Shown: in pieces, positions 1 through 64,000 of the stretch | How positions within the stretch are numbered: position 1 is the first letter of the stretch | How the letters are laid out: each line of letters opens with the position of its first letter | Source of the DNA: an uncultured Bacteroidia bacterium | Lineage (GTDB): Bacteria > Bacteroidota > Bacteroidia > J057 > CALLMJ01 | DNA: 64,000 bases | Direction of reading: 5' to 3' | NCBI GenBank assembly: GCA_938005475.1 | Contig: CALLNY010000003.1 | Span: forward strand, 2,540 to 66,539 | The notes under the pieces: model-generated | Database searches by the model: none | Told to the model about the DNA's origin: nothing | The model's input: the letters and a program-made list of their open reading frames with translations, nothing else | Translations under genes and position numbers: made by a program

Positions 1-153
1 AATCCCGACGGAATAATTAAGCATGGCTCCAGCGGAAAAATTATATTAACCAAAAAACTAAAATCAATTTATTTAGTCCCCCAGAAATCTACCTTTGAAA
101 TTCAGGATAAAGTATTTATTTATGCTGTAAAATCTGATAGCACACTTTATTAG
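1..153 (+). pseudogene. 3' remnant of an RND efflux periplasmic adaptor (membrane-fusion protein); 5' part lies outside the window and the C-terminus is missing
   Basis: Frame 1 reads NPDGIIKHGSSGKIILTKKLKSIYLVPQKSTFEIQDKVFIYAVKSDSTLY then TAG at 151-153. This resembles the distal segment of AcrA/HlyD-type adaptors but ends roughly 50-70 aa short and abuts pump residue ~19. Confidence 0.5.
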
Positions 154-1714
154 GATTACTAGCTTTGTTTCAGTTGCCAATTACTCAATACCCAGATATT
201 GCTCCGCCAGAAGTAGATGTCACCACCAAATATACAGGAGCGAATTCAGAAACCTGTGTTAAAGCGGTTGTAACTACATTCCTACTGGCTTTATCCCCGA
301 AGAAGACCAAGGAACAATCTATGCCAATATTACTACTCCCTCCGGCGCAACCTTAGAAAGAACCGAGCAAGTCGTTGATGAAGTACAAAAAATTGCTTTT
401 AAGTTAGAAGCCGTGAATTCTGTTTCTAGTATGTCGGGATACAGTATCTTATCCGAAGGAGTGGGGGCTATCTACGGTATGAACCTTATTTCCTTAAAAA
501 ATTGGAAAGAACGTAAAGAAACTGATAAACAAATCATTGAAAAACTAGAATCATTAGTAGCTCATATTAAAGATGCTCAAATTGAATTTTTTAGACCACC
601 CCCTGTCCCCGGTTTTGGTAATTCCAGTGGTTTTGAATTAAGACTCCTAGACCAAACAGGTACTAATGATTTCACTAAATTTAAACAAGTTACCGATGAT
701 TTTATTAAAAAATTAAATGAAAGACCTGAGATTAGTAACGCTTTTACTACTTATGAGCCTAACTTTCCACAGTATTTAGTTCAGATAGATTACGACAAAG
801 CGGCTACAAATGGAATTACTGCAAAGGATGCTTTAAGCACATTACAAACCCTAATCGGTAGTGAATATACAACCAATTTTATTCGTTTCGGGCAATTATA
901 TCGCGTAATGGTACAATCCGCTCCAGAATACCGAACCAAACCCGAAGATATCTTTAAATTCTACATCAAAAATAAAGAAAGAGTTATGGTGCCTTTTTCT
1001 TCGTTCGTTACTCTAAAAAAAGTTTATGGACCTGAACAAATAACGCGTTATAATATGTACTTGTCAGCTATGGTGAAAGGGCAACCCGCAAAAGGCTACA
1101 GCTCAGGTGACGCTATTGAAGCTATTAAAGAAACCGCACAAAAGTTCCTTCCTAAAAGTTATGGTTATGACTGGGCTGGTGCTACCCGCGATGAAGCTAA
1201 TGCAGGTAATAAAGCCATTTTTATTTACTTAATCTCTCTCGTTTTTATTTATTTATTGCTTGCCGCTCAATACGAAAGTTTTAAGTTACCTTTCCCTGTT
1301 CTTTTATCTTTACCTTTCGGAGTTTTAGGAGCTTTCTTATTTTTGTGGCTTTTTGGCCTACAAAATAATATCTACGCCCAAGTTTCTTTAATTATGTTAT
1401 TCGGAATTTTAGGGAAAAATGCCATTTTGATTGTAGAATACGCAGTATTAAAACAAAATCAAGGTCTAACTCCTTACCATGCTGTTGTAGAAGCCGCAGT
1501 TGCAAGATTAAGACCTATTCTAATGACCTCTTTTGCTTTCGTTGCTGGGCTTATTCCTCTAATGATTGCTACCGGTGCCGGCGCCATCGGCAATCAAACG
1601 ATAGGCTCCGCCTCCGCTGGTGGTATGACCGTCGGTACAATTATCGGTGTGATTTTTATTCCTAGTTTATTTTTGATATTCGCTAAAAAAAATAAAAAAA
1701 GAAAAAGTTACTAA
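144..1714 (+). pseudogene. RND (AcrB/HAE1-type) efflux permease with no start codon and a ~500-codon internal deletion
   Basis: nt 144-277 encode LLGLLALFQLPITQYPDIAPPEVDVTTKYTGANSETCVKAVVT, matching AcrB ~19-64 as recalled. From nt 278 a different frame reads IPTGFIPEEDQGTIYANITTPSGATLERTEQV..., matching AcrB ~563 onward, and continues through the C-terminal half (AAQYESFKLPF, GKNAILIVEY, RLRPILMTS) to the stop at 1714. Confidence 0.8.
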
Positions 1715-1716
1715 TT

Positions 1717-3150
1717 ATGAAAAACTTAATCACTTACAAACCTTTTCACAAACTTACTCTCCTTTTAATTTGTCTTGTGTTATACAGTTGTAACTTGAAT
1801 ACAGAGCTAAATCTCTCTAAAACTCGTTTTGATAACCTTGTTCCCTTCGCTAATTCATCTAATAATATCGGACAACTTTCTTACAAAGATTTTTCCAAAG
1901 ATGAATTCCTTAATCAACTCATTGATAACGCCCTAAAAAATAATTTTGATTTGCAAATTGCTGTACAAAAATAGAAACCTTCAGAAGCCAATTCATAGCA
2001 AGTAAAGGGCTACTCTACCCTAAAACAGAACAAAATATTAGTCTCGCATTGAGAAAATATGGGCTTTACACGATGGACGGTGCCGGCAATATTACGACTT
2101 TCATTGAACCTAATAAAATTGTTCCTACTCATTTGCCTGATTTTTTGTTGGTTTTCAATCTCAATGGGAAATTGATATATGGGGAAAACTGAAAAATCAA
2201 AAAAAGCCGCTTATCAACAGTTACTAGCTTCAGAAGACGCTAAAAAATGGGTCCAAACACAACTTATTTATGCCATTGCAATCCTTTATTATGAACTTCT
2301 AAGTTTAGATTATGAAATCGAAACCGCTAATCTAACCCATGAAAAACAAAAAGATGTCCTACAAATTATTCATTATCAAAAAGATGCAGGTAAGATAAAT
2401 GAATTAGTGGTAAGCCAATTTGAAGCTCAACTTTTAGGTATTCAAATCCTAAAAAATCAACTAGAACAAAAAAGTAAAGACATAGAAAATCAAATTTTAT
2501 TTTTATGTGGTAGTTTACCTCAAAATATTCGTCGCAATAAAAATGTACTCAACCAAAATTTCAATGTAGATTTAAATATTGGAAGCTACGAACAATTCCT
2601 TCAACAAAGACCCGATATACAAGAAGCCGATAAGCTATTACAAGCCTCTCAATTTCAATGGATAGCATCAAAGAAAGCTTTTTTCCCTTCCTTGAATTTC
2701 ACTAGTTTCGCCGCATCACAAGCTTTCCGTTTAAATTTACTTTATTTGTTTCCAGCTTCCTTAGCTTATTCGTTGTTTTCTTCCTTCTCTACCCCTTTAA
2801 TTAATCGAAACAATTTAAAAGCCCTATTTTTATCTTCAAAATCTCAAGTTTTTCAATCTTTTTATTACTACCAAAAAATTGTTTATCAAGCCTATTATGA
2901 AATAGCAATTGTTTATTTCTTCCTGAATAAACAAAAAGAAATTGTAGAATTCAGCGAAAAACAGAGAGATAAACTTAATCAATCCGTAGAAATTTCTAAA
3001 GAACTTTACAAAACTGGAGAAGCAACTTATTTAGAAGTACTACTCGCTCAACAAAATGCGTTAAATGCTCAAATCAATTTGATTGAAGAAAAGAAAAAAC
3101 TTAAAATTGCAGAATGGAACCTCTACAAATGTTTAGGAGGAGGAAGATAA
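1717..3150 (+). pseudogene. Efflux outer-membrane factor lipoprotein (NodT/TolC family) broken by three 1-nt frameshifts
   Basis: Lipobox LVLYSC at the N-terminus. ORFs 1717-1974 and 2179-3150 join through two intermediate frames if one base is restored in each run: A 1967-1971, T 2141-2146, A 2199-2205. The restored text contains WEIDIWGKLKNQKKAAYQQ. The reconstructed protein is about 479 aa. Confidence 0.8.
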
Positions 3151-3156
3151 ATAGAG

Positions 3157-3735
3157 TTATTTTAAAACAGAATTTAAAGCCGTTTTAAATTTAGTATCCA
3201 TTACACTAACAGTAGGCTCTATACTTTCTACGACTTTTCCTTCCTTATCAACTATAAACTTTTGGAAATTCCATTTCACTGGGGCATCCAAAACGCCGTT
3301 CATAGATTTTTGTGTAAGATACTGATATAAGGGATGTATATCTTCGCCTTTGACAGATATTTTGGCAAACATAGGAAAGGTTACACCATAATTTTTTGTA
3401 CAAAAATCTTTAATTTCTGAATTAGTACCTGGTTCTTGGGCACCAAAGTTATTAGCAGGAAATCCTAATACAACCACTCCTTTATCTTTATATTGCTCGT
3501 AGAACTCCTGTAAATCTGCATATTGAGGTGTTAAACCACATTTTGAGGCAACGTTTACAATGACCAGAACTTTTCCTTGATATTGGCTTAATGAAATTTT
3601 TTGACCATCAATAGTAATCACTTCAAAATCATGTACTGAACTCATATTCTTTGGATTTTTATTTTGCTTTGGATTTTGGCATCGCGCCATCAATACACTA
3701 AAAAATAAAACTGTTAATAATAAATATTTTTGCAT
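3157..3735 (-). CDS. Glutathione peroxidase with signal peptide (Cys type)
   Basis: VIVNVASKCGLTPQY, LGFPANNFGAQEP and WNFQKF motifs. Catalytic codon is TGT (Cys). N-terminal hydrophobic signal. Confidence 0.9.
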   Translation of the reverse strand: MQKYLLLTVLFFSVLMARCQNPKQNKNPKNMSSVHDFEVITIDGQKISLSQYQGKVLVIVNVASKCGLTPQYADLQEFYEQYKDKGVVVLGFPANNFGAQEPGTNSEIKDFCTKNYGVTFPMFAKISVKGEDIHPLYQYLTQKSMNGVLDAPVKWNFQKFIVDKEGKVVESIEPTVSVMDTKFKTALNSVLK

Positions 3736-3770
3736 AATTTAATAACGCAATTACAATTGAAAAGGTTCCA

Positions 3771-4901
3771 TTACAACCTTTGCGAAAGTTGTTGAATTTT
3801 TTGTTTTTTCCATTCATGAAAACTACCTTCTACAATTTTTTTTCGGGCTTCTTTAACTAAACTCAAATAAAAATGTAAATTATGAAAGGAAGCAATAGCA
3901 AAGCCCAATAATTCGTGATTTTTGAGTAAATGATGCAAATAAGCCTTGGAATAATTTCTATCACTGAACAAATCGGAGTTTTCATCGATAGGAGAAAAGT
4001 CAGTTTTATATTTGGAATTCATGAAGTTACGAATACCATCATGAAAAAATAATAATCCATGCCTTGCATTACGAGTAGGCATTACGCAATCAAACATATC
4101 TACGCCCAACGCAATTGCTTCTAAAATATTAACGGGAGTACCAACTCCCATCAAGTAACGTGGTTTGTTTTCAGGTAAAATATTACAAACAATATCAGTC
4201 ATTTCATACATCAGTTCAGGGGGTTCTCCCGTAGATAATCCACCAATAGCGTTTCCTTCAAAATCTAGTGACGCAATTTTTTCAGCAGAATTTCTTCTTA
4301 AATCCGCAAAAGTAGAACCTTGTACAATCCCAAATTGTGCTTGAAAATGTTCATATAGAGGTTGAGTATTGAGAAAATGTTTTCTACCACGTTCTTCCCA
4401 GCGGTGAGTTAGTTCCATAGATTTTTGGGCATATTCATATTCACAGGGATAATGGGTGCATTCATCTAAGGGCATCATAATGTCCGAACCTAATATTCTT
4501 TGCATCTCGACCACATTCTCAGGAGTAAAAAGTAATTTAGAGCCATCTAAATGGGATTGAAAAGTTACACCACGCTCGCTGATTTTTCGTATTCCTTTTA
4601 AGCTGTATACCTGAAAACCACCAGAATCCGTCAGGATAGGTAAATCCCAGTTCATAAATTTATGCAATCCACCGGCTTTTTTAATGATATCCGAACCAGG
4701 GCGAATAAATAAATGATAATTATTCCCTAAAATGATTTGGGCTTTAATATCGTTTTTAAGTACTTCTTGTGGAACGGCTTTCACAGTAGCTTTGGTACCC
4801 ACCGGCATAAAAATAGGAGTTTGCACAGCACCATGCGCTGTTATAAGTACTCCTGCACGTGCCTTCCCATCCGTTTTTTCTACCCTGAACGCAAAAGACA
4901 T
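3771..4901 (-). CDS. tgt: Queuine tRNA-ribosyltransferase (tRNA-guanine transglycosylase)
   Basis: ARAGVLITAHGAVQTPIFMPVGT, LTDSGGFQV, GLSTGEP and MFDCVMPTR motifs. Start moved to the ATG at 4901 (MSFAFRVEK), which abuts the upstream gene end at 4903. Confidence 0.93.
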   Translation of the reverse strand: MSFAFRVEKTDGKARAGVLITAHGAVQTPIFMPVGTKATVKAVPQEVLKNDIKAQIILGNNYHLFIRPGSDIIKKAGGLHKFMNWDLPILTDSGGFQVYSLKGIRKISERGVTFQSHLDGSKLLFTPENVVEMQRILGSDIMMPLDECTHYPCEYEYAQKSMELTHRWEERGRKHFLNTQPLYEHFQAQFGIVQGSTFADLRRNSAEKIASLDFEGNAIGGLSTGEPPELMYEMTDIVCNILPENKPRYLMGVGTPVNILEAIALGVDMFDCVMPTRNARHGLLFFHDGIRNFMNSKYKTDFSPIDENSDLFSDRNYSKAYLHHLLKNHELLGFAIASFHNLHFYLSLVKEARKKIVEGSFHEWKKQKIQQLSQRL

Positions 4902-4902
4902 C

Positions 4903-6237
4903 TCACAAAGAACCAAATATTAATCTATGTCCTTTTACACCGAAAAACTGTCCATTTTGATAGGCTATTCTTCCGTTCAGAAAAGTAGTATCTACTTCAA
5001 AATCAAAGGTTTGACCTTCAAAGGGAGACCATCTACACTTATAATATAAATTTTCTTTGCTGACCGTATGTTTTTTATTTGGATTTACTAACACCAAATC
5101 GGCATAATACCCTTCACGGATAAATCCTCTATCTACAATACGAAACAAAATTGCAGGATTGTGAGCTGTTAATTCGACCACTTTTTCAATGCTAATTTTT
5201 TGATTTTTTACTTGCTGTAACCAGAACAATAAACTATGTTGAACTAATGGACCTCCTGATGGGGCATCCAAATAAGGTAAAGATTTTTCTTCCCAAGTAT
5301 GCGGTGCATGGTCTGTTGCGGCTACATCTATAGAACCATCTAAAACCGCTCTCCATAGAACCTCTTGGTCTTCTTTCGTTTTTATTGCAGGATTCCATTT
5401 GATAAAGTTGCCTTTCGTTGTGTAATCTTGGTCATTGAAAGCCAGATGATGTATGCAAACTTCTGCAGTAATTTGCTTTTTTTCCAATGGCGTTCTATTA
5501 TCGAATAAACTAACCTCTCTTGCAGTAGAAATATGCAAAATATGTAAACGAGTTTTATATCTTTTAGCTAATGCAACGGCTTTGGAAGAAGATAAAAAAC
5601 AAGCATCAGCATTCCTAATCAAAGGATGATGAGCAGCTTTGAGCTGATTCCCAAGTTCTTGTTGTAATTTTTTTAGATTACTTTGGATAGTGGGTTCATC
5701 TTCACAATGAGTTGCAATCAACATATGGGAATTAGCGAACAGATTTTCCAAAGTTTTTTCGTTGTCAACTAATAAATTCCCTGTGGAAGAGCCCATAAAT
5801 ACTTTAATTCCACAGACGTTTGTTGGATTAGTTTTGAGCACTTCATGGAGATTATCATTAGAAGTTCCCATGTAAAAAGAATAATTAGCATAAGCTTTAT
5901 GGGAAGCGAGAAGATATTTTTGTTCGAGGAGTTCTTGGTTTAGTGTAGGCGGTTTAGTATTAGGCATATCCATAAAGGAGGTTATCCCCCCCGCAATGGC
6001 GGCTTGAGATTCCGTAGCAATATCCGCTTTGTAACTTAAACCGGGTTCACGAAAATGAACTTGGTCATCTATTAAGCCGGGTAATAACCATAAATGCTCA
6101 GCGTTGATCTCCTTAGTTTGATGTTTGACGGTAATTTCAGGAGCGATTTTTTCAATTCTTTCGTTTTTTATTAGTACGTCGCTTACGAAAGTATTTCCTT
6201 CATTAGTAATTCGTGCTTGCTTAATAAGATAGTTCAT
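4903..6237 (-). CDS. pyrC: Dihydroorotase-family cyclic amidohydrolase (444 aa)
   Basis: DDQVHFREPG metal-binding motif, DMPNTKP and ATDHAPH. ATGA overlap with the adk stop at 6234-6237. Confidence 0.75.
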   Translation of the reverse strand: MNYLIKQARITNEGNTFVSDVLIKNERIEKIAPEITVKHQTKEINAEHLWLLPGLIDDQVHFREPGLSYKADIATESQAAIAGGITSFMDMPNTKPPTLNQELLEQKYLLASHKAYANYSFYMGTSNDNLHEVLKTNPTNVCGIKVFMGSSTGNLLVDNEKTLENLFANSHMLIATHCEDEPTIQSNLKKLQQELGNQLKAAHHPLIRNADACFLSSSKAVALAKRYKTRLHILHISTAREVSLFDNRTPLEKKQITAEVCIHHLAFNDQDYTTKGNFIKWNPAIKTKEDQEVLWRAVLDGSIDVAATDHAPHTWEEKSLPYLDAPSGGPLVQHSLLFWLQQVKNQKISIEKVVELTAHNPAILFRIVDRGFIREGYYADLVLVNPNKKHTVSKENLYYKCRWSPFEGQTFDFEVDTTFLNGRIAYQNGQFFGVKGHRLIFGSL

Positions 6238-6800
6238 GCTTGCAGCACTCTTTCTATTCGTTCAAATACCTCTTGAACTGTACCTACGCCATCAATGGAA
6301 TAGAACTTATTTTGTTTTTTATAGTGATCGGCTACGGGGAGGGTTTTAGAATTATATTCTTGAATACGTTTTTCTATTATTTCTTCGGTGTCATCGGTGC
6401 GGTTTAATTCTTTTGCTCGTTGTAACAAGCGCTGTTTCAAGGTATTAAAAGGAACTTCAAGAGCTACCATAGAATGGATAGATAAATTTAATTCTGCAAG
6501 CATTTTATCTAGTGCTTCTGCCTGCGCGACCGTTCTCGGGAAACCATCAAAAATAAAGCCTTTTGCCTGAAGATTTTGGTTAATTTGATTTTTAATCATT
6601 CCAATAACCACTTCATCAGGAACTAAAAGGCCTTGGTCTATCAATGTTTTAGCCTTCAGTCCTAATTCGGTTTGGTTTTTCATTTCGTTTCTGAGCATAT
6701 CGCCCGTGGAAAGATGTACTAATTGATATTTTTTGATAATATTTTCAGCTTGGGTCCCTTTTCCTGCCCCAGGAGGACCGAATAACACAATGTTTTGCAT
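6234..6800 (-). CDS. adk: Adenylate kinase (short lid form)
   Basis: P-loop GPPGAGKGTQ, LSTGDMLR and FDGFPRT. Confidence 0.95.
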   Translation of the reverse strand: MQNIVLFGPPGAGKGTQAENIIKKYQLVHLSTGDMLRNEMKNQTELGLKAKTLIDQGLLVPDEVVIGMIKNQINQNLQAKGFIFDGFPRTVAQAEALDKMLAELNLSIHSMVALEVPFNTLKQRLLQRAKELNRTDDTEEIIEKRIQEYNSKTLPVADHYKKQNKFYSIDGVGTVQEVFERIERVLQA

Positions 6801-6818
6801 ACAGAAAAAAAGAAGGAA

Positions 6819-7565
6819 TTAAAATTTGGTAGTAAATAAACCGAAGCCTACACTAAATCTTAGGTAACCACCTGCAAGGGAAGGTTTACTGACTTGAGAA
6901 ACTGTTGTGCTGCCTGTGCTCCAATCTTTTGAGCCTACATTAAAAAATGCTCCTAGATCTATACCAATCATTAACAATCCTTTATCATTAAAACAATATC
7001 TCATTGAAGCCCCTAATTCCGCTACGCCTGTTTGGGATTCTAATTCTTTGGCTGTAATTCTTTCTATGGTTACGTTATCGCCATAGATAATATCTACATT
7101 ACTGTAATTGGTGAGGTTCATTTTAGAGGTTCCTACTTGATAACCTAAAAAAGGATAAATCAAGTAGTTATTTTTGTTGTAAAGTAAATATCCTACGTTA
7201 CCACCGATAGTTTGCGTTTTTACTTTGGATTGTCCTTTTTCTGACTCGGATGCATCAAAAGCGAAACGATTAAATGAAGCACCAATAATAATTTTAGAAG
7301 AAATTACTCCATTTAAACTAGCGCCCCAGTGAGAGCCTAATCCTCTAATAAAAAATTTATCTCCAAAGGTAGTATTCTTTTTTAGGTCTTTTTCTAAATC
7401 TCCGAAGGATGCAAAACCTGCTCCGCTATGTACCCCCAAAAAGAAACCAAAATCTTTTTTTGAGTCTGATTTAAAAGAATTTGCCCCTTGTATAAAGGTG
7501 TTCTCCTGCGCAACCGTTTGCAGATAACCGAATAATATCAAAATGCTAAAAGCAATTCTTTTCAT
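6819..7565 (-). CDS. Hypothetical outer-membrane beta-barrel protein
   Basis: Signal peptide ending TVAQ, alternating beta-strand-like pattern and a C-terminal aromatic residue (..FTTKF). No recognised catalytic motif. Confidence 0.45.
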   Translation of the reverse strand: MKRIAFSILILFGYLQTVAQENTFIQGANSFKSDSKKDFGFFLGVHSGAGFASFGDLEKDLKKNTTFGDKFFIRGLGSHWGASLNGVISSKIIIGASFNRFAFDASESEKGQSKVKTQTIGGNVGYLLYNKNNYLIYPFLGYQVGTSKMNLTNYSNVDIIYGDNVTIERITAKELESQTGVAELGASMRYCFNDKGLLMIGIDLGAFFNVGSKDWSTGSTTVSQVSKPSLAGGYLRFSVGFGLFTTKF

Positions 7566-7648
7566 TGCACTATTAAATGATTAGCAAAATAAATTCAAAA
7601 CTTTTAAATCTCCAAATTCTATTTAAAAAAAGAAGCTTGTTATGAAAT

Positions 7649-8305
7649 TTATTTTTTACTGAAAACATTATGGTAATCTTCTAAAAATTTTTCTAGACCG
7701 ATATCCGTTAGGGGGTGTTTTATCATACTTTCAAACACTTTGTAGGGCATAGTAATAACATCTGCACCAGCTTCAGCACATTGCACAACGTGTAAAGTGT
7801 GTCGGATACTTGCGGCTAAAATCAAAGTGTAACATTCCATATTGTCAAAGATTTGGCGAATAGAACGAATTAATTCCATGCCATCGTGTCCGATATCGTC
7901 TAATCTACCTAAAAATGGACTAACATAAGTGGCACCCGCTTTTGCCGCTACTAATGCTTGCACAGGGCTAAATATCAAGGTGCAATTGGTAGGTATTTTT
8001 TCTGATGATAGAGCCGCAATAGCTTTGATACCATCTTTTATAAAAGGAATTTTAATGACTATATTTTCATGAATTTTTGCTAATTCGTGAGCTTCTTTCA
8101 TCATGCCATCGAAATCAGTAGCAATGACCTCCGCACTGATAGCACCGTTAGGCACTAATTCACAGATAGTTTTATAGTGTTCGGCAATATTAGAAACACC
8201 TTCTTTTGCCATTAAAGTAGGGTTCGTGGTAACTCCATCTAATATTCCCCAAGATTGTATTTCTTGAATTTCTTTTAAGTTTGCGGTATCTATAAAGAAT
8301 TGCAT
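7649..8305 (-). CDS. Transaldolase family, short type (fructose-6-phosphate aldolase-like)
   Basis: [20 protein letters not shown]-terminus and IKIP around the Schiff-base lysine region. 218 aa is typical of the TalC/Fsa subgroup. Confidence 0.88.
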
Positions 8306-8349
8306 ACGATAAAATTTTTTGAATTAGCTGATGAAATACGATATAAATA

Positions 8350-8444
8350 AAAAAAGCAAGAGCGATATCGCACTGCTCAACCTGGTGCCGTTGCTTCCTT
8401 CCGGACCTGGCGGAGTGACCAAGGAACTGTCGTATCGCCTTGCA
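8350..8444 (-). ncRNA. ffs: Signal recognition particle RNA (small bacterial 4.5S type)
   Basis: Minus strand reads ..CCGCCAGGUCCGGAAGGAAGCAACGGCACC.., the conserved domain IV with GGAA tetraloop. Terminal helix GCAAGGCGAUA / UAUCGCUCUUGC is followed by a U-tract. A TAATTTTG box lies 5 nt upstream of the inferred 5' end. Confidence 0.88.
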
Positions 8445-8448
8445 TCTG

Positions 8449-8456
8449 CAAAATTA
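8449..8456 (-). promoter_or_regulatory. Bacteroidota -7 promoter box (TAATTTTG) for SRP RNA
   Basis: Exact TAnnTTTG on the minus strand, immediately upstream of the SRP RNA terminal helix. Confidence 0.6.
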
Positions 8457-8528
8457 GAACGCCAATCTTAAATCACCAAATTTTTTTGTATTTTTTTATT
8501 TTTTGATTGATTTACAGAACATTATTTT

Positions 8529-9617
8529 TTAATTTTTTGAACCAAATTCCATTAAATAAGCTTTAATGAACTCATCCAGCTCTCCATCCATAACAGCCTG
8601 TACATTAGAAGTTTCAACGTCTGTTCGTAAATCTTTGACCAATTTGTAAGGATGAAATACATAATTACGAATTTGAGAGCCCCATTCAATTTTCTTTTTA
8701 GAGGACTCTAATTTGGCTTTTTCGGCTTGTCTTTTTTCTACTTCAAGTGCATATAAACGGCTTTGTAATAGTTTAAGAGCTTTATCACGATTTTGATGTT
8801 GAGAACGTTCCTGTTGGCATTCTACAATGATACCCGTAGGTATATGTTTCACCCTTACTGCGGACTCGGTTCTATTGACATGTTGCCCCCCTGCTCCACT
8901 CGCTCGGAAAGTGTCCCACTCTAAATCTGCGGGATTGATTTCTATTTGTATATCCGCATTCACTAATGGATATACAAACACCGATGCAAAAGAAGTATGG
9001 CGCTTTGCGTTAGCATCAAATGGAGAAATCCTTACTAAACGGTGAACACCCGTCTCAGATTTTAAATACCCATAAGCAAAAGCTCCTTCAATTTCTAAAG
9101 TTGCACTTTTAATCCCCGCTACATCCCCTGCCTGCTCGTCTATCATAGAAACTTTATATCCATGTTTTTCTGCGTACATAATATACATTCGCATCAACAT
9201 TGCCGCCCAGTCTTGCGATTCCGTTCCCCCTGAACCCGCATTAATAGTAAGTATACAACTCAATGAATCCTCTTCTTCGGAAAGCATATTCTTAAATTCT
9301 AATTCTTCAAGTGCTTTCAATGTTTGGTGATAATACTCCTCTAATTCTTTTTCTGGCATGTGCCCAGTTTCCCATAATTCCTTCGCAACCTCTAATTCTT
9401 CATATAAACTCTGTACTTTCTTATAAGCTTCTGTCCATATTTTAAGGGAAGAAATTTGTTTTAAAATAGATTGAGCCTCCTCAGGATTGTCCCAAAAAGC
9501 TGGTCCTAATGTTATATCTTCTAATTCTTTAATTTTTTCTTCTTTCTCCTCTATTCTTAAATAATTTTTTAATGCCTGTACTCTATCCTGAATTTCCTTG
9601 AATTGTTCTACATTCAT
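8529..9617 (-). CDS. prfB: Peptide chain release factor 2, encoded in one uninterrupted frame
   Basis: SPF tripeptide (RISPFDA) and GGQ motif (SGAGGQHVNRTESAVR). Full length at 362 aa. Confidence 0.95.
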   Translation of the reverse strand: MNVEQFKEIQDRVQALKNYLRIEEKEEKIKELEDITLGPAFWDNPEEAQSILKQISSLKIWTEAYKKVQSLYEELEVAKELWETGHMPEKELEEYYHQTLKALEELEFKNMLSEEEDSLSCILTINAGSGGTESQDWAAMLMRMYIMYAEKHGYKVSMIDEQAGDVAGIKSATLEIEGAFAYGYLKSETGVHRLVRISPFDANAKRHTSFASVFVYPLVNADIQIEINPADLEWDTFRASGAGGQHVNRTESAVRVKHIPTGIIVECQQERSQHQNRDKALKLLQSRLYALEVEKRQAEKAKLESSKKKIEWGSQIRNYVFHPYKLVKDLRTDVETSNVQAVMDGELDEFIKAYLMEFGSKN

Positions 9618-9742
9618 ATGTACTGCAAAATTAAAAAAATCTACGATTAAACTTTTGAATAGATGATAAGTTTATCTGATAACTATTCCTCTTTATATTC
9701 CGTAGAAAAGTTCAAAGATTTTTAATTTAAATTAAAATATTT

Positions 9743-9750
9743 TATATTTG
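9743..9750 (+). promoter_or_regulatory. -7 promoter box (TATATTTG)
   Basis: Exact TAnnTTTG 16 nt before the ATG at 9766. It overlaps the ORF-track TTG start at 9748, which argues against that start. Confidence 0.5.
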
Positions 9751-9765
9751 CTTAAAAATTATTTT

Positions 9766-10944
9766 ATGGCATTACGATTGCAAATTGGTATTCAGTTCAT
9801 TATTTTAATTGCCTGGTTATTATCGAGTTGTCAAAGCCCAAAAGAGATTAAGCCTAGTGATAATGTTCAAAAAATACTACAAGAAAAATTACTCACAGTA
9901 GAAGAGGGAGAAACAATTTTGTTAGGGGAAGGCACTTTTCTATTTAGTTCTACCCTTTCGTTAGATGGGAAATCCAATATTACAATAAAAGGGAAAGGCG
10001 CTGATAAAACTATATTATCTTTTAAGAATCAAAAGGATGGTGCAGAGGGATTAAAAATTAAAGGTAGGAATATCACTTTGGAGGATTTTGCAGTTGAAGA
10101 TACAAAAGGCGATGCTATTAAAGTACAGGATACAGATACTATCACTTTTAGGAGAGTGCGAGTAGAGTGGTTAGGAGAACCCAAAACTTCTAATGGAAGT
10201 TACGGACTATACCCAGTTACTTGCAAAAATGTTTTAATTGAAAATTGTTATGCGCGAGGGGCTTCTGATGCTGGAATTTATGTAGGGCAATCTGAAAACG
10301 TCATTGTTCGTAATAATAAAGCGAAACAAAATGTCGCAGGAATTGAAATAGAAAACTCTACTAATGTAGAAGTATATGATAATGAAGCTATTAGTAATTC
10401 AGGTGGAATTTTAGTATTTGACTTACCCAACTTACCTAAAAAAAATGGAGGTAACATAACATTAAAAAATAATACGGTTAAAGAGAATAATTATCCAAAT
10501 TTCGGACCCAAAGGAACAACGGTTTCAATTTTACCTGCCGGTACGGGCATGATGGTACTTGCTTGTCGTGAGGTATCACTAAAAAATAATATTATTGAAA
10601 ATCACCAATCTATGGGAATTACTATCGTCTCTTTTCCAACCACTGGGCTTCCTTTAAAGGATGATAATTATAACCCTTTTGCCTATCAAGTTGTGTTAGA
10701 GAATAATCAAATAATCCAATCGGGTTTTGCTCCTGATACTACTAGACCGCTTGGGCAGTTATTATTTAAACTTTTTCAAAATCAAGTTCCCAACATTTTG
10801 TTTGATGGTCTTACTCCACCGCAGACCCCGAAAAATTTTTATTCCGTTTGCTTAAAAAATCAAGAAGGAAGTTTCATTAACTTAAATGCGGCTTATCAAT
10901 TTAAAAAACCTATTACAGATAAAAAATTATATCAATGTAAATAA
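9766..10944 (+). CDS. Parallel beta-helix repeat lipoprotein, function unknown
   Basis: Lipobox LLSSC. Repeated turns of the type NVLIENCYARGASDAGIYVGQSENVIVRNNKAKQNVAGIEIENSTNVEVYDNEA, typical of right-handed beta-helix proteins. Confidence 0.65.
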   Translation: MALRLQIGIQFIILIAWLLSSCQSPKEIKPSDNVQKILQEKLLTVEEGETILLGEGTFLFSSTLSLDGKSNITIKGKGADKTILSFKNQKDGAEGLKIKGRNITLEDFAVEDTKGDAIKVQDTDTITFRRVRVEWLGEPKTSNGSYGLYPVTCKNVLIENCYARGASDAGIYVGQSENVIVRNNKAKQNVAGIEIENSTNVEVYDNEAISNSGGILVFDLPNLPKKNGGNITLKNNTVKENNYPNFGPKGTTVSILPAGTGMMVLACREVSLKNNIIENHQSMGITIVSFPTTGLPLKDDNYNPFAYQVVLENNQIIQSGFAPDTTRPLGQLLFKLFQNQVPNILFDGLTPPQTPKNFYSVCLKNQEGSFINLNAAYQFKKPITDKKLYQCK

Positions 10945-11628
10945 ATGGCAAAATTGACTATCGCAGAAGAAAATTACTTAAAAACTATCTTCTTAAATGT
11001 TGATTCGCAACAAGAGGACTGCTTGGTAAATACAAACACTTTGTCGCAAGCTATGAATACTACGGCGGGCTCAGTAACCGATATGCTTAAAAAATTGAGT
11101 GAAAAAGAACTTATTCATTATATTCCTTACAAAGGTGTCAATTTAACAGAAAAAGGAAAGAAGATGGCAATATTTACACTACGTAAACAAAGACTCTGGG
11201 AATATTTTTTAGTTACTCATTTAAAGTTTTCTTGGGATAAAGTTCATGAAATTGCCGAACAATTAGAACATATTGACTCCGAAGAACTTATAGAAAAATT
11301 AGATGAATATTTAAATTATCCCGAATACGACCCGCATGGAGACCCTATTCCTAATGCAAAAGGAGAATTCCCCCAAAGAAAAACCATTTTACTTTCTGAT
11401 TTTCCTGTAAACACTTATAACAAAGCGATTATCGCAGGAGTTCTTACCCATAACGCTGATTTCCTAAAATTTCTTGACCGTATTGGAATTCATATAGGAC
11501 TAGAAATTCAAATTACTGAAAAAATTCCTTTTGAGGACTCCATGCTTATTCAATGGAAAAATAAAGAAATCATTATTAACCGCTCTATAACTAACAACAT
11601 TTTAGTTTATAAACCTGAAAACCCGTAA
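10945..11628 (+). CDS. DtxR/MntR-family metal-dependent transcriptional regulator with C-terminal FeoA/SH3-like domain
   Basis: AEENYLKTIF, winged-helix region, RLWEYFL, HEIAEQLEH and DPHGDPIP. The ATG directly follows the upstream TAA stop. Confidence 0.85.
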   Translation: MAKLTIAEENYLKTIFLNVDSQQEDCLVNTNTLSQAMNTTAGSVTDMLKKLSEKELIHYIPYKGVNLTEKGKKMAIFTLRKQRLWEYFLVTHLKFSWDKVHEIAEQLEHIDSEELIEKLDEYLNYPEYDPHGDPIPNAKGEFPQRKTILLSDFPVNTYNKAIIAGVLTHNADFLKFLDRIGIHIGLEIQITEKIPFEDSMLIQWKNKEIIINRSITNNILVYKPENP

Positions 11629-11663
11629 ACTGTTAAAATTTATTTTCCGTATAATTAAAATAA

Positions 11664-11698
11664 AAAGCTACCTACGAATCGGTAGCTTTAACTTTTTT
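11664..11698. terminator. Bidirectional intrinsic terminator between convergent genes
   Basis: Hairpin AAAGCTACC..GGTAGCTTT followed by a T-run on the plus strand, with an A-run before it giving a T-run on the minus strand. Confidence 0.6.
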
Positions 11699-11711
11699 AT
11701 GTTTTTCCGAA

Positions 11712-13298
11712 TTAAACTAATTGTTTAGGAGCCGCTGACTTGATTTCGTCGTTAGCAAAATCAGAATACAAAGCAAAATTCTTATTAAATAATCCGGCAA
11801 GCTCACTCGCTTTTTTATCATAAGCGGATTTATCAGCCCATGTATTTCTTGGATTTAAGATTTCGGAGGGTACATTTGGGCATGATTTAGGCATATTTAA
11901 ACCGAATACTGGGTCTCTTTCATAATCGACGTTATTTAAATCGCCGTTTAATGCCGCAGTTATCATTGCTCGTGTATAGGCTAATTTCATACGAGAACCT
12001 ACCCCATAAGGACCGCCCGTCCAACCTGTATTCACCAACCATACATTGACCTCATATTTTTTGAGTTTCTCTCCAAGCATTTCTGCGTATTTTGTTGGGT
12101 GTAGTGGCAAAAATGCTTTACCAAAACAAGCAGAAAAGGTTGCTTGCGGCTCTAATACTCCTGCTTCTGTACCTGCAACCTTTGCTGTGTACCCAGAAAG
12201 AAAATGATACATCGCTTGTCCTACACTTAATTTTGAAATAGGGGGTAGTACTCCGAAAGCATCCGCAGTAAGTAAAAAGATATTTTTCGGTAAACTACCA
12301 ACAGATGGAATTTGTGCATTAGGAATATAATGAATAGGATAAGAAACACGTGTGTTCTCAGTGATAGTTTTGTCTGCAAAATTTACGGTTCTAGTACCTT
12401 GATGATAAACAATATTTTCCAGCAAAGCACCAAATTTCACAGCTTCCCAGATTTGAGGCTCTTTCTCTTTGGATAGGTCTATACATTTAGCATAACAACC
12501 CCCCTCAAAATTGAAAATACCGTTTTCTGTCCATCCATGTTCATCATCACCAATTAAAGCACGGTTGGGGTCTGCGGAAAGAGTTGTCTTCCCAGTTCCC
12601 GATAAACCGAAGAAAATGGCAGTATCTCCGTTAGGACCCAAATTTGCGGAGCAATGCATAGGTAGTACTCCCTTAAAAGGTAATAAATAATTAAGCACAG
12701 TAAAGATACCTTTTTTAATTTCGCCCGTATAAGCTGAACCACCAATCAAAATAATTTTTTCCGTAAAATTTATTATCGTGAAATTATGTTGTCTAGTACC
12801 ATCAATAGATTTATCAGCATGAAAACCAGATGCGGCAATTACAGTAAATTCAGGGGTAAAATTTTGTAACTCCTCAATAGTAGGACGAATAAACATATTA
12901 AAAGCAAATAAACTTTGCCAAGGCTCTTCCGTAATAACACGAACTTTTAAGCGGTAGTTAGGATCTGCTCCTGCGTAACAATCTCTCACATAAAGCTCCT
13001 TACCTTGTAAATAAGCTTTAACCCTCTTAAAAAGTTTCCCAAAATTTTCTTCAGAGAATTCGTTGTTTACATCACCCCACCAAACATGAGAGGCTGTGTT
13101 TACATCTTTTACCACAAATTTATCCTTCGGTGACCTCCCCGTAAATTCACCCGTACTCACAGACAAAGCCCCAGAATCTGCTAATAATCCTTTTCCTTGT
13201 TGAACAGAAATTTCTACTAATTCTGCCGGAGTAAGATTGTAAAGAACTTTTTTTACATTGGTAATTCCTAAGTAATTTAATAATTTATTACTTTCCAT
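11712..13298 (-). CDS. pckA: Phosphoenolpyruvate carboxykinase (ATP)
   Basis: GLSGTGKTTLS kinase-1a motif, IGDDEHGW, NIENGCY-like region and GWTGGPYG. Confidence 0.95.
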   Translation of the reverse strand: MESNKLLNYLGITNVKKVLYNLTPAELVEISVQQGKGLLADSGALSVSTGEFTGRSPKDKFVVKDVNTASHVWWGDVNNEFSEENFGKLFKRVKAYLQGKELYVRDCYAGADPNYRLKVRVITEEPWQSLFAFNMFIRPTIEELQNFTPEFTVIAASGFHADKSIDGTRQHNFTIINFTEKIILIGGSAYTGEIKKGIFTVLNYLLPFKGVLPMHCSANLGPNGDTAIFFGLSGTGKTTLSADPNRALIGDDEHGWTENGIFNFEGGCYAKCIDLSKEKEPQIWEAVKFGALLENIVYHQGTRTVNFADKTITENTRVSYPIHYIPNAQIPSVGSLPKNIFLLTADAFGVLPPISKLSVGQAMYHFLSGYTAKVAGTEAGVLEPQATFSACFGKAFLPLHPTKYAEMLGEKLKKYEVNVWLVNTGWTGGPYGVGSRMKLAYTRAMITAALNGDLNNVDYERDPVFGLNMPKSCPNVPSEILNPRNTWADKSAYDKKASELAGLFNKNFALYSDFANDEIKSAAPKQLV

Positions 13299-13339
13299 TT
13301 TGTTAAGTTATTTAAATGATGTAACATAAATAGTAATTG

Positions 13340-13347
13340 CAAAGTTA
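13340..13347 (-). promoter_or_regulatory. -7 promoter box (TAACTTTG) for pckA
   Basis: Exact TAnnTTTG on the minus strand about 42 nt upstream of the pckA ATG. A candidate -33 TTG lies at 13365-13367. Confidence 0.5.
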
Positions 13348-13361
13348 CAAAAAAAACTAAA

Positions 13362-13389
13362 ACGCAAATCATTGATTTTCAATTTGCGT
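13362..13389. promoter_or_regulatory. Perfect inverted repeat ACGCAAAT-N12-ATTTGCGT overlapping the pckA -33 region
   Basis: Read directly. The arms are flanked by T6 on the plus strand and a T-rich run on the minus strand, so it could be an operator or a terminator-like hairpin. Confidence 0.4.
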
Positions 13390-13636
13390 ATTTTTTAGTA
13401 GTTTCTATAACTTTATTACAAGATTTCCTAAAGAAATTTTTCATTGAGTAGTTTTTCATAAAAATTTACTTTTAAAACTCAATTAGTCTATTTTAGTTGT
13501 TTAACTTCTCATGATGGATATGAGGATAATTACCATATTACCGTTTTTGGATATTCGTTTTGTTATACTTGTAAGAAGCCTCAATCAAAATCTTCATAAT
13601 AATTCGTTTTTACTCATTTCAAGAAAATTTTTACTT

Positions 13637-13644
13637 TATCTTTG
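13637..13644 (+). promoter_or_regulatory. -7 promoter box (TATCTTTG)
   Basis: Exact TAnnTTTG ending 5 nt before the ATG at 13649. Confidence 0.5.
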
Positions 13645-13648
13645 CTTT

Positions 13649-14275
13649 ATGAAAATAAAAATTCTTTTATTCACGATAACTTACTGTTTTCAAGGTTTAT
13701 ACGCACAAAATTTAGGTATAGGTATGCGTTTCTTCTCTGATTTTCATTTTGCTTACCGTGCCAAAGAACACTTACTCATAAACGGTATTTTTTCTACCGG
13801 CGACTTAGGTTTGTATTTCTTTAATTATAATGACTTCGGTGGTATTGAAATAGGAGGAAATTTTGGTTATAAATCCACCAAAGGAAATTTCTCTATGCCT
13901 CTCATTATGAAAGATTTAACCAAAGACGATAAACAAAATACTGCTTTAACTTATATCGAATTAGACATTAGAATGGGACCCAAACTAGGCCAGGTTTTTT
14001 ATCCCCAATTTGGTTATGCCGCTGGTTACCGCCTCAAAATGGAAAACCTCGTTGAAGATAACTCTATCCCTCACCAATTAAAACCCTTTTACATGAACCT
14101 CCCTGTCGGATTGAGTGTCTATCTACCTACTCAATTTGGTAATACAGGTTTCGGTTTCTTTTATGTGATAGGTCTTACTAATACCCTCATCGCTGAAAAA
14201 GCCTACCCCTATAAAAGAGAAATTGGAAGACTACACGCTCTGCGCTTCCAAATCACTGTGCTTTTCGGTAAGTAA
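13649..14275 (+). CDS. Hypothetical outer-membrane beta-barrel protein
   Basis: Start moved to MKIKILLFTITYCFQGLYAQ (signal peptide). The ORF-track extension lies upstream of the promoter box. Beta-barrel-like Gly/aromatic-rich pattern. Confidence 0.45.
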   Translation: MKIKILLFTITYCFQGLYAQNLGIGMRFFSDFHFAYRAKEHLLINGIFSTGDLGLYFFNYNDFGGIEIGGNFGYKSTKGNFSMPLIMKDLTKDDKQNTALTYIELDIRMGPKLGQVFYPQFGYAAGYRLKMENLVEDNSIPHQLKPFYMNLPVGLSVYLPTQFGNTGFGFFYVIGLTNTLIAEKAYPYKREIGRLHALRFQITVLFGK

Positions 14276-14303
14276 TTTTGTTGCTATTCTAACAGAATAC
14301 TAT

Positions 14304-14311
14304 TATTTTTG
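14304..14311 (+). promoter_or_regulatory. -7 promoter box (TATTTTTG)
   Basis: Exact TAnnTTTG 12 nt before the ATG at 14323. Confidence 0.5.
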
Positions 14312-14322
14312 TATCCAAAAAA

Positions 14323-15150
14323 ATGAACCTTAAATCCATCATTCAAATTACTTTAAGAATATTCATTCTAACTTTTCATTTATCTGCCCAAGATAATACC
14401 AATAATTTAAACGTTGAACAATATTCCATTTCTACTGACCGACCCAGCGCTAGTTACGCATCTACTATTACTCCAAAAGGTATTTTTATCACCGAATTAG
14501 GCTATTTTAATCAATTAACTCATTATGATAACCAATTGAAAACCTCCGACCAAACCCTGCCTAACTTTATGTTTCGTCATGGAATACATGAGCATTTTGA
14601 ACTACGATTAGGTACTGATTACTATCAAAATACTATAAAATCAGGACCCATTACCACCAAAACCTCAGGTTTTAACCCGCTTAATGTAGGGCTTAAATTA
14701 CACGTTCATGACGAAAAAGGTGCTATACCACAAACTACATTCCTTGGGCAACTACAACTCGCTGAAGTCGCCTCCTCTAATTTCAAACGAGATAGAAATC
14801 AAGCTTTCTTCCGCTTCATTCTCCAAAATACCCTCTCCGAAAAAATTTTCGTTCTATATAACCTCGGAATGAACTTCAATAATTTTGATAACCAATATAT
14901 TTACACCTTGATGTTGGGTTTAGTTCCCATCAATAACTTGACCTTATTTCTAGAAAATTTTGGTATTAAAAGTTCTGAACTGTCGGGCATGGATAATTAT
15001 GCCCATATCGGAGCGGTTTATGTTATTCAAAAACGTTATCAATTAGACGCAACTTTGGGTTATCTTATTACACAAAACAAGGAATGGAATGCAAATAATA
15101 GTTTATTTTTTCAGTTAGGTTTTTCAACATATTTAAGATTTTGTAAATGA
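14323..15150 (+). CDS. Outer-membrane barrel 'transporter' (MetA-pathway/phenol-degradation-like family, tentative)
   Basis: Signal peptide, then an STDRPSASY segment, which is typical of that family as I recall it. Beta-barrel pattern ending in aromatic-rich strands. Confidence 0.5.
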
Positions 15151-17228
15151 AACAAGATAACATTTTTACTTTTCCAGAAGGAATTTCTATTCAATCGGAG
15201 TATTCGTATGAACAAATTAATCAAATTGAACATGTAAGTTATTTTTCGGGGATACCCCCTTTTTTGAGGGGTCCCTATGCGAGTATGTACGTAGTGAAAC
15301 CTTGGACGATTCGTCAGTATGCTGGGTTTTCTACTGCGGAAGAGAGTAATGCTTTCTACAAAAGAAATTTAGCCGCAGGACAAAAAGGCTTATCCGTGGC
15401 TTTTGATTTGGCTACTCATAGAGGTTACGACTCTGACCATGAACGCGTTATTGGAGATGTAGGAAAAGCGGGGGTAGCGATTTCTTCTGTTGAAGATATG
15501 AAAATCCTTTTCCAAGATATTCCATTAGACAAAGTGTCTGTCTCTATGACCATGAACGGCGCAGTGATTCCTATCATGGCTTTCTATATCGTAACGGCAT
15601 TAGAACAAGGAGTCTCTCCGGATAAACTCTCTGGAACTATTCAAAATGACATTCTCAAAGAGTTCATGGTGCGCAACACTTACATTTATCCCCCAAAACC
15701 TTCCATGCGCATTATCACCGACATCTTCCGATACACCTCTCAAAACATGCCTAAATTCAATTCTATTAGTATCAGTGGTTACCATATGCAAGAAGCAGGG
15801 GCTACTGCTGATATTGAGTTAGCTTATACCCTGGCTGATGGCATAGAATACATTCGTGCGGGGTTAAATGCTGGTTTAAAAGTTGATGATTTTGCGCCGC
15901 GTTTATCTTTCTTTTTTGCTATTGGCATGAATTTCTTTATGGAAATTGCCAAATTAAGAGCGGCAAGAGTACTTTGGGCAAAGCTGGTCAAAGAAAAATT
16001 TCAGCCTCAATCTGATAAATCGTTGGCTTTAAGAACTCATTGCCAAACTTCTGGCTGGTCTTTAACCGCACAAGATCCTTACAATAATGTTGCTCGCACT
16101 TGCATAGAAGCTATGGCTGCGGCTCTCGGGGGAACCCAGTCCCTACACACGAACGCACTCGACGAAGCGCTTGCCCTTCCTACTGATTTCTCCGCCGCTA
16201 TCGCTCGTAATACCCAAATTATCTTGCAAGAAGAAAACCATATCGGCAAAATCATTGACGCCTTCGGTGGTAGTATCTATTTAGAAACCTTAACCCAACA
16301 ACTCATACAAAAAGCGGAAATCCTCATTGAAGAAATTGAACAACTCGGTGGTATGACTGCCGCCATTGAAAAAGGTATCCCTAAATTACGTATCGAAGAA
16401 GCCGCAACACGCCGCCAAGCTAGAATTGATTCCCAAGAAGATATCATTGTTGGTGTGAACGCTTTTCAAGCGGAAGGGAAAGTCCCTGATTTGTTAGTGG
16501 TGGATAATCAAGCCGTAAGAAAGGCACAAATTGAACGTTTAAATCAAATCAAAAACACAAGAGACAATCAAGCAGTACAAGCAATATTGAACCGTATTAC
16601 GGATTGTGCAAGAACAGGAGAAGGAAATTTATTAGAATTAGCCATTGAAGCGGCACAAAAACGAGCCACACTCGGTGAAATTTCTTTGGCTATGGAAAAA
16701 ATTTTTGGTAGACATAAAGCAAGTATTCAATCCGTACAAGGCGTATATTTATCAGAGTTTGCTAATAAAGAATACATACAACAGGCGCGAGCGTTATCCG
16801 ATAAATTTGAAGAGTTAGAAGGGCGTAGACCTCGCATTTTGATAGCTAAATTAGGGCAAGATGGGCATGACCGAGGCGCAAAAGTCGTGGCAACAGCCTT
16901 TGCAGATTTAGGATTTGATGTGGACATAGGTCCTTTATTTCAAATTCCTGCTGAAGCCGCTAAACAAGCCGTAGAAAGTGATGTACACATCATTGGAGTT
17001 TCTTCTCTTGCCGCAGGGCATATGACTTTGGTTCCTCAATTGGTAGAAGAACTCAAAAAATATGGGCGTGAAGACATCAAAATTATTGTTGGAGGGGTCA
17101 TACCACCGCAAGACTATGAGCCCTTGAAACAAGCAGGAGCATTTGCGGTCTTCGGTCCTGGAACTGTTATTCCCAAAGCCGCTATTGAAATTTTAGAAAA
17201 AATGATTCAGGAGCTTAATCCTAATTAG
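15147..17228 (+). CDS. Methylmalonyl-CoA mutase, single-chain (substrate barrel plus B12-binding domain)
   Basis: [39 protein letters not shown] (the Tyr/Arg pair of true MCMs) and C-terminal [14 protein letters not shown] (DxHxxG cobalamin motif). ATGA overlap with the upstream gene. Confidence 0.93.
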
Positions 17229-17234
17229 TAGGTA

Positions 17235-19121
17235 ATGCTACATACACTTCTTGTCCGACTAGGAGCTTACGCAGTGTGGATGGTATTCCCCCAATTTTTT
17301 TATGCTCAATCGGATACTATCCTCAAAGAAACATATCTTCCTGAAGTTTCTATTATTGAACAAAAATGGAAGTTAAGTTCAATAGGGCATGAAATTTTGA
17401 TGTTAGATAGTTTAAAACAAACAATTTTTTTTAATCAAAGGGCTTCTGAGTGGTTGCAAATGGAAGGGCTTGTATTCATCAAAAGTTATGGAATAGGGCA
17501 ATTGAATACGATTAGTTATAGAGGAAATACAGCCAATCAAAATCAAGTATTATGGAACGGAGTACCGATACAAAGTCCATTTAATGCTTCAGCGGATTAT
17601 TCTCAAATTCCAATTACACAAGGGAATATACGTTTTTTAAGGGGTACTAACCCAGCATTATGGGGGTCAGGAGCTGGTAGTTCCTTGTTGTTGTCTCCTT
17701 TATGGATTTTTCCTTATCAAGTTCAGGTATATCAACAAATCGGTAGTTTTGGATTAAATCAACAACATTTCTTTTTACAACCTAAATTAAAAAATCAAAC
17801 TTTGCAAGTACAAGCATATAAATTATTTTCAAATAATAATTTTACATATTTCAATCGAGAGAAACCGAATGCCCCTCAAGAAACGTTGGAACACGCCCAA
17901 ACACGTAATTTAGGTACTCAATTAGATTATAAACTCGTTCATAAATACCATTTATGGGAAGCACACCTTTGGTTTCACGATGCTCAAACACAAATCCCCC
18001 CCGTGCTGACCTCCGATACTTCTGCCCAAAACCAAAAAGACCAAAATTTAAGATTACAACTAGTTTATCAAACTTACTTTCAAAAACTTAAATTCTCAAG
18101 TCAGCAGAGTTATTTGAGAGATTATTTGTGGTACGAAGATTCCATTGCACAAATTTTTAGTGGTTATTTAAGTCATCAATGGTATTCAGACCATTACTTG
18201 CAATATCAAAATGAGAGAAACTTTTTTCAGGTGCAATTACAAAATCATGGTATTTTTCCAAGTGCAGGAGATGTAATGGAGTTACCTAAAATTTGGCAAA
18301 GGCATGCTTTGTTAGGTAGTTATCAGTATGAAACACTTAATAAAAAATGGAAACACGGTTTGAATTTTCGTTATGAATACATTCAAAATCAATGGATTAA
18401 CCCAATTATCAATTTTTCTTTTGAACGAAATATTTTTGTAAATGGTTTTATCAAAGGGAATTTAGGCAATACATATCGTTATCCTTCTTTAAATGATTTA
18501 TATTGGAAAGTAGGCGGAAATCCTTATTTGAAGCCTGAGAAGGGTTGGGTATATGAGTTTTCATTGGGTTATCGTAAAAAAATGAACTACTTACAAGCAA
18601 CGTATTATGCAGGTCATTATCAGAATTTAATCATTTGGTTGCCGGATGGTGGAATATGGAAAGCCCAAAATATGAACGAGATTTACTCGAATGGGGTAGA
18701 ATTTTCAGGGAATACAGGTTTTTTTGTTGGTAAACATCAATTTTTATGGAATTTTTCTGGTTTTTATGGGCAATCTATCTTAACCAAAGAACGCTTTGAA
18801 AACGATGAGGCTTATCGTAAACAACTCATTTATCAACCTAAATACCGTTACAATTTACAAATTAGTTGGTTATACAAATCATTTTATTGGCACTACCAAC
18901 AGGTATGGAATGGATATGTTTATTATACTTCGGATAATTCGGAGTGGCTTCCTGATTTTTGGATAGGCAGTATAGTGATGGGATATCAATGGAAATGGGC
19001 TAAACATTCTGCACAAATTCAGTTACAAATAAAAAATGTATGGGATAAAGAGTATGTAGTAATAAAGAACCGCCCTATGCCGGGCAGAAATTACGTTTTA
19101 GGGCTACAATGGAATTATTAA
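17235..19121 (+). CDS. TonB-dependent outer-membrane receptor, small BtuB-sized (628 aa)
   Basis: Signal peptide. Plug region GQLNTISYRGNTANQNQVLWNGVPIQSP..LRGTNPALWGSGAGSS. C-terminal barrel ending GRNYVLGLQWNY. Starts 6 nt after the mutase stop. Confidence 0.8.
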   Translation: MLHTLLVRLGAYAVWMVFPQFFYAQSDTILKETYLPEVSIIEQKWKLSSIGHEILMLDSLKQTIFFNQRASEWLQMEGLVFIKSYGIGQLNTISYRGNTANQNQVLWNGVPIQSPFNASADYSQIPITQGNIRFLRGTNPALWGSGAGSSLLLSPLWIFPYQVQVYQQIGSFGLNQQHFFLQPKLKNQTLQVQAYKLFSNNNFTYFNREKPNAPQETLEHAQTRNLGTQLDYKLVHKYHLWEAHLWFHDAQTQIPPVLTSDTSAQNQKDQNLRLQLVYQTYFQKLKFSSQQSYLRDYLWYEDSIAQIFSGYLSHQWYSDHYLQYQNERNFFQVQLQNHGIFPSAGDVMELPKIWQRHALLGSYQYETLNKKWKHGLNFRYEYIQNQWINPIINFSFERNIFVNGFIKGNLGNTYRYPSLNDLYWKVGGNPYLKPEKGWVYEFSLGYRKKMNYLQATYYAGHYQNLIIWLPDGGIWKAQNMNEIYSNGVEFSGNTGFFVGKHQFLWNFSGFYGQSILTKERFENDEAYRKQLIYQPKYRYNLQISWLYKSFYWHYQQVWNGYVYYTSDNSEWLPDFWIGSIVMGYQWKWAKHSAQIQLQIKNVWDKEYVVIKNRPMPGRNYVLGLQWNY

Positions 19122-19181
19122 AACAACCCCCTACACAAATAAAGCGATAGTTTTATAGGAAAGAGATAGTTATCTTTACAT

Positions 19182-19946
19182 TCAAGATTTATTTTCGTTG
19201 AAGATTGAAGGAGTTTCGTTAGGATGAACATAATTTTCAATAAGATTATCATTTCTGTAGACCCATTCAGGTTGAAAAATACGTATTTTATTATCAGTTA
19301 ATGCTTGAACATGAATAGGTTCTAAATAGTTTAAAAAGCTCCATTTTTTTCCAAAAAGAACGGCAAAATCTACCTGAATGGAATAATCTAATGATGTATA
19401 GGAAAAGTAATCGTTCTGTTTATCAAATTTAAATTGAATAGGATTTCCATATTTATCGCTTCCATATCCATATTGTACTTGGTTAAGAAGAGGGAATTGG
19501 TTTGGTTGTGTCTCTTTATTGGTTAAAAAATCTACTGAAAATTTGTTTTTATTTTTCCAAAAAGTATAGTGAACCACTTTACTGGTTTCGGTTTCTTGGG
19601 CAGAATATTCGATGGGGAGTGTCAAATAATTTTCGTTGAAGATACGTTTAGCCCATAAAGAAACACAATACCTTGGAACAAGGTGTTGAACAAATCCCAC
19701 ACCTAATCGTTGTTGGTGTTGTATGTAAAACCTTAAATCAATTTCTGCAAAACTTACGTGAAAAGGCATTTTTATGCCACGAACTTTGGTGTTCTCAAAA
19801 TTATAGAGAATAAAGGAAAGAAACGTTTTTCCTTTTTGAGTATGAAGCCCAAGCTTATGTGGAATATACTCTATAAGTAATTCAGGTTCTATTTCCCACG
19901 TTACTATAAACGTATTCTTCCATGTTGATGACAAAAACTGTTTCAT
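19182..19946 (-). CDS. Hypothetical protein, DUF2071-like (tentative)
   Basis: N-terminal W..TFIVTWEIEPELL..YIP..L pattern resembles DUF2071/YqjF-type proteins. No catalytic motif recognised. Confidence 0.35.
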   Translation of the reverse strand: MKQFLSSTWKNTFIVTWEIEPELLIEYIPHKLGLHTQKGKTFLSFILYNFENTKVRGIKMPFHVSFAEIDLRFYIQHQQRLGVGFVQHLVPRYCVSLWAKRIFNENYLTLPIEYSAQETETSKVVHYTFWKNKNKFSVDFLTNKETQPNQFPLLNQVQYGYGSDKYGNPIQFKFDKQNDYFSYTSLDYSIQVDFAVLFGKKWSFLNYLEPIHVQALTDNKIRIFQPEWVYRNDNLIENYVHPNETPSIFNENKS

Positions 19947-20194
19947 GGGGAATATAGTTTTTCAGAATAAAAGTTTTCCATAAGCTATTTTTTATTTATA
20001 CGTAAGGATACATTAAAAGGTTACATAAGATTATAAAAAATCAAAAAAAAATATTCCAATGTGAAAAAATAGTAAAAAAATAAAATTGTAGATAAATAAA
20101 TTTTAAAGAAAGACTTTAATTTCTATGAAACTAATTCTGAAAGCATTACGCTTCTTTCTTTTTTATTTTTCGAAATCCATATCATTGATTATGA

Positions 20195-20228
20195 AAAATA
20201 AAAAATTGCCGTTAATATTAACGGCAAT
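20195..20228 (-). terminator. Intrinsic terminator downstream of the peroxiredoxin gene
   Basis: 12-bp palindromic stem ATTGCCGTTAAT/ATTAACGGCAAT followed by a T-rich run on the minus strand. Confidence 0.65.
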
Positions 20229-20250
20229 TCAAAAATTTAACAATTAAGGA

Positions 20251-20892
20251 TTAATGTTTGGACAAATATTCAGCTACTCCTTCTTTTGTAGCTTTCATAG
20301 CATCTTTACCCTCCTCCCAATTAGCAGGGCAGACCTCGCCAAATTTCTCTACATGTTGTAAAGCATGGAGCATTCTTAAAGCCTCGTCTATATTTCTTCC
20401 TAAAGGCAAATCATTGACCACCTGATGTCTTACAACCCCTTGTAAATCAATGAGAAAAGTACCTCTATAAGCAACGGGCGTTCCTACAAAAGATCTTCTC
20501 TCATTACCGTCATCATCCACATCATAGGTATAATCTCCTGCTAAAACATCATAATTCATGGAAATAGTTTTATCCAAATCCGCTACTAAAGGATAGGTAA
20601 CTCCCTGAATACCTCCTTGATTTTTAGGAGTATTTAACCATGCATGATGTGAGTATTTCGAATCAATAGAAACCCCAATCACTTGACAATTCGCTTTTTC
20701 AAACTCACTTAACTTTTCTTGAAAAGCTAAAATCTCCGTTGGACAAACAAAAGTAAAGTCCAATGGATAAAAGAATAAAACTACATATTTTTGACCAATA
20801 AATTGGCTTAAAGTGAAATCTTCAACGATTTCACTGTTTACTACTGCCGCCGCTTTAAAATCAGGGGCTTTTTTTCCTACTAATACTGCCAT
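20251..20892 (-). CDS. Peroxiredoxin (typical 2-Cys AhpC/Tsa family)
   Basis: [14 protein letters not shown] peroxidatic Cys motif and C-terminal EVCPANW resolving Cys. Confidence 0.93.
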
Positions 20893-20951
20893 ATCTTTAA
20901 TATTTTAAGAATTGTCCTTGTAACAAATAAGTTTTATAAATAGTTGCATCA

Positions 20952-21446
20952 TCATTCGCTTATATAAAAAAGTTCAAACCAATCGTTTTCTTTACGGTCC
21001 TGAATAATTTCACAAAGTTTTTTTATTAAACTTTTAGGTACTAATCCAAAACCTATCGAGTGACTATCCCACTCAGAATCCCAATAAGAAAATAAACGAA
21101 TATCCCATTTCAATTTATGAAATAATTTGTTAATTCCGTTTACTATACCTCTGTCATCGATTTTATCTTCTTCTTGCTGAATAGGAATTTCTAAATTTTC
21201 TTCGTCTATGGCAATTTCAATGAGCCATTTATTTTCATCTTCCTCATCTTCTACTGCGCTAATAAACTCAATTTGATAATTGGTTTCTATAATTTCATTT
21301 AGTTGTTGAATAACCTTTTTATAATCCTCTGGCTTATGAACTTTAAAAGAGTCTAATAAAACTAATTGCTTCGGGTTCAAAATGCTGTTCATCAACTCAT
21401 CTAATGTAAGATTTAGATAGTTTTTAGGTATATTTAATTTTGCCAT
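20952..21446 (-). CDS. Hypothetical acidic protein (164 aa)
   Basis: Long ORF in an operon-like position between kbl and the peroxiredoxin gene. Has a Glu/Asp-rich centre. No family recognised. Confidence 0.4.
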   Translation of the reverse strand: MAKLNIPKNYLNLTLDELMNSILNPKQLVLLDSFKVHKPEDYKKVIQQLNEIIETNYQIEFISAVEDEEDENKWLIEIAIDEENLEIPIQQEEDKIDDRGIVNGINKLFHKLKWDIRLFSYWDSEWDSHSIGFGLVPKSLIKKLCEIIQDRKENDWFELFYISE

Positions 21447-21466
21447 AGTTTAATCGTTAAATTTTT

Positions 21467-22657
21467 TTAAGATATTACCTTTAATTTTTTCCCTACTTTT
21501 TCAAAGGCTTGAATGGCTTTATCTAAATGATGTTTGTCGTGAGCGGCGGATATTTGCACACGAATTCTTGCATTTCCTTTTGCCACTACGGGATAAAAGA
21601 AACCAATCACATAAATACCTTCATTTAGAAGTTCTGCAGCAAAATCTTGAGATAATTTAGCATCATACAACATAATTGGTACAATAGGATGTTCGCCAGG
21701 TTTGACATCTAAACCGATTTTAGAAATTCCTTCTCGGAAATATTTTGTATTCCACTCTAATTTATCTCTTAATTCTGTCGTAGAGGAAAGTAAATCAAAA
21801 ATTGCAATACTAGCGCCGACAATTGCAGGAGCTAAAGTATTGGAGAAGAGGTATGGACGAGAACGTTGTCTTAAAATTTCGATTATTTCTTTTCTACCTG
21901 AAGTAAAGCCTCCCGAAGCGCCGCCTAAAGCTTTCCCTAATGTACCTGTAATAATATCCACTCTGCCCATCACATTTTTTAGTTCTATGGCACCTCTACC
22001 CGTTTTCCCTAAAAATCCTGTGCTATGACACTCATCCACCATCACCAACGCTTGATATTGGTCTGCTAAATCACATATTTTATCTAATTGAGCGATGGTA
22101 CCATCCATTGAAAAAGAACCATCCGTTGCAATAAGGATTTGCCCGTTTGGATTGGCTTGCTTTAAACAACTTTCTAAATCGGACATATCATTATGCTTAT
22201 AACGAAGTCTTTTAGCTTTACAAAGCCGTATTCCATCTATAATAGAAGCATGGTTTAATTCATCAGAAATAATAGTATCGTTCTCGTTCAATAAAGGCTC
22301 AAACACTCCACCGTTCGCATCGAATGCCGCCGCATACAAAATCGTATCGTCTGTCTGTAAGAACTCACTAATTTTTTTTTCCAACGTTTTGTGAATATCC
22401 TGTGTACCACAAATAAATCGAACAGAAGATAGACCAAACCCATGGGAATCAATAGTTTTTTTTGCCGCTTCCAAAACGGCTGGATGAGATGATAACCCTA
22501 AATAATTATTAGCACAAAAATTTAAAACTTTTCTTCCGTCCTCCAAAGTAATTTCTACACCTTGTGGTGAAGTAATTATCCTCTCAGTTTTATAAAGACC
22601 AGCATCTTTAATATTTTGTAATTCTTGTTGCAAGAAAGGTTTTAATTTATCAAACAT
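21467..22657 (-). CDS. kbl: 2-amino-3-ketobutyrate CoA ligase (glycine C-acetyltransferase)
   Basis: Colinear with E. coli Kbl as recalled (NFCANNYLGL, SVRFICGTQD, NHASIIDG.RLCKAKR, TGTLGKALGGASGG, RPYLFSN). Start moved to MFDKLKPF at 22657; a promoter box lies between it and the ORF-track start. Confidence 0.92.
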   Translation of the reverse strand: MFDKLKPFLQQELQNIKDAGLYKTERIITSPQGVEITLEDGRKVLNFCANNYLGLSSHPAVLEAAKKTIDSHGFGLSSVRFICGTQDIHKTLEKKISEFLQTDDTILYAAAFDANGGVFEPLLNENDTIISDELNHASIIDGIRLCKAKRLRYKHNDMSDLESCLKQANPNGQILIATDGSFSMDGTIAQLDKICDLADQYQALVMVDECHSTGFLGKTGRGAIELKNVMGRVDIITGTLGKALGGASGGFTSGRKEIIEILRQRSRPYLFSNTLAPAIVGASIAIFDLLSSTTELRDKLEWNTKYFREGISKIGLDVKPGEHPIVPIMLYDAKLSQDFAAELLNEGIYVIGFFYPVVAKGNARIRVQISAAHDKHHLDKAIQAFEKVGKKLKVIS

Positions 22658-22675
22658 TGAGTGGTTATTTAACCG

Positions 22676-22683
22676 CAAAAATA
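22676..22683 (-). promoter_or_regulatory. -7 promoter box (TATTTTTG) for kbl
   Basis: Exact TAnnTTTG on the minus strand about 19 nt upstream of the ATG at 22657. Confidence 0.45.
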
Positions 22684-22760
22684 AGTATATTTTCAAAATA
22701 CAAGCATAAATTTTACGAAATTTAAACGATGTACTCGTTTGAATAGATTCACAGGCTTAA

Positions 22761-23381
22761 TCATTTTCTACCAAAATCAGCAGGATTTTCTCCCCAATTT
22801 TGTGTGTCCCATTTTAAAATAGGATTTTCATAGGTATTCTCCTGAAGCCAATGAACAGCTCGGTCTAAAAGCTGAAAGATGGCTTGGTTTTCTGATGTAC
22901 GTTGAATCGTGGTTTTTACAGTTTTATTTTTAATCCACTGAATAGCAGTTTTACTATCACTATAAATAGGGACATTCCACGACCTTTGTTTACATAATGC
23001 TAAAGCATGTACAATGGCTAAAAATTCCATTATGTTATTTGAGCCCCCATAAAAAGGTCCTTTATGAAAAAGTTTTTCCCCTGTTTTAGTATAAACACCT
23101 TGATATTCAGATAAGTGATTAACATTATTATGAGCACCATCCACAGTTATACTTTCTAAAATCGGAGGATTCGATAAAGATGACCAAGGAGTTGTGATGA
23201 ATTTCTTTTTCTGTATTGCGGCTTCATAATTACTACCCAAAGCCTTCTGAGCCTCTATCAAACTTTCATAACTCTTATATTTAGCACCTTTGTAGCCCTT
23301 TACTTGCTTTTCACATTCTTCCCATGTATCAAAAATACCTAAATGCCTACCCTCCCAAACTATATAAAACCTTCTTTTCAT
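22761..23381 (-). CDS. rnhA: Ribonuclease HI with N-terminal hybrid-binding (viroplasmin-like) domain
   Basis: N-terminal FYIVWEGRHLGIFDTWEECEKQVKGYKGAKYKSYES. The RNase H core shows VDGA, MEFLA and YSDSKTA acidic residues. Confidence 0.85.
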   Translation of the reverse strand: MKRRFYIVWEGRHLGIFDTWEECEKQVKGYKGAKYKSYESLIEAQKALGSNYEAAIQKKKFITTPWSSLSNPPILESITVDGAHNNVNHLSEYQGVYTKTGEKLFHKGPFYGGSNNIMEFLAIVHALALCKQRSWNVPIYSDSKTAIQWIKNKTVKTTIQRTSENQAIFQLLDRAVHWLQENTYENPILKWDTQNWGENPADFGRK

Positions 23382-24220
23382 TTCAAAACTGGCGTAACTT
23401 TAAATCCTTTATTTTTTAACAATTCTAGGACACCTTTATCACCTGGTAAGTGCCCAGCTCCAATTGCTCCAAAAATAGTATGTTTTTTAGCATACTCCGA
23501 AAAACGATTCGCCATCTTGATATTACGGTCATCAAATAATTTTTTTAAAAATTCTTGTTTATATTCCGTTTTCTGTATTAACCTATAAACCCCTTCTAAA
23601 TCCCCTTGTGCATATTTATTTAGTAAATCATTCATAAGCTCCGCTTCTTGATTGTCATTTTGTACAAAATTTTCATACAGAATCTTGGCTTGTTCTTTAA
23701 CTGGAATAGAATTCAATGCATTGACTTGGTCCTGTATATTTTCTAATCCTACTAATTTTTTTTCTTTTTCTTTCGCTAAATTATACAAATGTAAATCTAA
23801 AAAATCTTTTTCCTTGTTATCCATTACTTTCTCACCAATCATACCTTGAAGAAATAATGGCTTCATTTTAATAAAAGGAAATAATTTCATTCCAGTTTTT
23901 TCGTAGAACTTCTGTTGTAAAGTTTTATATTTCTTTTTAGAGTAATAGTTTTTTAATGTTTTTCCTTTTGGTAACATCACTACACTGATAAAACTGGTAG
24001 GACTAATAGAATCCATAGCTACTTCTAATGCAAACATTTCACATTCTTCAATAGATGGCTCTACTATATCCATAAAACCAAATGCTCTTGAATCTTTTAC
24101 GTGCATCGTGCCATATAAATAAGATGGTCCAGGGCACTCTTCACATTCTACCTTCCAAAGTAAACTCTGACCACGTGCATAATAAACTAATACAAACAAA
24201 AAAAGAAAATTCCTTATCAT
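23378..24220 (-). CDS. TraB/GumN family protein
   Basis: Signal peptide, LLWKVE...SYLYGTMHV and a C-terminal GAGHLPG motif. 4-nt overlap with rnhA. Confidence 0.75.
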   Translation of the reverse strand: MIRNFLFLFVLVYYARGQSLLWKVECEECPGPSYLYGTMHVKDSRAFGFMDIVEPSIEECEMFALEVAMDSISPTSFISVVMLPKGKTLKNYYSKKKYKTLQQKFYEKTGMKLFPFIKMKPLFLQGMIGEKVMDNKEKDFLDLHLYNLAKEKEKKLVGLENIQDQVNALNSIPVKEQAKILYENFVQNDNQEAELMNDLLNKYAQGDLEGVYRLIQKTEYKQEFLKKLFDDRNIKMANRFSEYAKKHTIFGAIGAGHLPGDKGVLELLKNKGFKVTPVLK

Positions 24221-24300
24221 ACAACAAAATTAGTAAATTTTTCTCAATCACAAACCCAAGAAACTATTCACATGAAATTTATGATAAATATTCAACCTTT

Positions 24301-25152
24301 TTATTCAATAAAAACCTCTTGAATTTTATGTTGTTGGGCATAGTTTAAAGCTTCTGATTTGTCCCTAAACACTTTTAGAATACTGTAAGGATACTCTTTT
24401 TCTTTTCCATTGATAATAAATCGGTCTTTTTTTGTTTGAAAGCCTACAGGCTCTAAATAAATTTTGACTAAACAAATCTGATAGTCATCATAAGTAAAAT
24501 CTTCTTTATTTTTGTTTATATTAGGTTTAGGTAGCATCACAATTTGTTCTAAGAAAGGCATGCTGTAGGGTAATTCTTCATTTGCTAATTGATACAACGT
24601 ATCGCCTTTGTAGTAGAGTAGTTCTACTACTCTAACCATATTTAGTTCTTCTTTTTCATAAGTAATTAAAGCGAAAGCATTTTGTCCTAACCACAAAATA
24701 TTTTTTAATCCTAATATAACTTTTTCTTTCTCGTTTAATGTAAATTCAAAGGTATTTTCTTTTTTAGTAAAACTAACTAAAATACCATTTACATCGTAGA
24801 TTTTTTGATTTTTGAGTACAATCTTGTTAATAACATTTAAGGATTTGCCTCCTTTTAGCGTAGAACTGAATTGTACACGAGCAGGTTGTTTACCTATTTT
24901 GAAAATATCTTCTATGTAAAGATTACAAGGAATAACGGGGAGTAGTTCTCCATAAGTAACGGAAAAAGTATCTGATTGATTTTCAAAAATAATGGAAACA
25001 TAAGGTTTATGCTGATGAACCCAGACTTCTGTAATGCGTAGTTCTATTCCGCAAATTTGGACAGACTGCCCTTCAAAAGCAGTTATAGTTTGACCGACAA
25101 TCCATGCAGGAAAATATAAACACAAAAAAAGCCAATAATGAAAAAAGCACAT
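24301..25152 (-). CDS. Hypothetical membrane-anchored protein
   Basis: Start placed at [21 protein letters not shown], just downstream of a minus-strand TAATTTTG box. No family recognised. Confidence 0.4.
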
Positions 25153-25158
25153 ACATCG

Positions 25159-25166
25159 CAAAATTA
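25159..25166 (-). promoter_or_regulatory. -7 promoter box (TAATTTTG)
   Basis: Exact TAnnTTTG on the minus strand ending 7 nt before the ATG at 25152. Confidence 0.45.
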
Positions 25167-25223
25167 AACCTTTTAACACAATCTTTTGTTCGTATACAAA
25201 AATTATTTCCAATTTTGTTGTTA

Positions 25224-25925
25224 ATGAAAGAAATTATTAGGCTTGAAAATATTGTAAGGTCGTATGTGATGGGGGATGAAATTATTTACGCCCTCCGCGA
25301 CATTTCATTAAGAATATATCAGAACGAGTATGTAGCTTTTATGGGACCTTCGGGGTCCGGGAAAACTACCTTGATGAACATTTTAGGTTGTTTAGATACT
25401 CCAACTTCGGGTTCTTATATTCTGAACGGAAGTTTAGTAAGTGAAATGGAAGATGCGGAATTAGCAAGAGTTAGAAATAAAGAAATTGGATTTATTTTTC
25501 AGTCTTTCAATTTATTACCTAAATTAACCGCATTAGAAAATGTAGCCTTACCTTTGGTTTATGCAGGGATTCCATTGAGAGAACGAATAGAAAGAGCTAG
25601 GCAAGCCTTAATCAGTGTAGGTTTAGAACATCGATTAGACCATAAGCCTAATGAAGTCTCTGGGGGACAAAGACAAAGAATAGCTATCGCAAGAGCGTTA
25701 GTCAATAATCCTTCTATCCTTTTAGCCGATGAACCGACTGGAAATTTAGATTCTAAAACCTCCTATGAAATTATGGCTTTATTTGAAGAGCTTAATCAGA
25801 AAGGAAATACTATCATCTTGGTAACCCATGAAGAAGATATTGCCCAGTATGCTAAACGTATTGTTCGTTTACGAGATGGAATAATTGAAGCGGACGAGCA
25901 AAAAGTAGTCACTATTAGTAGATAA
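25224..25925 (+). CDS. ABC transporter ATP-binding protein (MacB/LolD-like subgroup)
   Basis: Walker [11 protein letters not shown]-loop, signature SGGQRQR and Walker [13 protein letters not shown]. Start moved to [10 protein letters not shown]. Confidence 0.9.
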
Positions 25926-25940
25926 CAAAAAGTTTTTTTT

Positions 25941-25948
25941 TATTTTTG
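25941..25948 (+). promoter_or_regulatory. -7 promoter box (TATTTTTG)
   Basis: Exact TAnnTTTG 18 nt before the ATG at 25966. Confidence 0.45.
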
Positions 25949-25965
25949 CGGGCATATGTTTAAAT

Positions 25966-27042
25966 ATGTCTATGCGAAAAGCACTTCATTTAGGATTAAT
26001 TTGTTTTTTTCTTTTAATGTTTATGTTGGAGGAAGCTGAGGGTCAGATTTTTCCACAGTTAGGAGCACAACGAGCAGGTATTTCTGCGTTAACTTTTTTA
26101 AAGATAGACAGTAGCCCACGAGCGGCGGGGATGGCAGGTTGCCAAGTTGCTGTAAATGGGGATGCTTACGCAACTTCTTATAACACTGCCGCATTAGCAG
26201 ATAATGAACAAATCTTTTTTGCAGGTTCTAATACTTTTTACGTAGCAGGAACTAACCACGCTTTTTTCTCTGCTATGGTACCAAATGCAAGACTAGGAAA
26301 TTTTGCTTTACATGCCACTTCCTTTACTACAGGCGCCATGGAAAGAAGAACCGAACTACAACCCCTAGGTACCGGTGAATTTTTCTATGCCTATAATGTC
26401 GCAATAGGAATAGCTTACGCTAAAAAATTAACCGAAATGTTTAGTTATGGAATTTCTTTAAAGTATATCAATGAAACTTTAGACCGTTTCGTAACTCATA
26501 CCGCCGCACTAGATTTAGGCTTCTTATACAGAACCGATTTTAAGGACCTAAAATTTGCTGTAAGTTTACAGAACTTCGGTCCTAATAGTAAATTGAAAGG
26601 CAATAAGCCAATTACACCGTTTATGAAAGCCCCAAAAGCATTAGAAAGTAATCCCTCTCCCACCCATTTTAGTTTAGGGATTTCTATGATCCCTATCAAA
26701 AATGAAAAACATCAACTTTTAACGGCTATTCAACTAAATCACCCTAATGACAATGCAGAAAATATTCGTTTAGGCGTTGAATACGGATTTAATCAATTTC
26801 TCTTTTTTAGAACAGGCTATAAAATTAACGTAAAAGACCAGCCCTATCCTACTTTTGGACTAGGCATTAAAAGCCGTTTCGGTAAACATCCTCTAATGAT
26901 AGATTATGCATTAGACCCTACGCTTTATTTAGGATGGATTCATAGAATTGGATTAAGTTTGTTTATTAACAAAGATGCAAGAGAAGCCTCTTCCGATAGT
27001 AACCCTGAAAATAAATCAAAAAAAAACCAAGAAAATCAATAA
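25966..27042 (+). CDS. PorV/PorQ-family outer-membrane beta-barrel (T9SS-associated family, tentative)
   Basis: Signal peptide, then GISALTFLKIDSSPRAAGMAGCQVAV..YNTAALA, which resembles the N-terminal signature of PorV/PorQ-type barrels. Confidence 0.5.
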   Translation: MSMRKALHLGLICFFLLMFMLEEAEGQIFPQLGAQRAGISALTFLKIDSSPRAAGMAGCQVAVNGDAYATSYNTAALADNEQIFFAGSNTFYVAGTNHAFFSAMVPNARLGNFALHATSFTTGAMERRTELQPLGTGEFFYAYNVAIGIAYAKKLTEMFSYGISLKYINETLDRFVTHTAALDLGFLYRTDFKDLKFAVSLQNFGPNSKLKGNKPITPFMKAPKALESNPSPTHFSLGISMIPIKNEKHQLLTAIQLNHPNDNAENIRLGVEYGFNQFLFFRTGYKINVKDQPYPTFGLGIKSRFGKHPLMIDYALDPTLYLGWIHRIGLSLFINKDAREASSDSNPENKSKKNQENQ

Positions 27043-27045
27043 AAT

Positions 27046-27288
27046 ATGACAGAAAACCAGGTAATTGAAAAGTTAACGTTTATTTTTCAAAAAGTATTTA
27101 AAAAAAATGATATTCAAATTTTTCGTGAAATGACGGCGGCAGATGTAAACGGTTGGGATTCACTTTCTCACGTAGAAATGATAGCCAACGTAGAAAAAGA
27201 ATTCGGCGTAAAATTTAAAATGAAAGATGTTATCAAAATGAAAAATGTAGGAGATTTAATTGATACCATTATTCGTTACCATGCATAA
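27046..27288 (+). CDS. Acyl carrier protein (stand-alone, 80 aa)
   Basis: Carrier-protein fold signature with the phosphopantetheine Ser in GWDSLSHVEMI. Starts 4 nt after the upstream stop. Confidence 0.75.
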   Translation: MTENQVIEKLTFIFQKVFKKNDIQIFREMTAADVNGWDSLSHVEMIANVEKEFGVKFKMKDVIKMKNVGDLIDTIIRYHA

Positions 27289-27408
27289 TATTGAGATATT
27301 TATACTTTGGGGACAGAAATTTTATTATTTCGTAATTTTTTTGTAAAAACGATTGTTTGTTACCAAAACCTATTTAAATTTACGGCAAAATTAAAAACTC
27401 ATATCCAT

Positions 27409-28695
27409 ATGTCAGAATTTGTAGAACTCAAGTACGGCGAAAATGTTTACAAACTACCCGTTATTACTGGTACAGAAAACGAAAAAGCAATCAATATTGC
27501 TAAATTAAGAGATGAAACTGGGCTCATTACCCTAGATACCGGCTACAAAAATACTGGTTCTACTTCCAGTGCAATTACTTTTTTAGATGGTGAAAAAGGA
27601 ATCCTTCATTACAGAGGATATCCTATCGAACAATTAGCGGAACATGCAGATTTTCTTGAAGTCGCTTATTTGTTAATTTATGGTGAACTCCCTAATAAAG
27701 AACAATTTGAAAATTTTATTAATAAAATCAAGAAGCATACTTTAATCCACGAGAACACTAAACAGTTCATTACCTCCTACCCCCCGAATGCTCACCCTAT
27801 GGGAATTCTAGCTTCTGCAGTTTGTTCTTTATCTTCCTTTTACCCAGAATCTTTAAACCCATACGCAGAAAAAGAAGACGAAGATTTAACTATCGTTCGT
27901 TTAATAGCTAAAATGCCTACACTTATCGCCTGGATATACAAAATGTCTAAAGGACATCCTTTTAATTATCCTGTCAATAAATTGGATTATTGCTCCAACT
28001 TCTTACACATGATGTTTTCTATGCCAACAGAAGAATACCATATTGAACCTGTCGTAGTAGAAGCATTGAATAAATTATTGATTTTACATGCTGACCACGA
28101 GCAAAATTGCTCTGCATCTACGGTGAGAATGGTGGGTTCTTCCAAAGCGAATTTATATGCATCTATTGCAGCTGGAATCTGTGCTTTATGGGGTCCGCTT
28201 CATGGGGGAGCTAATCAAGAAGTACTAGAGATGCTAGAAAGAATTAAAGCTGACGGAAGTAATACAAAAAAATGGATAGAAAAAGCCAAAGACAAAAATG
28301 ATAACTTCCGTTTAATGGGCTTTGGGCACCGCGTCTATAAAAACTTTGACCCACGCGCAAAAATCATTAAAGCCGCTTGTGACCACGTCCTCGCTAAACT
28401 AGGAATCCATGACCCTATCCTCGATATCGCCAAAGAATTAGAACACGCCGCTTTAACTGATGAATACTTTATCGAAAGAAAATTATATCCCAATGTCGAT
28501 TTCTATTCAGGTATTATCTATAAAGCTATGAATATCCCCGTTGAAATGTTTACCGTTATGTTCGCACTTGGTAGATTGCCAGGTTGGATTGCCCAATGGA
28601 AAGAAATGAACGAAAATAAAGAACCAATCGGTAGACCACGCCAAATTTATGTAGGTAAAACCAACCGTGATTACGTGCCACTAGCTAAAAGATAA
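27409..28695 (+). CDS. gltA: Citrate synthase
   Basis: LLILHADHEQNCSASTVR, GPLHGGANQ and MGFGHRVYK motifs. Start moved to MSEFVELKYG. Confidence 0.95.
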   Translation: MSEFVELKYGENVYKLPVITGTENEKAINIAKLRDETGLITLDTGYKNTGSTSSAITFLDGEKGILHYRGYPIEQLAEHADFLEVAYLLIYGELPNKEQFENFINKIKKHTLIHENTKQFITSYPPNAHPMGILASAVCSLSSFYPESLNPYAEKEDEDLTIVRLIAKMPTLIAWIYKMSKGHPFNYPVNKLDYCSNFLHMMFSMPTEEYHIEPVVVEALNKLLILHADHEQNCSASTVRMVGSSKANLYASIAAGICALWGPLHGGANQEVLEMLERIKADGSNTKKWIEKAKDKNDNFRLMGFGHRVYKNFDPRAKIIKAACDHVLAKLGIHDPILDIAKELEHAALTDEYFIERKLYPNVDFYSGIIYKAMNIPVEMFTVMFALGRLPGWIAQWKEMNENKEPIGRPRQIYVGKTNRDYVPLAKR

Positions 28696-28723
28696 TATTT
28701 TTTTATTGTTTAGATTTTAATGG

Positions 28724-28747
28724 TGAGGTTAGAAATTCTAACCTCAT
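28724..28747. terminator. Hairpin between convergent genes (weak terminator candidate)
   Basis: GAGGTTAGAA / TTCTAACCTC stem. The flanking T-run is poor. Confidence 0.35.
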
Positions 28748-28799
28748 CTACTTTTATCTCCTTGATTGAATTAGAACATCTACTCGTTAAACAAAATCT

Positions 28800-29600
28800 T
28801 TATAATATTAAGTAAAAAATTGGCATCCAAAAAATCAACTCCAATTCAATCCTATGAAAAAATACTTCTCTTCTCCAAAATAGAATGGCGTGAACTAACA
28901 ACATCCCTAAATAAATACTACCCCAACAAAATTCTGCGGTCATAAGCCACAAAATCAACATCAAAGTTAGCCAAAAGCCTAACTGAATAGCCTTTATTGC
29001 TTGCGAATATTGCGCAAAAGAATGAACTCCCAATTTACAATCCAATTCGTAATCCATTACAGAGATAATCCATAAGTTTAATAAAGCATTGCAAAATAAA
29101 CATAAAAAAGATAAAAAATTTATCCAATAAAACTGATTTAATAATGGTAAAATCCACAAAATCAATGAATAAGTTAAGGCTATCATTAATTCTTTAAAAA
29201 AAATCAAACAAGGCTCACCCTTAAAAAAATGATGAATAAATAAATAAAATGTCACACAAATACCACCAATAATCCCCAGCTTCTTCACCTCTTGATTAGC
29301 AAAAAATAATCCCTTCACTCCAAGAAAAATCATTGTAACTATACAAATAAACCATAAAATTTTTTCATTTTTTTTGTAAAATCGATGTTTTTCTGAATAT
29401 AATTGCCCCTCCTTAATTTTACGAACGTCTAATAATCTATCCAACCAGTAAATAGTCAACGTTGTCAATGATAAAAGTATAAAATAATCCTGCGAAAAGA
29501 TAAATTTAGTAAACTTTTGAATAGCTAAAGCCTGTATAAATACACCTATTGCAACATCAAAACTTAAATAATGAAATCTGTTTATCCATCTTTTTAGCAT
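28800..29600 (-). CDS. Polytopic membrane protein, UbiA-like prenyltransferase (tentative)
   Basis: About 8 hydrophobic segments and two Asp-rich motifs at UbiA-like positions: YWLDRLLD (DxxxD) and MDYELDCKLG (DxxxDxxxG). Confidence 0.4.
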   Translation of the reverse strand: MLKRWINRFHYLSFDVAIGVFIQALAIQKFTKFIFSQDYFILLSLTTLTIYWLDRLLDVRKIKEGQLYSEKHRFYKKNEKILWFICIVTMIFLGVKGLFFANQEVKKLGIIGGICVTFYLFIHHFFKGEPCLIFFKELMIALTYSLILWILPLLNQFYWINFLSFLCLFCNALLNLWIISVMDYELDCKLGVHSFAQYSQAIKAIQLGFWLTLMLILWLMTAEFCWGSIYLGMLLVHAILFWRREVFFHRIELELIFWMPIFYLIL

Positions 29601-29664
29601 CCTATGGAAGATTCTATTTTATAAAATGATAGCTCATTATGTATTATGAATTATCAATTATCAG

Positions 29665-31338
29665 TCACTTGGGAGTTTTTATTTTATAAAAGCGGTAGCC
29701 ACCGTTTTGATATAAAAACTTATATTTGCCCGAATATTCGTTTTCAAAATTTGTGTAGTCTTTCAGTTTAACACTGATATAAATCGTTTTATTTTTTTCA
29801 TTTTCTAAAACCCATGGTAAATCATTTTTTAATGCATTTTGAGGAGTGACTTTACCATAAAAATAATGTGCATACGATTTGTAACCGTAGGTAACCATAT
29901 AAGCATCCTCGTTAGCATGATTACGCCAAAAATTTACAGCGGATGTTTGGGTAAAGATAGCAACTTTCGGTACAATGTAATAATTTAACAGATTTAAAAA
30001 GATAGGCGTAGTAATAGCAAAAAGTATTAAAAACATAAAGGATTGCCTTAAAATCAGTAATACCAAACCCACCATCAATACTAACGTATAAAAAATTCCT
30101 ATCCAGTACTCTCCCCCTAACCAGTTCAAAGGAATATTCATTGCATCTAAGACATGGATATCACGAATATAATGCGAATACTCCTTAATATGGGGAGCGA
30201 GCACAAGCAAGGTAGTAACCCCACCACCCCAAACCAGCATACTAATTCCATACAAAATATAAGTATGCCAAGGAAATTTTAAATCTTCCTTAATTTGATA
30301 ATACAAAAATGAAGCCGCTAAATATACCCCAGGGAAATACGTCATAGAAGAATAATGTACTATCTTGGTCCTTGATATGCTAAACACTATTAGAACTACC
30401 CAAAACCAAACCGTCATAAATTTTTTTACTAACCTTTCAGAATATCTTTCGGGTAAGTCCCCCATACCTGAAATAAAAAACAAAGACATCGGAAAACACC
30501 CTAAAAAAACTACTACAAAATGATAATAAAAAGGTTGCTCGTGCCCTGCAACAGGTTGCGTAAATAGCTCTATTTGATATTGAATGAACTTTTCTATATA
30601 CCAAGAACCATGCACCCACGTTTCCCAACCAAACCATGACCCCACCACAGCTACGTAACTAATCAAAAATAAAATAATTTGTCCTACCCTAAAAATCCAT
30701 TTTTGATACAAAAGCATAAAAACGCTATAAGTTAATATGAGTATTAAAAGCGCCACTGGTCCTTTGGTTAAGGTAGCTAAACCAATCCAAAAACCTGCTT
30801 TCAGAGAAGCCCATTTTTTATCATTCTCTTCCCAAGGTAACAATCGACGCGTCTCCGATACCACTTGCTCATAACGTATCACATAATATAACCCTAAAAA
30901 AATAAACAAATTAAACGTTGGATCAATGATGGAAGACTTGAAATAAAAATGAGGTAATAATGAACCCAAATACAAAAGCACTAAAATTCTACCGAAAGTA
31001 ACATCTTTTATTTGAGTACCCGCTTTATATAAACTAATTAAAGTAAATCCCCCTATGATAGCATTCGGAAGCCTTGCCGCAAACTCATTTACCCCTAATA
31101 AAGCCATAGATAAACTTTGTAACCAAAAAAATAACGGAGGTTTCTCCCAAAAAGGTTTATAGTTGATTTGAACCCTAAAAAAATCCCGCGTAACCAACAT
31201 CTCCCTTGCTGACTCCGCAAAATTAATTTCATCCCAATCAAATAATCGATTATAACCCAATAAAATACAAAAAATACCTACACCTATAAAAAAAATCCAA
31301 AATTGTTCATTAATCCGAGGAATTTTGCTAGTATTCAT
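29665..31338 (-). CDS. GT-C fold glycosyltransferase, family 39 (ArnT/PMT-like)
   Basis: N-terminal DEINFAESAREML (the DE motif of the first periplasmic loop), KPPLFFWLQ and more than 10 TM segments. Confidence 0.8.
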   Translation of the reverse strand: MNTSKIPRINEQFWIFFIGVGIFCILLGYNRLFDWDEINFAESAREMLVTRDFFRVQINYKPFWEKPPLFFWLQSLSMALLGVNEFAARLPNAIIGGFTLISLYKAGTQIKDVTFGRILVLLYLGSLLPHFYFKSSIIDPTFNLFIFLGLYYVIRYEQVVSETRRLLPWEENDKKWASLKAGFWIGLATLTKGPVALLILILTYSVFMLLYQKWIFRVGQIILFLISYVAVVGSWFGWETWVHGSWYIEKFIQYQIELFTQPVAGHEQPFYYHFVVVFLGCFPMSLFFISGMGDLPERYSERLVKKFMTVWFWVVLIVFSISRTKIVHYSSMTYFPGVYLAASFLYYQIKEDLKFPWHTYILYGISMLVWGGGVTTLLVLAPHIKEYSHYIRDIHVLDAMNIPLNWLGGEYWIGIFYTLVLMVGLVLLILRQSFMFLILFAITTPIFLNLLNYYIVPKVAIFTQTSAVNFWRNHANEDAYMVTYGYKSYAHYFYGKVTPQNALKNDLPWVLENEKNKTIYISVKLKDYTNFENEYSGKYKFLYQNGGYRFYKIKTPK

Positions 31339-31464
31339 GAAATACGGAGATATAAAAAAGCAAAATTAAAAAATCTCTCTAAATTTAAACGAAAAAATAA
31401 CTTATTACCCAAAATCTAATCTCCACATTAAATACCGATTAATAAATTTACGAATGTATAAAAA

Positions 31465-31494
31465 TTGTTATGAATAAAATTCTTACTAATTTTG
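31465..31494 (+). promoter_or_regulatory. Promoter: -33 TTG (31465-31467) and -7 TAATTTTG (31487-31494)
   Basis: Exact TAnnTTTG 14 nt before the ATG at 31508, with a TTG 19 nt upstream of the box. Confidence 0.5.
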
Positions 31495-31507
31495 CTTCTT
31501 TATTCGT

Positions 31508-33940
31508 ATGCATAAAAAAATTTTTGTCTTTACGGGAATATTATTAGTTTTATCAAAAATTACATCCGCACAGCTCTGCCCGCATACCGTTACTCATATC
31601 ACTGACTTAGCTAAACCTCGTGAACACTCCCTCGATATTACCCAAATGACTGTACAAGTAAAATTTGACCCGCCCAAAGGAAAGGTAATAGGAAAAGTAA
31701 CCCATTATTATAAAACCATACAACCTCTTGTAGATACAGTTTTCTTTGATGCTCCTGCAATTCGTATCATAAAAGCTTATTGCAATCAAAAAGAAGTTAA
31801 TTTTAAAACTACCCCAGAGGGAGTTACCATTTTTCTTAATCCTCCGTTAAAGTGGGGAACTTCTGGCGAAATTACTTTTGATTACGAAGCTACTCCACGA
31901 AAAGGTATTTATTTCATTGGATGGAATGACCCCCAAAACAAAAGCCGTAAACAAATCTGGACCCAAGGACAAGGCATTGATAACCGCCATTGGATACCTA
32001 TGTATGACGATGCCAACGATAAAATGATTACCGAAACCATCGTAGAATTTGATAAAAAGTACCAAGTGCTCTCTAATGGAACGCTCATCAGTAAAAAAGA
32101 AAATGGAAACTATCTTACATGGCACTATTCTATGACAAGACCTCACGCTAACTATTTGTTGATGCTTGCCATTGGTGAATATGGTATTGAACAGCGTAAA
32201 ACAAAAAGCGGTGTCACTGTCAATTTGTATTATTATCCCGACCAACCCCATAAAATTAAACCTACCTACCTTTACTCTACGGAATGTATTGAATTTATGG
32301 AACAAGAAACAGGTATCCCTTACCCTTGGGAATCCTACTCTCAAGTACCCGTACAAGATTTTATGTATGGTGCTATGGAGAATACCACCGCAACCATCTT
32401 CGGTGATTTTTATCATATTGATGATAGAGGCTTTTTAGATAGAAGTTACTATCGCGTGAACGTCCACGAACTTACCCATCAATGGTTTGGTGATCTTATC
32501 ACCCATCGCTCAATAACGGATATTTGGCTTCACGAAAGCTTTGCTACCTACTACCCCAAGCTGTTTATCAAAAAATTTATTAGTCAAGATGAGTATGAAT
32601 GGAATTTAAGAAGCGAACAAAATGCCGCATTAGAAGCAAGTAAGAAAGACAAACTCCCTATAAGAAACCAAAATGCAGGCACATCACGATTTTATCCAAA
32701 AGGCTCTGCTGTCATTGATATGATGAACTATGTATTCGGTGAGGAGGCTTATAAAGCAGTTATTCATTATTACCTAAAAAAACACGCTTATCAAAACGTA
32801 GAAACAAACGATTTATATCAAGCCTTTCAGGATACCTTAGGCATCTCCCCAGACTGGTTTTTTGACCAATGGATTTATCGTGGCGGAGAACCCCATTACC
32901 ACGTAAGTTATAAAGATATAATCTTGGCTAACTCTCAAAAACGCTTTACTCAAATAGTAGTAAAACAAATTCATGAAATCAACGAATTAGTAAAGTATTT
33001 TAAAATGCCTGTTGTCATTGAAGTTTATTATACAGATGGAACTAAGGATAGTCAAAAAGTTTGGATTGAAGAAGCATCCCATGTCATTACTATACCGAAT
33101 ACCGCAAATAAAAACATAGCTTTTGTTTTGTTTGACCCCGGCAGTAGAATTTTAAAAACAATTACCTTTGATAAATCTTACGAGGAATTAATAGCCCAAG
33201 CGACCAATGCCCCCCACATGATTGACCGATACGACGCTTTGGTAGCTTTGCGTTCTTTTCCTATTGAACAAAAAAGAAATTTCCTTATTCAGTCTTACGA
33301 ACGTGAAACGTTTCATGCTATTCGTTCCGAAATCTTAGAACAACTAATTAACGATAATCAGGAAGCTTCTTATGCCGTAATACAAAAAGCCGCTAAGGAC
33401 CCCTCCGTAGAAGTTCGTAAAACACTAATCAACAAAACGTATTCTATTCCCCCTCAACTACTTCCTGCCTACGAAAAATTGCTTCAAGATTCTTCGTATA
33501 ATATTGTAACTACTGCCCTAGAAAAACTACTTTACTTATTCTCCGAAAAAAAAGCTCAATATTTAAAAATTACTGAAAAAGAGGTTGGTTCTCACGCAAG
33601 TATAAAAATAAAATGGCATCAATACAATGCTTTGTATAACCAAGCCGCAACTTCTAAAAAAGCTTTGGTAGATTATACAAGTCCATCTTACGAATTTATT
33701 ACTCGAAAAAATGCAATGGAAGCTTTAATTGCTATCAATTACTTAAACGAAGATGCGGTAGCCCATCTATTCCAAGCCGCTCTCTCTTCTAATAATCGTT
33801 TAGCAAACCCTGCCATAGAAACCCTTCAATATTTTGCTAAGCAAATACCTTACGCCCAAATGATAGATAAATATTACCACCAAAATACTTGGTTGGAATG
33901 GCAAAAAAATATACTACAACCCATATTACGTAAAAAATAA
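31508..33940 (+). CDS. M1-family zinc aminopeptidase with C-terminal helical-repeat domain
   Basis: GAMENT exopeptidase motif, HELTHQWFGD (HExxH) and WLHESFATY (distal Glu). Signal peptide present. Confidence 0.9.
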   Translation: MHKKIFVFTGILLVLSKITSAQLCPHTVTHITDLAKPREHSLDITQMTVQVKFDPPKGKVIGKVTHYYKTIQPLVDTVFFDAPAIRIIKAYCNQKEVNFKTTPEGVTIFLNPPLKWGTSGEITFDYEATPRKGIYFIGWNDPQNKSRKQIWTQGQGIDNRHWIPMYDDANDKMITETIVEFDKKYQVLSNGTLISKKENGNYLTWHYSMTRPHANYLLMLAIGEYGIEQRKTKSGVTVNLYYYPDQPHKIKPTYLYSTECIEFMEQETGIPYPWESYSQVPVQDFMYGAMENTTATIFGDFYHIDDRGFLDRSYYRVNVHELTHQWFGDLITHRSITDIWLHESFATYYPKLFIKKFISQDEYEWNLRSEQNAALEASKKDKLPIRNQNAGTSRFYPKGSAVIDMMNYVFGEEAYKAVIHYYLKKHAYQNVETNDLYQAFQDTLGISPDWFFDQWIYRGGEPHYHVSYKDIILANSQKRFTQIVVKQIHEINELVKYFKMPVVIEVYYTDGTKDSQKVWIEEASHVITIPNTANKNIAFVLFDPGSRILKTITFDKSYEELIAQATNAPHMIDRYDALVALRSFPIEQKRNFLIQSYERETFHAIRSEILEQLINDNQEASYAVIQKAAKDPSVEVRKTLINKTYSIPPQLLPAYEKLLQDSSYNIVTTALEKLLYLFSEKKAQYLKITEKEVGSHASIKIKWHQYNALYNQAATSKKALVDYTSPSYEFITRKNAMEALIAINYLNEDAVAHLFQAALSSNNRLANPAIETLQYFAKQIPYAQMIDKYYHQNTWLEWQKNILQPILRKK

Positions 33941-33952
33941 TTTTCAAGGCTT

Positions 33953-34630
33953 ATGAGTTGGTTTCATGCCTTTGTTGATTTAATTCTTCCAAGAACCTGC
34001 ATATCCTGCACAACGAAACTACTAAAAAATGAAAAATATGTCTGTTTAAACTGTTTAACAGATTTAGCTTTTTTGCATGATTATAAACAACTAAAAGATA
34101 ATAAGATTTACTACCAAATTGCGGGGCTTGTTCCAATTCAAGGGGCTTTCGCAGGCTTTCGTTTTGATAAAGGCGGTAAACTACAAAAGTTAATCCATCA
34201 TCTGAAATACTATCAAAAGCCCCAGATTGGTATTATTTTAGGGGAATATTTAGCTTCTCGGATAGACAATCCTTTTCCGAAAAACAGTATTTTAATTCCT
34301 ATTCCTCTCCATAGACAAAAATTAAAGAAAAGGGGCTACAATCAAGCGGCAAAAATAGCACAAGGTTTGAGTAACATCTGGAAAATAGAATTATTTGAAC
34401 AAGGATTGGTAAGAACAAAATTTACAGAAACCCAAACTTTTAAATCAAAAGTAGAACGACAAAAAAACGTAGAAAATATTTTTGAAGTAACCCAAACCAT
34501 TAAAAGACCTATAGTTCTAGTAGATGATGTAATTACAACAGGTGCTACTTTAATTTCTGCTAGTAGAACCCTGAAAAACCATAATATAAAAGATATTTAC
34601 ATAGTAACACTTGCCGCCGCTAACTATTAA
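33953..34630 (+). CDS. ComF-family phosphoribosyltransferase-like protein
   Basis: N-terminal Cys pairs (CISC..CLNC) and the PRTase motif IVLVDDVITTGATL. Confidence 0.85.
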   Translation: MSWFHAFVDLILPRTCISCTTKLLKNEKYVCLNCLTDLAFLHDYKQLKDNKIYYQIAGLVPIQGAFAGFRFDKGGKLQKLIHHLKYYQKPQIGIILGEYLASRIDNPFPKNSILIPIPLHRQKLKKRGYNQAAKIAQGLSNIWKIELFEQGLVRTKFTETQTFKSKVERQKNVENIFEVTQTIKRPIVLVDDVITTGATLISASRTLKNHNIKDIYIVTLAAANY

Positions 34631-35463
34631 AGTTGGATTTTTTGAAGCGTGATGTTCTGACCGAAAAATAAATTAGCTGTATCTTGGAAACTTGGAGTTA
34701 GATCAGTGACAAAAAATGTTAAATTCCCTTTTAGTTTGTTAGAGTGTAAATTACTTTTAGAGAAAAAGTCTCGAACTTTCTTTGATACGGCAATTGCACT
34801 ATCCACTACATGAACTTTTTGTAAGGCATTTACCTCAAAATAGTGCTCTACCTCCGTTCGGATTAAAGGGTAATGCGTACAACCTAAAATCAACGTGTCA
34901 ATATGCAAAAATCCTGTATCGGATAAATAGGCTTCAATAATTTCTTTGGAGACTTTATCACGTATCCAACCTTCTTCAATCATAGGAACTAATAAAGGGG
35001 TAGCTTTTTCTATAACAAAAGCAGTTGGAAGAAGGTCTAGAATTTTTTTTAAGTAGATATGAGAGAAGATAGTAGTTTTCGTTCCAATGACGCCAATACG
35101 CTGATTTTTTGTATATTGAATAGCTTCTTGGACAGCAGGTTGTATAACCTCAAATAAAATTAAATCAGGGTATTTTTGTTTAAGGAAATCGTAAGCAACA
35201 GCAGATGCAGTGTTACAAGCAATAACAACTGCTTTTACTTTCTTCTGTAATAAAAATTCAACGATTTCCAGTGCGTACTTCTGAAGCAGTTCTGGAGATT
35301 TATCACCGTAAGGAAGATGTGCAGTATCACCAAAATAAAGAAGGGATTCACTCGGTAAAATATCATGTATAGCCTTTGCAACGGTTAGTCCGCCTATACC
35401 TGAATCAAAAATACCGACAGGTAAATTACTTTCCACCACCGGATTTAGGTTTTTCAGGAGCAA
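34627..35463 (-). CDS. murI: Glutamate racemase
   Basis: GIFDSGIGGLTV, IACNTAS and LGCTHYP catalytic Cys motifs. The start is uncertain: ATG 35463 overlaps the skp end by 38 nt, and in-frame GTG codons 9-10 are alternatives. Confidence 0.92.
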   Translation of the reverse strand: MLLKNLNPVVESNLPVGIFDSGIGGLTVAKAIHDILPSESLLYFGDTAHLPYGDKSPELLQKYALEIVEFLLQKKVKAVVIACNTASAVAYDFLKQKYPDLILFEVIQPAVQEAIQYTKNQRIGVIGTKTTIFSHIYLKKILDLLPTAFVIEKATPLLVPMIEEGWIRDKVSKEIIEAYLSDTGFLHIDTLILGCTHYPLIRTEVEHYFEVNALQKVHVVDSAIAVSKKVRDFFSKSNLHSNKLKGNLTFFVTDLTPSFQDTANLFFGQNITLQKIQL

Positions 35464-36001
35464 CGGGAACAGTAATTCCTAACTTTTTCATAATTTTTTC
35501 TGTTATATTATGTTGTTCAGGACCGAATAAAATAGTTGCAACGCCTGCGCTGTTAGTACTATTAAAAATATAAGTGTAACCTTCTTCTTTAGCGACTTCA
35601 TCAATAGCTTTTTGGAGTTTATCTGTAATAGGTTTGAGGAGTTCTTCGCGTTTTAGCATGAGGTCATTTTCAGAAGCTTGCGCAAATTTTTTGATTTCAT
35701 CGTCTAATTTAAGGAGTTCTTTTTGCATTTCTTCATCTTGTTGGGGAGTTAATTTTTTTTCTTCTTTCATTTTGAGGTAAGTATCTAATTTACCTTGTGC
35801 GTAGCTTTGTTTGATAGAAAGTTGCTCGGTGAGTTTTTGTTCATAATTTTTTAACGTTTGTTCCATTTGTTTAGCTTCAGGCATAAAAGTGAGTATGTAC
35901 TCAATGTTAGTATAACCAATTTTTAATTGTTGTGCCCAGTTTAAGGAATAAACGAATAACAAAACAGCTAGTACAGCGAAGAATTTCATGTATTTTTTCA
36001 T
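35426..36001 (-). CDS. OmpH/Skp-family periplasmic chaperone
   Basis: Signal peptide, then a long Lys/Glu/Gln-rich coiled coil. The skp-murI order is common in this phylum. Start set to the ATG at 36001 because the ORF-track TTG lies inside the promoter box. Confidence 0.8.
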   Translation of the reverse strand: MKKYMKFFAVLAVLLFVYSLNWAQQLKIGYTNIEYILTFMPEAKQMEQTLKNYEQKLTEQLSIKQSYAQGKLDTYLKMKEEKKLTPQQDEEMQKELLKLDDEIKKFAQASENDLMLKREELLKPITDKLQKAIDEVAKEEGYTYIFNSTNSAGVATILFGPEQHNITEKIMKKLGITVPVAPEKPKSGGGK

Positions 36002-36010
36002 ATAAAATTG

Positions 36011-36018
36011 CAAAATTA
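36011..36018 (-). promoter_or_regulatory. -7 promoter box (TAATTTTG) for skp
   Basis: Exact TAnnTTTG on the minus strand ending 10 nt before the ATG at 36001. Confidence 0.45.
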
Positions 36019-36056
36019 AGTATTAGAATGGAAATACCAAAAATTGTACCATAAAA

Positions 36057-36704
36057 TTATAAGTTATTCCAAAAAATGAATCCAAAGTTGAGGAAGAGAT
36101 GGAAGTTCTCAAATTTTAAGTTCGTTTTAGTGGTAGCGGTATTTTTGAGGAAGTAATCAAAGCCGGGGCGGATAAAGAAAGATTTTCTGGGAGCATAAGC
36201 TTTTCGTATCCAAGCAGAAATACTAACTCCGGGAAGAAATCCATAAATCGTTCGATATTCATTGGTATTTAGGCGTTGTAATTTTTTATCATTTTCTGAT
36301 TGATGTAAAGAAGTAAAACGAAAATCTGCTTTCGAGCCGATTAAGAAAGCCAGTTCATTATCACGATGAAAATCTTTAAAACGAAATTTATAATGGGCAC
36401 CGAGAAAAAGGTAAATAAAATGGAAGTTCATTTTTTGGTTATTATCAGGTTGAAAGAAGGAATTTGGAGTTGCTTTTTCAAGAATAGAGAAACCTCTTGC
36501 TCCTGCTTCTAATAAAAAACCATCTTTTTTTCCACAGCGGTATCTTGTATAAAAGCCACATGCATTATAAGCATAAAATGGAGTGAGATTTGTTGCACCT
36601 ACTGGCACGTTGCTACCTCCCCCTAACTGCATGCCCACTTCATCCAAATGATACTGGGCTTCCGCAAAAGAAAAAATTATCAATATAAAAATAATAAAAT
36701 TCAT
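36057..36704 (-). CDS. Hypothetical outer-membrane beta-barrel protein
   Basis: Start moved to MNFIIFILIIFSFAEAQ (signal peptide). Beta-strand pattern; no known motif. Confidence 0.4.
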   Translation of the reverse strand: MNFIIFILIIFSFAEAQYHLDEVGMQLGGGSNVPVGATNLTPFYAYNACGFYTRYRCGKKDGFLLEAGARGFSILEKATPNSFFQPDNNQKMNFHFIYLFLGAHYKFRFKDFHRDNELAFLIGSKADFRFTSLHQSENDKKLQRLNTNEYRTIYGFLPGVSISAWIRKAYAPRKSFFIRPGFDYFLKNTATTKTNLKFENFHLFLNFGFIFWNNL

Positions 36705-36805
36705 CACATGACAAAAATACGTTTTTTTATAGCAAGTAAATAGTGCACCAAAAAAAATCCCTTGCACAATAAAGCACAAGGGATATTGCTATCATATGAA
36801 AAAGT

Positions 36806-37678
36806 TTATTTACTTCCTAACACGTAAGTAAATCCAAAATTAATACCACCCGCTACGTTCATGGTAGAAGGTCTTTTAGCCGCATTAGAATTGGAAGTAG
36901 ACTTGAATTTAGATTCTAAATTATCCCAAGCTTTGGGTTGGTTGGTATTAGGAGTTCCATTCTGTTCAATTATAGTAACTTCTTTATTTTCAGCATCTCC
37001 AAAGGCATAATCAAAACGTAAAGTAAAATCTAAATACATGTTTTCAGCGATTTTGAATGAAGAGCCAAAACCTAATACCCAAGCTAATTGGAATTTATTG
37101 TAAAGTGGACCAGAATATTTTTCTTTATCAGTACTATCAGTACTTGGAATCGAATTAGGATTTTTTATAGTAAATTCTTTTTTATCGTAATTTATAGTAC
37201 CAATCCATTCTTCTTTGGTTACACGATTTACGATATTCCAGGTATCTTTGGAGCTTAAAAGGAACATGAGTTGGGGACCTGTATAGAAACGGAAAGCAGA
37301 AGTAGAGGAGGGGTCAGAACCTGTGCTGAATAAGAAAGGGATTTGAAGATAGTTTAAGCGAGTAGAAGCGGTGAGGTCTGCTTTTTTAGTGGGAGCGCCA
37401 TAAGGACTGTAATCTAACTCTCCTTTGTATTTTTGTCCTCTTGTGGAATAAACGATACCACTTTCAATACCGACGTAATCTGTAAAATGATAACCTAAGC
37501 GTAACCCAAAATTAGCTCCCCAACGAGGTGCGTAATTCAAGTTGTGTCCTTCATTGGAATCATGTTCATTAAATAACCATGTACTTTGGGGACCCCCTGT
37601 AACACCTACATGAAGTCCTTGCTGTGCTTGTAATGAAAAACCTAAAATACATACTAAAAAGAAAATCGTTTTTTTCAT
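36806..37678 (-). CDS. Outer-membrane beta-barrel (porin-like) protein
   Basis: Start moved to MKKTIFFLVCILGFSLQAQ. Gly/aromatic alternating strands and a terminal GINFGFTYVLG strand. Confidence 0.5.
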   Translation of the reverse strand: MKKTIFFLVCILGFSLQAQQGLHVGVTGGPQSTWLFNEHDSNEGHNLNYAPRWGANFGLRLGYHFTDYVGIESGIVYSTRGQKYKGELDYSPYGAPTKKADLTASTRLNYLQIPFLFSTGSDPSSTSAFRFYTGPQLMFLLSSKDTWNIVNRVTKEEWIGTINYDKKEFTIKNPNSIPSTDSTDKEKYSGPLYNKFQLAWVLGFGSSFKIAENMYLDFTLRFDYAFGDAENKEVTIIEQNGTPNTNQPKAWDNLESKFKSTSNSNAAKRPSTMNVAGGINFGFTYVLGSK

Positions 37679-37830
37679 TGTTGTAATAATTTGAAATAAC
37701 GCGGCAAAGATATACAATTTTCATAAGAATATAAAATTTTTTGGTATTTTTATAAGATAATTAGTTCTGGGGAGTAGTTAGGACATTAAAATACCGATTT
37801 ACTTTCTCTACAATATAATCTAATTTTTCG

Positions 37831-37838
37831 TAATTTTG
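37831..37838 (+). promoter_or_regulatory. -7 promoter box (TAATTTTG)
   Basis: Exact TAnnTTTG ending 7 nt before the ATG at 37845. The ORF-track TTG start lies inside the box. Confidence 0.5.
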
Positions 37839-37844
37839 CATAGC

Positions 37845-39050
37845 ATGACAATCCTACAAATAACTAACCGAATACCCTATCCATTAACAGATGGCGGGGC
37901 AATTGCTATTTATCATGTATCTAAATACTTGCATTTAGCGGGGCATCAAGTTATTATAGCTTCGCTCAATACCAATAAACACTTTCAGGACCCTTCCGTG
38001 ATGAACAATATAGCTCGAATTTATACCACTAATATCAACACTGATTTATCAGTTATCAAAGCTTTTAATAACCTACTATTTTCGGATATTCCTTATAATA
38101 TCCAACGTTTTTTATCCCAAGAGTTCTCAGCGCTATTGATAAAAGTGATACAAAAACATCAACCTGATATTATTCAGTTGGAAGGTTTACATCTATGTTT
38201 GTATATAGATTTACTAAAATCTATGACACAAGCACCAATTCTTTTACGAGCTCATAATGTAGAATTTGAGATATGGTCCCGATTAGCGAAAAACGAAAAA
38301 AACTGGTTTAAAAAAATTTATATTTATCATTTAGCACAAAAGATAAAAAAATATGAAATATCCAATTTAGGTCGTTTAGATGGAATTATTTCGATGACCA
38401 CAAAAGATGCGGATCAATTTAAGAGATTAGGATTTAAGGGACCCTTGATAACGGTTCCTGTTGGAGTAAGTGAAAAATGGTTAGCAGAAGCATTATTTTT
38501 TGAAGAACGAATTACTAAAATTGGTTTTCTTGGTAGTTTGGAATGGTTACCGAACGTACAAGGGTTAGAATGGTTTTTAGAGAAAGTATGGTTAAGATTT
38601 CATAATGATTATCCCCAAGTGGAATTACATGTAGCAGGAAGAAATCCTATAGAAAAAGTAAAAAATTGGAGGTATCCCAATGTAGTTATTTATGGAGAAG
38701 TACCTGATGCTATTGAATATTTGAAATCATTTTCAATAGTAATTGTGCCACTATTATCCGGTTCAGGCATGCGAGTAAAGATTGTAGAATCAATGGCATT
38801 AGGGAAATGTATCGTAACCACTTCAATTGGAGCGGAGGGTATTCCTGTCAATTCAGGCGAAAATATTTTTATAGCGAATGATGCAGAATCCTGGCAAAAT
38901 ATATTGAAAATACTAATTCAGAATCCAAACAAAGCTATGTCCATTGGAGAAAACGCAAGAAATTTCGCTAGACATCACTATGAATGGTCTTTTTTAGTGA
39001 AACAGATGCTTGATTTTTATCAACAATTGAAAATTAAAGAAAATGCTTGA
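37845..39050 (+). CDS. Glycosyltransferase, GT-B fold (family 4/group 1)
   Basis: N-terminal ILQITNRIPYPLTDGGAI and a C-terminal E..G....E-type region (VPLLSGSGMRVKIVESMALGKCIV). Confidence 0.8.
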   Translation: MTILQITNRIPYPLTDGGAIAIYHVSKYLHLAGHQVIIASLNTNKHFQDPSVMNNIARIYTTNINTDLSVIKAFNNLLFSDIPYNIQRFLSQEFSALLIKVIQKHQPDIIQLEGLHLCLYIDLLKSMTQAPILLRAHNVEFEIWSRLAKNEKNWFKKIYIYHLAQKIKKYEISNLGRLDGIISMTTKDADQFKRLGFKGPLITVPVGVSEKWLAEALFFEERITKIGFLGSLEWLPNVQGLEWFLEKVWLRFHNDYPQVELHVAGRNPIEKVKNWRYPNVVIYGEVPDAIEYLKSFSIVIVPLLSGSGMRVKIVESMALGKCIVTTSIGAEGIPVNSGENIFIANDAESWQNILKILIQNPNKAMSIGENARNFARHHYEWSFLVKQMLDFYQQLKIKENA

Positions 39051-40200
39051 TTACATTTTTTTGTTTATATTTTTTTTATCGGGTTTTTTGATAGCCCATA
39101 CTTATTTATTTTTTCCTTTTTTAATGAAACTTTTAAGTAAAAGCCCACAAGAGTTCACGTGTCCCGTTCCAAGATTAAAAGTAGCGATTTTGATGGCTGC
39201 GTATAATGAAGAACAAGTTATCAGAAAAAAAATGGATTCTACGTTGAATACAAACTATCCTATGGAATTATTAGAAATATGGGTAGGTTCGGATTGTTCT
39301 ACGGATAAAACTGACGAAATTTTAACAGAATATTCAAACCAATATTCTAATGTACATTTTACTCGATTTCATCAAAGAACGGGAAAGCCTCAAATTATCA
39401 ATCATTTACAAGAGAAGGTTCAAGCAGATATCTTAATTTTGACAGATGCAGATACCATTTTTAATAAGGATACTATTCCTGAATTAGTCAGGCCTTTTGC
39501 AAATCCTGAAATTGGAGGCGTTCAGGCTTCTTTTATATTTATCATTACTCATTCAGAAAATAAAGATGTTGCGCATCAAGAGATGACTTATAATAAAATA
39601 GAAATTGGTATAAAGAAAGGAGAAAGTCGTTTAGGGAGTATTATTGGCGCGGAGGGGGCTTGTTATGCTATTCGCAAAAGTTTATATGTACCTACTCCCA
39701 ATAACTTTATTGTAGACGATTTTTTTATATTTATGAACGTACTAGCCAAAGGATTTATGACTGTTGTAAATGAAAAAGCATTAGCTATAAGAGAAATCTC
39801 TGGAGACAGCAAAGTGGAATTTAAAAGGAAAATCCGAATTGGTTCAGGAAACTTTCAAAACTTCTTTTATTTCAAAAAATTTTGGTTACCTTTCAGTATA
39901 ACCTCATGGGTCTATTGGTCTCATAAAGTTTTAAGATGGTTTACTCCATTTTTTTTAGCACTGTTTTTGTTAGCAAATATTTATCTTATAAAACTCAATT
40001 TCTTTTTTGTATTAACCATGTCTTTACAAATTTTGATATATGCAAGCATTTTACTGGATTATATACTTGGAAAACTCCATTTAAATTTTAAAATATTAAG
40101 ATTTATTAAACATTTTTTGTTCATGAACCTTGCTTTATTATTAGGATTTATTAAATTTGTAAACGGAATATCCCGAAGCAGTTGGGATACAAAAAACTAA
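39043..40200 (+). CDS. Membrane-embedded family 2 glycosyltransferase (processive-synthase-like topology)
   Basis: N-terminal TM, then AILMAAYNEE, DCSTD and LTDADT (DxD). KRKIRIGSGNFQ sits at the position of QxxRW-type motifs, and C-terminal TM helices follow. 8-nt overlap with the upstream GT. Confidence 0.75.
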   Translation: MLDYIFLFIFFLSGFLIAHTYLFFPFLMKLLSKSPQEFTCPVPRLKVAILMAAYNEEQVIRKKMDSTLNTNYPMELLEIWVGSDCSTDKTDEILTEYSNQYSNVHFTRFHQRTGKPQIINHLQEKVQADILILTDADTIFNKDTIPELVRPFANPEIGGVQASFIFIITHSENKDVAHQEMTYNKIEIGIKKGESRLGSIIGAEGACYAIRKSLYVPTPNNFIVDDFFIFMNVLAKGFMTVVNEKALAIREISGDSKVEFKRKIRIGSGNFQNFFYFKKFWLPFSITSWVYWSHKVLRWFTPFFLALFLLANIYLIKLNFFFVLTMSLQILIYASILLDYILGKLHLNFKILRFIKHFLFMNLALLLGFIKFVNGISRSSWDTKN

Positions 40201-40218
40201 AACCTTAATTTTAAACTT

Positions 40219-40710
40219 ATGAAGTATTTATTGCAAATTTGGTTATTCGTAGGTTTAATTACCTATCAGTTAGTAGCACAAGTGAATTACACTTCAAAAG
40301 AAGGAAATTTTAATTGCTCGTTTCCTGAGGAACCCACTGAGGGAGTAAGTGAATTAGAAGATGGAACAAAGGTCTATCATTTACAGAGTATGAAAGGCGA
40401 AGAAATTTATATGATATTCTTTGCTAATTACGCTAACAAAGCCGATAAAACTATTGCAAAAGTAACAACAGAAGCCACTAAAGATGCGTTTGTAGAAAAA
40501 TTACAAGCGGAAGTAAAATCTGAAAAAACTTATGATTATAAAGGCTATACTGGCTACGAGCTTAAATTGATTACGAGTGACGATTTTATAGTTTATTACC
40601 GTGTTATTTATATCAATCAAACGATTTATCAATTTGCGGTAGTAGGTGCAAATCCCAAAGTTGCTGAGGTTAACAATTTTTTCAGCTCGTTTAAATACAC
40701 GGGCAAATAA
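40219..40710 (+). CDS. Hypothetical secreted protein (163 aa)
   Basis: Signal peptide ending LVAQ. No family recognised. Confidence 0.4.
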   Translation: MKYLLQIWLFVGLITYQLVAQVNYTSKEGNFNCSFPEEPTEGVSELEDGTKVYHLQSMKGEEIYMIFFANYANKADKTIAKVTTEATKDAFVEKLQAEVKSEKTYDYKGYTGYELKLITSDDFIVYYRVIYINQTIYQFAVVGANPKVAEVNNFFSSFKYTGK

Positions 40711-40733
40711 ATTTTGTTTAACTTCGAAGTTAT

Positions 40734-40757
40734 CCACCCTAATTGGGTGGCTTTTTT
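40734..40757 (+). terminator. Intrinsic terminator
   Basis: CCACCC-TAAT-TGGGTGG hairpin followed by CTTTTTT. Confidence 0.6.
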
Positions 40758-41982
40758 ATAATTTTTTTGGATTAAAGTAAGCACGTAAGGAATTACTTAA
40801 CTTATTTAGAGAAAAAATGGTGAAAAAAATCATCATGCCTGGGAAAGTAATTAACCACCAAGCATTGAGGTCACTTCGCCCAGATTTTAATAATGCCCCC
40901 CATGAAACATAATTCATTCCTAATCCTAAAAAACTTAATGTCGATTCCATTAATATAGCCGCCGCAATAGCAAAAGATATGGATACCCAAATAGGGGGTA
41001 AGGCATTTGGAATAACATGACGAATTAAAATCTGAATATCTGAAAGACCTTGGATCTTAACAACATTTTTGTAATCTAAGTATTTAATTTTCAATATTTC
41101 AGCTCTTATCAAGCGAGCAAATAGGGTCCATTGAATAAAGGCTATAATAGCCACCAATAATCCTAAATTAGGTTTAGCTATTGCTGTTAAAATTATGATT
41201 AACAACAACATAGGAATAGATAACTTAATTTCAATAAACCTTGAAATCATAATATCCAATGGAATAGAAATTTTCTTTTGTAGGAGAGGAATAAAAGATT
41301 TTAAAAAAGAAAATAATCTCCAAAAAATATAAACAATTAAGCCAAAAAGTACTATGCTGGACAATCCCTCCCAAAGAAAGCGATAAAAATTTTGTGATAA
41401 AGCCTGCCCGAGAAGATAAGAACGAGCATAAAAAGCTATAAAAAAAGCCCAAAAACCAATCAAAACAAAAATCAATAAAGAATAACGGCTAATTTTAAAG
41501 TCATGGTCTCCCCAAAATCCTGCAATAGAACCTAAAAATACGCCTAAAAGTGTAGCTAAAAAAGTGGAAGTAGTACCAATAAGCACTGCGTATCTACTCC
41601 CATAAACTAATCCGCTAGCAATATCTCTACCTAGTTCATCAGTACCTAAAAAATGATAAAAATTTTGATTTTTTATCTTGAGAACCGATAGTGGTGGGCT
41701 TGCAGGTGCATTTTGCATATCAAGCTGTTCGGGAGAAAAAGGAATTAAAGCCCAAAGAACGCTTTCTAATGGAAGCATCTTCCAATCTTTATTCATTAAA
41801 TCATTTTCCCATTGGTATAATCCTACTTGATATAAAATTTCATATAAAGCAGGAAAATAAATCTGGTTTTTATATCGTGCAAACAAAGGTTTATCATTTG
41901 CTATAAAATTAGCAAATAATGTTAAAAAAATCAAAAATAGTAACCAAAGAATATAAAAATTCCAATTTAATAAACGTTTCAA
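40756..41982 (-). CDS. ABC transporter permease, DppC/OppC-like (binding-protein-dependent type)
   Basis: About 6 TM segments plus the EAA-loop-like ESTLSFLGLGMNYVSWGALL. Long N-terminal extension. Confidence 0.8.
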   Translation of the reverse strand: MKRLLNWNFYILWLLFLIFLTLFANFIANDKPLFARYKNQIYFPALYEILYQVGLYQWENDLMNKDWKMLPLESVLWALIPFSPEQLDMQNAPASPPLSVLKIKNQNFYHFLGTDELGRDIASGLVYGSRYAVLIGTTSTFLATLLGVFLGSIAGFWGDHDFKISRYSLLIFVLIGFWAFFIAFYARSYLLGQALSQNFYRFLWEGLSSIVLFGLIVYIFWRLFSFLKSFIPLLQKKISIPLDIMISRFIEIKLSIPMLLLIIILTAIAKPNLGLLVAIIAFIQWTLFARLIRAEILKIKYLDYKNVVKIQGLSDIQILIRHVIPNALPPIWVSISFAIAAAILMESTLSFLGLGMNYVSWGALLKSGRSDLNAWWLITFPGMMIFFTIFSLNKLSNSLRAYFNPKKL

Positions 41983-41983
41983 T

Positions 41984-43366
41984 TCACCAAACCTTTTTAA
42001 GGAAATTCAGTACATTTTCCCACATCAACTTACTAACGATTTTATAAGGGGAAAGCCCAGTATCTTTAAATTTATCGTAATTCATCTCAAAAAAGGTAAG
42101 TAAATCTAATTCTAATTTAGGGTAATCACGAACAGAAGTACAGCTATGAATCGGTTCAATAAGCCCATCAAAATCAGAACCTAATGCAACTGAATCAAAA
42201 GCTTTAGAAGGCTCAATACCTTTCTTAATTAAAACATTATAAATGTGTTCTAATTGATAATAAATCAGTAAAGATTGATTGAGTTTTTCTTTCATGAATT
42301 TAGCAAGCATTTTTTCACCTGTTAAAACTCTTCTATCCATAATAATTCCCATAAGCCCACCGAGCTGGTGTATAGCGTAAATATCATCATCATGAAAATT
42401 GATATCCCACGGATTAAATTTATCACTTTTTAATCGTTCAATACTTTTATCTTCTTTTACAATTATTTGATTATTCAAAATATTAGTCTCTCTTCCACTC
42501 ACTGCAAAGTGGCTGGCTACTATTGGAAAGTTATGTTCTTTGGATAGATGGTAAATCTGCTGCCTTGTAATGGCATCACAGTGTTTAATATCAATTACAA
42601 TTTTGTTTTGTAAACATTTGTTTACGAAGTAATTACCCAAAAAGGTTAGCCCTCTATAATTACCTAAAAAGTTTAAAGTACTGATAGGATTTTTGATAAT
42701 TTTCTTTATTCCATTAAGTTCAACTGCTTTAGGCATAGAAGCTAAATAATTGAAAACAAAATGATTAAGAGTTATAAACTTAAAGTTATTATCTAATAAC
42801 CAGCTTATACGCTCCTGAACCAAATCTATAGAAGGGATTTCGGGGAGTTCATATTTGGAATTATTAGAAAAATTTTCAGCGTACTCAAATCCTAAACAAT
42901 GAGCGCCTTCAATGGAAAGCAAAATCGCAATTTTATTTCTATCTTTTAAAGTTTCTTCTAATTGACTGTAATTCTGAATAAAAACTAATTCTTTGGTTTG
43001 GTCTGGGGAGATTTTATGGCTTTTTAAGTAATTAAATTCTTGTTGAAGAATAGTAAAAGGCTTTGTAGCACTAATCTCACGAAGTTTTTTGATATCCAGA
43101 TTTAGCACTCTTGCCATGATGGCAGGCTGTGTAAAAATCTTAGATAACAAAAATCTTTCTAGTACTGTAAAGTAATGACAAATCAAACGTGTATTAGAGG
43201 AAAATAAAGCATTAAAATTTGCCCTCGAGAACTGTGTAGTTCTATTATAAATTTTGGAAGGGTCATCAGTAGTATAATCATTCCAAGGGTCATAGATATT
43301 ATTAGCTAAAAAAGGCTTTAAGGTAGGGTGAACATGAATATCTGCGTAAATAGGTTGTTGGTTCAT
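41984..43366 (-). CDS. Amidohydrolase related to M19 membrane dipeptidases (divergent, tentative)
   Basis: Colinear blocks ADIHVHPT, LLSIEGAH, ITLNHF, VIDIKHCD, PIVASHFA and ALGSDFDG mirror the M19 metal-ligand blocks, but the first block is HxH instead of HxD. Confidence 0.45.
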   Translation of the reverse strand: MNQQPIYADIHVHPTLKPFLANNIYDPWNDYTTDDPSKIYNRTTQFSRANFNALFSSNTRLICHYFTVLERFLLSKIFTQPAIMARVLNLDIKKLREISATKPFTILQQEFNYLKSHKISPDQTKELVFIQNYSQLEETLKDRNKIAILLSIEGAHCLGFEYAENFSNNSKYELPEIPSIDLVQERISWLLDNNFKFITLNHFVFNYLASMPKAVELNGIKKIIKNPISTLNFLGNYRGLTFLGNYFVNKCLQNKIVIDIKHCDAITRQQIYHLSKEHNFPIVASHFAVSGRETNILNNQIIVKEDKSIERLKSDKFNPWDINFHDDDIYAIHQLGGLMGIIMDRRVLTGEKMLAKFMKEKLNQSLLIYYQLEHIYNVLIKKGIEPSKAFDSVALGSDFDGLIEPIHSCTSVRDYPKLELDLLTFFEMNYDKFKDTGLSPYKIVSKLMWENVLNFLKKVW

Positions 43367-43374
43367 AAAAGATG

Positions 43375-44412
43375 TTAGGAGTAGAAACTAAAATATTCAG
43401 CAGGTCTTAAATTAAAGAAAGAAAAAGCCGTTTTCCAAAAAATTTGTTCTTTGTGATTATCGCTAATTAGTGTAGTATTTTCTAGGAACTTACCATGTTC
43501 TAAATCTCCTAATGGGAAGGGATAATCCGTTCCATAAGCGATTTTGTCAGCACCGATATAATCAACTAGATACTTTAAAGCAATATCATCATGAGTTATA
43601 CCATCTACCCAGAAGGATTTTAAATATTCAATAGGTGGTTTTTTAATATTTTTAGCGCAGAGGTCTGGTCTTGCGAAGTAGCCGTGGTTAATTCTGCCGA
43701 TAGTAAAAATAAAAGAGCCGCCTCCATGAGCAAAGAGCACTTTTAATTTAGGAAATCTTTCAAAGATTCCTCCAAATATCATGTAAGAAATAGCTCTCGC
43801 TGTTTCAGCAGGCATACCTACTAACCAAGGCAAAAAATAATCAGGGATAACTTCTTTTCCCATGATGTCCCATGGATGTATCATTATCGGAACCCCCATA
43901 CTTTGAGCCGCCTCCCAAAAAGGATATAAATCAGGATGATCCAAATTCTTTTGATTGATGTTAGTGCCTATTTCAACTCCTTTAAGGTTTAATTGGGTGA
44001 TACACCGCTCCATCTCTTGAATAGCAAAGGATATATCTTGCATCGGTAACGTCCCTAAACCTACTATCCTTTTAGAATGTTGTTCTTGTACACCGGCTAT
44101 AAAATCATTATAAAATTGGCACCAATATAACGCATCTCCAGGTTTTGCCCAATAATAAAATAAAACTGGTATATTAGATAATACCATTACATTCACCCGA
44201 TGCTTATTCATATCCAATAAAATAAATTCTGGGTCATAACAATTTTGTTGTACTTTACGAAAGAATGAACCATCATCTCGCATCATATCTACTGTACCAT
44301 CTTTATGATAATGTAACTCAATAAAACCTCCATATCCAAATTTTTCTTTCAGGTTTGGCCATTTAGGCGGCATAATATGACCGTGAACGTCTACTTTAAA
44401 TTTAGGTGTCAT
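43375..44412 (-). CDS. 2-amino-3-carboxymuconate-6-semialdehyde decarboxylase (ACMSD) family amidohydrolase
   Basis: Colinear with animal ACMSD as recalled: VDVHGHI, FGYGG, GLGTLPMQ, HPWD, LPWLVGMPAET, FAHGGG and GTDYPFPLG. Start moved to MTPKFKVD at 44412, downstream of a promoter box. Confidence 0.85.
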   Translation of the reverse strand: MTPKFKVDVHGHIMPPKWPNLKEKFGYGGFIELHYHKDGTVDMMRDDGSFFRKVQQNCYDPEFILLDMNKHRVNVMVLSNIPVLFYYWAKPGDALYWCQFYNDFIAGVQEQHSKRIVGLGTLPMQDISFAIQEMERCITQLNLKGVEIGTNINQKNLDHPDLYPFWEAAQSMGVPIMIHPWDIMGKEVIPDYFLPWLVGMPAETARAISYMIFGGIFERFPKLKVLFAHGGGSFIFTIGRINHGYFARPDLCAKNIKKPPIEYLKSFWVDGITHDDIALKYLVDYIGADKIAYGTDYPFPLGDLEHGKFLENTTLISDNHKEQIFWKTAFSFFNLRPAEYFSFYS

Positions 44413-44435
44413 TGGATAGATTGTAAATAATATCA

Positions 44436-44443
44436 CAAATTTA
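44436..44443 (-). promoter_or_regulatory. -7 promoter box (TAAATTTG)
   Basis: Exact TAnnTTTG on the minus strand 24 nt upstream of the ATG at 44412. Confidence 0.45.
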
Positions 44444-44544
44444 AACATTCAACCGCTGATTTTGCAAATATTTTTATTTTTAAAAAGTTTATACAAAAGA
44501 TTTTGTTAAAACTTTTTGTACTAATTTAAAGTTTGAGAGATATC

Positions 44545-45537
44545 ATGAATTTTACGGAAGATTTATTACAGTGGTACAGTGTTAATAAAAGGGAATTACC
44601 TTGGCGTGATATCGATGACCCTTACAGAATTTGGTTATCCGAAATTATGTTACAACAAACTCGTATTCAGCAAGTTTATGAATATTACTATCGTTTTATA
44701 AAACAATGGGAAACCGTTGTAGCGTTAGCAAATGCTTCCGAAGAGCAGGTATTGAAAGCATGGGAAGGACTAGGATACTACTCCCGTGCAAGGAACTTAC
44801 ACCAAACCGCCCAAATTATTACCTACAAATACAACGGCATTTTTCCTAAAAAATATCAAACACTTCAACAGTTCCCCGGAATTGGAGCATACACAGCAAG
44901 AGCTATCGCCTCTTTTGCTTTCAACCAACCCGTTGTCGCATTAGATGGTAACGGATTTCGCGTTATTACAAGAATATTAGATATTAACTTGCCCGTAAAT
45001 GTTACCAAAAATCAAAATATTATACAAAAATTAGCTGACGAACTGCTCGGTAACTACCCTTCTAAGGATTTCAATTATGCTTTAATGGATTTAGGCAATC
45101 TTATCTGTAAACCACAAAAGCCTTTATGCGAAAAATGCCCCGTCCAAAATCATTGTTTGGCTTTTTTTCATCAAACTCACCTCGAAAAACCTATCAAACT
45201 CAAAACATTAAAACGTACACAAGATTTCTTAATCTTTTATTGGTATGAAATTGATAACCATGTAGCTGTGATAAAAAAATTTTTTAATTACTGGAAAGGT
45301 TTATATATTTTTCCTTTTGAAAAATTAGAATTTGACCACTGGAAAAAATATAACGAAAATATCTTATTAGAAACTAAACATATTTTAACGCATAAAGATT
45401 TGTTTATCAAAGTAATTCTAACTAATCAGCAACAAACTATTGAACAATTTCAGTCCGCAGAATGGCTACCTAAAAAAGAGTTAGTAAACAAACCATTTCC
45501 CAGACCCTTTCAGGAACTTATTGGTATTATGGTTTAA
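44545..45537 (+). CDS. mutY: A/G-specific adenine DNA glycosylase
   Basis: LPWR, WLSEIMLQQT, helix-hairpin-helix PGIGAYTA and a 4Fe-4S Cys cluster (CKPQKPLCEKCPVQNHC). C-terminal NUDIX-like domain. Confidence 0.9.
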   Translation: MNFTEDLLQWYSVNKRELPWRDIDDPYRIWLSEIMLQQTRIQQVYEYYYRFIKQWETVVALANASEEQVLKAWEGLGYYSRARNLHQTAQIITYKYNGIFPKKYQTLQQFPGIGAYTARAIASFAFNQPVVALDGNGFRVITRILDINLPVNVTKNQNIIQKLADELLGNYPSKDFNYALMDLGNLICKPQKPLCEKCPVQNHCLAFFHQTHLEKPIKLKTLKRTQDFLIFYWYEIDNHVAVIKKFFNYWKGLYIFPFEKLEFDHWKKYNENILLETKHILTHKDLFIKVILTNQQQTIEQFQSAEWLPKKELVNKPFPRPFQELIGIMV

Positions 45538-45558
45538 GAATAATAGGATTTTTTTTCT

Positions 45559-46047
45559 TTAATGCCTTAAAAACAAATTTAAAGCTCCCATCATAAATGC
45601 TATTATCGTAAAACCCATCCCTATCAACCACGTTATCGTATTTAACCTCTTCTCCATCGCCTCAAACTTCGTATCAGCACTCTGAAATCGTAAATTCATC
45701 TCCTTCTGCATCGACTCAAATCGTGAATTCATCTCCTTCTGCATCGACTCAAAACGTGAATTCATCTCCTTCTGCATCGAAACAAAACGCATATCCACAT
45801 TTTCAAAACGTAAATTCATCTCTTTAATCAAAAACTCAAAACGCTCATCCATCTTCTCCATTACCATTCTTAAATCTTCCTTTGTGGAAAGCATCTGAAA
45901 TTGACTTTGTTGCTCCTCCTGTAACTCCTTTAAAATATCCGTTAGCACCTTTTCTGCCCACTTCTCAAGCTCCTCATCTATCCTCGGATTCTTATTCTCT
46001 TGTAATATCTCCCGTATCCGTGTCTTCGTTACTAAATATTTTCCCAT
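45559..46047 (-). CDS. Tail-anchored coiled-coil protein with 11-aa RFE repeats (DUF1640-like, tentative)
   Basis: LSTKEDL, then repeats [11 protein letters not shown] x3 with degenerate flanking copies, and a single C-terminal TM ([23 protein letters not shown]). Confidence 0.6.
45682..45780. repeat. Three tandem 33-bp repeats inside the coiled-coil gene
   Basis: Units at 45682-45714, 45715-45747 and 45748-45780 (CTCAAAWCGTGAATTCATCTCCTTCTGCATCGA) differ at 1-2 positions. More diverged copies flank them. Confidence 0.9.
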
Positions 46048-46146
46048 ACTAATCTCTATACAAAGTTACAATATTCTAACATTAAAACGTTAGGAAAGTG
46101 CTTAAATGTTACATTTATTAAAGATATTTTTTGCAATTTTGCGGTT

Positions 46147-47628
46147 ATGAATCAAGAATTATATCTTTTTAATACGCTTACCCATCAAAAAGAGCTTTTT
46201 TATCCATTGAAGCCACCATTTGTCGGGCTTTATGTTTGTGGACCTACGGTTTACGGAGAGCCTCATCTTGGACATGCACGCTCTGCAATTACTTTTGATA
46301 TCGTATTTCGTTACTTAAAACACCTTGGTTATAAAGTGCGTTATGTGCGTAACATTACTGATGTTGGACATTTAGAAAGTGATGCTGATGAAGGAGAAGA
46401 TAAAATTGCTAAAAAAGCCCGTATTGAACAACTTGAACCTATGGAAGTAGCACAATTTTATACGGATGCTTATCATTTCGCTATGGATAAACTACGTGTC
46501 TTAAGACCTTCCATAGAACCTCGCGCCACTGGACATATCCCCGAACAAATCGAGATGATTGAAAAAATTCTTCAAAATGGCTTCGCCTATGTTGTAAATG
46601 GTTCTGTATACTTTGATATTCAAGCTTACAAGAAAAAATATTCTTACGGTAAACTCTCAGGACGAACAAACATAGAAGAAAATTTAGCGGTTTCCAGAGA
46701 ATTAGAGGGATTTCAAGAAAAAAGGCATCCCGAAGATTTTGCGCTATGGAAAAAAGCTAATCCTGAGCATATTATGCGATGGAAATCTCCTTGGGGTGAA
46801 GGTTTCCCCGGTTGGCATATTGAATGCTCGGCAATGTCCACGAAGTATTTAGGTTCTCCTTTTGATATTCACGGGGGCGGTTTAGATTTAATTTTCCCTC
46901 ATCATGAAGCAGAAATTGCCCAAACGAATGCTTGTGAATGTTATGACAACCCTTTAAATCAAGCTAAATACTGGCTACATTGCAACATGATTACTGTTAA
47001 TGGAAAAAAAATGGGAAAATCACTAGGCAACTTTATTACCTTGAATGAGTTTTTTTCGGGTAACCATCCTATGCTATCGCAAGCTTACTCCCCTACTACT
47101 ATACGCTTTTTTATCTTACAAGCCCATTACCGCAGTACCCTCGATTTCTCTAATGAAGCTCTTCAAGCCTCCGAAAAAGCACTAATTCGCCTTCTTCAAG
47201 GTATCCAAAAATTGGATACTATCAAATACGCTGGAACTTCGTCTTTCACTGCCTCCGAAATACAACAAAAACTTTATCAAGCTATGAACGATGACCTAAA
47301 CACCGCCAAAGTTATCGCAGAACTTTTTCATGTTATTGATAAAATTCACGCTGTTGACCTAAAACAAGAAACCCTTTCTCAACAAGAAGCAAACTCCATA
47401 AAAAAACTACTTACTACCTGGCTCGAAGATATTTTAGGGATAGTACCTGAAACCCGCACAAATGAACAATTAGAAGAAGTCATGCAAATTCTCATTGAGC
47501 TTCGTAACGAAGCAAGGGCTCAAAAAAATTATGCTCTATCGGATACTATTCGTGATAAATTGCAAGCCGTACAAATCACTTTGAGAGATACCCCTGAAGG
47601 AACTATTTGGGTGAATGGAAAAATTTAA
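46147..47628 (+). CDS. cysS: Cysteine--tRNA ligase
   Basis: HLGHARS (HIGH) and KMGKSLGN (KMSKS) class I motifs, plus WHIECSAM. Confidence 0.95.
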
Positions 47629-47637
47629 ACCTTACTA

Positions 47638-48303
47638 ATGCAAACCAAGGCTATCGTTTTATTCAGTGGCGGGCAAGATTCTACTACTTGTTTGTTTTGG
47701 GCTTTGAAACACTTTGATAAAGTCGTTACTATTAGTTTTGATTATGGGCAAAGGCATGCCATTGAACTCATTCAAGCCCAAAAGATTACTCAATTATTAG
47801 AAATAGAACATCACATTTTTTCTGCTCCTGCCTTAAAACAAATTGGTGTTACCGCCTTAACTTCTAACCAAGAGATTTCTTTCTCGGAAAAAACACAATT
47901 ACCCAATACCTTTGTTCCTGCAAGAAACTTAATTTTTTTATCACTAGCCGCAGGCTGGGGCTACTTGAATCATTTTCATCATATTGTAACAGGCGTTTGC
48001 CAAACAGATTATTCTGGGTATCCCGATTGTCGTTACTCCTTTATCCAATCTGCTGAACAAACCTTACAACTTGCATTAGACGCCCCCTCCCTTAAAATTC
48101 ATACCCCCCTGATGTTCCTTAATAAAACCCAAATATGGAAAATTGCACAAGATTTAGAGGCTCTTGACTTCATCATAGAACATACTCACACCTGCTACAA
48201 AGGAGAAAGAAACTTGAAACACCCTTGGGGCTACGGCTGTGGTAAATGTCCCGCTTGCGAACTACGAAAAAAAGGTTTTGAAGAAGCTTTTGGTTATGTT
48301 TAA
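47638..48303 (+). CDS. queC: 7-cyano-7-deazaguanine synthase
   Basis: PP-loop LFSGGQDSTTC and a C-terminal Zn Cys cluster (CYKG..CGKCPAC). Confidence 0.93.
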   Translation: MQTKAIVLFSGGQDSTTCLFWALKHFDKVVTISFDYGQRHAIELIQAQKITQLLEIEHHIFSAPALKQIGVTALTSNQEISFSEKTQLPNTFVPARNLIFLSLAAGWGYLNHFHHIVTGVCQTDYSGYPDCRYSFIQSAEQTLQLALDAPSLKIHTPLMFLNKTQIWKIAQDLEALDFIIEHTHTCYKGERNLKHPWGYGCGKCPACELRKKGFEEAFGYV

Positions 48304-49207
48304 TCTTAAAACACTTTTTTCTTTATTCTTATTTCTTTTTACTTACTCTACCCTGCAAGCACAAATAAAAGCCCATTTTCGTTGTTTGGCTGACTCTATC
48401 ATATTAGGTAAGCCCATTCCTTTTAGCTTTTCCATACACTATCCCGTCGGTTATTCCATCATTTTCCCTGACTCCTCAAAAGACTTTTCCCCTTATGAAT
48501 TACACCAAAAAAAATATTTCCCAACTTTTGTCCATAATCATTACGCAATAGATAGCGTTATCTACTTTATTACCTCCTTCCAAATAGATAGTATTCAAAA
48601 ATTTCAGTTACCCTTTGCTTATGTTTATAAATTCGATACTACTCTACTCAAAAGTGATATTATTCGTGTCCCTTTTCAAAGAAAAGTATTCCATTTTACA
48701 GATAATACACCCTATCTTCTAGATAATCAACTGATTGAAATCCCTATACAACCGAATTATGGACTGTTATTACTTTTATTTTTAATTTCAATTCTGATTG
48801 CAATATTTTTAGCCATTTTTTTCAGAAAAACTATCTCAAAATGGCTCCTCTTATACAAAACTCAAAAAGAATGGCTACTATTTCAAACCCAATTGAACAA
48901 AGTATTTAATTATGATGACCCTAAAAAACTTATTTATGAATTAAATTTACTATGGAAACAATATCTAGGTACACACAATGCTATAAAACCTGAAAGTTTA
49001 ACCTCCAAAGAATTATGCTCATGGATTGATACTTTGTATTTTATAGAGAATAAACAGTTATTCGTTGAACTTTGTAAATTAGAAGAACGTATATTTTATG
49101 CATCTGAAAGTTTTGATAAATCCATTTTACTGAACCAAAAAGCTTTTATTCTTCAAGAGCTCAATAAAGTATATCAATTCAAAAAACAATTAGTTACCCT
49201 AAAATAG
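48296..49207 (+). CDS. Hypothetical single-pass membrane protein
   Basis: Start moved to MFNLKTLFSLFLFLFTYSTLQAQ (8-nt overlap with queC). Internal TM GLLLLLFLISILIAIFLAIFF. No firm family call. Confidence 0.4.
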   Translation: MFNLKTLFSLFLFLFTYSTLQAQIKAHFRCLADSIILGKPIPFSFSIHYPVGYSIIFPDSSKDFSPYELHQKKYFPTFVHNHYAIDSVIYFITSFQIDSIQKFQLPFAYVYKFDTTLLKSDIIRVPFQRKVFHFTDNTPYLLDNQLIEIPIQPNYGLLLLLFLISILIAIFLAIFFRKTISKWLLLYKTQKEWLLFQTQLNKVFNYDDPKKLIYELNLLWKQYLGTHNAIKPESLTSKELCSWIDTLYFIENKQLFVELCKLEERIFYASESFDKSILLNQKAFILQELNKVYQFKKQLVTLK

Positions 49208-50201
49208 TACCTTTATCCAGCCTATTAAAAACTTGTTGTACTATCACAGTACATTTTTTGCTTTGCGCCCATGCTAATGTATTTTCAACTAAACGCTCAT
49301 ATTCCTTATCTTTCAATTTTTGGATTTGATTTATCAAATCATCATAGTTAAAGTAACTTATGCAATTAACTTTCGGAATCAAATCATGTGGAGCACAAAA
49401 AGGAGGTTTCTTCGTCAATTCTCTAAAACAAAGCACACAACCATTAGCCGCTAACTCGTAATGTCGTAAACAATCCCAACCCGCTCGCTTCATAGTAATA
49501 CCAAACCGGCTTTGTTGTAAATCTTCGTAGTAATCACTTTCTCTGCTAAACACGTATACCGAACTTTTATTTAACTTCCTTTTCACTTCTTCATCTACAA
49601 TATGCTCCGTGAACAATTTCGTTTTTGGGGGAATAAAATCAATCACTTTGGAGTCAGGAATACCAAAGCTAATAGGGTAAATATTTCTCGGAAGTTTGGT
49701 GGGCTTACTAAAAACCCTCTCCGGTAGTAATTTGTAGTATAAAGAATGAAAAGTTTTAGGGGTAATCTCTCTTTTAAAGTAGGGGAAATAATGATGTGGC
49801 TTTTTCATAAACCAATAATTGGGATTCTTCCAAAATTTACCTGCATACAAAAAAATATTGGGTTTATCTTCTCCGTCTAGAACTATTGTTTTTCGTACAT
49901 CTAAATATGGGAAGCAACATTTAAAGATATCGTATTGGCGATAAATAGAAGTAAAAACGACGTAATCAAAAGATTGAATATCGCTCCAACTATTGAATTG
50001 GAAAGGTTGAGCGAGTTTCCGTGATAGATAACGATAATAGGTAAAACCATTGCCACGCACGTGAGAAATATCAGCCTCTTGATATAAGATTTCTTTCAAC
50101 GGATATTCACAAACCTGTTTACCATAAAGTAATTTCAGACCTATCAAGAAACTATCGGCAAGATAATCTTCCTGTGGGTGCGTAATAGCAAGTATTTTCA
50201 T
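49194..50201 (-). CDS. Hypothetical protein, possible CgeB-like glycosyltransferase C-terminal domain
   Basis: The C-terminal half (RHYELAANGCVLCF ... YFNYDDLINQI) is reminiscent of group-1 glycosyltransferase-like domains. The resemblance is weak. Confidence 0.3.
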   Translation of the reverse strand: MKILAITHPQEDYLADSFLIGLKLLYGKQVCEYPLKEILYQEADISHVRGNGFTYYRYLSRKLAQPFQFNSWSDIQSFDYVVFTSIYRQYDIFKCCFPYLDVRKTIVLDGEDKPNIFLYAGKFWKNPNYWFMKKPHHYFPYFKREITPKTFHSLYYKLLPERVFSKPTKLPRNIYPISFGIPDSKVIDFIPPKTKLFTEHIVDEEVKRKLNKSSVYVFSRESDYYEDLQQSRFGITMKRAGWDCLRHYELAANGCVLCFRELTKKPPFCAPHDLIPKVNCISYFNYDDLINQIQKLKDKEYERLVENTLAWAQSKKCTVIVQQVFNRLDKGTILG

Positions 50202-50210
50202 ACTTAAAGT

Positions 50211-50657
50211 CTACGTAATTAAATCATCCCCTTCAAAATCTAAAATTGCTTTACGCATTTTCTCAGGGATGGGGGCTGTCTCTTGTTTTTTCATATCAAA
50301 ATATACTAAAACAGTGCTAGCTTTTGCCGCTAATTTCCTTTCCAGCTCCTCAATGACAATCCAATATTCCATCTCAAAACTCTTATTTCCAATTTTACTT
50401 ACACGCGTATGAATGACCAGAGGACTATTCAAAAAAACCGGCTGTAAATAATCTACCTTCACGCTTGCTAAAAGCATATCTAATTGATTAAGGTCTCCGT
50501 TCCAGCCGAGCACTTGTCTGGCATAGTGAACTCTCGCTTCTTCTAAATACATCAAGTAAGTAGCATTATTAACATGATGCAGAGTATCTAAATCATTATA
50601 TCTTACGCTGATAGGTGTTTGTAATTTAAATTTTTTTAGTTCTTCTGTTAGGTTCAT
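50211..50657 (-). CDS. Acyl-CoA thioesterase, hotdog fold (YbgC/4HBT family)
   Basis: VRYNDLDTLHHVNNATYLMYLEEAR catalytic-region signature. Confidence 0.8.
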   Translation of the reverse strand: MNLTEELKKFKLQTPISVRYNDLDTLHHVNNATYLMYLEEARVHYARQVLGWNGDLNQLDMLLASVKVDYLQPVFLNSPLVIHTRVSKIGNKSFEMEYWIVIEELERKLAAKASTVLVYFDMKKQETAPIPEKMRKAILDFEGDDLIT

Positions 50658-51829
50658 GGAATAATAGTTTTTTTATAGACGAGTTTCCCTTGCGGTAATT
50701 TTTTATCGGTAACCCAGAATTCTAAATCCGTTTTATGGTTATAGATTTTAAGGATAGCAAGCCCATAGTGAGAATAAGTAAACTCCCATTTAGGCGATTT
50801 TCCTACTTCGGAGATTTTTGTCCCTGAGCCGCTAATAATATGATGTAATTGGTTGTTTTTACGATATTGCAGGTTATGGTCATGCCCTGAAACGTAAATG
50901 AGATGAGGATAGTTTTCAAAGATAGCGAGTAAAGCTTTTTTTAATGCTTTATAACGAGGATTCCAAGAATCAGATGGATGTTTTACCCAATATCGTAACA
51001 ATACTAATCCACTACCTATCCCCGGTAAAGGGATATACAAGTTAGAATTCAGGAACCGTAAAGGGAAGAGATGTTCTTTGATGGTAAACCTACCCCCATG
51101 TGAAGAACAACTAAAAAAAGGATGATGCCCTGCAACAATGATGGTACGGTCTTTATATTGTTCTAATGTATTTCGCATAGCTTCTAAAAATAGACGTTCA
51201 GAGCCGTATGTACAGAGAGTAGAATCAGGTTTTTCTTGTTTATGAATCCACCATTGGGAGTCATAGGTAATTAAGACGAAACGCTCGTTCAATATAGCAA
51301 TTTCAGGTCCTGGACAACCTTGTTTTGGTAAAAAACTGCCTTCCCCGAGAGCACTTTCTACGTACTGTTGTTGTCTTTTTACTGCATTCCAACCATCTTT
51401 ACCATCTAATGCCCAGTCATGGTTCCCTGGAATAAAAATAACTTTACCTTGAAATGGTTTGACTGCGTTAATTTGTGCATCTAGCCTTGTCCTTGCTTCT
51501 TCATAACCTACAGAATTTTTATCTGGTAAACCGTATTTATAAATATTATCACCGAGGAATAGCGTAGTGAAATTAAATGAAGTTTCTTGTGACAAAAACT
51601 TTTTTAGGAGCATAAAAACTACCGAGGAATCATTTCCTTTACCGGCATCCCCAACTAAATAAAATGTATGAAGAGGAGGTTCGGTGTTATAACTATTTTG
51701 AAGATTCTGTTTTAATGTTTTATCTTTGTAGTAAGGTTTGGGATTACACGCAATGATAGTAATAGTAATGCCTAAAAGAAAGCAAAACTCCTTAATTTTT
51801 TTCTTCCACGAGAAGGGTTTGTCCAACAT
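50654..51829 (-). CDS. Calcineurin-like metallophosphoesterase lipoprotein
   Basis: Lipobox IIAC. Also YLVGDAG, LFLGDNIY, GNHDW and SGHDHN motifs. Start uncertain: M13 is chosen, which still overlaps the upstream gene by 38 nt. Confidence 0.8.
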   Translation of the reverse strand: MLDKPFSWKKKIKEFCFLLGITITIIACNPKPYYKDKTLKQNLQNSYNTEPPLHTFYLVGDAGKGNDSSVVFMLLKKFLSQETSFNFTTLFLGDNIYKYGLPDKNSVGYEEARTRLDAQINAVKPFQGKVIFIPGNHDWALDGKDGWNAVKRQQQYVESALGEGSFLPKQGCPGPEIAILNERFVLITYDSQWWIHKQEKPDSTLCTYGSERLFLEAMRNTLEQYKDRTIIVAGHHPFFSCSSHGGRFTIKEHLFPLRFLNSNLYIPLPGIGSGLVLLRYWVKHPSDSWNPRYKALKKALLAIFENYPHLIYVSGHDHNLQYRKNNQLHHIISGSGTKISEVGKSPKWEFTYSHYGLAILKIYNHKTDLEFWVTDKKLPQGKLVYKKTIIP

Positions 51830-53306
51830 AGAGTTTATGTTTGGTGTTAATTTTATTGAGTTCACAGATTCGCTCTACGGTTAGCCCTTTATATTTTTGA
51901 GAAATCCCCCATAATGTATCTCCATTTTGAACAACATGTTTTTTGATAATGGCTTGTTTACTTTGAGATTGATTTTTGGTAACAGGATTAGCCACCTTAA
52001 CGGTTTTATTTTGTGTAACTGCCTGAAAATCTTTTGTATAAATTTTCAGTGTTTGCCCAATGTAGATTTTATAACTTTTTAAATTATTCCAAGCCATTAA
52101 ATCCTTCAAACTGATACTGTATAAATCAGCAATAATAGCAAGGGTTTCACCAGGTTTTACAGCGTGATATTTGAGTTTAGACCCTTGAGGAACAGTGGGT
52201 TTATAAGAGGGAGTGTAGATATAGCCGGGAGGTTGTATAGTTTTATTTTGGGGAACGAGCGATGTAATTTCTTGTTTATCAGGGATAGTAAAGAAGCCGG
52301 GATTTTGGTAAGCAAATTCCACTACTTTTGAGGGTACTCTTAATACATAAGGTTTAGAAGAGTAAGGAATAATTCCTATTTTGAGTTCGGGATTAAGGTC
52401 TTTCAGTTCTTGTAAATCTACACCGGTTTGTTCAGCGATAGTTTTTAAGGAAATTTGTTTATTTATAATGTGAATGGTATCGCGGTTATAGGTGAAGTTT
52501 GTCCAAACGGGATAAAGGTTATGTTCTGCGGGGTAATTAAAGACGTAAGCTACTGCAATAAAGGCAGGGACATAGCTACGAGTTTCTTGGGGTAAGAACT
52601 GTTTAATATCCCAGAAATTAGTTTTGCCACCGGAGAGCCTGATAGCTCTATTGACGGTCCCGGGTCCAGAATTGTAGGCGGCAATCGCTAAAATCCAATC
52701 GTTATAAATGTTGTACAAATCTTTCAGGTAACGTGCAGCAAAAACGGTTGATTTGTAGGGGTCTCTGCGTTCATCGATGTAAGAATCTATTCGCATACCT
52801 CGTTCTTTAGCAGTAGACAAAATAAATTGCCATAATCCCACTGCACCTGCATACGAAGTAGCATTCATACGAAATGCACTTTCCACCACTGCAAGATATT
52901 TTAATTCTAATGGAAGCCCCTCCCTATCAAAAATCTCTTCAATAATAGGAAAATAAACATACTGTAAACCTAATAGAACGGAGGTAGTATTGCGTAATCT
53001 TACAGCATATAAATCAATCCAACGTTGCACATCTTCGTTATACGTTAATGGAATGACACTACAAATTTCTTTGATTCTTTCGCGGTAAGTATCAGGTGAA
53101 TAAGTAGGAATAAAGCCCTCCGCAAAATTGTATCGATTGATATGAATAGAATCCTCACGAGTTTTCTGAACAACTTTAAAATGAAAATCACTTAAAAGAC
53201 TATCTAAAATAGATACTACCATTCGAGATTCCTTCATAAATTCCGAATCCCACTGTGCAAATAGGCTCTGAAAACTTAATAGTATACCAACCAATATTTT
53301 CTTCAT
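51792..53306 (-). CDS. Lytic murein transglycosylase (MltD-like) with C-terminal LysM domains
   Basis: SLT catalytic region AVVESAFRMNATSYAGAVGLWQF..AYNSGPG. LysM repeats (YHAVKPGETLAIIA.., HVVQNGDTLWGIS..). Confidence 0.88.
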   Translation of the reverse strand: MKKILVGILLSFQSLFAQWDSEFMKESRMVVSILDSLLSDFHFKVVQKTREDSIHINRYNFAEGFIPTYSPDTYRERIKEICSVIPLTYNEDVQRWIDLYAVRLRNTTSVLLGLQYVYFPIIEEIFDREGLPLELKYLAVVESAFRMNATSYAGAVGLWQFILSTAKERGMRIDSYIDERRDPYKSTVFAARYLKDLYNIYNDWILAIAAYNSGPGTVNRAIRLSGGKTNFWDIKQFLPQETRSYVPAFIAVAYVFNYPAEHNLYPVWTNFTYNRDTIHIINKQISLKTIAEQTGVDLQELKDLNPELKIGIIPYSSKPYVLRVPSKVVEFAYQNPGFFTIPDKQEITSLVPQNKTIQPPGYIYTPSYKPTVPQGSKLKYHAVKPGETLAIIADLYSISLKDLMAWNNLKSYKIYIGQTLKIYTKDFQAVTQNKTVKVANPVTKNQSQSKQAIIKKHVVQNGDTLWGISQKYKGLTVERICELNKINTKHKLYVGQTLLVEEKN

Positions 53307-53328
53307 CCAATTCGGAGTATGGAATGAA

Positions 53329-53514
53329 TTATTTTTTTTCTTCCGTAGCAGAAGTTTCCTTTTCTATTTCATTTTTTATTCCGCTGGCGGCATCTTTAAA
53401 TTCTCTTATGCCTCTACCTAAACCCCTTGCAAATTCCGGGATTCGTTTTCCCCCGAAAAATATCAGAACTACTACCAATATTAAAATAATTTCTGTTGTG
53501 CCAAGTCCAAACAT
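53329..53514 (-). CDS. tatA: Twin-arginine translocase subunit TatA/E
   Basis: 61 aa with N-terminal TM and the [21 protein letters not shown] amphipathic-helix signature. Confidence 0.9.
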
Positions 53515-53534
53515 AAGACTACCAAATTAAAAGG

Positions 53535-53542
53535 CAAAGTTA
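53535..53542 (-). promoter_or_regulatory. -7 promoter box (TAACTTTG) for tatA
   Basis: Exact TAnnTTTG on the minus strand 21 nt upstream of the ATG at 53514. A candidate TTG lies at 53561-53563. Confidence 0.45.
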
Positions 53543-53802
53543 ATAACAAAAAATCATCTTCAAAATCAAATTATCAATTTTATTACAAACAAATTTTGAT
53601 TACCTTTTTACTAAGCAGATGGATAACTATTATAAAATCATCAAAAATTAATCAGATTTTTCATATAAGGCTACTGAGTGCCAAAACGTGAACGCTGAAT
53701 TCAACGTCATTTTGATGGTCGCAACACGCACTAGTGTTACACTTGCAATTTACATTTAAGCATCATTTAATCAAACCTTTTTTCAAAATAATTACAAAAA
53801 AC

Positions 53803-53833
53803 TTGCATAGTAAATAAAAAAATATTACTTTTG
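53803..53833 (+). promoter_or_regulatory. Promoter: -33 TTG (53803-53805) and -7 TACTTTTG (53826-53833)
   Basis: Exact TAnnTTTG with a TTG 20 nt upstream, 33 nt before the ATG at 53867. Confidence 0.5.
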
Positions 53834-53866
53834 CACTTGCATTAAATCAAATTTAATTTTTGAGAT

Positions 53867-55852
53867 ATGAAAAATTTTAGTGTATTAGTTGCAACCACAT
53901 TGCTCGGAGGCATGGTAATAGCTCAAAATCCAAGGATAAAAAGCTATAATCATGCAAATCAGATTGCGAAACACAATCCGTATGAAAGAGTATTATCAGA
54001 AGACAAACCTTCTAATTTCAGGAACGGTCCTGTTACGCAGACTGAATTCATGAATAATCACGCTAATAAAACAAGTGCAATCAACGTTATTCAATTAGGA
54101 ATGTCAGGTAACGCCTATACAAATGTTGCATCAGAGGTAAATTTGTTGTCAACAGTACCAGGTCGAAATTGGGTAACCTTTATTCATAGACATAATCAAC
54201 AAGATTTCGGTGGACATAATGGGCAGATGCGTGTAGATGTTTCCGATGATGGAGGGCAAACATGGGTACTTGATAACGATGGAAATGATGCTTTTAATCC
54301 CAATAGCACACCCTATGGCAGAATTCCACAAGCTACAATTTACAATCCCGATGGGAACACGGATATTTGTAATGCAAAATTAATATGGGTAGCGGCAGGG
54401 CATAAAACTCCTAATCCTGCTAACACTGGACCTAATCCGGCGTGGGGGCATTTCGTATATGGTACGGCTCACGAAATATATCCGAACTGTACTGATCCTT
54501 ATAATGGTTCTTATAATTCTTGGCAGACCGGTGAATTCCTTTATACTACGGGATTAAGCAAATCTGCTCCTGATCAGTACTGGTCCGTAGGAGTAAAATA
54601 TAACCGAGATGCTCGACAAGTTCAAGATAAATTATACTTAATGCGAGGCGATTATATTCCAGCGAATAATGCCGCCGCTTGGTATATTTATGATTCCTTG
54701 ACATTTAACCCATTACAATCTACAAGTAATGGACAACCCGCAGGTTACCAAATAGGAACTCCTAATATGGCATTCTCTCCTAACGGACAATATGGTTGGA
54801 TTATAGTTTCAGGAATGCCTAATCAACCTGCGCCTTATAAACATCAGTTATACTACTGGAAATCTAATGATTTCGGGCTTACTTGGACTCCAGGTATGAT
54901 TGATATCGCCAATAATCAACAACTTATTGATTCCTTAACTACTATCTTCTATACTGACACTACGATGACTACCCTTGATACTGTAATAGGCAAACCCTTC
55001 CCTATTGATTATGATTTAGCAGTGGATTGGAGAGGAAATCCCCACATTGTTTGCACCTTCTTCAATATGTATAAAGGCGCATTATATTCTACTGATTCTC
55101 TTGGATATTTATCTCCCGGTTTAGCAAAAAGCATTTGGGATATTACTACTACAGATTTTGGTGGCTCTTGGAACTTTACTTATCTACGCGAACTCAATAC
55201 ATATAGAGGTTCCTCTGGAGATTTAGGTTGGTCGGCAGGATGCCAAGCGGCTACTAACTATTCAGGTGATGCCTTCGTTTATGCTTGGGTAGATGATACT
55301 TCCGCAAATTCTTCTGATGCTATGCTCCCCGATTTATGGACTTTCCATTACGATATGCATAGCGCTATAAATCTTTCTAATATTAAGGATTGGACTTCCG
55401 ATGATCCTAGTTGGAACGGTAAAATTATTCTTCCAACCATGGCTCCCTTCCTCCTTCAAACAGGACCTCAAACTTATGAAGCTCCTACTGCCTTCTGTAA
55501 AATTCTAACCGATGCGGCAAGCCCCGTTGAAAATTGGTTTATTAAAGATCCGAATTACAAGTTTACGTTTAGTACAACTACCTACCGTGCCGCAGAATCA
55601 GATATTTTATCTATGAATGTTTATCCTAATCCTTCTAATGGTAATTTTCAAGTTGCATTAGATTTGAAAGGTACAGGCAATGTAGATATTCGTATTTACG
55701 ATGTGATAGGTAAAGAAGTATATCAAGTATCAGAAAATGGTGTTTCAAGCTTTGTAAAAGATATCAATATCGGTAATTTACCTGCGGGAGTTTATGTAGT
55801 TAAAGCACAAACTACTCAAGGAGCTGTAGAAACCAAAATCGTTAAACAGTAA
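53867..55852 (+). CDS. Secreted Asp-box (BNR) repeat protein with T9SS C-terminal sorting domain
   Basis: Signal peptide and three Asp-boxes (SDDGGQTW, SNDFGLTW, TTDFGGSW). The C-terminal ~80 aa (NVYPNPSNGNF...LPAGVYVVKAQT..) matches the Por-secretion tail. Confidence 0.8.
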   Translation: MKNFSVLVATTLLGGMVIAQNPRIKSYNHANQIAKHNPYERVLSEDKPSNFRNGPVTQTEFMNNHANKTSAINVIQLGMSGNAYTNVASEVNLLSTVPGRNWVTFIHRHNQQDFGGHNGQMRVDVSDDGGQTWVLDNDGNDAFNPNSTPYGRIPQATIYNPDGNTDICNAKLIWVAAGHKTPNPANTGPNPAWGHFVYGTAHEIYPNCTDPYNGSYNSWQTGEFLYTTGLSKSAPDQYWSVGVKYNRDARQVQDKLYLMRGDYIPANNAAAWYIYDSLTFNPLQSTSNGQPAGYQIGTPNMAFSPNGQYGWIIVSGMPNQPAPYKHQLYYWKSNDFGLTWTPGMIDIANNQQLIDSLTTIFYTDTTMTTLDTVIGKPFPIDYDLAVDWRGNPHIVCTFFNMYKGALYSTDSLGYLSPGLAKSIWDITTTDFGGSWNFTYLRELNTYRGSSGDLGWSAGCQAATNYSGDAFVYAWVDDTSANSSDAMLPDLWTFHYDMHSAINLSNIKDWTSDDPSWNGKIILPTMAPFLLQTGPQTYEAPTAFCKILTDAASPVENWFIKDPNYKFTFSTTTYRAAESDILSMNVYPNPSNGNFQVALDLKGTGNVDIRIYDVIGKEVYQVSENGVSSFVKDINIGNLPAGVYVVKAQTTQGAVETKIVKQ

Positions 55853-55878
55853 TTATAATAATCATTTCAATAGTTAGT

Positions 55879-55914
55879 AGGGTTACTCTTTAAAGGGGTA
55901 ACTCTGTTTTGTTT
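55879..55914 (+). terminator. Intrinsic terminator
   Basis: AGGGTTACTCTT / AAGGGGTAACTCT hairpin (about 12 bp including G-U pairs) followed by GTTTTGTTT. Confidence 0.6.
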
Positions 55915-56040
55915 AGATTGAATGTTATTCGGAACGAATTAGCGAGTTAAAGAGAGATTACTTCCGAATGACAAGAGCAGTATCATTAAGTGAAACGCCA
56001 ATCTCTTTCAACACTACTCAAGGAAGAGCATAAATTAGAT

Positions 56041-57012
56041 TTATAAATGCTTCAGTAAATCTGTTAAATAAGAAGGGGAAAGGGTAGGATTATCTAAACA
56101 GCATTTTGTAAAATGTAAAATGGGAAAATCATGGATATTTAATTTTTGAGGGAGTTTTTGGATAGTAAAAAAACCTTCAGGAATGGTATTCAGTTCTTTA
56201 AAGATAGTTTTGATGGATTTTCCTTGTCCTATTCCGATACCTAAGTTACGGTTTCTGCTGTGAGAGCTGTAAGCGGTTACCAATAAATCCCCCAGGTAAC
56301 CATATTGTAGAAAGTCATCCACAGGATAATGTAGAGATTGAAAAATTTGCATAGTTTCTTTGCTAGAGGCAGTACATAAAGCGGCACGAAAATTATCGCC
56401 GTAGTTTAAACCTTTTACAATTCCAAGACTTATTGCATACACATTTTTTAAGATACCTGCTAATTGTAAACCCAAATAATCATTTGTATTTCTTACTTGG
56501 AAGTAATCACTTTCAAAGTAATGGCTGTAATTATTAAAATTTTGCAGGGAGCCCCATTGTAAAAAAGTAATTTTTTGTTGAACAACTTCTTCGGCGTGGG
56601 AAGGACCTGATAAAACGGCAAATTGGGCTGGTGTTACTCCAAACTCTTGCTCTAAATACTCTGATACAAACAAAGCTTTTTCACCGATAAAACCTTTAAT
56701 CGCAGAAATCACAAATTTATTTTGAAAGTGATGTTTATGAATATTTTGTAAATTAAAAGGTAGATAAGCAGAAGGGCAAGCCAAAAGAATAACCTCGCAA
56801 TCTTCAAAAATTGATTGGTTTTCGTTAGTTAATATAAGATAATCCAAATTGAATTTTACATCAGGAAAGTGATTAGGATTTGCATGATGTTTAAGTAGAT
56901 AGTTTAGAGCTTGTTCATCATGGAAATACCATTTCACTAAAATACCTTTCTTATTGAGTACTTTGACTAATGCGGTACCCCAAGAACCTGTACCAATAAC
57001 ACCCATTCTCAT
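56041..57012 (-). CDS. gpsA: NAD(P)H-dependent glycerol-3-phosphate dehydrogenase
   Basis: GTGSWGTAL dinucleotide fold, SAIKG and GPSHAEEV. Start moved to MRMGVIGTGSWG at 57012. Confidence 0.88.
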   Translation of the reverse strand: MRMGVIGTGSWGTALVKVLNKKGILVKWYFHDEQALNYLLKHHANPNHFPDVKFNLDYLILTNENQSIFEDCEVILLACPSAYLPFNLQNIHKHHFQNKFVISAIKGFIGEKALFVSEYLEQEFGVTPAQFAVLSGPSHAEEVVQQKITFLQWGSLQNFNNYSHYFESDYFQVRNTNDYLGLQLAGILKNVYAISLGIVKGLNYGDNFRAALCTASSKETMQIFQSLHYPVDDFLQYGYLGDLLVTAYSSHSRNRNLGIGIGQGKSIKTIFKELNTIPEGFFTIQKLPQKLNIHDFPILHFTKCCLDNPTLSPSYLTDLLKHL

Positions 57013-57175
57013 ACAATGCTCAAAATAAACTGTTTTAAACGATTTATAGGCATAGAGGTAGAAAGAATTATTCACAACATAAAAAAAGAAAAATTTACAA
57101 AAAGTGGAAAGATTTTTTCGTGAACAAACAAACAAATGGAATTTTTGTCAGTCCATTTAGATGGCATTTTTTTTG

Positions 57176-57183
57176 TAGTTTTG
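57176..57183 (+). promoter_or_regulatory. -7 promoter box (TAGTTTTG)
   Basis: Exact TAnnTTTG 21 nt before the ATG at 57204. Confidence 0.45.
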
Positions 57184-57203
57184 CACGAAGGATATCTCAT
57201 TTT

Positions 57204-57698
57204 ATGAAATTAAAAATAATTTGGATTTTTTTATTAGCCAATGTAACGGTCTCCTATGCCCAAGATGACGCTCTGAATAAATTTGTTCAAGATGTATATA
57301 ATACGATTGTAAATAATAATTATGAAGCATTCAAGATTTATACAGTAAGTAAAACCGATTACCCGGAATTAAATAGTAAACAAATTTTTAAAGATGAAAC
57401 GACAAGAAAAAATTATTTGAGTAATCAAGAAAAAGTAGTCTCAAATCACCAAACATCGATGAAGTTTTACTTTGAGAAAGTTCAAAAAAATGCAAAAAAT
57501 GCAGGTATTCAATGGTCAGATTGTAAATATACAGGTTACAGAGTGATAAAAAAAACCCCTATCAAAAGTAGTCATAAATATGACATTGCATTGCAATTTG
57601 TTTATAAATCGGTTGGGAATTATGAAATTCATTTGAACGATTGTTACCAACTAAAAAAGGGATGGGTGATATGGAAATTGATTGGTGGACCATGGTAA
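57204..57698 (+). CDS. Hypothetical secreted protein
   Basis: Start moved to MKLKIIWIFLLANVTVSYAQ (signal peptide). No family recognised. Confidence 0.4.
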   Translation: MKLKIIWIFLLANVTVSYAQDDALNKFVQDVYNTIVNNNYEAFKIYTVSKTDYPELNSKQIFKDETTRKNYLSNQEKVVSNHQTSMKFYFEKVQKNAKNAGIQWSDCKYTGYRVIKKTPIKSSHKYDIALQFVYKSVGNYEIHLNDCYQLKKGWVIWKLIGGPW

Positions 57699-57744
57699 AA
57701 CTTTTTGTTTCATTTTTACGTATTATAAATAAAACCCATAGATT

Positions 57745-58404
57745 ATGTTAGTACAATTATTTGCTCAGAAGCCCTTGCTACTTTCAGCTGACCACTCTTA
57801 CCAAGAAGCGTTGGAATGGTCAAAAGAACATTACCTACGTTATGTTCCCGTGCTAAATGGTTCGTACTTGATGGACTATTTAAATTTAGAAGCCTTACAA
57901 TCCCAAGCTATATCCCCAAAAACACCTATTCAAGATTTACTAACCTTTTCGGGAGTGCCGCTTTTTATTTATGCTGATGAGCATATCTACGATGGGCTTC
58001 TCAAACTTCAGTATCAAGATACAATCGTAGTACTCAATTCGCAAGGGGAATATGCAGGTATAATCAGTATTCACCAAATCCCTGAAATCTTAAAACATTT
58101 ACAATTACACAATTTTACAGGAGGAACATTAGTATTGACTATCGGATATAGGGATTACTGTTTATCAGAAATAGCAAGAATTGCAGAATCTTGTGATGCT
58201 AAAATCGTTTCTTTATTTTTATCACAACACCCTAACGAAAATAAATGGTATTTGAATTTAAAATTTAATACCGAAGATTTAAGTAGAATTGTCTCCGCTT
58301 ATGAAAGATTTGGATACGAAATTGCTTACGTAAATCAAAAACAACTCACCCTTTCTGATACTTCCACAAATTATGACTCTTTAATGAAATACTTGGAAAT
58401 TTAA
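57745..58404 (+). CDS. CBS domain pair protein
   Basis: Two CBS-like units (..YVPVLNGSYLMDYL.., ..VVLNSQGEYAGIISIHQI..) plus a small C-terminal domain. Confidence 0.6.
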   Translation: MLVQLFAQKPLLLSADHSYQEALEWSKEHYLRYVPVLNGSYLMDYLNLEALQSQAISPKTPIQDLLTFSGVPLFIYADEHIYDGLLKLQYQDTIVVLNSQGEYAGIISIHQIPEILKHLQLHNFTGGTLVLTIGYRDYCLSEIARIAESCDAKIVSLFLSQHPNENKWYLNLKFNTEDLSRIVSAYERFGYEIAYVNQKQLTLSDTSTNYDSLMKYLEI

Positions 58405-58411
58405 TTTTTTG

Positions 58412-58419
58412 TAATTTTG
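58412..58419 (+). promoter_or_regulatory. -7 promoter box (TAATTTTG)
   Basis: Exact TAnnTTTG 39 nt before the ATG at 58458. Confidence 0.4.
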
Positions 58420-58457
58420 GAACACTTTTTGACAACTCTACAACGTAGTCGTTAGTT

Positions 58458-59108
58458 ATGAAAAATATTTGGGCTTTAGTTTTTTATTTTTTTTGTGTTT
58501 TTATACATCATAGTTATGGACAAATAGATCCCAAGGCTGACAAAATCATAAAAAGTTCAAGAAAGAAAATCCATAGTTATAATGATATGACTTCCGATTT
58601 TATATGGACAATGGAAAATAAAGCCACTCAACAAGCCCCCTCCATAAAAAAAGGAAAAATTTATATTAAGAAAGATAAATACAAAATTATTTTCCCTGAG
58701 CGAGAAATGTTTTGTGATGGAAAGAATCTATGGGACTACCTCAAAAAAGAAAAGGAAGTAAACTTATCCAAAAACAATCCTAAAGAAGGCATGAATTTTC
58801 AAAAAATCTTTAAAATGTATGATGAAGGCATGAAAGTTCGGTATGACAACCTTGAAACGTTAAATGGTGTAGGTGTTCATAAGATGACCTTATTTCCTAT
58901 ACAGGAGAAAGAATTTTTTAAAGTAGAATTATGGATTGAAGATAAATCGGAAAATATACGCAAGATTAAAATCCACTATCGCAATGGAACTACGCATCAA
59001 TTTGAAATGAATGCAATACAAATCAATACCAATTTAACCGATGATATGTTCATTTTTGATATGAACAAATATCCGGGAGTAGAATTAGTAGATTTAAGAG
59101 AGGAATAA
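58458..59108 (+). CDS. LolA-like outer-membrane lipoprotein carrier/sorting protein
   Basis: Signal peptide. Size and the pattern KGKIYIKKDKYKIIFPEREMFCDGKNLWDY are typical of LolA-fold proteins of this phylum. Confidence 0.5.
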   Translation: MKNIWALVFYFFCVFIHHSYGQIDPKADKIIKSSRKKIHSYNDMTSDFIWTMENKATQQAPSIKKGKIYIKKDKYKIIFPEREMFCDGKNLWDYLKKEKEVNLSKNNPKEGMNFQKIFKMYDEGMKVRYDNLETLNGVGVHKMTLFPIQEKEFFKVELWIEDKSENIRKIKIHYRNGTTHQFEMNAIQINTNLTDDMFIFDMNKYPGVELVDLREE

Positions 59109-59120
59109 TTGATTGTAGAT

Positions 59121-60134
59121 TTATTTACAATAATTTTGGTAATTTTTAGGGGCATATAGATTTTCTTTCAGGCTTATGGCCCTTTTCCAGTCGTTACAAG
59201 CTTCTTTCATTTTTCCCATTTCATAATGAATTACTCCACGGGTATTGTAAGTAATACCATCATTAGGATTTAAAGCTAAAGCTTTTTGACAATCTTTAAT
59301 AGCATCTTGGTGCTTGCCCATTTTCAGAAGTACATAGGCACGATTAGTGTAGGCGACATAATAACTAGGATTGAGTTGAATAGCTTTTGAGAAATCATCA
59401 TAAGCGGCTTGCCAATTTTGTAATTGTGTTTGTACAGTACCTCTTTGGTCATAAATAGTTGCTTCATTTGGTTTTAAGGCAATGGTTTTATTGTAGTTTT
59501 CTAATGCTTCTAAATATCTTTGTAGATAAGTTAAAGAAATAGCTTTTTCGTAATAAGCCTCTGAATTTAGGGGATTGATAGCAAGCGCTTCATCGTATTG
59601 AGCAATTGCTTTTTCATATTCTTCCATATCATGGTAAATAGTACCTTTAAGGACCCATGCTTCTTCGTATTTGGGTTCCATTTTTAAGCAAATATCTATA
59701 AAATACAAAGCGGAGTCATACATTTCGATGAGTTGGTAAGTCCAAGCTAAATTATAATAAGCATCCACAAAGGTAGTATCTAACTCTACAACCGTGGCGT
59801 AATGGTCTAAAGCTTTATTAAAGTTCTTTGTAGTTAAATAAACATTAGCTTTTGAGAAATAAGCAATTGGAGAAAGGGGATTAAGTTTTAGAGCTTTATC
59901 AGCATCGGCAATAGCATTTTTGTGGTCTCCTAATAAAAAATTTACACTACTTCTCAAGGACCAAGCCTCAGGACGTTGGGGATCTATTTGTATAGCTTTA
60001 GTAAAATATTCATAAGCTTTTTTTAGGCTATCCGCTTCATAAGCATCTTTTCCTCTTACCAAATAGTCATGGTAATCTTGAGCATATAACACACCAAAAA
60101 AGAAAAGGGTAATATTACTTATGAAACGAAACAT
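59121..60134 (-). CDS. Tetratricopeptide repeat protein (secreted)
   Basis: Signal peptide and about 8 tandem 34-aa TPR units (A..Y/F..A..L.P....A). Confidence 0.8.
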   Translation of the reverse strand: MFRFISNITLFFFGVLYAQDYHDYLVRGKDAYEADSLKKAYEYFTKAIQIDPQRPEAWSLRSSVNFLLGDHKNAIADADKALKLNPLSPIAYFSKANVYLTTKNFNKALDHYATVVELDTTFVDAYYNLAWTYQLIEMYDSALYFIDICLKMEPKYEEAWVLKGTIYHDMEEYEKAIAQYDEALAINPLNSEAYYEKAISLTYLQRYLEALENYNKTIALKPNEATIYDQRGTVQTQLQNWQAAYDDFSKAIQLNPSYYVAYTNRAYVLLKMGKHQDAIKDCQKALALNPNDGITYNTRGVIHYEMGKMKEACNDWKRAISLKENLYAPKNYQNYCK

Positions 60135-60137
60135 ATT

Positions 60138-60677
60138 TTAAGATTGTACTTTTTGAAGAGTTCTCTTAATCTGTTTGATATGGTGTTTCGTATGCAATAT
60201 AAAAAAGTCTAACATATCCTCGATGGTCATATAGCCAGTGATGGGATGTTTGAAAAAAGCTTTATGATAAGAACCTTCTGGAACTTTTTCAATGACCTTC
60301 CAAAGTTCTTTGCGGGTCATATCCCAAATCATATTAAGATCAGAAAAAGTTTTAGGTGCCGGGATTTGCGTTACGGTTTTTGGTGCTTTAAATTTTAATG
60401 GTAGTTTTAAGGCAATTTTCAATAAAATCGTTTTAATTTTACTTTTAAAATTTACAGGCTTGGCTTGGTCTGCTTTTTCTATTTTATTTCGTATATAACC
60501 GATAGATAACTGCTCAATAACCATCAAATGATTGCATATCTCTAAAACAGACCATTCATTTTCAGAGGGTTTTTTTTTGAGAATATCGTTTTCTTTACCT
60601 TCTGTTAATTTGAGAATATCTTTTCTTAAACTCTCTAAAGTTTCAAATTGTGCTTTCCATTGAGTAGGATTTGCCAT
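60138..60677 (-). CDS. DinB-superfamily protein
   Basis: Four-helix-bundle pattern with His triad positions (..EICNHLMVIEQ.., ..HTKHHIKQI..). Confidence 0.6.
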   Translation of the reverse strand: MANPTQWKAQFETLESLRKDILKLTEGKENDILKKKPSENEWSVLEICNHLMVIEQLSIGYIRNKIEKADQAKPVNFKSKIKTILLKIALKLPLKFKAPKTVTQIPAPKTFSDLNMIWDMTRKELWKVIEKVPEGSYHKAFFKHPITGYMTIEDMLDFFILHTKHHIKQIKRTLQKVQS

Positions 60678-60747
60678 ATAAAAAACAAAATTACATTTTT
60701 TCTAATTAAAACCGATTAGTAATAAGTCATTTTTATTAGTGATATAA

Positions 60748-61779
60748 CTAAAAATTTTTGATGAAAGCGGAACGAAGAAAGTGCTTTTCTACATCAAAAG
60801 TAGATTTTTTACCTATATTATCCCAATTTTCTTGGAGCCATTTGTCTGCGATTTCTCTTCCTTTATCTCTTAATTTACATAAGAATTGCCAATTAGTATT
60901 CATTTTAGAGGATTGAGAAAGTTCTTTTACTGCCTCATAAGCAGAAATGGAATGAATAAAAATTTCTTTATTGTTTTTACCCGGTAATTGCACACCATTC
61001 TGAATTAAGTAATTTCGGTAGTGAATAAGTTTGATTTCATTAATCATACTTGAATTAAACGAAATTTCGTTGACTCTATCAGCAATATCACGAGCAGTAC
61101 AAGGAACGTTATCAATATTTACCGAGTTAATTTTTACGAGCAGAATATCACTTACGGGGGTCTCTTCAATTAAAGGAAACATAGGAGGGTTACCCATGTA
61201 ACCACCGTCCCAGTAGTATTCTCCATCAATTTCAACTGCTTGAAATAGGTAAGGTAAACAAGTAGAAGCTAAAAGTACATCAACTGTAATTTCTTCATTA
61301 TGAAATACTTTGGCTGAGTTTGTTTTTACATTGGTTGCACAGATAAAAAGTTTCTTTTTATTGTATTTACGGAGTTCTTCAAAGTTTACAATATCTTCGA
61401 GAATATCTCTCAAGGGATTAATATTAAAAGGGTTAAACATATAAGGAGAAAAATATTGTATCAAGGTATTGAACCACAAATAACCGGGAGATGTAAACAT
61501 ATTGCCGGATTTATCAAAGAGGATTGGTTCAAATAAAACAGAGCCATATTTAGAAATATTTTTCCATAATTGAAAAAGAAGTTCTTTTGCTTTTTCGGGG
61601 CCTCCGATATGTAAACCATAAGCGGTTACCACAGCATTGACAGCGCCTGCACTAGTGCCACAAATTCCCTCAGCTATCAAATTATCCTCCTCTAAAAGCC
61701 TATCTAAAACCCCCCATGTAAATGCTCCATGAGACCCTCCCCCTTGAAGAGCAAGTCCTATTTTTTTGATTTCGTTCAT
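60748..61779 (-). CDS. Patatin-like phospholipase
   Basis: Oxyanion GGGSHGAF, nucleophile elbow GTSAGA and a distal DGG. Confidence 0.88.
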   Translation of the reverse strand: MNEIKKIGLALQGGGSHGAFTWGVLDRLLEEDNLIAEGICGTSAGAVNAVVTAYGLHIGGPEKAKELLFQLWKNISKYGSVLFEPILFDKSGNMFTSPGYLWFNTLIQYFSPYMFNPFNINPLRDILEDIVNFEELRKYNKKKLFICATNVKTNSAKVFHNEEITVDVLLASTCLPYLFQAVEIDGEYYWDGGYMGNPPMFPLIEETPVSDILLVKINSVNIDNVPCTARDIADRVNEISFNSSMINEIKLIHYRNYLIQNGVQLPGKNNKEIFIHSISAYEAVKELSQSSKMNTNWQFLCKLRDKGREIADKWLQENWDNIGKKSTFDVEKHFLRSAFIKNF

Positions 61780-61855
61780 ACTTGCTTGTTTAGTTACTTG
61801 TATAACACAAATTTTTTTACAAAGGTCTATAATTTCTTTTAAAAAAACAAATTTC

Positions 61856-61863
61856 TATTTTTG
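61856..61863 (+). promoter_or_regulatory. -7 promoter box (TATTTTTG)
   Basis: Exact TAnnTTTG ending 5 nt before the in-frame GTG at 61868. Confidence 0.45.
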
Positions 61864-61867
61864 CGTA

Positions 61868-63190
61868 GTGAATTTAGAAAATATTTTAAATTTTCGGCGG
61901 TTAAATCAAATAACCCAAGACCAAAAATCTGCTAGGAGTGACTTCCAAAGAGATTTTGATAGATTGATTTTTTCGTCTCCATTTAGGCGTTTACAAAATA
62001 AAACACAAGTTTTTCCCTTACCAGGGTCTGTTTTTGTGCATAACCGCTTAACTCATTCATTAGAGGTCTCTACTGTGGGGCGTTCCTTAGCTTCATTATG
62101 TTCTTGGGAATTTATTCCCGAAGGAAAAAATGGTTTTGAAAATGCCATGGACTGGGGCAATGCTGTTGCCGCCGCTAGTTTAGCCCATGATATCGGAAAT
62201 CCCCCTTTCGGACACTCCGGTGAAGCCGCTATCGCTAACTTCTTCCAAAAAAATGCTCAACAAACTTGGTTTGAAAGTCTTTCCCAAAAACAAAAAAATG
62301 ACTTTTTACTGTATGATGGTAACGCAAATACTTTTAGGGTACTTACTCATTCTTATCCCACCAAAAGACCCTATGGCTTCGGACTTACATATACTGTCCT
62401 TGCTTCTATTGTAAAATACCCTTGGGCTTCTGTAGAAACCAATCAACATAAATTCGGTTTCTTTCAAGCCGAAAAAGAAATTTTTTATCAACTCTTCCAA
62501 AATCATCATTTAATTGATAAGATGAAAAAATTTTTCCGTCATCCCTTTGTTTATCTTCTAGAAGCCGCTGACGATATTTGCTATACCATTATAGATTTAG
62601 AAGATGCTCACAAACTGAATATCGTAAATACTCAAATAGTTCAAGAATGGTTTTTAGAACTTTTAGAAGATTCTCTCAAACAAGATGCGTTCTTTGAACT
62701 TGATTTAATACAGGATAATAACGAAAAAATAGCTTTCTTACGTGGCAGAGTTATCCATCAACTCATTTTAGACTGCAAAGAGGTCTTTTGCGAAAATAAA
62801 AATAAATTATTAAGCGGGGAAAAAATACCATGCTTAATGGAACAGCTTCCCCCTAAACGGCAAAAAATAATTAACGAAATTAAACTTTTTAGCCAAAAAG
62901 ATATTTATAATGATCGCCGAGTTATTGAGATTGAAATCGCAGGAAAAAAAATTCTCGGAGGATTGTTAGAAGAACTTATAGAAGGTTGGTTTACACATGA
63001 AGCCAATCCTAAAGACCGATTTGCACAAAAGATAGTAAATCTAATTCCTAAACAATTTCAAGTAGGCAAAGAAACTTCTAACTACGATAAAATATTACAT
63101 ATCGTAGATTTTATTTCAGGGATGACCGATTTATTTGCGGTAGAACTTTTCCAAAAATTAAAAGGTTATATATTTCCTAAATTTTCGTGA
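61868..63190 (+). CDS. dgt: dGTP triphosphohydrolase-like HD-domain protein
   Basis: RSDFQRDFDRLIFSSPFRRLQNKTQVF, HNRLTHSLEV and HDIGNPPFGH. No ATG lies near the homology start, so the GTG at 61868 (VNLENILNFRRL..) is chosen. The ORF-track start overlaps the patatin gene. Confidence 0.85.
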   Translation: MNLENILNFRRLNQITQDQKSARSDFQRDFDRLIFSSPFRRLQNKTQVFPLPGSVFVHNRLTHSLEVSTVGRSLASLCSWEFIPEGKNGFENAMDWGNAVAAASLAHDIGNPPFGHSGEAAIANFFQKNAQQTWFESLSQKQKNDFLLYDGNANTFRVLTHSYPTKRPYGFGLTYTVLASIVKYPWASVETNQHKFGFFQAEKEIFYQLFQNHHLIDKMKKFFRHPFVYLLEAADDICYTIIDLEDAHKLNIVNTQIVQEWFLELLEDSLKQDAFFELDLIQDNNEKIAFLRGRVIHQLILDCKEVFCENKNKLLSGEKIPCLMEQLPPKRQKIINEIKLFSQKDIYNDRRVIEIEIAGKKILGGLLEELIEGWFTHEANPKDRFAQKIVNLIPKQFQVGKETSNYDKILHIVDFISGMTDLFAVELFQKLKGYIFPKFS

Positions 63191-63537
63191 AAAAAGAAAG
63201 CATAGTATTAATATGGATTTTTTTATGCTTTTTATATCTATTGAATGATGCCTACTTTCGTAAATTAGAAATAGGATTTTATACGAATTATTGGAATGAT
63301 TTGATTGCTTTACCCTGGGTTTTTGCAAGCATTACACTGATTTACCGATATATGTTAAAAGTAAAATTGTATTACGTAACGGGATATCAGATTTATTATA
63401 CTTTATTAAGTTTTTCTGTAATTTTTGAGGGGATATTACCTATTTGTTTTCCAGAACGATATTATGCGGATATTTATGATGTAGTAATGTACACAATCGG
63501 GAGTTGCATATGGGGATTTATCAGGAAAAAGATATGA
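63187..63537 (+). CDS. Small hypothetical membrane protein
   Basis: 3-4 hydrophobic segments. GTG start in a GTGA overlap with the dgt stop. No family recognised. Confidence 0.35.
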   Translation: MKKESIVLIWIFLCFLYLLNDAYFRKLEIGFYTNYWNDLIALPWVFASITLIYRYMLKVKLYYVTGYQIYYTLLSFSVIFEGILPICFPERYYADIYDVVMYTIGSCIWGFIRKKI

Positions 63538-63544
63538 ATAAAAA

Positions 63545-63892
63545 CTAAAGCGGTAAGCCGGGTTCTGTATTAGGTTATCATTTATCTAAAATGCTTTTTA
63601 CAAATACATTTTAAGCGACCTACCCACTGGCATCAGGCGAGCTACCTTCAAGCGCCAGCCTATTTGGTCTTGCGGCTTCTGAGGTTTGCCCTGTAAGTTA
63701 GTCACCTAACCTACACGTGGTCTCTTACACCACGATTTCACCCTTACCTATTCTTCATAGGCGGTATGTTTCTGTTGCACTGTCTGTTACTTAACATTGC
63801 TGATAAGCACCTTGCCGTTAGCAAGCAGAATGCTCTACGCCGCCCGGACTTTCCTCTGATAGTTCTATCTACCAGCGATAACCCCGCTTTAG
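63545..63892 (-). ncRNA. rnpB: RNase P RNA (bacterial type A)
   Basis: Minus strand contains GAGGAAAGUCCGGGCGGCG (P4 5' strand) and ACAGAACCCGGCUUACCG (P4 3' strand). P1 pairs CUAAAGCGG (63892-63884) with CCGCUUUAG (63553-63545). A TAATTTTG box lies about 5 nt upstream of the 5' end. Confidence 0.9.
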
Positions 63893-63897
63893 TACCA

Positions 63898-63905
63898 CAA
63901 AATTA
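63898..63905 (-). promoter_or_regulatory. -7 promoter box (TAATTTTG) for rnpB
   Basis: Exact TAnnTTTG on the minus strand ending about 5 nt before the inferred P1 start. Confidence 0.6.
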
Positions 63906-64000
63906 TAAAACAATACAATTCATAACCATTAAAATTGCTAAACTAATATTTTTTATTTCTATGATTTATCCGCGTAGCAGTTTGGTATTTAGAAACAGGA

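Follow-up and report, generated by a model that had tools for sequence, protein, structure and literature searches.

Remains of a tripartite RND efflux operon in the dense, AT-rich genome of an uncultivated Bacteroidota

Homologies and lesions across three efflux genes

The stretch of DNA analysed here (hereafter the window; 64,000 nt, numbered from its first base, with negative positions lying upstream) opens on its forward strand with the remains of an adaptor (membrane fusion protein) gene, an RND permease gene and an outer-membrane factor gene. Homologies were mapped by Pfam profile search and by tblastn with the proteins of nine intact loci, all of which carry the adaptor-pump pair and most of which have the outer-membrane gene next in that order. 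All nine references yielded the same break points, and every coordinate given for positions 1-1714 by a first-pass annotation of the window was upheld.

The adaptor gene starts before the first base of the window, at about -588, where it encodes a lipoprotein signal peptide (MKFLVFIGLSIFIAC), and its upstream part was read from two sibling contigs (L002 and L003) that extend beyond the window start. Just after the signal peptide, at -537 and -522, both contigs contain in-frame TAA stops; further on, at about -100, the gene has lost ~63 internal codons (residues ~170-232 of the references) and shifted frame. Homology to periplasmic adaptors, a family with the Pfam domains BSH_RND and Beta-barrel_RND, was detected by tblastn at E-values of 1e-38 and 1e-23, and residues ~228-316 (of 359-379) of the nine intact adaptors aligned to window positions -107 to 147 (E 1e-23 to 4e-27, tblastn). 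Within the window, the 3' piece of this pseudogene (1-153, corresponding to a segment of the beta-barrel) is read in frame 1 (…STFEIQDKVFIYAVKSDSTLY) as far as a TAG at 151-153. Homology ends at residue ~312-316 of 366-373, leaving 54-58 C-terminal residues missing, which bears out the earlier estimate of a frame stopping ~50-70 aa short. An intact adaptor is encoded by one unbroken frame (about 360-380 aa) and comprises a lipoyl, a beta-barrel and a membrane-proximal domain; the gene found here has two TAA codons as well as internal and C-terminal deletions.

A first deletion junction, at 141-150, connects the adaptor directly to the pump: adaptor homology in frame 1 ends at ~147, pump homology in frame 3 begins at ~144, and the two overlap by at most 10 nt. 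Approximately 236-240 nt have been lost at this point, comprising the last 54-58 adaptor codons with the stop, the spacer, and the first ~19 codons of the pump, start codon included; mapping to the nine intact operons thereby substantiated the proposal that adaptor C-terminus, spacer and pump start codon are absent. The sequence from 141 to 275 in frame 3 (HTLLGLLALFQLPITQYPDIAPPEVDVTTKYTGANSETCVKAVVT) is an N-terminal pump fragment without a start codon, covering residues ~20-63 (from late TM1 into the first periplasmic loop), where residues ~19-64 had been read previously. It matches positions 20-64 of Pfam ACR_tran (E 7.4e-11), and residues 31-63 of the nine references map to 177-275 with 70-83% identity.

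At a second deletion junction (275-278) the pump homology passes from frame 3 to frame 2 with the loss of ~1.48 kb (pump codons 64 to ~558). The left-hand homology ends at Thr63 (codon 273-275) and the right-hand homology starts at 272-278, such that the two overlap by 3 nt or fewer. What follows is the C-terminal half of the pump (263-1714, frame 2, with homology from ~272), which comprises the second periplasmic loop and TM8-12, lacks TM7 and a native start, and remains open for 483 codons, with GTG at 413 as its first start codon. This frame matches ACR_tran 551-1020 from 272-278 to 1704 (E 1.6e-127), aligns with AcrB 562-1034 and MexB 561-1026, and corresponds, from 266-278 to 1704, to residues 556-566 to the end of the nine intact pumps of Bacteroidota and Methylomonas. 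The pump matches in both frames lie well outside what chance would produce. The jump near nt 275 into another frame, equivalent to AcrB ~563 onward, had thus been placed correctly, as had the disappearance of some 500 pump codons; about 493-500 are absent between the two pieces, and the helices missing are TM2-7. Unequal recombination between the two homologous halves of the pump was considered as a source of the 1.48 kb deletion and rejected, given that the break points at residues 63 and ~558 are not equivalent and that the frame changes.

The pump remnant therefore has ACR_tran (PF00873) homology of the RND permease, HAE1 kind; an intact member would encode about 1000-1050 aa in one ORF and have 12 TM helices plus two large loops in the periplasm, whereas the remnant consists of two pieces in different frames without a start codon. 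In the window haplotype the TM10 Lys (GKNAILIVE) and TM11 Arg (RLRPILMTS) motifs are retained. The set of proton-relay residues (in AcrB numbering the Asp-Asp pair D407/D408 of TM4, Lys K940 of TM10 and Arg R971 of TM11) is incomplete, the TM4 region having been deleted. Starting just after TM7, the C-terminal half would also lack a preceding transmembrane helix with which to export its periplasmic loop.

The third gene (1717-3150) encodes a TolC-like outer-membrane lipoprotein and is a full-length pseudogene whose homology, by Pfam OEP and tblastn, runs through frames 1, 3, 2 and back to 1. A 323-aa piece matches Pfam OEP (PF02321; E 3e-18), and the tblastn matches are spread over three frames. 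Three -1 frameshifts account for this: an A5 run at 1967-1971 (presumably A6 originally) that creates a TAG at 1972-1974, a T6 run at 2141-2146 (presumably T7), and an A7 run at 2199-2205 (presumably A8) that returns the sequence to frame 1. All three are slips in A/T homopolymers within 240 nt of one another and sum to -3, the original frame resuming at 2206. Full-length homology in a single ORF is recovered only upon three single-base repairs: adding one base to each homopolymer restores a protein of 478 aa, residues 48-477 of which align with the outer-membrane factor of Leadbetterella at 44% identity (E 8e-124). The first-pass annotation had described every gene of the 64 kb outside the adaptor and pump as intact; this does not apply to the outer-membrane factor gene, which belongs to the same operon.

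The same annotation had attributed the loss of adaptor and pump to two large deletions. Both exist, at ~141-150 and ~275-278, but fixed lesions in the operon number at least eight, namely three large deletions, two nonsense codons and three -1 homopolymer frameshifts. The large deletions span ~190, ~240 and ~1480 nt, and together have removed roughly 1.9 of 5.7 kb; these sizes, like the ancestral homopolymer lengths, were inferred from distant references, the closest intact pump being only 68% identical.

Sibling haplotypes and polymorphism

Four sibling contigs were obtained as those encoding members of the same 90% protein cluster as the 433-aa ORF of the C-terminal pump half. They derive from two ENA metagenome assemblies (ERZ6863697 and ERZ6863929) and from Logan assemblies of ERR9287890 and ERR9287625. 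An exact look-up of the 433-aa ORF returned no record, an exact 29-mer of the N-terminal pump fragment had no match among JGI metagenome contigs, and a literature search on the sample accessions found nothing. The four contigs are 99.93-100% identical to the window and have every junction and frameshift in common with it, the five sequences resolving into four near-clonal haplotypes across samples.

Direct comparison of these haplotypes revealed six variable sites in the 11.7 kb compared, five of which fall inside the 3.15 kb remnant (binomial P = 0.0065, from small counts). Two are homopolymer-length differences, which in principle could be sequencing errors: an A7 run at 1015-1021 is A6 in L002 and L003, so that the pump remnant falls into two ORFs (203-209 aa and 219 aa), and a T6 run at 2679-2684 is T7 in the same two contigs, splitting the 323-aa outer-membrane ORF. 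The remaining changes within the remnant are K>I at 969, K>E at 1415 in haplotype L003, affecting the lysine of GKNAILIVE (which the alignment offset equates with AcrB K940), and a silent substitution at 1803. Outside the remnant a single site varies, with V>I at 5514 in an amidohydrolase gene (4903-6237). The description of the C-terminal pump half as an open frame with conserved motifs consequently holds for the window haplotype, with its 483 codons, TM10 Lys and TM11 Arg, whereas in two haplotypes the frame has already shifted.

Since all of the data are metagenome assemblies, the operon might in reality be intact, with the deletions representing contig collapses and the frameshifts homopolymer errors. 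Consistent with such an artefact, two assemblies of one sample (L001 and L004) break at the same base, -493, the Logan graph breaks near 2450 too, and the small lesions of the outer-membrane gene all lie in homopolymers. Against it, both junctions and the three frameshifts recur in contigs from four metagenome datasets and two assembly pipelines, and the overlaps of at most 3 nt at junction 2 and at most 10 nt at junction 1 offer no k-mer-length repeat on which to collapse. Assembly collapse is very unlikely because the junctions are shared by four datasets and neither coincides with a repeat. Homopolymer error is likewise not common in the assembly, given that 314 A/T runs of at least 6 nt elsewhere in the window lie within uninterrupted ORFs, and the two in-frame TAA codons of the adaptor are substitutions rather than indels. 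We therefore regard an artefactual origin of the lesions as having a very slim chance of being correct.

Several contigs end within the remnant: L001 and L004 both begin at -493, inside the adaptor, while L004 ends at 2462 and L095 at ~2446. The breaks at -493 and near 2450 (Logan, ERR9287625) may reflect strain heterogeneity or low coverage.

The location of the three outer-membrane lesions and of both polymorphic indels in A/T runs could also be read as phase variation, in which the tracts switch the gene on and off, or as a gene rescued by transcriptional slippage that restores the frame, rather than as a pseudogene. Such a mechanism would need three separate tracts, each short at 5-7 nt, to be corrected simultaneously, yet the three 'off' lengths are identical in all four haplotypes, and the cognate pump and adaptor have been destroyed. 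The probability of a switchable outer-membrane gene is accordingly vanishingly small.

Age of inactivation and constraint on the surviving frames

From the open frame of the C-terminal pump half, inactivation had been proposed to be recent. This does not find support in the present data. With eight random lesions placed in ~3.65 kb, a lesion-free stretch of 1.43 kb is expected with P ~0.17, such that the open frame of 483 codons needs no selective explanation and is no proof of recent inactivation. Furthermore, the window remnant departs from the consensus at 4 of 83 invariant columns (homolog mean 0.25) and at 17 of the 203 columns with at least 90% conservation (homologs: mean 4.8, maximum 15), placing it above almost all of 113 homologs in its deviation at conserved positions. 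Part of this excess may reflect a long, AT-biased branch. With eight or more lesions and this deviation at conserved columns, inactivation was probably not very recent.

These observations also bear on whether the surviving frames are expressed and useful, with selection keeping the 483-codon frame open and the 433-aa C-terminal half serving as a half-transporter, alongside the 323-aa outer-membrane piece. The frame is long for a genome of 34% GC, its TM10 and TM11 motifs are conserved, and RND pumps consist of two mutually homologous halves. However, the frame has no native start, and the absence of TM7 would leave the periplasmic loop without an export signal; it is broken in L002 and L003, and in L003 the essential TM10 Lys has been replaced. 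Adding to this the chance expectation of a lesion-free 1.43 kb, the excess of change at conserved columns and the death of both partner genes, we judge a retained function of these frames to be very improbable. Scarcely more credible is the version in which the C-terminal RND frame, perhaps with the 323-aa outer-membrane frame, is still translated in the window haplotype and retained by selection, with some activity or cost, or the related reading of the locus as a rare case of an operon caught in stepwise loss, in a population of free-living and streamlined Bacteroidota; we consider both distinctly unlikely.

Genomic context and intact relatives

The host of the remnant is an uncultivated member of the Bacteroidota with an AT-rich (34% GC), gene-dense genome. 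Its placement follows from type IX secretion markers in the window (Por_Secre_tail and a PorV-like protein) and from a TGT that is 65-67% identical to those of Sphingobacteriaceae. Across the remaining 61 kb, ORFs cover 94.6% of the sequence, and the 58 other ORFs of at least 80 aa display near-complete profile coverage wherever Pfam matches were obtained; within the 64 kb, decay is thus confined to the efflux operon, as had been suggested. The largest non-coding gaps contain no gene remnants, and correspond to a small SRP RNA (8350-8446, reverse strand) and a class A RNase P RNA (63538-63895, reverse strand), each with a full-length Rfam match, and to a tatA-like ORF of 61 aa (53329-53514, reverse strand), which occupies the largest apparent gap and is shorter than the 80-aa ORF cut-off. 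In both GC and GC3 the remnant matches the remainder of the window, and recent horizontal acquisition followed by decay was rejected as a recent event on these grounds.

We also sought an intact orthologous locus in sister lineages through the flanking GT22 and TGT genes. None was found, nor was any RND remnant detected near GT22 or TGT in sister-lineage stretches of 2-21 kb. These lineages (L085-L093) share 73-82% nucleotide identity with the window, and 90-92% (TGT) and 75-78% (GT22) amino-acid identity. Gene order around TGT and GT22 is scrambled among them, a striking degree of rearrangement for such compact genomes; in L091, for example, no more than 6 kb separates homologs of the genes found in the window at 46147, 61766 and 3771.

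In a scan of species-representative genomes, the best intact pump homologs were 68% identical or less, and were found mostly in Bacteroidota together with Methylomonas and Methylococcaceae; a collection of 5.8 billion proteins contained no pump between 68% and 100% identity. The closest intact homologs (68%) include those of gammaproteobacterial methanotrophs, namely Methylomonas rivi WSC-6 (L019), in which no outer-membrane gene is adjacent, and a Methylococcaceae MAG (L007). The similarity of these sequences suggests a possible cross-phylum transfer of the adaptor-pump pair.

Decay of the operon and comparison with known systems

Taken together, these findings make it very probable that window positions 1-3150 and ~590 nt upstream are what is left of an HAE1-type tripartite efflux operon (adaptor, RND permease and outer-membrane factor) and no longer function. 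The homologies and the lesion map, read directly from the DNA, reveal a homolog of intact genes disrupted by truncation, frameshift and nonsense, which is what defines a pseudogene. We infer from the sequence that no surviving piece could make a working part, because the pump is missing its start codon, TM2-7 (and with them the proton-relay aspartates of TM4) and most of the first periplasmic loop, and because early interruptions affect both the adaptor and the outer-membrane factor.

Selection on the efflux system would have been lost first, and the operon would have decayed since then through the usual bacterial mutation spectrum: large deletions, nonsense codons just past the lipoprotein signal peptide of the adaptor, and -1 slippage in the A/T homopolymers of the outer-membrane gene. 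Slippage or illegitimate recombination would be the mutational mechanisms underlying these changes, acting under presumably relaxed selection. Decay may well be ongoing, to judge from sibling haplotypes with additional frameshifts and a substitution of the TM10 lysine.

For annotation purposes, the 433-aa ORF, which databases list as an ACR_tran protein, and the 323-aa OEP ORF are pseudogene fragments, and should not be counted here as a working efflux system or resistance determinant. The operon represents ordinary gene loss, a textbook deletion-biased pseudogene cluster that descends from an AcrAB-TolC-like HAE1 operon. While the locus bears on no open question, it provides a tidy, polymorphic case of deletion-biased operon loss in a dense genome, and one data point for indel spectra.

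Compared with HAE1 operons of the AcrAB-TolC / MexAB-OprM type in their Bacteroidota arrangement, as in Leadbetterella sp. DM7 (L022), the relic has the same gene order. Identity to the pumps of intact operons is 65-68% in the C-terminal half and 70-83% for residues 31-63; the adaptor reaches 40-54% and the outer-membrane factor, once repaired, 44%. The relic has likewise kept lipoprotein signal peptides and, in the pump, the TM10 Lys and TM11 Arg motifs. Unlike these operons, about a third of the relic has been deleted and every gene is interrupted, with the pump start, TM2-7 and most of the first periplasmic loop gone.

Deletion-biased decay of pseudogenes is established for bacteria (Kuo & Ochman, PMC2817411 and PMC2916853; Danneels et al., PMC6054270). 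The relic resembles such pseudogenes in its 7 to 1 ratio of deletions to insertions (fixed and polymorphic indels together), in its large deletions and homopolymer slippage, and in a polymorphism above that of flanking genes. The classic cases are, by contrast, host-restricted genomes with many pseudogenes, whereas the loss described here is isolated, within a surrounding 61 kb that is dense and intact.

Follow-up and report, generated by a model that had tools for sequence, protein, structure and literature searches.

A probable relic of an MFP-RND-OMF efflux operon with a triply frameshifted outer-membrane-factor gene in an uncultured Bacteroidia bacterium

The window, by which is meant the whole 64-kb stretch of DNA that was analysed, comes from an uncultured Bacteroidia bacterium of free-living type with ~33% G+C. 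Greedy ORF tiling placed 58 ORFs of at least 90 aa in it, a coding density of 91%, and the genes present include those for methylmalonyl-CoA mutase, citrate synthase, a TonB-dependent receptor, T9SS substrates and PEPCK; it is because of this gene content that the organism is regarded as free-living and not as a reduced endosymbiont. A PorV-like outer-membrane protein and a protein of 661 aa with a Por_Secre_tail domain, the C-terminal sorting domain of the T9SS, indicate a type IX secretion system, which fits an origin in the Bacteroidota. The small SRP RNA and the class A RNase P RNA were both located (Table 1), no tRNA genes were found in the 64-kb window, and two ORFs of 322 and 192 aa gave no Pfam match at E <= 1e-3. 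The prfB of many bacteria contains a programmed +1 frameshift; the release factor 2 gene of the window is a single ORF without one. At the beginning of the window lies the locus of interest, in which remnants of genes for a membrane fusion protein (MFP) and an RND pump precede a gene for an outer-membrane factor (OMF) whose reading frame is broken three times.

The breaks in the OMF gene coincide with an A5, a T6 and an A7 run, all within 240 bp, which were read from the sequence and verified by a scripted check. The ORF that begins at 1717 is closed by TAG 1972-1974, the frame that follows the first run is free of stops until TGA 2190-2192, and ORF 2179-3150 has returned to the phase of 1717, the start positions modulo 3 running 1, 0, 2, 1. 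Addition of one base to each of the three runs produced, again by scripted check, a stop-free ORF of 1437 nt or 478 codons, the translation of which could be aligned with nine intact homologues with zero gaps across all three junctions (alignment A1). Because the repaired protein aligns gap-free through the junctions, each lesion is taken to be the loss of 1 nt inside a homopolymer. The positions and lengths of the runs and the frame steps 1 to 0 to 2 to 1 given in the first-pass annotation were borne out base for base, and its claim that one restored base per run rebuilds an OMF protein was upheld by the 478-codon ORF, the gap-free alignment and the survival of the WE.D.WGKL block. It had also been proposed that the three frames cancel back to the original one. 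As arithmetic this is correct (the sum is -3), but it has no biological consequence, because any three -1 events give that total and the stops at 1972 and 2190 bar read-through; functional compensation by a net change of -3 was rejected on account of these stop codons in the intermediate frames. The gene therefore has no uninterrupted frame, stops following frameshifts 1 and 2 at 1972-1974 and 2190-2192. The 945 nt of its 3' remainder, however, are still without stops in the strain of the window.

Table 1. Position and basis of the features located in the window
Feature	Position	Strand	Basis and details
MFP remnant, residues 262-310 of the relative's 366	1-147	+	tblastn; upstream part outside the window
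RND N-terminal remnant, residues 31-70 of 1042	177-296	+	tblastn, 85% identity; Pfam ACR_tran profile 28-64
RND C-terminal remnant, residues 561-1039, ORF 413-1714	269-1714	+	tblastn, 87% identity; ACR_tran profile 595-1020 of 1021
Strain-variable A7 run in RND remnant	1009-1015	+	A6 in L026 and L027, remnant split into 209 + 219 aa (multi-strain alignment, gene calls)
OMF (NodT/OprM-type lipoprotein) pseudogene	1717-3150	+	478 codons after 3 bases restored; homology and Pfam
Lipobox L-Y-S-C (LVLYSC), Cys25 invariant	1780-1791	+	Alignment A1
Frameshift 1: A5, probable ancestral A6 (CAA AAA ATA)	1967-1971	+	L029 has CAA AAA ATA; same in five assemblies
Frameshift 2: T6, probable ancestral T7 (GAT TTT TTT GTT)	2141-2146	+	L001 has GAT TTT TTT; same in five assemblies
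Frameshift 3: A7, probable ancestral A8 (CAA AAA AAA GCC)	2199-2205	+	L029 has CAA AAA AAA GCG; same in five assemblies
Strain-variable T6 run in OMF gene	2679-2684	+	T7 in L026 and L027, fourth OMF frameshift; 3' ORF split into 175 + 134/152 aa
Small SRP RNA	8350-8446	-	64.6 bits
Release factor 2 gene	8529-9617	-	TIGR00020 (prfB), 522 bits, profile 2-353 of 353, SPF motif; one 362-aa ORF
PorV-like outer-membrane protein	25966-27042	+	
Protein with Por_Secre_tail, 661 aa	53867-55852	+	T9SS C-terminal sorting domain
ORF, 322 aa	48239-49207	+	No Pfam match at E <= 1e-3
ORF, 192 aa	57120-57698	+	No Pfam match at E <= 1e-3
Class A RNase P RNA	63538-63895	-	265 bits

The homology of the repaired protein goes far beyond chance. 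Its best match in the protein database had E = 4e-216, the Pfam family OEP (PF02321) was recovered as two repeats (6e-24; 85.3 bits against a gathering cut-off of 22), and the profile TIGR01845, 'efflux transporter outer membrane subunit', was matched end to end (5e-52, profile positions 54-460 of 460). The TIGR01845 cut-off of 210 bits was missed by the repaired OMF, which scored 177.2 bits, and cleared by P0003 with 242 bits. The shortfall is a trait of the clade and no mark of decay, since the intact relative P0001 also falls short with 189.4 bits. This protein is the nearest intact relative, with 71% identity, and comes from a MAG of an uncultured Bacteroidia bacterium (loci L001 and L002) in which an intact MFP-RND-OMF operon encodes proteins of 366, 1042 and 523 aa; the 523-aa call (L001, 7810-9381) carries an N-terminal extension of ~45 aa that is unique among the homologues, and its start was probably mis-called. 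Solved structures matched by the repaired OMF are those of OprM (1WP1), SilC (9RMM) and CusC (3PIK), OprM being covered over residues 37-449 at E = 1e-37. The blocks GLYTMDGAGN and WE.D.WGKL, which are invariant among the homologues, are both kept, and a lipoprotein signal with an invariant lipobox cysteine is present. Like the NodT/OprM-type OMF lipoproteins, then, the gene product shows end-to-end homology, two OEP repeats and lipobox Cys25, and the gene is placed downstream of MFP and RND, but unlike them it has its reading frame broken three times. The OMF of the window and its relatives form a divergent clade: their identity to other OMFs of Bacteroidota and Gammaproteobacteria is 42-46%, and those others are 51-75% identical to one another. 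The gene belongs to the OEP/NodT family as a divergent member and has become a pseudogene in textbook fashion.

The state of the partner genes was established by tblastn, in which the MFP and RND proteins of the nearest intact relative were searched against the window and against further assemblies of the locus, for the MFP protein L025 and L026. The MFP gene is without residues 165-225 and 311-366, and from the RND gene residues 1-30 and 71-560 are gone, the ~1.47 kb coding for the latter having been deleted; the N-terminal and C-terminal RND remnants stand in different frames. The first reading of the sequence had mentioned 'gross deletions' in the adjacent pump gene; these are real, and remnants of both partners of a tripartite operon lie directly upstream of the OMF gene. 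At its 3' end (1685-1700) the RND remnant retains a Lys-rich tail, AKKNKKRKSY, encoded by an A8 and an A7 run that are still in frame; these runs are likely to be the next sites of slippage. Judged from the sequence, positions 1-3150 of the window appear to be the relic of an MFP-RND-OMF efflux operon, the OMF frameshifts forming one part of its decay. A caveat that must be applied is that OMFs can serve several pumps, so that the loss of its cognate MFP and RND is by itself no proof that the OMF was dispensable.

In each of the three lesions a homopolymer is shorter by 1 nt, the classic signature of under-calling, and it is conceivable that the gene is intact and that A6, T7 and A8 were simply read as A5, T6 and A7. 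The same locus was retrieved from other assemblies by exact-protein look-up. Two of these are metagenome assemblies from ENA, L025 (ERZ6863697, a 54.6-kb contig) and L026 (ERZ6863929, a 62-kb contig), and two are Logan assemblies, L027 of ERR9287890 and L028 of ERR9287625; that short reads were assembled is suggested by contig numbers that run into the millions. Compared with the window they show 0-2 SNPs and 0-2 indels over 2.5-13 kb, or ~99.97% identity, and because these SNPs and indels set them apart from the window they count as independent consensus sequences. Counting the window there are five assemblies, produced by two pipelines from no fewer than four samples, and A5, T6 and A7 are present in 5/5. 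A comparison of run lengths in sister strains had been put forward at the outset as a check, and its outcome, the same three lengths in four further assemblies, is the reproduction of lesions that a genuine pseudogene should show.

The remainder of the window points in the same direction. Its other ORFs contain 635 A/T runs of at least 5 that are in frame, 91 of them of at least 7 and 24 of at least 8, and among runs of at least 5 the proportion contracted was 3/23 in the OMF gene against 0/635 elsewhere (Fisher p = 3.7e-5). The first-pass annotation had argued from longer runs that stay in frame in intact genes; the general point is sustained by these counts, but two of the examples given, A8 and A7 at 1685-1700, belong to the truncated RND remnant. 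No second split gene was found among the overlapping or adjacent ORF pairs checked (47638/48239, 50654/51792 and 34627/35426), which are distinct genes, and the only sizeable gaps in coding, at 25213-25965 and 53307-53866, are apparent ones, being occupied by an ABC ATPase ORF and a TatA-like ORF. Decay or error spread across the whole window was accordingly ruled out. Under-calling is thus very improbable: the run lengths agree in five assemblies that differ from one another by SNPs, 635 other runs including 24 of at least 8 are in frame, and deletions on the kilobase scale in the neighbouring genes are impossible to produce by base-calling error. The reading favoured from the beginning, real relaxed selection as opposed to erroneous base calls, gains support from the shared run lengths, the intact state of the other genes, the partner deletions and the extra frameshifts of a sister lineage described below. 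The population may still contain a minor intact OMF allele; searches of the protein database, the GTDB representative genomes and JGI metagenome contigs returned no closer intact orthologue or allele between 71% and 100% identity.

Codon alignment with intact orthologues allows the ancestral state of the runs to be reconstructed. At site 1 L029 (FWPV01027990.1) has CAA AAA ATA, an A6 run, and at site 3 CAA AAA AAA GCG, an A8 run, while site 2 is represented in L001 by GAT TTT TTT, a T7 run. The A8 and T7 runs exceed all other homopolymers of the repaired gene, none of which is longer than 6. Replication slippage, that is slipped-strand mispairing, would have removed 1 nt each from the ancestral A8, the T7 and one A6, and the clustering of the lesions within 240 bp would be explained because the slippage hot spots lay there.

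Strain variation was found to be concentrated in the same genes. Two runs differ in L026 and L027, one in the RND remnant that has lost a base and one in the OMF gene that has gained one (Table 1); these changes at 1009-1015 and 2679-2684 occur jointly in two assemblies that come from different samples, and they fit the proposed slippage. The relic accounts for 24% of the length compared but contains 5/7 of the strain variants (binomial p = 0.011). Two of the three relic SNPs are radical replacements, K186I and K335E, and the flanking variants outside the relic consist of one synonymous change and V242I. Relaxed constraint is evident from the partner deletions, the two additional frameshifts in L026 and L027 and the enrichment of variants in the relic. 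Outer-membrane proteins are common targets of phase-variable switching, and tracts that act as contingency switches, turning the protein on and off, would be a possible reading of three contracted runs in such a gene, the more so as two other runs of the relic vary between strains. However, the three tracts themselves are invariant in five assemblies, their joint reversion would be needed, all three are short, and the two runs that do vary merely add inactivating lesions, one of them in an RND remnant that is already truncated. Phase variation is for these reasons extremely unlikely.

The amount of divergence in the OMF gene bears on the time of its inactivation. Six private substitutions at otherwise invariant columns were counted in the repaired OMF against 1-7 in intact homologues, so that there is no excess, and it stands as far from the outgroups as the intact relative does. 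Over the 79 codons now shifted out of frame, the ancestral third codon position accounted for 30/46 differences from L001 and 27/51 from L029, compared with 24/48 for the intact pair L001/L029. Long-term relaxed selection on the OMF amino acids, which was considered, is not seen in these substitution and codon-position counts. Since amino-acid conservation and the bias towards third codon positions both persist, the inactivation is recent, and nearly all of the divergence of the OMF was built up under purifying selection. The inactivation is later than the split from relatives with CysRS 87-90% identical and earlier than the diversification of the sampled strains. One such congener is L091, a Logan contig from ERR9287890, the run that also yielded L027, with a CysRS 90% identical and the same CysRS-QueC order; no OMF orthologue of L091 was found.

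A protein so well conserved raises the question of whether the OMF is still expressed in spite of its lesions, either through transcriptional slippage that inserts one A or U per tract or through three successive -1 ribosomal frameshifts. After the deletions site 2 reads T_TTT_TTG and site 3 A_AAA_AAG, both in the phase of a -1 slippery heptamer, and at site 1 an AAA stands directly before the TAG without any X_XXY_YYZ heptamer. Together with a protein sequence that is still fully conserved, these features are what speaks for rescue. The heptamers, however, are by-products of the deletions, because a codon-aligned run that loses one base yields them automatically, and downstream of sites 1-3 no stimulatory RNA structure above shuffled controls was found (z = +0.54, -0.08 and +0.51). 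The likeness to dnaX-type programmed -1 frameshifting is confined to the in-phase A_AAA_AAG of site 3 and T_TTT_TTG of site 2; unlike that system there is no downstream hairpin, the shift is absent from the orthologues and the heptamers are products of the lesions themselves. The orthologues, L001 and L029 among them, are single ORFs without a frameshift.

Rescue at the level of transcription has been reported where poly(A) tracts are long or runs reach about 9 (PMC5009743), and insertions during transcription rise exponentially with run length, with frame-restoring events not seen even in Buchnera (PMC5574713). Against a threshold of about 9 nt or more drawn from these two papers the present tracts measure 5, 6 and 7 nt. 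The OMF gene resembles the cases of poly(A) rescue in Buchnera and Blochmannia (reviewed in PMC5009743) in that frameshifts lie in A/T homopolymers of an otherwise conserved protein gene, but it differs from them in its tracts of 5-7 nt, in having three lesions instead of one and in the deletion of its partner genes; moreover its frameshift is absent from divergent relatives and its host is no reduced endosymbiont. The tracts are too short for slippage and a stimulatory structure is missing, which makes rescue by this route very unlikely. The probabilities of three low-efficiency events would also have to be multiplied, intact relatives do without a frameshift, the partner genes are destroyed, the sister lineage adds a +1 frameshift farther downstream and the gene content is that of a free-living organism. 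Of even lower probability is a specific form of it, in which small amounts of full-length OMF arise from a P-site slip on AAA followed by slips on T_TTT_TTG and A_AAA_AAG, or from the equivalent events by RNA polymerase. Were it true, the channel would stay open to other pumps, which would account for the perfectly kept protein sequence. The two alternatives that the first-pass annotation had left standing, under-calling and transcriptional slippage, are therefore largely closed.

It is very probable, then, that the locus is a recently inactivated MFP-RND-OMF relic in which the OMF gene, an ordinary pseudogene, was broken by three independent 1-nt slippage contractions. Either the loss of the pump or the first frameshift would have come first, after which the remaining lesions would have been neutral and have become fixed. 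Translation from ATG 1717 would now end at TAG 1972, and no full-length OMF would be made. A different cause of the inactivation would be that loss of the OMF and pump was itself selected, for example as an escape from a phage or toxin that uses a TolC-like channel. The inactivation is very recent, complete in three genes and fixed in all sampled strains, as adaptive loss would have it, but the data do not tell selection from drift, and multiple redundant lesions are what is expected of neutral decay after a first hit. Adaptive loss is accordingly considered unlikely, if less so than artefact, rescue or phase variation.

The probable pseudogene has much in common with those that arise by slipped-strand mispairing in A+T-rich bacteria, namely that its longest A/T runs carry 1-nt indels, that the genes next to it have large deletions and that further lesions are specific to strains. 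It departs from them in that the rest of the window is undegraded: within it the loss is that of a single operon and not genome-wide erosion. The finding is an ordinary one and has little import beyond annotation, where one pseudogenised MFP-RND-OMF efflux operon should take the place of four or five small 'hypothetical' or partial genes. The case may also help to calibrate the distinction in MAGs between genuine frameshifts and errors of homopolymer sequencing. The locus offers a clean example of early operon decay, in which the first point lesions struck the longest homopolymers and are common to all sampled strains, with new indels segregating in a sister lineage.
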